From an archaeon (GTDB lineage Archaea; Iainarchaeota; Iainarchaeia; Iainarchaeales; JAAZKV01), in the NCBI GenBank assembly GCA_036170245.1, contig JAVHOV010000014.1, positions 1 through 18,596 of the forward strand: DNA of 18,596 nt, written 5' to 3'. The number at the start of each line of letters is the position of its first letter. Positions within the stretch are counted from its first letter, which is position 1. Both the position numbers and the translations under genes were made by a program. The notes below the pieces were generated by a model. The model was not told the DNA's origin and made no database searches. It was given only the letters and a program-made list of their open reading frames with translations. Of the stretch, positions 1-18,596 are shown one piece after another.

Positions 1-50
1 CTCGCTTTCATCCGCATCTTAAAAGATGCAGATTTCCCGCTCGACTAATT
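1..50 (-). mobile_element. Probable end (subterminal hairpin) of an IS200/IS605-family element continuing beyond the left window edge
   Basis: Minus strand reads TTAATTAGTCGAGCGGGAA-ATCTGCATCT-TTTA-AGATGCGGAT-GAAAGCGAG: a 10-bp hairpin (10-33, one T.G pair) in a locally GC-richer patch. It resembles IS200/IS605 ends. The 8..544 protein stops matching its paralog at this point. Confidence 0.5.
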
Positions 51-544
51 AAATTTCCATTAGGCGAATTCAATAAAACAACAGGCGCCACAGAATCAAC
101 CCCTAAAGAAGCTAAGCAATTCGCATAAAACTCTCCGCTTATACTCTTAGCCAATCCCTCTTTTGAGATGTAATTAAGTGTTATGGAATACTTTTGGCTT
201 TGGCTAGTGCAAAACGGCAGATTTGACAAAGAAAAACTTTTATTACTGCTGAAGAATATTTGCCCAGAAACCGGACTATCAATAGAATTGATAATTATAC
301 TAGTTAGTGTAACTCCTTCAGACAAACTGCTTGAGAGCACAATTGTACCAACCCCATCAGCACTCACAGCAAAATCCATTATTTTTACTTCTTTTGTTTT
401 CCAAGCTAAGTTAGTGGTTTTTTGATCGGTTGCAGAAACGCTAGAAGTTTGAGTAATCAGCAACCCAACAACAATAAGAGCAATTACTACTACAACAGCA
501 ATAATGACAAGGTATTCAATAGTTCCTTGGCCTTTTCGTTCCAT
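8..544 (-). CDS. Class III signal-peptide (archaeal pilin-like) surface protein, probably truncated by an insertion
   Basis: N-terminus KGQGTIEYLVIIAVVVVIALIVVGLL is a class III signal peptide. Similar to the 2550..4499 protein up to VAPVVLLNSPNGN (vs IAPVVTLSSPTGN), then ends in an unrelated tail encoded by the hairpin. Confidence 0.75.
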   Translation of the reverse strand: MERKGQGTIEYLVIIAVVVVIALIVVGLLITQTSSVSATDQKTTNLAWKTKEVKIMDFAVSADGVGTIVLSSSLSEGVTLTSIIINSIDSPVSGQIFFSSNKSFSLSNLPFCTSQSQKYSITLNYISKEGLAKSISGEFYANCLASLGVDSVAPVVLLNSPNGNLISRAGNLHLLRCG

Positions 545-646
545 GACAATAACAAAGTTACTTTAATTTATAATGGTTTCTCTAAAATTAAACTTTATTT
601 TTCCAAATGCACACTTCTCTTAAACACTTCCAAATTAAACTATATT

Positions 647-1453
647 ATGTTTCGTTATATGTTAGCCCCAATGGAGAAATACACTGACCCTGCTTTTAGG
701 ACTCTTTGCTTTACTCATGGAGCAGATCTAACTTTCACTGAGTTTGCAAGTACAGAAGCTTTAGTTGATAATGTTATAGAAACTTGGGAATTAATTGAAC
801 TAAAAGATTCAACCCCAACTGTAATTCAATTATTAGTAGGAAATGAAGAAAAGTTAAATTTGTTTTTAAAAAAATTCACTCCAAAAGAAGGTTTTAGAGG
901 GTTTAATTTTAATTTGGGCTGCCCTGACCCGGAGATTGTTAAAAGCGGGCGAGGATGCGCCATGATTAAGCGAATCGCAAAAACAAACAGGCTTATTGAA
1001 ATAGCAAAGAAGTACAATTACCCAATTTCAATTAAAATGCGTTTAGGAGAGAACAATTTTGAAAAAGAAAAGAAAGCTTACCTTAATTTGATTAATGGAA
1101 CAAATCCTGATTTTTTTATAATTCATGCAAGGCATGGGCAGGAAAGTTATTCTGATAAACCAAATTATTCTGTTTTTGAAGAATGTGTAAGAACTGGAAA
1201 AGAAATTATTGCAAATGGAGACATTGATTCAATAGGGAAAGTTAGGGAATTAAAAAAAATGGGGGTTAAGGGAGTAATGATTGGAAGAGCAGCTGTAACT
1301 AATCCTGCAATTTTTGATGAACTTAAAGGAAACAACATTCCTCGCTTTGAGGACCTAAAAAGCGAGTACTCTATTTTAGCGGATAAATTAAAATCAAAAC
1401 CAAGATGCAAAAAAAATGTTTTGATGAGAATTGGGCAAATTACAAAAATTTAA
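647..1453 (+). CDS. dus: tRNA-dihydrouridine synthase family protein (copy 1)
   Basis: Dus motifs LAPM, TE, QL, NFNLGCP (catalytic Cys), SIKMRLG, IHAR, IANGDI, GVMIGRAAVTNP. Start moved to ATG 647 (MFRYMLAP) to match paralog MFRFMLAP; the 422 extension overlaps the opposite-strand gene. Confidence 0.9.
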   Translation: MFRYMLAPMEKYTDPAFRTLCFTHGADLTFTEFASTEALVDNVIETWELIELKDSTPTVIQLLVGNEEKLNLFLKKFTPKEGFRGFNFNLGCPDPEIVKSGRGCAMIKRIAKTNRLIEIAKKYNYPISIKMRLGENNFEKEKKAYLNLINGTNPDFFIIHARHGQESYSDKPNYSVFEECVRTGKEIIANGDIDSIGKVRELKKMGVKGVMIGRAAVTNPAIFDELKGNNIPRFEDLKSEYSILADKLKSKPRCKKNVLMRIGQITKI

Positions 1454-1512
1454 AAAATTACAACCACATTTCTCTTGCATAAAAACATTTGTTATGTTGA
1501 AGTCTGTTTGTT

Positions 1513-2235
1513 TTAATCAAGTGAATACTCTTGCATATCAGTTACGGTGGCATTTTTGCATTCAAGAGGAAGTTCAAATATATTATCAGAAAACTCTCTA
1601 GTCAAATTTATTTTTTCAGAGTGTGAAACATATTCATCGCTGTTAATGTCCTGTGTTAGAGGAATGCAATATTCTTTGTTAATGTAATCTGCCAAAGTCA
1701 CCATTTCACTTCCGACAGAGTCCCCCAAATTTTCGGTTTGCTTTAGTTTGTAACCTATTGCAGAACCACCAATTTGTTTTGTTTCGCCAGTAAATTGAGT
1801 TTCATAATAAATTGGTTGAGGTTGAGTAAATGGATTATAATCGGCCAAAGCATTGTGCTTTACTGCAGTACATTCGCCTTCAGTATTTGAATAAACCATA
1901 AAACTAGTATCTGATGCTATTGTCCAAGTCCCAACGCCTTGAGGCAAAGTGTCTAATCTTTCATAATAATAGTGAGTGTCATTTGTCTGATTAATGTACC
2001 TCTTCATTACCACTCCTTCAACTCCATCTTTTGTGTAATACTTTTCATCATAGGACATTTTGAATAGCTTTGGCAATTCGCAGAAAATCGCCCCGTTTTG
2101 GCTTGGTTTAGCGACAGACAAATTAGAATCAACATTTAATTTATTTGAATCATTTGCAGAAGAATCTCCCCCCTCAACAGTGCACCCAAACAAAAGCAAA
2201 AGAACTAAAATTAACCCTAACAATTTTCCTTTCAT
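1513..2235 (-). CDS. Putative lipoprotein of unknown function
   Basis: MKGK + hydrophobic stretch + LLFGC lipobox-like motif, then a Ser/Asn linker and a globular domain with four more Cys. Confidence 0.75.
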   Translation of the reverse strand: MKGKLLGLILVLLLLFGCTVEGGDSSANDSNKLNVDSNLSVAKPSQNGAIFCELPKLFKMSYDEKYYTKDGVEGVVMKRYINQTNDTHYYYERLDTLPQGVGTWTIASDTSFMVYSNTEGECTAVKHNALADYNPFTQPQPIYYETQFTGETKQIGGSAIGYKLKQTENLGDSVGSEMVTLADYINKEYCIPLTQDINSDEYVSHSEKINLTREFSDNIFELPLECKNATVTDMQEYSLD

Positions 2236-2273
2236 TCACTAATTAGAAATTAGGAAATATTTAAAGGTAAGTA

Positions 2274-2549
2274 ATGACTTATACTTTAAGCATGGATTCA
2301 ATTAAACCAACAGGGCAGGAACGGGTAAACTACAACTTAAACAGAGCTCTTGAATTAATTTCTAAACTTAAACTTCTCAAGACTAAAGAATCTACACCCA
2401 AAGTCCAAGAAAGAATTGAATCCATAAAAATACGAATTTCGAATATTAAGAAAAAATTAGTTTTTCTTTCCACAAGAGCAAGGGATAAGGTAACAAAATT
2501 TTACGCTTCAAATGCATTAAAAGAAATTGCTCAAAAATTAAAGGAATAA
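2274..2549 (+). CDS. Small basic hypothetical protein, helical/coiled-coil-like (start may be ATG 2292)
   Basis: Fills the gap between neighbours and abuts the convergent gene at 2549/2550. TTTAAAG at ~2260-2266 lies about 25 nt before ATG 2292. Confidence 0.55.
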   Translation: MTYTLSMDSIKPTGQERVNYNLNRALELISKLKLLKTKESTPKVQERIESIKIRISNIKKKLVFLSTRARDKVTKFYASNALKEIAQKLKE

Positions 2550-4499
2550 TTACTGCCAAGAAAGAAGGGGATAGTTATTATCCCTTGCAATCCAATTTCC
2601 ATCAAACCCTAAATTAACAAAAGGAATTCCATTAGCTCCCTTATATGCAATTGCATTGTTATCTGTTCTAACACACCCGGCAGGATTCGGACCAGAATAA
2701 CACCACAATTTATTTGTTAGATTTACATCCCAATAATTATTACTAAATGTTCCTGCTCCCAATACATATCCACTTACTCCCCCATCAGGGTAACCTGGGC
2801 TTGTCACTAACCCAAGACTAAAAGTATTTGTCATTACACTCCCTATTACTATTTCGCCAATTAACCCCCCAATATATTCCACAGTACCAGTTACTTGCCC
2901 AACATTATAAGAAGTATATATCATAGGAGATATTCCAGATATTCCCCCAACATAACTTCTGCCTGTTATTGATCCTAAATTATAAGTATTTCTTATCAAA
3001 GCATTCTCTGAATACCCTAAAATACCACCCACATAATCTGTGCCGGTTACTGATCCAGAGTTAAATGAACTCCTTATAGAAATTGAATTATTAGAGTAAC
3101 CAACTATTCCACCAACATTAGTTATTCCAATTATTGATCCTGAGTTTGAAGAATTCGAAATTAAATCTCCTGACCCATACCCACAAATACCGCCAACGTA
3201 AGTTACTCCTTCTGCCGACCCTAAATTAAAAGAATCTAAAATTGTTCCATGAAATGTATCCCCACAAATACCCCCAACATTAGTCGCTCCTCTAATTGAA
3301 CCATTACTAGAAGAATTTATTATTCGACCCATATACAAACTTCCAGCTATTCCCGCAACATAATCTTTCCCAATAATATTTTGATCTACTAAATTGACAT
3401 TTTGAATTAGAGTCCCGCCGGTTTCCCCAAATAAGCCCACCTCTGTTTGAGTTGGCCTATTAATAAATAAATTTGAAATCATATAATTGCCCCCATTAAA
3501 AGTCCCCGAAAAAGGTTGATAATTACTAGTACACCCTCTTCCACAACTAGGACCAATATATCCAATCGGACCAAATCCTAACCCCCCATTCCACAATCTT
3601 CCGCTTGAATTATTTGTATCAGCACCGCAATCAATATCATTCATTTGCACGTATTTTCCAGCTAAATTTAAGTTCATGTCTTGTAATTCCAAACAAGTAG
3701 TTATCTCAAAAGTATTTGAATCAACATCCAAACTCAAAGGGGAGGAAGTCCCTCTATTTGAACTTGTATCAATACATGAAACATTCCAATCAACATACTT
3801 GTCGGTAGCAAAATTATATCTTACAGTATTTAATCCGTTAACAATATTTGTATATACATTTGAATCACTTCCAATATTAAGAGTACAAGAATTAACCCCT
3901 TTAGCTTCAGTAACATCAAAAACAAAATCAACTACTTTACTTGAAACATTCCCTGTAGGGGAACTCAAAGTAACAACAGGAGCAATATTATCAATAGGGC
4001 TAATAACAATATTTTCATTAACGGCTATTGCATCATTTACACATTGTGCATTGATTGTACGTATTTCAGTTTTTATTATTCCGCTTGCAGTTAAATATTC
4101 AATCTTTAATTCGCACTTAACACTTTTCTGCCCGCTGACACAAGGACAAGGGGAACTTAAACCACTCAAACTAAATCCTTTAGAATCAAGTCCAACCAAA
4201 GTAGTGTCATAACTATTGTCAACATTTCCAACACTAATCTTTTTGAGGGTAATAGAATCACTAGAATTATTACTAAACTTAATCAAAGAATCCCCATTAG
4301 GGTCAATAACAGATTCAACTATACTAATTTCGCCAACAGCAACCTCTCCTGTTTTAGAAGAAGAACCAGTTATCTCTTGACTAGGTGAAGAAAAAACTCC
4401 AGTAACCAACCCAACAACAACTAAAGCAATAACAACAACCGCCAAAATAACCAAATACTCAATCGTACCTTGCCCAAATTTATCAGTTGAATGAGACAT
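2550..4499 (-). CDS. Class III signal-peptide surface protein with Ig-like segment and GLUG-type repeats (adhesin-like)
   Basis: FGQGTIEYLVILAVVVIALVVVGLV signal; DNIAPVVTLSSP Ig-like start; ITTCLELQDM...YVQMNDID motif; repeated G(S/T)xxGxxxVGG(I/L)xG units; C-terminal NYPLLSWQ. Confidence 0.85.
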   Translation of the reverse strand: MSHSTDKFGQGTIEYLVILAVVVIALVVVGLVTGVFSSPSQEITGSSSKTGEVAVGEISIVESVIDPNGDSLIKFSNNSSDSITLKKISVGNVDNSYDTTLVGLDSKGFSLSGLSSPCPCVSGQKSVKCELKIEYLTASGIIKTEIRTINAQCVNDAIAVNENIVISPIDNIAPVVTLSSPTGNVSSKVVDFVFDVTEAKGVNSCTLNIGSDSNVYTNIVNGLNTVRYNFATDKYVDWNVSCIDTSSNRGTSSPLSLDVDSNTFEITTCLELQDMNLNLAGKYVQMNDIDCGADTNNSSGRLWNGGLGFGPIGYIGPSCGRGCTSNYQPFSGTFNGGNYMISNLFINRPTQTEVGLFGETGGTLIQNVNLVDQNIIGKDYVAGIAGSLYMGRIINSSSNGSIRGATNVGGICGDTFHGTILDSFNLGSAEGVTYVGGICGYGSGDLISNSSNSGSIIGITNVGGIVGYSNNSISIRSSFNSGSVTGTDYVGGILGYSENALIRNTYNLGSITGRSYVGGISGISPMIYTSYNVGQVTGTVEYIGGLIGEIVIGSVMTNTFSLGLVTSPGYPDGGVSGYVLGAGTFSNNYWDVNLTNKLWCYSGPNPAGCVRTDNNAIAYKGANGIPFVNLGFDGNWIARDNNYPLLSWQ

Positions 4500-4508
4500 A
4501 AAAAAAAT

Positions 4509-5072
4509 TCACTTCATGATTTCTTTTACAATAGGTGCAATTGACTTCTTATCCATTCCATTAAATGGAGAAAACCCTTCAATCATCTTTAAACACATTG
4601 GGTCTTTTGAAAAGAAGTACTTAATCCCTAAAAGAGTTTTAGGAACCAAAACTGCAATTGAATCCATTAAATCAAGTTTAATCATTCTTCCTCTAAGAGA
4701 GAAGAACTTTATCTTGCCCCTAATGCTTACTGGAACTCCTTTAGTATAAGCATCCATAATCACAGGGTTGCCAGGTTTTGCTGCAGAAATCAAAAACAGA
4801 ACAAATTTCTTCTTTTCAAGGTAGGACCACTTTTTTAGAATTTCATTAATCCCAACCAATGTTCCAATATGCAAGTAAGTCCCAAAAGCGATTTTATTGT
4901 ATTTTGAAATATTATCCCACTCCACATCTTTGAGTGAAACTAAATCAGCTTTGGCTTCAGCGGCAATCCAACTAGCATATTCTCTAGTTGAACCATACTT
5001 TGAGTTGTAAATTACAAGAGTACTCTTAGGAGTTATTTTCCCCTTTGATTTAGCGCTTTTTGCATTCTTCAA
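4509..5072 (-). CDS. Flavodoxin-domain protein (HemG-like)
   Basis: LVIYNSKYGSTREYASWIA FMN-binding loop; FGTYLHIG; AGAGG SD-like motif upstream of the TTG start. Confidence 0.8.
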   Translation of the reverse strand: MKNAKSAKSKGKITPKSTLVIYNSKYGSTREYASWIAAEAKADLVSLKDVEWDNISKYNKIAFGTYLHIGTLVGINEILKKWSYLEKKKFVLFLISAAKPGNPVIMDAYTKGVPVSIRGKIKFFSLRGRMIKLDLMDSIAVLVPKTLLGIKYFFSKDPMCLKMIEGFSPFNGMDKKSIAPIVKEIMK

Positions 5073-5087
5073 AAAAATACCCTCTGT

Positions 5088-5567
5088 TTAATCCATCTCG
5101 TTCTTTTTTGATTCATAAAAGAAGAATTGAGCGTATTTTATGAATAATATCAATAAAGCAACTATAAGAAACTGTGAAAAGAAGAGTTCATTTGCAAACT
5201 TCAAAAAAACATTAAGCTGTTCGCTTATGCTTAAGGGAGTAAGTCCTGCAAAGAATACAACCACAAGCCACAATCCAAAAATCAGTTCTACTGAACTAAT
5301 GAATGGAGCAATGTACTTCAACCAACCCTTGTACAATTGGAACAAGTATTCCCAAAGCTGGATTAGTAAAACAAATCCAACTAAAATCGGCCAATTTTCG
5401 TTTAGAAAAACCAAAATATTAGAGATTATTACATTAGGCATTGCTTTACTAAAATAATCAATTACCCAAATAACAATAAATAAAGCAAGGGCAAAAGCTG
5501 CACTTGAAAATAATATTTGAATTACTTTCTTAAAATCTAATTGTTTTTTGCCAAAGTCAATTACCAT
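5088..5567 (-). CDS. Hypothetical membrane protein (~4 TM)
   Basis: Four hydrophobic segments; GTGA SD-like site upstream; co-oriented and closely spaced with the two downstream genes. Confidence 0.75.
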   Translation of the reverse strand: MVIDFGKKQLDFKKVIQILFSSAAFALALFIVIWVIDYFSKAMPNVIISNILVFLNENWPILVGFVLLIQLWEYLFQLYKGWLKYIAPFISSVELIFGLWLVVVFFAGLTPLSISEQLNVFLKFANELFFSQFLIVALLILFIKYAQFFFYESKKNEMD

Positions 5568-5667
5568 TTTTTAATCACTTCAATAGATACAGGTTTGAAC
5601 TTTAAAAACATTTGCAAGTTTCAAAACTTTGCCGCAAAATCAGGTTACTTTTTAGAAAAAATAGAAA

Positions 5668-6126
5668 CTAACATTCGCCTCTAAAATAGGCCCATTCTTC
5701 GCAAACTTTTCCGCTAGGCAAAGTGCACATTCCAACTTGTCCTTCATTAGTATCGATTATATTTAGGGTTCCATTATTATCAATACAGTTAGTTGATGCC
5801 GGATTTGCAATTTGTGCTCCAGTATCAGGACTCACATCACAATCTTCTTCCCAAACTTTTAAGCATTTTTGCTTCTCTTCGCACCAAGAGTATCCAGCTG
5901 AAGGAATACATCCGTGAGCATCCTTATCTCCGCCAACAATTACTGGGCAAAGAGCAAAATTACAATCAGGAGCTATTCTTCCAACAGCACTTCCATCAGG
6001 GCAAATTTTTGCATCCATAGTGCAGGCAACTTGGTTGTTATCAGTATTATTACTTGAAGTAGTGCATCCAAGAAAAACAATTAATCCAATCAGTAAAAAT
6101 CCAGCTATCAAAATATTTGATTTCAT
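5668..6126 (-). CDS. Cys-rich lipoprotein with C-terminal DUF333 domain
   Basis: Start at MKSNILIAG (6126) gives a signal peptide with FLGC. Modules: CTMDAKICPDGSAVGR, GGDKDAHGCIPSAGYSWC, and IANPASTNCIDNNG...CEEWAYFRGEC (DUF333). Confidence 0.85.
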   Translation of the reverse strand: MKSNILIAGFLLIGLIVFLGCTTSSNNTDNNQVACTMDAKICPDGSAVGRIAPDCNFALCPVIVGGDKDAHGCIPSAGYSWCEEKQKCLKVWEEDCDVSPDTGAQIANPASTNCIDNNGTLNIIDTNEGQVGMCTLPSGKVCEEWAYFRGEC

Positions 6127-6247
6127 TTTTATCAATAAGCTTATGAGATAAGTAAAATAAATACTTTTGGTTTTGGTTAGGTTTAAGGCAAACCAAAATT
6201 TTCCCCTTATCAAACAAATTAAATATTTCTTTCCCCTGACTTTAAGC

Positions 6248-6490
6248 ATGTCTTTCTTTGTTTATTTGCTAAAATGTAGGGATAATACATTCTACTGCGG
6301 GTACACTAACAATTTAGAAAAAAGAGTAAAAACCCACAACTTAGGAAAAGCAAGTAAATATACAAGGGCAAGGTTGCCAGCAAAATTAATTTATGTAGAA
6401 GATCTTTCTTCTAAATCAAATGCTTTGAAGAGAGAATATCAAATAAAACAATTATCAAGATATGAAAAAGAAGAACTAATTAAAAAATAA
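6248..6490 (+). CDS. Stand-alone GIY-YIG nuclease (UPF0213/YazA-like)
   Basis: FVYLLKCRDNTFYCGYTNNLEKRVKTHNLGKASKYTRARLP...ALKREYQIKQLSR; ATG 6248 preferred as start. Confidence 0.9.
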   Translation: MSFFVYLLKCRDNTFYCGYTNNLEKRVKTHNLGKASKYTRARLPAKLIYVEDLSSKSNALKREYQIKQLSRYEKEELIKK

Positions 6491-6553
6491 AAAAATCAAG
6501 GATATTTTTCATCTACTACCCCCTTTTATACTTCAAGGCCCCCTATATGTATT

Positions 6554-6712
6554 ATGGCTACTACTAAAAAGAAAACTAATAAACAATACCAAGCTGATTT
6601 GTCTGCAGATCACGATAAGAGAAGAATTGCTGACGAAGCCAGATGGAAGAAAAACAATTTAGGTTCAGTTGAACAAAACATTCTTGATGCGGGAAGAGCT
6701 AAAAAACTTTAA
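6554..6712 (+). CDS. 52-aa basic protein not in the ORF track (MATTKKKTNKQYQADLSADHDKRRIADEARWKKNNLGSVEQNILDAGRAKKL)
   Basis: Open frame filling the gap; TTTTATA at 6524-6530, ~24 nt before the ATG; stop overlaps the convergent gene's stop (TTAA). Confidence 0.65.
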   Translation: MATTKKKTNKQYQADLSADHDKRRIADEARWKKNNLGSVEQNILDAGRAKKL

Positions 6713-7212
6713 CTTAATTTTCCCTGCAATATTTTTTTTCTTAGTGCAGCAAGTGTTGCTCTATTTCCTTTACTTTGAGTAAAAGAGTAAACCCAGTTAG
6801 AGTACTTTTGAATCAGTCCTTTAGGAAGAGTTCCAAGTTTAACCCTAAGTTTTTCCTGAACATGTAAAGCATTTTTTGGAGTAGTGAATTTATCTTTCTT
6901 GTTAAATTCTCTAAGAAAGGTTTCGGTTAGTACAAGCATAGTTCTTGGATTAAGTTCACTAGTTTTCATGAACTCTAAAGGAGCTTGTATTTTTCTGACC
7001 CCTTTGACTTTTAGCAATCTATTTTTTTTAGCAGTAAGCTGTGAGCGGATCCTTGAAACCGAAAGAGTTTTTGAAGAAATTCCAAGATTAACTGTCCTTC
7101 TGCTAAACTCCGCTTCTCTCATCTTCTCAACTAAGGCAACAGAAGTTGGAATCAATGCACCCCTACTCATTACTCCTCTTGGAGTGCTTCTTCTGTTAGT
7201 ATAACTTACCAT
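6709..7212 (-). CDS. Arg/Lys-rich hypothetical protein
   Basis: Long ORF, ATG at 7212, no recognisable motif. Confidence 0.65.
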   Translation of the reverse strand: MVSYTNRRSTPRGVMSRGALIPTSVALVEKMREAEFSRRTVNLGISSKTLSVSRIRSQLTAKKNRLLKVKGVRKIQAPLEFMKTSELNPRTMLVLTETFLREFNKKDKFTTPKNALHVQEKLRVKLGTLPKGLIQKYSNWVYSFTQSKGNRATLAALRKKILQGKLS

Positions 7213-7438
7213 ACTTAAAAGAACACTCAACCTTATATTAAAACTAAACCCTTTTTGAAAAAGAAACGAACTTATTTTTAAATTAAAACATATTTAATTC
7301 TAAAATGAAGAAAGCCCCAAAATCAATTCAATCAAAACTTCTCCCAAAAAACCAAAGGCCAAATCCTGAACTTGCTCTTGGAGAGTATTTTATATTTTGA
7401 ATAACAGGATTTTTTGGTCTTCCTTGTGGCATTTGAAT

Positions 7439-7876
7439 TCACCTTTTAGCATTTTTTTTAAAATATAGTTTTATGAAATTTACAAAAGATTGAGGAAGAT
7501 TTGTACTAATATTTTGCTTTAGCACTACATCAAGTGGGTGAGCATTAGTTTTCCCAAAGAGTTTTAGAATTTCAGCTCTTGTAGCTTTTGGGTTTGTTTT
7601 TCCCTGTTTTTTCCAAATTTCAATTGCCTGTTTAACTTGGTGAGTTGGTTCTTCTGAAAACATTACTCTGATTTCATTTGCACCCTGCAAAGTAGAACTG
7701 CTAAGTGCTCTTGAACCAGGGACCATTGCTCCCCCTCTCACTCCAACAATAGTAACTTGTTTTTCTCCATTTGAAAGTACAATTCCAGTATGCCTTTTTT
7801 CGCCTAACGGAGGAACATATTTTCCTGCTCTAACACTTGCAGCAATTCTGCCCAGGTAAGCTTTTGGTTTTGTCAT
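7439..7876 (-). CDS. Basic hypothetical protein
   Basis: 145-aa ORF with ATG start and AT-rich TATA-like sequence ~25 nt upstream; no recognisable motif. Confidence 0.65.
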   Translation of the reverse strand: MTKPKAYLGRIAASVRAGKYVPPLGEKRHTGIVLSNGEKQVTIVGVRGGAMVPGSRALSSSTLQGANEIRVMFSEEPTHQVKQAIEIWKKQGKTNPKATRAEILKLFGKTNAHPLDVVLKQNISTNLPQSFVNFIKLYFKKNAKR

Positions 7877-8023
7877 AATAGAAATACAACTTATTTAGTA
7901 TTTAATACTTTAGAGAAAAAGTCAGCAAAATATAATCAATCAAATCCCCAAATTAATTCATTTTGTTTGCCACCCACTACCTTCTTAAATTTTTCCATAG
8001 AACTACTTACTTCTGGTGAGCAG

Positions 8024-10552
8024 TTGAATTCGTTATTTAAAGGACCCCCATTAAGACAATGGCAAGGCGAAGCTATCCAAGCGTGGGAAAAGCACAAGTA
8101 TGGTATTATCCAAGCTGTGCCTGGGGCAGGAAAAACTATTCTTGCAGTAAAAATGCTCACAAAGAAACTTGAAGAAGAACCTAATTTGAAGATTTTAATT
8201 GTCTGCCCAAGATTGACTTTAATTCAACAGTGGCTGGATTCAATCAAAGAGTACTCTACTCTAAAATCAAGCGATATTTACGAGATTTCAAGCAACAATG
8301 AATCAAAAGCTTATGTTTGTGCCCAGAACAAACTTGACAAGTATAAAGTATTCATTTGCACTTTCCACCAAATAAAGCAGTTCTTTAATGAGTGTAATTG
8401 GAAGAACCAGAACTGGTTTTTGATCGTTGATGAAATGCACAACACTACTGAAAATTACAAGTTCCCAAACGAACCAATCAAATACAAACTAGGTTTATCA
8501 GCTACTCCAAAAAAGAAGGGAAAGAACGCAGATTTCAACTTAGGAGGAATTGTTTATACTTATTCTTTTACTCAAGCACTGCAGGATAAGATTATCCTTG
8601 ACCCTGTAATCAAAATTGTTTTCTATTCAGTAAATAAGCAATTGTTCAAGAAAATCCAAAATGAAAGCGATTCTACTGTTGATCTTGTAGAATCAGCATA
8701 TAATGATTTTTTGCCTGATGACGCTGATTCAGTTGACAATATTATGCTTGCTCCAATAAACAAGAAGGAAAAGAAATTAACTAAAGCCCAAGAGAAAGAA
8801 CTTCAAAAGAACCAAGAGCTTGAAGGAGCAAAGGAAATAGATAAGGATGAGGCAGCTGATATTTTTTCTTCAAAGAGTACGGATTTTTTAGGAATCATGA
8901 GAATCCTAAAAGACCAGTTTCATATTGGAAAGAAAGATTCCGTTCAGTCTTTAGTATTTGTTAATAGAATCAAGAAAGCTGATCTTCTCAACCAAATGCT
9001 TGCAAAAACTTTCTCTGAAAATGTTTCTCACTCATATCACTCAAAATCTGATAATTACTCACAGAAGAATTACTTTAATGAATTGAAAAAGGATTTCTCC
9101 GAAGGTAAATTTAATGTATTAATTTCTGTTGGAACTTTAGGAGAAGGAATTGACTTCCCTTACGCTTCACACGGAATAATTGCTTCCCCAATTTACAACC
9201 CAACTTCTTTTGTTCAAAAAGTAGGAAGACTTTTGCGTTCGTACAAGGATCACAAAAAAGCAGTCATCTATTATTATGTCCCTTCTGAATTAATTTCAAG
9301 ATTATTAACTGATGAAAGAATTGAACCTAATTACTTCAAATCAGTTATAAAAATTGCTGATCAAAATAGTGACTTGTATTTTGTGGATAGAGAAAGCTTG
9401 CACGAAGAAAAAGGAACTCTTTCTGAACTTTTAATTCAAGGTTCTGCCTATGACAGAAACGAGGATGTTAAACGAATAAAGATTCCTCATGACCTTGACT
9501 CAATAATGCGTTTGTTCAAAAGAATTTACCCTGAAAATGTTAAACAATGGAAAAAACTTTATGAGGACCAAATAGAGGATCAAGAGAGAGAAATTAAGAA
9601 ACAAAAGAAGAACATTAATGATGTTGAGGCTATTGAAAAAATCAGAAAGGAACACCCTATTGATTTCACTCAATTAAGAAATGAAATTGCTAAGAGCAAC
9701 AAACTTATGTATAATTGCGCTTCAAACCTTGAATCAAATTTGAAGAACATTAATGTAATTCAAAAGAAATTCATGGGAAAGAATTTTACTGATTTTGCTG
9801 CAACTAAAACTTTTGTAAAAGAAGCACTTAAGCAAAATATTATTACTAAAATAAAGTTCGGCCATGAGCTTGAAGAAATTGAAAAAGAGAAATCTGTTCT
9901 CTCTCTTTCTGAACAGGACATGCTTAAACACGCTGTTAGTGCTGAATTAAATGATTTTTGCTCAAAATCAAAGCAGCTTGAAAAATGCTTAAATTCAATA
10001 GTTAATGCCAAGGCTCAAATAGATAAGGCAAACAAGGATTTGAAGGATGAAGAACAGGAAAAAGAGAGAATTAACGCAATGACTAGAATTTCTAAAACCT
10101 ACTTTGACTTACAATCCCTTTTCCTTGATGAACTTGAGTTAGGAGAAATTGCAAAAACTAAATCAACTAACGAAAGCAAATTCTTTATTACTATAGGTAA
10201 AGATATTTTCCTAACAAAGAACCTAGAGAGAAAATTCTCCTACCCCGAGGACTTTGGTTTAAGTAGGTGGAGAGAAGAAAAAGAAGAACCTAAAGTTATA
10301 GTTCAGCTTTCCCCTGTAGAGAAATTCTGCAAGCAATTGATTTGGGATTTAAGAGAACAGGAAAAAATAACTGGAACTTATGCTGTTAGCGATTGGGGAG
10401 AATTAAAAGACAAGGTAAGCAAGGAAGTAAAAATTACTCCCCCAAAGGACGAGGATGTTTTGATTGAGCTTGAAAGACACAAATTCGAAGCAGAGTTCTC
10501 TTTTGAAAGATTATTCTTTATTACTGAAGCAGTAAAGAGATTTAAGAAGTAA
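8024..10552 (+). CDS. Superfamily 2 DEAD/DEAH-box helicase (ResIII/XPB-like core) with long helical C-terminal extension
   Basis: LRQWQGEA (Q motif), AVPGAGKT (I), IVCPRLTLIQQW (Ia), IVDEMH (II), GLSATP (III), LGEGIDFP (V), QKVGRLLR (VI). GGTGAG SD at 8015-8020 supports a TTG start at 8024. Confidence 0.88.
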   Translation: MNSLFKGPPLRQWQGEAIQAWEKHKYGIIQAVPGAGKTILAVKMLTKKLEEEPNLKILIVCPRLTLIQQWLDSIKEYSTLKSSDIYEISSNNESKAYVCAQNKLDKYKVFICTFHQIKQFFNECNWKNQNWFLIVDEMHNTTENYKFPNEPIKYKLGLSATPKKKGKNADFNLGGIVYTYSFTQALQDKIILDPVIKIVFYSVNKQLFKKIQNESDSTVDLVESAYNDFLPDDADSVDNIMLAPINKKEKKLTKAQEKELQKNQELEGAKEIDKDEAADIFSSKSTDFLGIMRILKDQFHIGKKDSVQSLVFVNRIKKADLLNQMLAKTFSENVSHSYHSKSDNYSQKNYFNELKKDFSEGKFNVLISVGTLGEGIDFPYASHGIIASPIYNPTSFVQKVGRLLRSYKDHKKAVIYYYVPSELISRLLTDERIEPNYFKSVIKIADQNSDLYFVDRESLHEEKGTLSELLIQGSAYDRNEDVKRIKIPHDLDSIMRLFKRIYPENVKQWKKLYEDQIEDQEREIKKQKKNINDVEAIEKIRKEHPIDFTQLRNEIAKSNKLMYNCASNLESNLKNINVIQKKFMGKNFTDFAATKTFVKEALKQNIITKIKFGHELEEIEKEKSVLSLSEQDMLKHAVSAELNDFCSKSKQLEKCLNSIVNAKAQIDKANKDLKDEEQEKERINAMTRISKTYFDLQSLFLDELELGEIAKTKSTNESKFFITIGKDIFLTKNLERKFSYPEDFGLSRWREEKEEPKVIVQLSPVEKFCKQLIWDLREQEKITGTYAVSDWGELKDKVSKEVKITPPKDEDVLIELERHKFEAEFSFERLFFITEAVKRFKK

Positions 10553-10672
10553 ATCTCTTTACGTAACAAATGCTGCTGTTGCTATTTCGTAACAGTGAAA
10601 AGATTTAAGAAATAAAATCTAAAAATAACTCCTTTACCCCCCTTTTTATTTTGATTCAATTACTACTTTTGT

Positions 10673-11506
10673 ATGTTTCGCTTCATGTTAGCTCCAATTG
10701 AGGATTACTCAGATTCTGCACTTAGAACTCTTTGTTTTACACATGGGGCAGATTTAACTTTCACTGAAATGGCTAGACTTGAAGGGATTGTGAGAAATAA
10801 TAAACCAACTCTTGCAAAAACTCTTTGCCTTGATTCTACTCCAGTAGAACTTCAGTTACTTGCTTCAAATGAAGAGCAATTAGAAAAGTACTTAACTAAT
10901 TTTAAAACTTTTGAAGGATTTAAGGGATTCAACTTGAACATGAGTTGCCCTAGTGCTGATATAATGAAAGCTGGCAGAGGGGCTGGAATGGTTAAGCGTT
11001 TAACCAAAGCCCAGAATTTGATTAAAATTATAAAAAAACACAATTACCCTGTTTCAATAAAAATGAGATTAGGAATGAATGCGAGTGAACAAAATTACAA
11101 AGTGTACTTGCGGTTAATTGAAGGAACTGATGCGGATTATTATATAGTTCACCCAAAACATGGGATGCAAAGAAGCGATGAGCCTGTACAAGGAAATGAG
11201 ATTTATGTAGAATGCGTTGAGGCAGCTAAGAAGAATGGAAAAATTATTATTGCAAATGGTGATTTGAATTCTGCTACAAGAATTAGAGAAGTTCAAAAAA
11301 TCGGAGTTGGAGGAGTAATGATTGCACGAGGAGTATTAAGGAACCCTGCAATTTTTGATTCTTTAAAAAACGAACTTAACTTTAATTCCCCAAACAAAAA
11401 ACTTCCTACAATTAAGGAACTAAGAAAAGAATACCTTGATTTAGCAAATTTATTTTCTTCCCCTCCAAAGTACAAAGATAATTTACTAAAATGGATGATG
11501 CAGTAA
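10673..11506 (+). CDS. dus: tRNA-dihydrouridine synthase family protein (copy 2)
   Basis: LAPI, TEM, NLNMSCP, SIKMRLG, IANGDL, GVMIARGVLRNP; clear paralog of 647..1453. Confidence 0.9.
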   Translation: MFRFMLAPIEDYSDSALRTLCFTHGADLTFTEMARLEGIVRNNKPTLAKTLCLDSTPVELQLLASNEEQLEKYLTNFKTFEGFKGFNLNMSCPSADIMKAGRGAGMVKRLTKAQNLIKIIKKHNYPVSIKMRLGMNASEQNYKVYLRLIEGTDADYYIVHPKHGMQRSDEPVQGNEIYVECVEAAKKNGKIIIANGDLNSATRIREVQKIGVGGVMIARGVLRNPAIFDSLKNELNFNSPNKKLPTIKELRKEYLDLANLFSSPPKYKDNLLKWMMQ

Positions 11507-11584
11507 CAACTCCTTCTTTCCCCACCAATTAACTTTTATACTTCTTCTATCATTTGTTTTCTATTAAAAAGAAGGTTTGAGATA

Positions 11585-12493
11585 ATGGAAAAGAATTTTT
11601 TGGAACTTGATTCACACTTAAAGGATTTAATTAAAGGTAAAATTGTTGTTGTAACTGGAGCTGGTTCTGGTTTAGGCAAAGCAATTGCTTTAGGACTCCC
11701 CTATGCAGGAGCAAAGGTTGGAGTACTTGATTTGAATCCCAAGGGAGTAGAAGAAGTAACTAACCAAATTAATTCTGAATTCAAAAATTGTGCTTTTCCA
11801 ATGGTTGCAAGTGTTACTGATGAAATTCAATTAGAAAAAGCATACAATGAAATCGCAAGTGCAAAAGGTTTTGGCAAAGTTGATGTTTTGATTAACTGTG
11901 CAGGAATTGCAAAACTAAATAGCATTGATCAATTAACTCCAAGAGAAATCAAATTAGCAAATGATGTGAATATGAATGGATATTTTTTGAATGCTCACTT
12001 TGCTTCAAAGCAAATGATTGAGAAAAAAGAAGGAAGTATAATCAACATTTCTTCAGCTTCTGCAAGACTCACTTCGCCAAACTCTTCTCTTTATGGAGTG
12101 GCAAAAGAGGCTCAATGCATGATGACTCGTTCTTGGGCAATGGACCTTGGAAAGTACAATATTACAGTTAACGCACTTTTATGCGGAGATTTATTTGGAA
12201 GTCCAAAACTTGGAATTGATTCAGCGATTTGGAACCAAGCATATTTTGAAAAGAAAGCCGTGGACAAGGGTTTAGTAAAGGCCGATGACAAGAGACTAAA
12301 ACAAAGCACTCTTAATTCAGAGATTCGAGAGCTTGTTGTCACACACTACACAGAAAGAACTGCACTACAAAAAGAAATCACATACAATGATGTTGTAAGC
12401 ACCATTATTTTGATGAATTCTAAGTTTTATTCAAAAATAAGTGGTGAATCAATAGCAATTACTGGAGGAAATCCAGGTGCTTTCTCAAGGTAA
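11585..12493 (+). CDS. Short-chain dehydrogenase/reductase (sorbitol-6-phosphate dehydrogenase / RhaD C-terminal-like)
   Basis: VVTGAGSGLG Rossmann motif, NCAG, NISS, catalytic YGVAK; C-terminal HYTERTALQKEITYNDV resembles the sugar-phosphate SDR subgroup. Confidence 0.85.
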   Translation: MEKNFLELDSHLKDLIKGKIVVVTGAGSGLGKAIALGLPYAGAKVGVLDLNPKGVEEVTNQINSEFKNCAFPMVASVTDEIQLEKAYNEIASAKGFGKVDVLINCAGIAKLNSIDQLTPREIKLANDVNMNGYFLNAHFASKQMIEKKEGSIINISSASARLTSPNSSLYGVAKEAQCMMTRSWAMDLGKYNITVNALLCGDLFGSPKLGIDSAIWNQAYFEKKAVDKGLVKADDKRLKQSTLNSEIRELVVTHYTERTALQKEITYNDVVSTIILMNSKFYSKISGESIAITGGNPGAFSR

Positions 12494-12902
12494 AAATAAA
12501 TTTTTATAAACAACAAATCCAACCATTTAAACAGGAAAGCAAATCCAAATCTTGCTTTCTTTCTTTTAATTCTTCTAATTAAAACTCTTTTTTCAAAAAC
12601 AACTCCTTATTTGAAAATAAAAATAAATTTTAGAAAAAGAACAAGAGAATCGGAACTATCCAGGTGAACGGGGTATTTCTTCCACTATTTGTTTTCAATA
12701 ATTCAGCTATAACTATCAAACAAAATTAGTTTCTTCCACTAATAGAGAAAAAATGGATCAAAGAAAAAAATGAAAAATAAAATAAGAAAAAAGGTTCGAA
12801 TAAAGCCCCAACCAGAATGTTTTTCGGCAAATCCACTCTGCCCGCTTTAAACGAACCAAACTTTGTTTTTTGAGCGTTTTTTTAAAACTTTAATTCTTTA
12901 AC

Positions 12903-12925
12903 TAAGCCAATAAAATCAATGGCTT
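12903..12925 (-). terminator. Hairpin directly after the stop of the 51-aa ORF
   Basis: AAGCCA-N10-TGGCTT inverted repeat adjacent to the TAA. Confidence 0.3.
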
Positions 12926-13080
12926 TACTTGTACACGGTTATTCTTTCGTTTGTTTCCTTTACCCAGTTTGCTAAAGTATTGTTCTCCAATATTTCAGCC
13001 ATTACTTTATCCAGGTAAAAGTTGTTGCTTTTTTCTCTTGCAACTTTTTCTTCACCTTTAACATATGCTAACCAATTCAT
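12925..13080 (-). CDS. 51-aa protein not in the ORF track (MNWLAYVKGEEKVAREKSNNFYLDKVMAEILENNTLANWVKETNERITVYK)
   Basis: ATG 13080 to TAA 12925; TATA-like TTTAAATATA ~30 nt upstream on the minus strand; divergent from the HxlR gene; followed by a hairpin. Confidence 0.6.
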   Translation of the reverse strand: MNWLAYVKGEEKVAREKSNNFYLDKVMAEILENNTLANWVKETNERITVYK

Positions 13081-13181
13081 ATCAATCAATAATACTTGTG
13101 TATTGAACTATATTTAAATAAGTAGCTTTAAAAAGATTACTAGCTATATATTGTATATTCATGGATGTTTTGGCGATTTGA

Positions 13182-13493
13182 ATGAGTAAAATGATTGAAA
13201 AACTAAATCCTTTAGAAACTGCAATGAACTTAATTGGCAAAAAACACGATCTTTTGATTCTTGATTGCCTTTACACTAGAAACAAAAGAGCTGGATTTAA
13301 TCAGATTTTAAAAGATGTAAAAGGCAGTAATCCAAGAATTCTTTCACTTAGATTAAAAGAATTTGAAGCAAATAAACTTGTAACAAAGAACATTATTCTT
13401 GGAACTCCAATGAAAACTGAATATGCACTTACGCCAAAAGCAGAGGAACTTATCGAAATAATTGAAAAACTTAAAGCATGGGCTTCAAAATAA
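13182..13493 (+). CDS. HxlR-family winged-helix transcriptional regulator
   Basis: PLETAMNLIGKKHDLLIL...FNQILKDVKGSNPRILSLRLKEFEANKLV...PMKTEYALTPKAEEL...LKAWA. Confidence 0.9.
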   Translation: MSKMIEKLNPLETAMNLIGKKHDLLILDCLYTRNKRAGFNQILKDVKGSNPRILSLRLKEFEANKLVTKNIILGTPMKTEYALTPKAEELIEIIEKLKAWASK

Positions 13494-13592
13494 CCTTAAA
13501 AATAAGTATTTCTTAAAGAAATAGTTTATTTCTTTTAATAAAAGTAGTTTTTTATAGTTCAAGAGCGTTTATTTTATTAGACAGTGAATTAT

Positions 13593-13853
13593 ATGCCTAA
13601 ATTTTTTAGAAAATTGTTTAGACTAAGACCAAAGCCAAAAGTAAAAGTACCTGATTTTAAAAGTGCTGAAGAATACTTTGAATATAGAAAAGAAAAATAT
13701 AACGAGCCACTTCCCATAAATATAATAAAACATAGAACTGAAATGGCTGAAAGATTAAAACGCCAAGAAGAACAAAGGCAAGTAATCATGGATAATGCAA
13801 GAACAAGACAGGAACAAAAAAATGAAGCAAAAAAAGCTTCAACCAAAAAATAA
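13593..13853 (+). CDS. Basic hypothetical protein with coiled-coil-like C-terminus
   Basis: ATG at 13593 (GTG 13584 is an alternative); TTTTTATA upstream; Lys/Arg/Glu-rich. Confidence 0.6.
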   Translation: MPKFFRKLFRLRPKPKVKVPDFKSAEEYFEYRKEKYNEPLPINIIKHRTEMAERLKRQEEQRQVIMDNARTRQEQKNEAKKASTKK

Positions 13854-13924
13854 CTAGTTTTAAGGAATATCTTTATTTAGTAGTTCAACCCCTTAATTTT
13901 CAAATCAATTAGGGGGTTTTAAGT

Positions 13925-14119
13925 ATGGAAAAAATTAACTTTAAACAATACGGACTTTACTTACTAAGGTGGCAATTAAGTACACCAGTAATTGCGGTTG
14001 TAATTTACCTAATGAGTACTTTTGATCTTCTAACTGCAACTATAGTTGCAAATCTTATTGGAGGATTAATCTTTTACTGGATTGACAAAGTTATTTTCCA
14101 CAAAGCCACAGTAAAGTAA
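13925..14119 (+). CDS. Small 2-TM membrane protein (GtrA-like)
   Basis: YLLRWQLSTPVIAVV...ATIVANLIGGLIFYWIDKVIF; AGGGGG SD-like site upstream. Confidence 0.75.
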   Translation: MEKINFKQYGLYLLRWQLSTPVIAVVIYLMSTFDLLTATIVANLIGGLIFYWIDKVIFHKATVK

Positions 14120-14182
14120 AATGCATTTTCAAAAGGGAATAAATAAAGAAAGGTTTATTTACTCCTTTTGCGTTATTTACTC

Positions 14183-14824
14183 ATGAGATTTTCAAAAGAC
14201 TTCAAGGATAAAAGTTATTTTACTCAAAAGAATAACCTCTCTCCAAGAGCAGCAATTTTCTTTGTTATTGAAGAAAGCTTTCTGCTTTTACTCATTGTTC
14301 TTCAAATATATGCTTTTTTTGGAATCACTTATGTTAATGGAAAATTAGCATTTTTCCAATCAGAACCATTGCTTCAAAATTACTTGTGGTTTTTTGGCTC
14401 AATTGCCTTTTTCATAATAGGTTATTTCATTATTGCAGTAAGAGACAAATATGTTTGGTTAATCCACCACAACTTTTCAAGATTACTATTTGGTACAATT
14501 AAACTAAAAATAACTATGACCACCCTAAAGATATTCATATTTTCTTTCACAGAACTTGTTTTCTCAATTTTAATTGCATTAAGCATTTTCCTATATTTGG
14601 ATCCCGAAGTGAATTTAGTTCCATACCCATACAATTACATTTCATTTGCAGTGCTGCTAATCTTATCCTTTGTTCTTTTTTCACACAGCAAAGAATTCAG
14701 AAAAAATGTTTATGGCCCAACCCCAATTCAAAAAAGACTTCACTTAGGCAAACATGAAATTAAGCGAACTACTCACACCAGATCAGGCTACTTGAGATTT
14801 GGCGAGAAAAAAAGAAGAATTTAA
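14183..14824 (+). CDS. Hypothetical membrane protein (~4 TM) with basic C-terminal tail
   Basis: Hydrophobic segments; ATG 14183 preferred over TTG 14168. Confidence 0.75.
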   Translation: MRFSKDFKDKSYFTQKNNLSPRAAIFFVIEESFLLLLIVLQIYAFFGITYVNGKLAFFQSEPLLQNYLWFFGSIAFFIIGYFIIAVRDKYVWLIHHNFSRLLFGTIKLKITMTTLKIFIFSFTELVFSILIALSIFLYLDPEVNLVPYPYNYISFAVLLILSFVLFSHSKEFRKNVYGPTPIQKRLHLGKHEIKRTTHTRSGYLRFGEKKRRI

Positions 14825-14876
14825 ATTTACCAAACTTAACAGATTAAGTTTTTTGGAAAAAATTTGGTGATTTTGT

Positions 14877-16217
14877 TTGACCTTTCAAAAAAGTGTTTCT
14901 TTTTGGCAAGCAGTAACCTATGGAGTAGGAGTGATAGTAGGAACAGGAATTTATACCCTAATTGGAATTGGAGCGGGAATCAGCGGAAACCTATTATGGC
15001 TCTCCTTTATAGTTGCAGGAATTATAGCTTCCCTGACAGCCTTATCTTATGCTAAATTATCATCTATATTCACAAAAGAAAGCGCAGAAAGCTTCTATGC
15101 CCAAAAGGCTTTTGGGAGCAAAAAAATTTCTTTCATGGTAGGATACTTGTCCATAATTGTGTGGGTTTTTTCAGGTGCAACAGTTGCATGGGGACTTACC
15201 ACATACACAAAAGCGTTCATCCCAATTGATCCGCTTTTTATTGCACTCATTTCAATACTTGTTCTTTCACTCACAAACTTTTTTGGAATCCAAACAAGTG
15301 TACGTGTGAATAACATTCTTACAATAATAACTATTCTTGGTTTGGGATTAATAATTCTCTTTGGACTCCCCCGTATAGGACAAGTTAATCTTTTTTTAGG
15401 AATTGACGGAACAACCCTCTTTGAAAACTCTTTTTCTTTAGGAAATAGTGTTTTCTCTGCAGCAGCTTTGATCTTTTTTGCATTTTTAGGCTTTGAGAGC
15501 TTAGCAAATATCTCTGAAGAGACAAGAAACCCTAAAAAAAATATCCCTAAAGCAATTCTTTTTTCATTATTTTTTGTAACTATTCTTTATGTTTTAATTG
15601 CACTAGTTTCTGTTAGCACAGTAGCTCCAATGGATTTGCATAATGCAACCATTTCTTCATCCACAAGTGCTGGACCTCTTGCTCTTGTCGCAGAGCAAGT
15701 AATGTTTCCAGGAGCAGGACTAATCCTAACTTTGATTGCTTTTTGTGCAATTGGAAGTACTTTAATTGTCATATTAAATGTTTCAAGCAGAATATTTTAT
15801 GGACTCAGCAAGCAAGATCTGGCTCCAAAAGTATTTGAATATATTAATCCAAAAACAAATACTCCCTCAATAGCAATTCTTACAACAGCCCTCATTACGT
15901 GCTTGTTTGCTTTAATTGGAAACATAGAACTCCTTGGATTTATATGCACTATGAGTGTATTTTTATTATTTGGAATAATAAATATTGCACTAATTTTTAT
16001 TCAAAAAGAATTCACTCCATTTGGACGCGCTAAACCCTTAATCAACAAAGATACTATTATCCCTCTTCTTGGAGCAGGATTTTGCTTTTTCATGCTGCTC
16101 ACTCAGTACTGGGATACAGTACAGATATTTGGAATAAATTTCCCTCTAATCTCGCTTTTAGTAATTGCACTTATAATAGGAAGAATATTATACTTTGTCC
16201 TAATTGACAGAAAATAA
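14877..16217 (+). CDS. APC-superfamily amino acid permease
   Basis: GVGVIVGTGIY (TM1), ALSYAKLSS, FFAFLGFESLANISEETRNPKKNIPKAI (TM6), SRIFYGLS, TNTPSIAI; GGTGA SD at 14866-14870. Confidence 0.92.
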   Translation: MTFQKSVSFWQAVTYGVGVIVGTGIYTLIGIGAGISGNLLWLSFIVAGIIASLTALSYAKLSSIFTKESAESFYAQKAFGSKKISFMVGYLSIIVWVFSGATVAWGLTTYTKAFIPIDPLFIALISILVLSLTNFFGIQTSVRVNNILTIITILGLGLIILFGLPRIGQVNLFLGIDGTTLFENSFSLGNSVFSAAALIFFAFLGFESLANISEETRNPKKNIPKAILFSLFFVTILYVLIALVSVSTVAPMDLHNATISSSTSAGPLALVAEQVMFPGAGLILTLIAFCAIGSTLIVILNVSSRIFYGLSKQDLAPKVFEYINPKTNTPSIAILTTALITCLFALIGNIELLGFICTMSVFLLFGIINIALIFIQKEFTPFGRAKPLINKDTIIPLLGAGFCFFMLLTQYWDTVQIFGINFPLISLLVIALIIGRILYFVLIDRK

Positions 16218-16223
16218 GAATAA

Positions 16224-16315
16224 AGCTTTGGGCGGGATTTGAACTCGCGACCCCCGCATCATTGTAACTTATCTAGCATACCAATGCGGAGCACTAACCA
16301 CTATGCTACCAAAGC
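16224..16315 (-). tRNA. tRNA-Thr(GGU) with a 19-nt intron at 37/38 (intron 16260-16278)
   Basis: Acceptor stem GCTTTGG/CCAAAGC, U73, D arm GCAT-AGTGGTTA-GTGC, anticodon stem CCGCA/TGCGG with loop TT-GGT-A|intron|A, T loop TTCAAAT. Mature length 73 nt; CCA not encoded. Confidence 0.92.
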
Positions 16316-16364
16316 AGTAAATAAAATAAGAAATAAAAAATTAAAATAGAATTCCTTAAAAATT

Positions 16365-17138
16365 TTAGGCGAACTCTATTACATCCCCATTTCTTATGTT
16401 TCCAGCTCCACCTCGAGTGAATATAGTTCCGTTTTCGCCTTCCCTAATTTCACTTACACTAGCAAAGCTTTGCTTCAAATCAGATACTCTAATATTATTT
16501 TTCCCTATTTGGGCAGTCATTCTTTTAGTAAGTTTTCCGCATCTTACAATTCCTGAAATCATTGTTTCTGCACCACCAGCATAAACCCCCGTTACTTCAA
16601 ACTGAGCATAACCGCTACTAACAGCAGGAGCTTCTTTTTCTTCCAAACCCATTTTTTGTCTTGCAGTTCTTGAGAAACGAGGAACATACCCTTCATCCAA
16701 TTTCTTTGAAGCTACATCCAGTTCATCGTCACTTTCATTTGGCTCTTCAGATTCATTTTGTTTATTGAACAATATTTTTCCAAAAGGAGATTTGGATTTA
16801 ACAATAGACTTGTTCTCAATTGATTCTACCCCGAGTTCAGGTTCGTAATCATACGGCTCAGAGGGAGTACTCTCAGTTATTTCCTTTACTTCCCTATTAA
16901 AACTAGCCTTATCTTTTTCGTAAGCATTTCTCAATTTATCAAAAGGACTTTCATCTTCCTTATCATCTTTAATTACAAATTTTATTTTTTTCAAATCCTT
17001 CTTCTCTTGTTTTTTTGCGTGCAATGGAACACAAACACCTAAATCAACTTTCGGTTTTATTATTGCCTCAGTTTGAGTTTCAGTAGTTTTATCTTTAACA
17101 TAACCAAATTTTTTCATCAATGATTCAAAGAAATCCAT
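16365..17138 (-). CDS. Hypothetical protein: charged low-complexity N-terminal region plus C-terminal EF-Tu domain II-like beta-barrel
   Basis: C-terminus FEVTGVY...MISGIVRCGKL...IRVSDLKQ...VSEIREGENGTI...IRNGDVIEF matches the translation-factor domain II pattern; no P-loop; AGGGGG SD before ATG 17138. Confidence 0.7.
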   Translation of the reverse strand: MDFFESLMKKFGYVKDKTTETQTEAIIKPKVDLGVCVPLHAKKQEKKDLKKIKFVIKDDKEDESPFDKLRNAYEKDKASFNREVKEITESTPSEPYDYEPELGVESIENKSIVKSKSPFGKILFNKQNESEEPNESDDELDVASKKLDEGYVPRFSRTARQKMGLEEKEAPAVSSGYAQFEVTGVYAGGAETMISGIVRCGKLTKRMTAQIGKNNIRVSDLKQSFASVSEIREGENGTIFTRGGAGNIRNGDVIEFA

Positions 17139-17197
17139 CGTTTTTTCCCCTTTTAGAATAGTAATAATAAGAGAAGAAAAGAATAAAAACAAGATTC

Positions 17198-17227
17198 AAA
17201 AGGTTTTTTCTTTTAGAAAAACCTTTT
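17198..17227. terminator. 11-bp inverted repeat downstream of hisIE
   Basis: AAAAGGTTTTT (17198-17208) / AAAAACCTTTT (17217-17227), with adjacent T/A tracts. Confidence 0.45.
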
Positions 17228-17249
17228 TTTAAATCCTGTTTAAATAAAA

Positions 17250-17825
17250 TCACTTATTTCTTCTTTCATTTTCTTTTTCAATATCACTAATTGCTACCCC
17301 TTCTTTTGCCATTATTACAAAAAGGAAGTAAATCAAATCCGAGCATTCCCAAATTAAGTTTTCCTTATCTTTTGCAGTTATTACTTCTGCAGCTTCTTCA
17401 ATTAGTTTGCGTTTTAGGAGCAACTCATTGTTGAAGAGTTTTTTTGTGTATGAACCTTCAGGAGCACTTTTTAATCTTAAAACAATTTTATCATAAAGTG
17501 CATTAAGGCCAAATTTTTCTTTAATCCCAAAGCAACTGTACTCCCCAGTATGACATGCACAAGTCCCTTTTTGCTTCACAACGAAAAGCAAAGTATCATT
17601 GTCGCAATCTTTTTTAATTTCAACAATTTCCTGAATATTTCCTGAAGTTGCTCCTTTTTGAAACACCCCTTTCCTGCTTCTGCTATAGCTCCAAACAAAT
17701 CCAGTTTTAATAGTCTTTTCTAAACTTTCTCTGCTTGAGTAAACCAAAGAAAGCACTGTTTTGTTCTGCTCCTGAATTATAGTAGGAACTAAATTATTCA
17801 TTTTTTCAAAATCAACTTCAATCAT
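17250..17825 (-). CDS. hisIE: Bifunctional phosphoribosyl-AMP cyclohydrolase / phosphoribosyl-ATP pyrophosphatase
   Basis: YSRSR...KGATSGNIQ, DCDNDTLL, ACHTGEYSCF (HisI); GSYTKKLF...KLIEEAAEVI...WECSDLIYFLFV (HisE). ATGA overlap with the hisG stop and GGGGTGA SD. Confidence 0.95.
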   Translation of the reverse strand: MIEVDFEKMNNLVPTIIQEQNKTVLSLVYSSRESLEKTIKTGFVWSYSRSRKGVFQKGATSGNIQEIVEIKKDCDNDTLLFVVKQKGTCACHTGEYSCFGIKEKFGLNALYDKIVLRLKSAPEGSYTKKLFNNELLLKRKLIEEAAEVITAKDKENLIWECSDLIYFLFVIMAKEGVAISDIEKENERRNK

Positions 17826-18481
17826 TTTCTCACCCCCAAGAGAACTATGTCAGATTCCATTATTCTCTCAATTACCCCTAAGCCCGCTTCTCTTGCAGAT
17901 TTACCTGAATATACAATATCAATCACCAAATCACACAACCCCATTTGGTAAGCTTCTTCAGTACACCCATTCAAATACATTTTGTCAAAGGAAAATCCTT
18001 TTTGCTCAATTTCTTTTAGGAACTTTTCTGACAAGTACTTGTACTTTGAATTTATTGCAACTTTTGGCTTAGAAGATATGTCCAAGAAAAGCTGCTGCTC
18101 GCAATAAAAGCTTCGGCTTTTATTGACGCCCTGCAAACCTTTGGTTTGTATGGTTTCGGGCTTAGCAAAACCTTGTTTTGCACAAGCCAGGTTTTTAAGT
18201 TTTTTTCCAATTGGCCCTAAGAGACACAGAGTAGGTTTATTAAAAATTGCAGTTTGATCAACCCAAGGAATTTTTTCAATTACCCCAATTTGAGAAATTA
18301 CATTTTTTAGTTTGTACTCTTTGTACAAATCTTCCCCAGTGAGCCCAATTACTTTTTTTCCTTTTTGAATCATTTCTTCTACAAAAACAGGCACATCTTC
18401 AGCTCGAACTATTACTCTCTCATTAGGTAACCCTTCAAGTTCTTGGCGGTAAAGCTCAAGCCCAGAGTTTTTAGGAAGCAC
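17822..18481 (-). CDS. hisG: ATP phosphoribosyltransferase, short form without C-terminal regulatory domain; has an in-frame insertion and an uncertain 5' end
   Basis: LPKNSG, VRAEDVP, GLTGEDL, VAINSKY, LNGCTE, CDLVIDIVYSGKSAREAGL (PRPP-binding motif); overlaps the hisIE start. Confidence 0.88.
   Translation of the reverse strand: MLPKNSGLELYRQELEGLPNERVIVRAEDVPVFVEEMIQKGKKVIGLTGEDLYKEYKLKNVISQIGVIEKIPWVDQTAIFNKPTLCLLGPIGKKLKNLACAKQGFAKPETIQTKGLQGVNKSRSFYCEQQLFLDISSKPKVAINSKYKYLSEKFLKEIEQKGFSFDKMYLNGCTEEAYQMGLCDLVIDIVYSGKSAREAGLGVIERIMESDIVLLGVRK
18086..18196. repeat. In-frame multi-hairpin palindromic insertion within hisG
   Basis: Three hairpins within imperfect terminal inverted repeats; 49/111 G+C by hand count, above the flanking sequence; encodes a ~37-aa segment that does not look like HisG. 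Confidence 0.75.
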
Positions 18482-18503
18482 AAGTAAAGTACTTGGAAGT
18501 ATT

Positions 18504-18581
18504 TTAGAAATAGTATCGCTGTTGATGAACTAATGGTTCACTTGCAAGAATTGCTGTTGTATTCATTTGTTTCATTTCCAT
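18504..18581 (-). other. SD-led 25-codon ORF (MEMKQMNTTAILASEPLVHQQRYYF), out of frame with hisG: candidate true 5' part of hisG or leader
   Basis: GGTGGTGA at 18594-18587, ATG 18581, TAA 18506-18504; offset by one base from the hisG frame. Confidence 0.55.
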
Positions 18582-18596
18582 TTCATTCACCACCAA

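Follow-up and report, generated by a model that had tools for sequence, protein, structure and literature searches.

Palindromic repeats inserted in frame into coding genes have been described in Rickettsia (RPE), in Wolbachia (WPE) and in Methanocaldococcus jannaschii (Suyama et al. 2005), the last being an archaeal precedent (PMC10969869, PMC2996958), and the available text on the RPE presents it as an element of about 150 bp that encodes a conserved peptide (PMC10969869). Among short hairpin repeats, REP dimers can be intragenic and can sit inside other palindromes, their CGTC class has no dedicated transposase (PMC3733652), and REPINs are doublets thought to be moved by RAYT (PMC3337134). 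The locus described here is an insert in the hisG gene of an archaeon and lies in a stretch of 18,596 nt (the window, meaning the whole stretch that was analysed), which is contig C14 of genome G000 (867 kb in 43 contigs, 86% complete, 32.6% GC). Like the palindromes of Rickettsia, Wolbachia and M. jannaschii, the repeats forming this insert are multi-copy and palindromic, lie in frame in unrelated housekeeping genes and occupy unstructured parts of proteins, the unstructured surface site having been found by AlphaFold prediction for HisG alone. The hisG-type units are shorter than the RPE as described (51-57 nt against about 150 bp) and are read in different frames and from either strand (inner hisG unit, outer hisG unit, kae1), so that no single conserved peptide results. 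The family also differs from the RPE, WPE and M. jannaschii palindromes in its self-nesting with intermediate alleles and in its span of several DPANN phyla.

The resemblance to REP, REPIN and BIME sequences lies in short hairpin doublets that are mostly extragenic, in some cases intragenic and in frame, gathered in arrays and at times placed inside other palindromes. However, the units have no GTAG or CGTC tag and start with CC and two mostly weak bases; the two partners of a unit are separated by a spacer of 1 nt and usually have different sequences, unlike those of REP dimers; and no RAYT (Y1) gene is flanked by units, the host moreover being an archaeon. The terminal inverted repeats and constant target-site duplication of a classical MITE are absent from the units.

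Non-autonomous IS200/IS605 derivatives (PATEs) have hairpin-defined ends and insert without target duplication, and the bulge-helix-bulge is the splicing motif of archaeal introns. The units resemble the former in their hairpin ends and absence of target duplication, but they lack a fixed target of 4-5 nt and their ends are unlike those of local IS200/IS605 copies. As in archaeal introns, the inserts are structured and members of the family occur inside tRNA introns, but the coding junctions mostly lack the motif and the units are passengers inside the tRNA introns, not intron ends. The family works like RPE and REP dimers but departs from them in tag, length, peptide and RAYT, and through its wide distribution in DPANN archaea the phenomenon known from REP and RPE is extended to that group; our literature searches, which largely did not cover subscription papers, found no description of it in DPANN. 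We hold with good confidence that the hisG insert consists of two double-hairpin repeats of 51-57 nt, one nested in the other, which are likely mobile DNA acquired in two steps and likely translated as a predicted disordered loop.

The hisG insert and its alleles

The host gene and the parts of the insert are located in the window as follows.

17822..18529, - strand: reading frame of the short-form hisG (host gene), open from 18529, with the first GTG at 18481; the ORF 17822-18481 encodes 219 aa
18082..18186: whole in-frame insert, 105 nt or 35 codons, from ortholog alignments and the empty allele L230
18082..18099, + strand: outer unit, first part, with the CCAA start, the 5' arm and loop of hairpin 1 and the first 3 nt of its 3' arm
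18100..18153, - strand: inner unit, 54 nt, in the opposite orientation, interrupting the stem of hairpin 1 of the outer unit
18102..18125: hairpin 2 of the inner unit, 10 bp without a mismatch, its stem recurring almost unchanged in another copy (G000:C26:16067-16089)
18132..18150: hairpin 1 of the inner unit, from sequence and folds
18154..18186, + strand: outer unit, second part, with the remainder of hairpin 1, the GGG linker and stem 2 with the hairpin at 18165-18181

The original prediction described a single multi-hairpin element of 111 nt (37 codons, 18086..18196) within an open hisG frame. The gene is indeed a short-form hisG (Pfam PF01634; the top Foldseek matches are ATP-PRTases), the reading frame stays open through the hairpins, and those at 18102-18125, 18132-18150 and 18165-18181 are where they had been placed. 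The extent had to be corrected to 105 nt, because the orthologs and the empty L230 allele keep the residues K-N-L-D, which removal of 111 nt deletes; the ends can slide by 3 nt on a short direct repeat, to 18085-18189, and the insert makes up residues about 99-133 of the 219-aa ORF. What had been seen as one element is a pair of nested units, a 51-nt outer unit on the + strand and, interrupting its first hairpin, a 54-nt unit on the - strand. The enclosing GCCC/GGGC pairing that had been proposed joins bases of two different units, and the imperfect terminal pairing uses host codons found in empty alleles; both are probably incidental. Besides the nested double, the earlier description had overlooked the repeating unit of about 51-57 nt and a family that reaches well beyond the lineage.

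Alignment of HisG orthologs, one of the checks that had been proposed, places the stretch as an insertion: HisG is present in 17 of the 61 genomes searched, and all the aligned relatives (16/16) lack the stretch and match in two pieces flanking it. Folding on both strands and against codon controls had been proposed as well, and the 105-nt insert folds at -32.7 kcal/mol compared with -15.4 +/- 3.3 for 500 synonymous-codon resamples, none of which was as low. Genomic windows folding as low were 3 of 573, the hairpin region exceeds dinucleotide shuffles on either strand (z -3.7 on +, -3.3 on -), and the inner unit has a DNA folding z of about -5 and scores 37-40 bits with our models R1 and R2, whose training sets both include it. 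An assembly artefact is an unlikely source of the insert; the filled allele is present without a joint in 4/4 DNA assemblies, all from one study, which may have yielded this DNA, and so not independent in their support.

Three states of the hisG site were found, namely empty (L230), outer unit alone (L231) and both units (the window), L230 and L231 being the two relatives returned by a metagenome scan. L231 (80% identity) carries an uninterrupted 51-nt outer unit with its hairpin intact, in which 46/51 nt are identical to the window as against 78% in the flanks, and the sequence it lacks is exactly the 54 nt of the inner unit. The closing pairs of stem 2 show a compensatory change between L231 and the window. 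L230 (86% identity) is empty at the site. The unit boundaries were deduced before these two alleles had been seen, and the alleles match them. The structure of the insert points to gain of the outer unit and then of the inner unit, an order not fixed by the tree of L230, L231 and the window, which is unresolved (p-AU 0.46), and L230 may have lost an insert that it once had. Taken together, the three states would record stepwise growth of a protein loop from repeat DNA.

Nesting is not confined to hisG. The hisG layout recurs in a further nested copy at G000:C26:16050-16150, and in genome G015 the kae1 site holds a 108-nt unit-in-unit at the position occupied by single units elsewhere. When units were removed from 83 non-redundant contexts, a hairpin was restored across the junction in 23, compared with 10.0 +/- 2.8 when flanks were swapped, 6 of the 23 being near-copies from one genome. 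A more lenient form of this test was no better than its control (44/83, or 53%, against a control mean of 42% and maximum of 53%). The units may have a bias for hairpin-rich DNA, by which nested arrays would be built.

A family of double-hairpin units

The units share an architecture of CC, two mostly weak bases, a hairpin 1 of 7-9 bp, GG-G, and a stem 2 that bears hairpin 2 and whose last pair marks the end of the unit. They span 51-57 nt overall, in all three residue classes modulo 3, and their 5' tetramers are CCAA in 43, CCTT in 9, CTAA in 8 and CTGA in 6 of 89. Units ending in the reverse complement of CCAA are few (6/89), and most fold as two separate stems. Genome G000 has 23 tandem hairpin pairs, compared with 0-1 in three shuffles, and the separate loci recovered by model R2 number 23, of which 16 had served in the first training set; because both strands went into the training of R2, its match counts are roughly twice the locus counts. 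Across 16 members 83.6% of cells are paired as against 70.8% after shuffling, with 48 double changes as against 16, a covariation count that is partly circular since the members were picked for their hairpins. A looser hand-made descriptor was dropped as noisy (37 matches, 7-9 in shuffles). Rfam held no relevant family for the hisG insert or for 20 element loci.

Most of the G000 loci (17/23) lie outside long ORFs, in the rRNA operon region, in or beside tRNA genes and in intergenic DNA. The six inside long ORFs are in hisG, kae1, gatE, uvrC, a truD-like gene and an ORF tail that we take to be GrpE-like. Measured against empty orthologs, the in-frame units are 54 nt in kae1, 54 in gatE, 57 in uvrC and 51 in the truD-like gene, and the aligned orthologs are empty in 3/5, 5/5, 3/3 and 5/5 cases, respectively. 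For sequence analysis, family members inserted in universal genes (kae1, gatE, aIF2-gamma) upset alignments, and those in long introns mask the tRNA genes.

Some of the tRNA-adjacent units have next to them a short repeat of sequence from one end of the tRNA or from its flank, at these positions.

G000:C35:1560-1780
G000:C10:18940-19150
G000:C6:12500-12700
G000:C7:18550-18760

A tRNA-Gln(TTG) gene (G000:C21:6341-6553, - strand) contains a 140-nt intron that consists largely of nested hairpins, including one unit, and has a good bulge-helix-bulge.

Outside G000, model R1 matches 36/36 other genomes of the same family and 6/24 of other families, and R2 matches 85/151 genomes of the phylum, 46 of the genomes without a match being counted only in the total. 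The phylum is likely Iainarchaeota (DPANN), as 4/5 genomes titled Candidatus Iainarchaeum carry the repeat. R2 also matches 17/28 genomes titled mostly as Woese-, Pace-, Nano- and Aenigmarchaeota, which had been chosen for carrying this HisG, and the 10 inspected matches outside the phylum keep the unit architecture. Among relatives the number of matches per genome varies from 0 to about 50. The closed genome G051 contains near-identical units together with composites of 255-280 nt that are 93-98% identical, which argues for recent spread in that genome. Viral contigs searched with two consensus patterns gave one chance match, in a phage terminase gene, and nothing else.

Candidate in-frame copies were also seen in relatives, in a 653-aa ORF (L100), antisense in a glycosyltransferase-like ORF (L105) and in a membrane protein of G051 (L127). 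In a genome titled Aenigmarchaeota (G188, L334-L345), the double hairpin lies inside an element of roughly 150 nt with terminal inverted repeats, TA flanks and many near-identical copies, which presumably resembles an IS630-type MITE. A bare 22-nt hairpin with the same ends as this element is located beside a unit at G000:C2:51536.

Probable translation and movement, and rival explanations

The coding inserts that could be sized against empty orthologs are all stop-free multiples of three (51, 51, 54, 54, 54, 57 and 108 nt), and AlphaFold places the HisG insert in a low-confidence loop that connects helix 95-98 to strand 140-144 (pLDDT below 50-66, compared with above 90 for the core). Because of these two results, the insert probably becomes part of the HisG protein, as a surface loop predicted to be disordered, and its splicing appears unlikely from the sequences compared. 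A decayed copy in aIF2-gamma is likewise still in frame. Copies in other genes with lengths divisible by three and a loop in the predicted structure were both among the checks proposed with the original prediction, which had suggested a small structured mobile element or intron family in this lineage. The mobile family adding a peptide loop was recovered, with further in-frame copies and both empty and filled alleles; the intron alternative is poorly supported.

Third-position identity is 0.68-1.00 in the kae1 insert, compared with 0.50-0.61 in the host gene, and a neutral passenger does not predict such conservation without further assumptions. Higher third-position identity in inserts than in flanks, and differences between the window and L231 that are compensatory or fall in loops, are what would be expected if the hairpins, once inserted, were maintained by selection because the nucleic acid itself has a role, for instance in binding protein, stabilising mRNA or pausing ribosomes. 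We regard this role, which is not exclusive of nested mobile repeats, as doubtful, since each insert is absent from most relatives, the aIF2-gamma copy and the kae1 copy of genome G010 have lost stem pairs, and repeated insertion or conversion from sister copies would yield the same pattern.

The history of the kae1 site bears on mobility. The insert is present at one site in 6/33 homologs, and a single clade is rejected (p-AU 0.006, with 31 rows after two truncated ones were dropped), a pattern of repeated gain, repeated loss or recombination. In the insert-bearing clade the site begins with N, T or R, all of them insert-end residues, in 4/8 empty alleles, against 0/18 outside it (one row was unparsed, and kin are not independent), which hints at slightly imprecise losses. 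No constant target duplication was seen at kae1, gatE, uvrC or the inner hisG unit, 3-5-nt repeats occurring only at the outer hisG and truD junctions, and no fixed target motif was found, with A at -1 in 51/83 and at +1 in 46/83. An apparent sense-strand bias in G000 proved not to be general: the tRNA-intron copies are 3 sense and 4 antisense, and the coding copies also go both ways.

Under the reading of nested mobile repeats, the outer unit would have inserted first into hisG and the inner unit later into the stem of its hairpin 1. Movement of the units would depend on an enzyme supplied in trans that recognises the hairpins in single-stranded or cruciform DNA and cuts and rejoins it, an enzyme suggested by structure-fixed ends in unrelated targets without duplication. 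The most likely class would be HUH/Y1-like, as for REP doublets, although we hold this guess at somewhat under even. Of the insertions into genes, selection would then spare those that lie in tolerant loops, have no stop and are a multiple of three long, and purge the others.

No mobiliser was found: Y1, RT, GIY-YIG, DUF559 and TnpB were all without a match in the complete, element-rich G051. A Y1 transposase occurs in 6/36 genomes of the family and in 12/61 genomes overall, with its own unrelated ends and with no unit at any of the 12 loci; it was not found in G000 or G051, and most genomes searched are incomplete. Among the genes next to units, kae1 and its neighbours are the only ones whose protein families recur. 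A small stand-alone GIY-YIG nuclease gene in the window (about 6248-6490, + strand), single-copy in 43/61 relatives and not flanked by units, was considered as a mobiliser and rejected; it is not found in G051 and has a unit within about 1.5 kb at 2/30 loci. With sharp, structure-defined ends and a closed genome of young copies but no recognised transposase, the family offers a substrate and a host for asking what moves palindromic repeats. A broader view, which we advance tentatively and consider somewhat improbable, is that of a DPANN-superphylum family of self-nesting, structure-defined elements of 50-57 nt, moved by the host or by an unrecognised strand-transfer enzyme and not by a known transposase. 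These elements would prefer hairpin stems, be repeatedly gained and precisely lost at the same essential-gene sites, and form a standing source of new protein loops and long tRNA introns.

Host replication and repair could copy the units with no dedicated transposase, by template switching or gene conversion at hairpin-stalled forks, with quasi-palindrome self-correction producing the covariation. The five candidate mobiliser families not found in G051, the clustering of copies in arrays and other hairpins and the short direct repeats at the outer hisG and truD junctions fit such an origin, and CGTC-type REPs likewise have no known transposase (PMC3733652). However, the ends are placed at identical helix bases in targets that are unrelated and have no homology to the unit (kae1, gatE, uvrC), which suggests a structure-cutting enzyme, and copy number among relatives ranges from 0 to about 50 matches; we find copying by the host alone unlikely.

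Excision of the insert as an archaeal intron, by the tRNA splicing endonuclease at a bulge-helix-bulge motif, is in our view very unlikely, even though a 4-bp A-U core with 3-nt bulges can form at the outer hisG junctions, excision there would take out 105 nt precisely (51 nt in L231) and leave the empty sequence, and family members are present inside tRNA introns. The outer hisG set is the only one of six G000 coding junction sets with a full 4-bp core, and its candidate flanking pairs are 1/3 inner and 2/3 outer, compared with 2 and 3 in the tRNA-Gln intron control; kae1, gatE, uvrC, truD and the inner unit reach at most 2/4 core pairs. In L231 the hairpin of the unit itself occupies the same U-run, stop-free lengths in multiples of three would be superfluous if splicing were precise, and copies occur in both orientations.

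It is hardly credible that the units move through an RNA copy made by DGR reverse transcriptases, for although G000 has two RTs, two units adjoin DGR variable repeats and RT matches in family f1 (G000 included) occur in 6/8 genomes with 20 or more unit matches against 2/29 with fewer, a comparison confounded by kinship and assembly quality, the element-rich G051, G050 and G040 have no RT match, no element was matched in G037 and G038, which do have an RT, most DGR loci are without a unit and possess a different hairpin of their own, and both orientations relative to transcripts are found. Units following a DGR variable repeat occur in 2/14 RT loci, in opposite orientations and with empty equivalents elsewhere, and a unit as the DGR's own target hairpin was rejected, most such loci being without one. 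The two DGRs of G000 (G000:C16:20263-22950 and C30:1177-2970) show A-specific TR/VR differences, and one has a unit just past its variable repeat.

The host gene and its neighbours

HisIE is encoded next after hisG in the window. The two proteins are 82% identical to those of the closest relative found, compared with 63% identity at third codon positions, and hisG and HisIE are therefore under purifying selection. The hisG frame has no in-frame ATG, and it is overlapped by a leader that is separate from the insert and has a ribosome-binding site.

18504..18581, - strand: leader ORF of 25 codons overlapping the hisG frame, with a single His codon at 18527-18525

The single His codon sits where a +1 shift would enter the HisG frame, and 49/65 distinct homolog loci have no in-frame ATG yet carry such a His codon. 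Judging from these reading frames, the leader is a candidate +1 frameshift switch of hisG under histidine starvation; a literature search found no published description of a hisG His-codon frameshift leader. Elsewhere in the window are two ORFs for Dus-like tRNA-dihydrouridine synthases, at 422-1453 (recognised by eye) and 10673-11506 (by Pfam), and two for proteins with class III (pilin-type) signal peptides, one of them with GLUG repeats, at 2550-4499 (by annotation search) and 8-544 on the - strand (by eye).

Follow-up and report, generated by a model that had tools for sequence, protein, structure and literature searches.

In the archaeal genome analysed here, the ATP phosphoribosyltransferase HisG is probably produced through a starvation-triggered +1 ribosomal frameshift, which would take place at the only histidine codon of a short leader upstream of hisG. 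The probability of this reading, which is drawn from comparative sequence analysis, is put at roughly three in four. Such a frameshift switch would sense amino-acid shortage in a manner not described before. The window, i.e., the whole stretch of DNA analysed (18,596 nt), is the entire contig C14 of an 867 kb genome that is 86% complete.

The leader and the start-less hisG

The leader open reading frame (ORF) is encoded on the minus strand (18581–18504), comprises 25 codons and a TAA stop, and lies in the −1 frame relative to hisG. Its ATG sits 15 nt inside the contig end and is preceded by the Shine-Dalgarno (SD) sequence GGTGGTGA (18587–18594, minus strand), which ends 5 nt 5' of the ATG and pairs with the 3' end of the 16S rRNA of the same genome at −10.8 kcal/mol. 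Among the genes of this genome, the spacing between SD and start peaks at about 4 to 7 nt, with one of 136 at 10 nt and none at 11 nt. Codon 19 is the sole histidine codon of the leader (CAT, 18527–18525), and the junction on the minus strand reads CCA TTA GTT CAT CAA in the leader frame. The hisG frame is shut directly 5' of the shift site by a TAG (18532–18530, minus strand), as is also seen in 6 of the 62 site-bearing loci described below, and is then open from TTC ATC AAC AGC (18529) until the stop at 17824–17822. All of these sequence statements, from the leader coordinates and the single histidine codon to the closed and reopened hisG frame, had been made in the preliminary description, and they hold.

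The proposed P-site codon is GTT (Val, 18528–18530, minus strand), from which a +1 slip lands on TTC (18529–18527). The proposed hungry A-site codon is the CAT (His, 18525–18527, minus strand), and the first hisG-frame codon after the shift would be ATC (18526–18524). Further upstream, the leader contains AAGTGA (18538–18543, minus strand), a weak SD-like motif with a pairing energy of −3.9 kcal/mol, with 7 nt between its GTGA and the proposed P-site codon, for which a stimulatory or pausing role is inferred. The complete cassette spans less than 30 nt. The junction is no assembly error, as all four public contigs that span positions 17200–18596 match without a single difference (all from one study, which may be the source of this very sequence, so not independent), and both metagenome relatives L193 and L194 (72% identity) have an identical junction. 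Leader length and frame are also the same in these two relatives. A sequence error, which had been named beforehand as an event that would undo the proposal, is countered by the same four matching contigs and by the relatives that keep the junction.

The hisG reading frame (17822–18529, minus strand) matches PF01634 with an E value of 6.8e-17 and appears to encode a divergent short-form ATP phosphoribosyltransferase, while its TIGR00070 score lies below the cut-off. The product matches HisG structures and shows a two-domain fold from which the C-terminal regulatory domain is absent; it is a predicted short-form HisG. The frame contains no histidine codons at this locus. It has no usable start codon of its own: the only ATG, GTG or TTG of the hisG frame before the conserved LPKN motif is the GTG at 18481, one codon upstream of the motif, and no SD pairing was found for it (+0.6 kcal/mol versus −10.8 kcal/mol for the leader ATG). 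In the predicted HisG structure (pLDDT 89.5), a helix (residues 3–7) and a strand (residues 14–18) begin upstream of this GTG. According to the model, a start at GTG 18481 would remove the confident helix and part of strand 1.

The gene hisIE (17250–17825, minus strand) follows, with matches to PF01502 and PF01503 and a score above the cut-off of NF002747, and its ATG overlaps the hisG stop. It is the last his gene at this locus; the next gene is unrelated, and the same is the case in G009 and L193. This next gene is a 275-aa ORF (16365–17192, minus strand) without a match in Pfam or NCBIfam, and look-alikes are located after the his genes of relatives. It is faced by an APC-type amino acid permease (14877–16217, plus strand). 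Elsewhere in the window, two similar ORFs (422–1453 and 10673–11506) presumably encode tRNA-dihydrouridine synthases, judging from their motifs.

A peculiarity of this hisG is an in-frame, hairpin-rich insertion (18083–18187, minus strand) of about 102 to 105 nt, corresponding to a net gain of 34 codons, which is unique to this genome among all aligned relatives. It consists of three hairpins (z −4.84) flanked by the near-direct repeats CCTGG and CTTGG, and the structure model places it in a low-confidence loop. The insertion looks like a small mobile element and is not part of the switch. A partial second copy is present at C26:16053–16101, and a weak one on C10.

Conservation of the site

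A hisG gene was found in 17 of 61 relatives and, with alignment, in 55 of the 196 genomes of the order, 34 of which carry a strong short-form hisG. A scan of a contig database gave 53 hisG loci, many of them titled Woesearchaeota, Pacearchaeota, Nanoarchaeia or Aenigmatarchaeota. The 130 hisG loci were reduced to 70 distinct genes, of which 68 are informative; L011 (contig end) and L123 (N gap) were left out. In L123, the site is visible by eye upstream of the N gap. The site was defined as N(TT/CC/TC)-CA(T/C) in the open stretch before LPKN.

In the −1 frame, this site is present in 62 of the 68 informative loci, whereas about 3.8 are expected from background, and the other two frames have 3/68 and 5/68; related genomes share kinship and are not independent, so that the counts do not amount to a formal test. 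With these numbers, the worry that the histidine codon had come to lie at the junction by chance, raised in the preliminary description, is answered. The site-bearing loci span the whole HisG tree (built without L011 and L130) at a median identity of 45%, and within the window's family, the 14 informative genomes all carry the site. One of the 62 loci, L052, is ambiguous in that it has an in-frame ATG as well; it is excluded from the counts based on 61 loci. All six short-form loci that lack the site have an in-frame ATG, and since they lie scattered on the tree, repeated loss of the site is suggested.

Long-form hisG genes of the same order served as controls. They comprise 19 loci, one of which (L142) has no anchor, while L131 was not used because its 5' end is missing. 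None of the 18 remaining controls has the site, and all 18 have an in-frame ATG or GTG, which lies 6 to 15 codons before the LPKN motif. Loci L132–L150 show that other genomes of the order, three of the window's family among them, have a second hisG, which is of the long form and starts in the ordinary way.

It had also been proposed to look for a conserved, SD-led out-of-frame upstream ORF with a histidine codon, and such an ORF is indeed found: 52 site-bearing loci have a strong SD-ATG within 150 nt, this ATG is in the −1 frame for 44 of them, and no stop intervenes between it and the histidine codon in any of the 44. Judged from this comparison of loci, a conserved recoding signal at hisG is real and widespread. 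The original proposal of a +1 shift at GUU-CAU with a special role of the histidine codon is thereby strongly supported, while its second part, feedback control of histidine synthesis, is doubtful for this genome, as discussed with the pathway context.

Anatomy of the site

Over the 62 loci, the P-site codon is ATT (29), CTT (19), GCC (7), GTT (4), CTC (2) or TTT (1), and the corresponding +1 slip codons are TTC (53), CCC (7) and TCC (2). If a G34 anticodon is assumed, the slip keeps positions 2 and 3 paired in 60 of the 62 loci, with the two TCC loci being poorer. The re-pairing of GUU with UUC had been described as only partial, and this is correct (two of three positions); yet the prfB-like CUU-C is found at 19 of the 62 related sites. 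Among the tRNAs of these loci are G34 species for Thr, Arg and His. The incomplete set of 20 tRNAs found in this genome does not include a tRNA-Val(GAC), which the slip here would need.

The histidine codon is CAT in 56 loci and CAC in 6, and the base that follows is C (32), T (26) or A (4). A swap between CAT and CAC is silent in the leader frame yet alters a HisG residue; the six CAC loci are scattered on the tree. In the window's family, CAT-C is invariant (13/13 loci), as is the second G of AAGTGA (13/13). The GTGA-like motif is conserved in its nucleotides, while the encoded residues vary, and the gap between its end and the P codon is 7 nt in the window's family and 4 nt in 48 other loci. 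The leader stop follows 2 to 28 codons after the histidine codon; in 48 of 61 loci, this position coincides with LPKN or lies beyond it.

Eight loci (L064, L097, L098, L099, L103, L106, L110 and L125) contain two histidine sites in tandem, and tandem sites were recognised by eye in three more (L127, L128 and L130). In the tandem loci, the first leader begins with MNPTF and has no strong SD, the middle frame extends over 18 to 77 codons, and the second frame has no ATG within 40 codons. In L126, L107, L081 and L129, an extra site of the form GTGA/GTGG-NNN-NTT-CAY is located just before the leader's own SD, and it lies downstream of tRNA-His where a tRNA-His was found.

The codon CAT is not rare in this genome (1078 versus 1255 CAC), and GTG is the only anticodon of tRNA-His seen in the loci of relatives. 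Folding of the junction is no better than that of shuffled sequences (z −0.08 and 0.29), and a terminator scan of the junction returned no terminator-like sites. The bodies of site-bearing HisG proteins contain no histidine in 11,629 codons. This was considered as specific evidence and then dropped, because the long-form controls are also poor in histidine (7 in 5,148 codons).

Pathway context

In the window's family, the gene order is tRNA-His(GTG), hisS, leader/hisG and hisIE, followed by varied subsets of his genes (L111–L124, L193 and L194). After hisIE, all other his genes are present in G015, which thus has a full his operon behind the site, and HAD-hisC-hisD in G018, while none follow in this genome, G009 or L193. 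Neither hisS nor tRNA-His was found in this genome; both probably lie beyond the contig end. Among the 34 genomes with a short-form hisG, hisD occurs in 20 and hisB in 15.

The genes hisA/F, hisB and hisD were not found in this genome at its completeness of 86%, with one PF00977 match being weak and covering 60 residues, and LeuC, IlvB and TrpA were likewise not found in it. Because these enzymes were not found, the feedback loop through the gated enzymes may be interrupted in this genome. The missing genes, and an operon that ends after hisIE, make the feedback control claimed in the preliminary description doubtful for this organism. Closed feedback in relatives is plausible.

Cassettes on cimA and trpB2

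A scan of this genome for the same layout with any A-site codon gave 5 matches, and a relaxed scan gave 18. Four matches with a glycine codon (C7, C13, C22 and C36) have a TTG in frame behind the GTGA and were rejected as ordinary TTG starts. An isoleucine-codon cassette (GTGA, GCC ATT) is located at about 3330–3356 of C11 (L151:1331–1357), in front of a start-less cimA-like gene whose best model, NF042433, scores below its cut-off. Among the best 30 cimA matches, NCC-AT(T/C) is present in 21 of 22 family loci; it is absent from all 8 loci of other families, the majority of which carry an ordinary ATG upstream. A tryptophan-codon cassette (GTGA, GCC TGG) belongs to trpB2 and is located at about 5601–5639 of C23 (L183). 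The tryptophan site occurs in five of eight informative family loci, L191 being uninformative, and the other three have an in-frame ATG. In one of these, L187, a leader-like N-terminus is fused in frame to trpB2.

Both cassettes are less clean than that of hisG, since each gene has an internal in-frame ATG, one codon before DTT in cimA and seven codons before the anchor in trpB2; starts at these codons would cut conserved residues. In addition, a G34 anticodon would pair less well after the cimA slip from NCC to CCA, and the site can also be read in another register, with AUU in the P site. The aspartokinase of this genome has an ordinary in-frame ATG. A tRNA-Trp was found in L186, L190 and L192, and a tRNA-like gene just upstream of trpB2 in this genome is called as Lys(TTT); it may be a decayed copy of tRNA-Trp. 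The occurrence of three unrelated genes that each carry the codon of their own product at the junction is the strongest argument for sensing.

Proposed mechanism and alternatives

According to the proposed mechanism, ribosomes would initiate at 18581 and read 18 leader codons. When histidine is plentiful, CAU would be decoded and translation would stop six codons later at the TAA, so that no HisG is made. When histidine is short, the A site would remain empty at CAU and the P-site tRNA would slip from GUU to UUC, a movement that would keep positions 2 and 3 paired, a G34 anticodon being assumed. Weak pairing of AAGUGA with the 16S rRNA possibly holds the slipping ribosome. AUC would be decoded next, yielding a HisG with an 18-residue leader extension whose synthesis would need no histidine, and the shifted translation would terminate on the hisIE start. 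The cassette would be modular, as a swap of the A-site codon would retune it to isoleucine on cimA and to tryptophan on trpB2. A wider proposal is that small-genome archaea use a modular frameshift code, built around a slippery codon and a single cognate codon in a short leader that also carries a GTGA motif. The first enzyme of a pathway would then be made only when charged tRNA for the amino acid in question is scarce, and tandem sites would serve where a sharper response is required. This wider proposal is likely, if slightly less so than the switch at hisG.

The least improbable alternative, although unlikely, is non-AUG initiation at the AUC (18526), with AAGUGA as the ribosome-binding site and a leader that occludes or exposes the start, perhaps in a histidine-dependent manner. 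The codon in question is ATC or ATT in 54 of the 62 loci and ATC in 13/13 family loci, and GTGA does pair with the anti-SD. However, it is ACT or ACA in six loci, and its distance from the end of the GTGA is 11 nt (here) or 8 nt, whereas starts in this genome peak at a spacing of 4 to 7 nt. The equivalent codons are TTC, TTT or TCA in cimA and GGC or GGA in trpB2, which are not starts, and the tandem sites would be left unexplained. A constitutive +1 frameshift of fixed ratio that keeps HisG low, with CAU as a slow codon and not a sensor, is rated as a little more improbable. It agrees with this that the site persists even in genomes that yielded no match for the greater part of the pathway; such a throttle would not predict, however, that three unrelated genes of a single genome each have the A-site codon of their own pathway's product (His, Ile and Trp). 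Other kinds of recoding are very unlikely, whether the ribosome slips by −2, makes a short hop, or terminates at the leader stop and then restarts. The exact slip is not fixed by sequence alone, and AUU and AUA codons are situated near the leader stop here, but −2 routes are blocked in six loci, this one included, by a stop that closes the hisG frame directly before the site. A restart at the leader stop would give a cut enzyme where that stop lies at or beyond LPKN, as it does in 48/61 loci.

Highly improbable is a correction of the mRNA before translation, be it by intron splicing, polymerase slippage or editing. Archaea splice introns at bulge-helix-bulge (BHB) motifs, which lends splicing a general plausibility. 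Splicing had been listed at the outset as an event that would refute the frameshift, but no frame-restoring relaxed BHB was found in this genome, and such motifs occur in 10 of 61 loci versus 8 of 61 in a control window. Polymerase slippage is opposed by the longest homopolymer near the site, which measures 2 to 4 nt in 62/62 loci, and correction in general by a junction fold that does not surpass its shuffles (z −0.08). Equally remote is the explanation that translation of hisG begins at GTG 18481, or that the gene is a remnant in decay or the product of an assembly error, with the leader being incidental. This GTG does lie in the hisG frame, in many non-family loci the GTGA motif supplies an in-frame GTG 5 to 6 codons before LPKN, and an eroded operon with a recent insertion in hisG would be compatible with decay. 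On the other hand, GTG 18481 has no SD, its use would drop the confident helix and part of strand 1, and control starts lie 6 to 15 codons before the motif. In addition, 13 of the 62 site-bearing loci have no in-frame ATG, GTG or TTG at least 3 codons before LPKN, while error and decay are opposed by the four matching contigs and by the conserved sequence in relatives. These last possibilities are already largely refuted, and the histidine-dependent +1 frameshift remains the preferred reading.

If the modular code exists, attenuation would have a counterpart that works through the ribosome alone, and hungry-codon frameshifting would for the first time be seen in a natural, selected role. The cassette would also explain amino-acid sensing in archaea that have neither attenuators nor many regulators. 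A practical consequence is that gene callers mis-start these enzymes.

Comparison with known systems

A literature search, outside of which most subscription papers lay, found no description of a histidine-codon shift on hisG. The main text of PMC3711429 does not mention hisG or histidine, and the excerpted text of a preprint (bioRxiv 10.64898/2026.05.13.725050) mentions only prfB-type shifts. Hungry-codon frameshifting as such is established, and a 2016 review states in its excerpted text that there is no known example of starvation-induced shifting that yields a functional, starvation-specific protein (PMC5009743). In the excerpts of a 2021 review, one archaeal chromosomal frameshift, of the −1 type, is listed in addition to a probable viral +1 shift (PMC8211752). 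A conserved +1 cassette with a product-matched A-site codon, if true, would fill both gaps, that of functional starvation shifting and that of archaeal chromosomal frameshifts.

Of the characterised +1 systems, the autoregulatory shift of bacterial prfB (release factor 2) resembles the hisG locus: a short ORF occupies the zero frame, the functional product comes from the +1 frame, and an SD-like motif lies upstream of the shift site. Another common feature is the slip of a single tRNA on a pyrimidine codon when the A site is filled slowly, as described in the excerpted text of PMC5009743. The CUU-U site of prfB is not found; it is replaced by GUU-C here and by CUU-C in 19 of 62 loci, and CUU-U is impossible before a histidine codon. 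Instead of the stop codon (UGA) in the A site of prfB, CAT or CAC occupies this position in 62/62 loci (by search definition), with the leader stop 2 to 28 codons further on. The internal SD of prfB is located 3 nt before the shift codon according to the same excerpts (PMC5009743), whereas the GTGA-like motif ends 7 nt (family) or 4 nt (other loci) before it. Moreover, the hisG cassette differs from prfB in that its P codon varies, it is archaeal, and it recurs on several genes with different codons.

The CUU-AGG-C site of the yeast element Ty1 offers a second parallel, with a +1 slip that occurs when a sense codon in the A site is decoded slowly and that needs no 3' structure, as stated in the excerpts of PMC5009743; none was found at the hisG junction either. 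As in Ty1, a re-pairable P-site codon is followed by a sense A-site codon. Ty1 relies on a constitutively scarce tRNA (PMC5009743, excerpted text), whereas CAT is not rare in this genome.

The locus also invites comparison with bacterial attenuation. Attenuators of the type of enterobacterial hisL have a leader with a run of cognate codons and hairpins that act as terminator and antiterminator, and the regulated gene has its own start. The hisG cassette shares with hisL a short leader with a cognate codon before the first biosynthetic gene, and both would sense charged tRNA. Unlike hisL, the leader has one histidine in 25 codons and no run, and no terminator or alternative hairpins were found at the junction (z −0.08 and 0.29). 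It also overlaps a start-less gene, so that the output would be a fused protein and not continued transcription.

A further archaeal case is haloarchaeal leuA2 (HVO_1510), for which slippage from an out-of-frame ATG under leucine shortage has been speculated, with an in-frame CTG start being offered as an alternative (PMC8305020, excerpted text). In these excerpts, the speculation is confined to one gene, names no shift site, direction or cognate codon, and does not include hisG (PMC8305020). The cassette could also account for the start problem of leuA2. Finally, the proposed switch is similar to antizyme, which likewise uses a metabolite-responsive +1 shift in which sensor and effector are combined, as described in the excerpted texts of both reviews (PMC5009743, PMC8211752).
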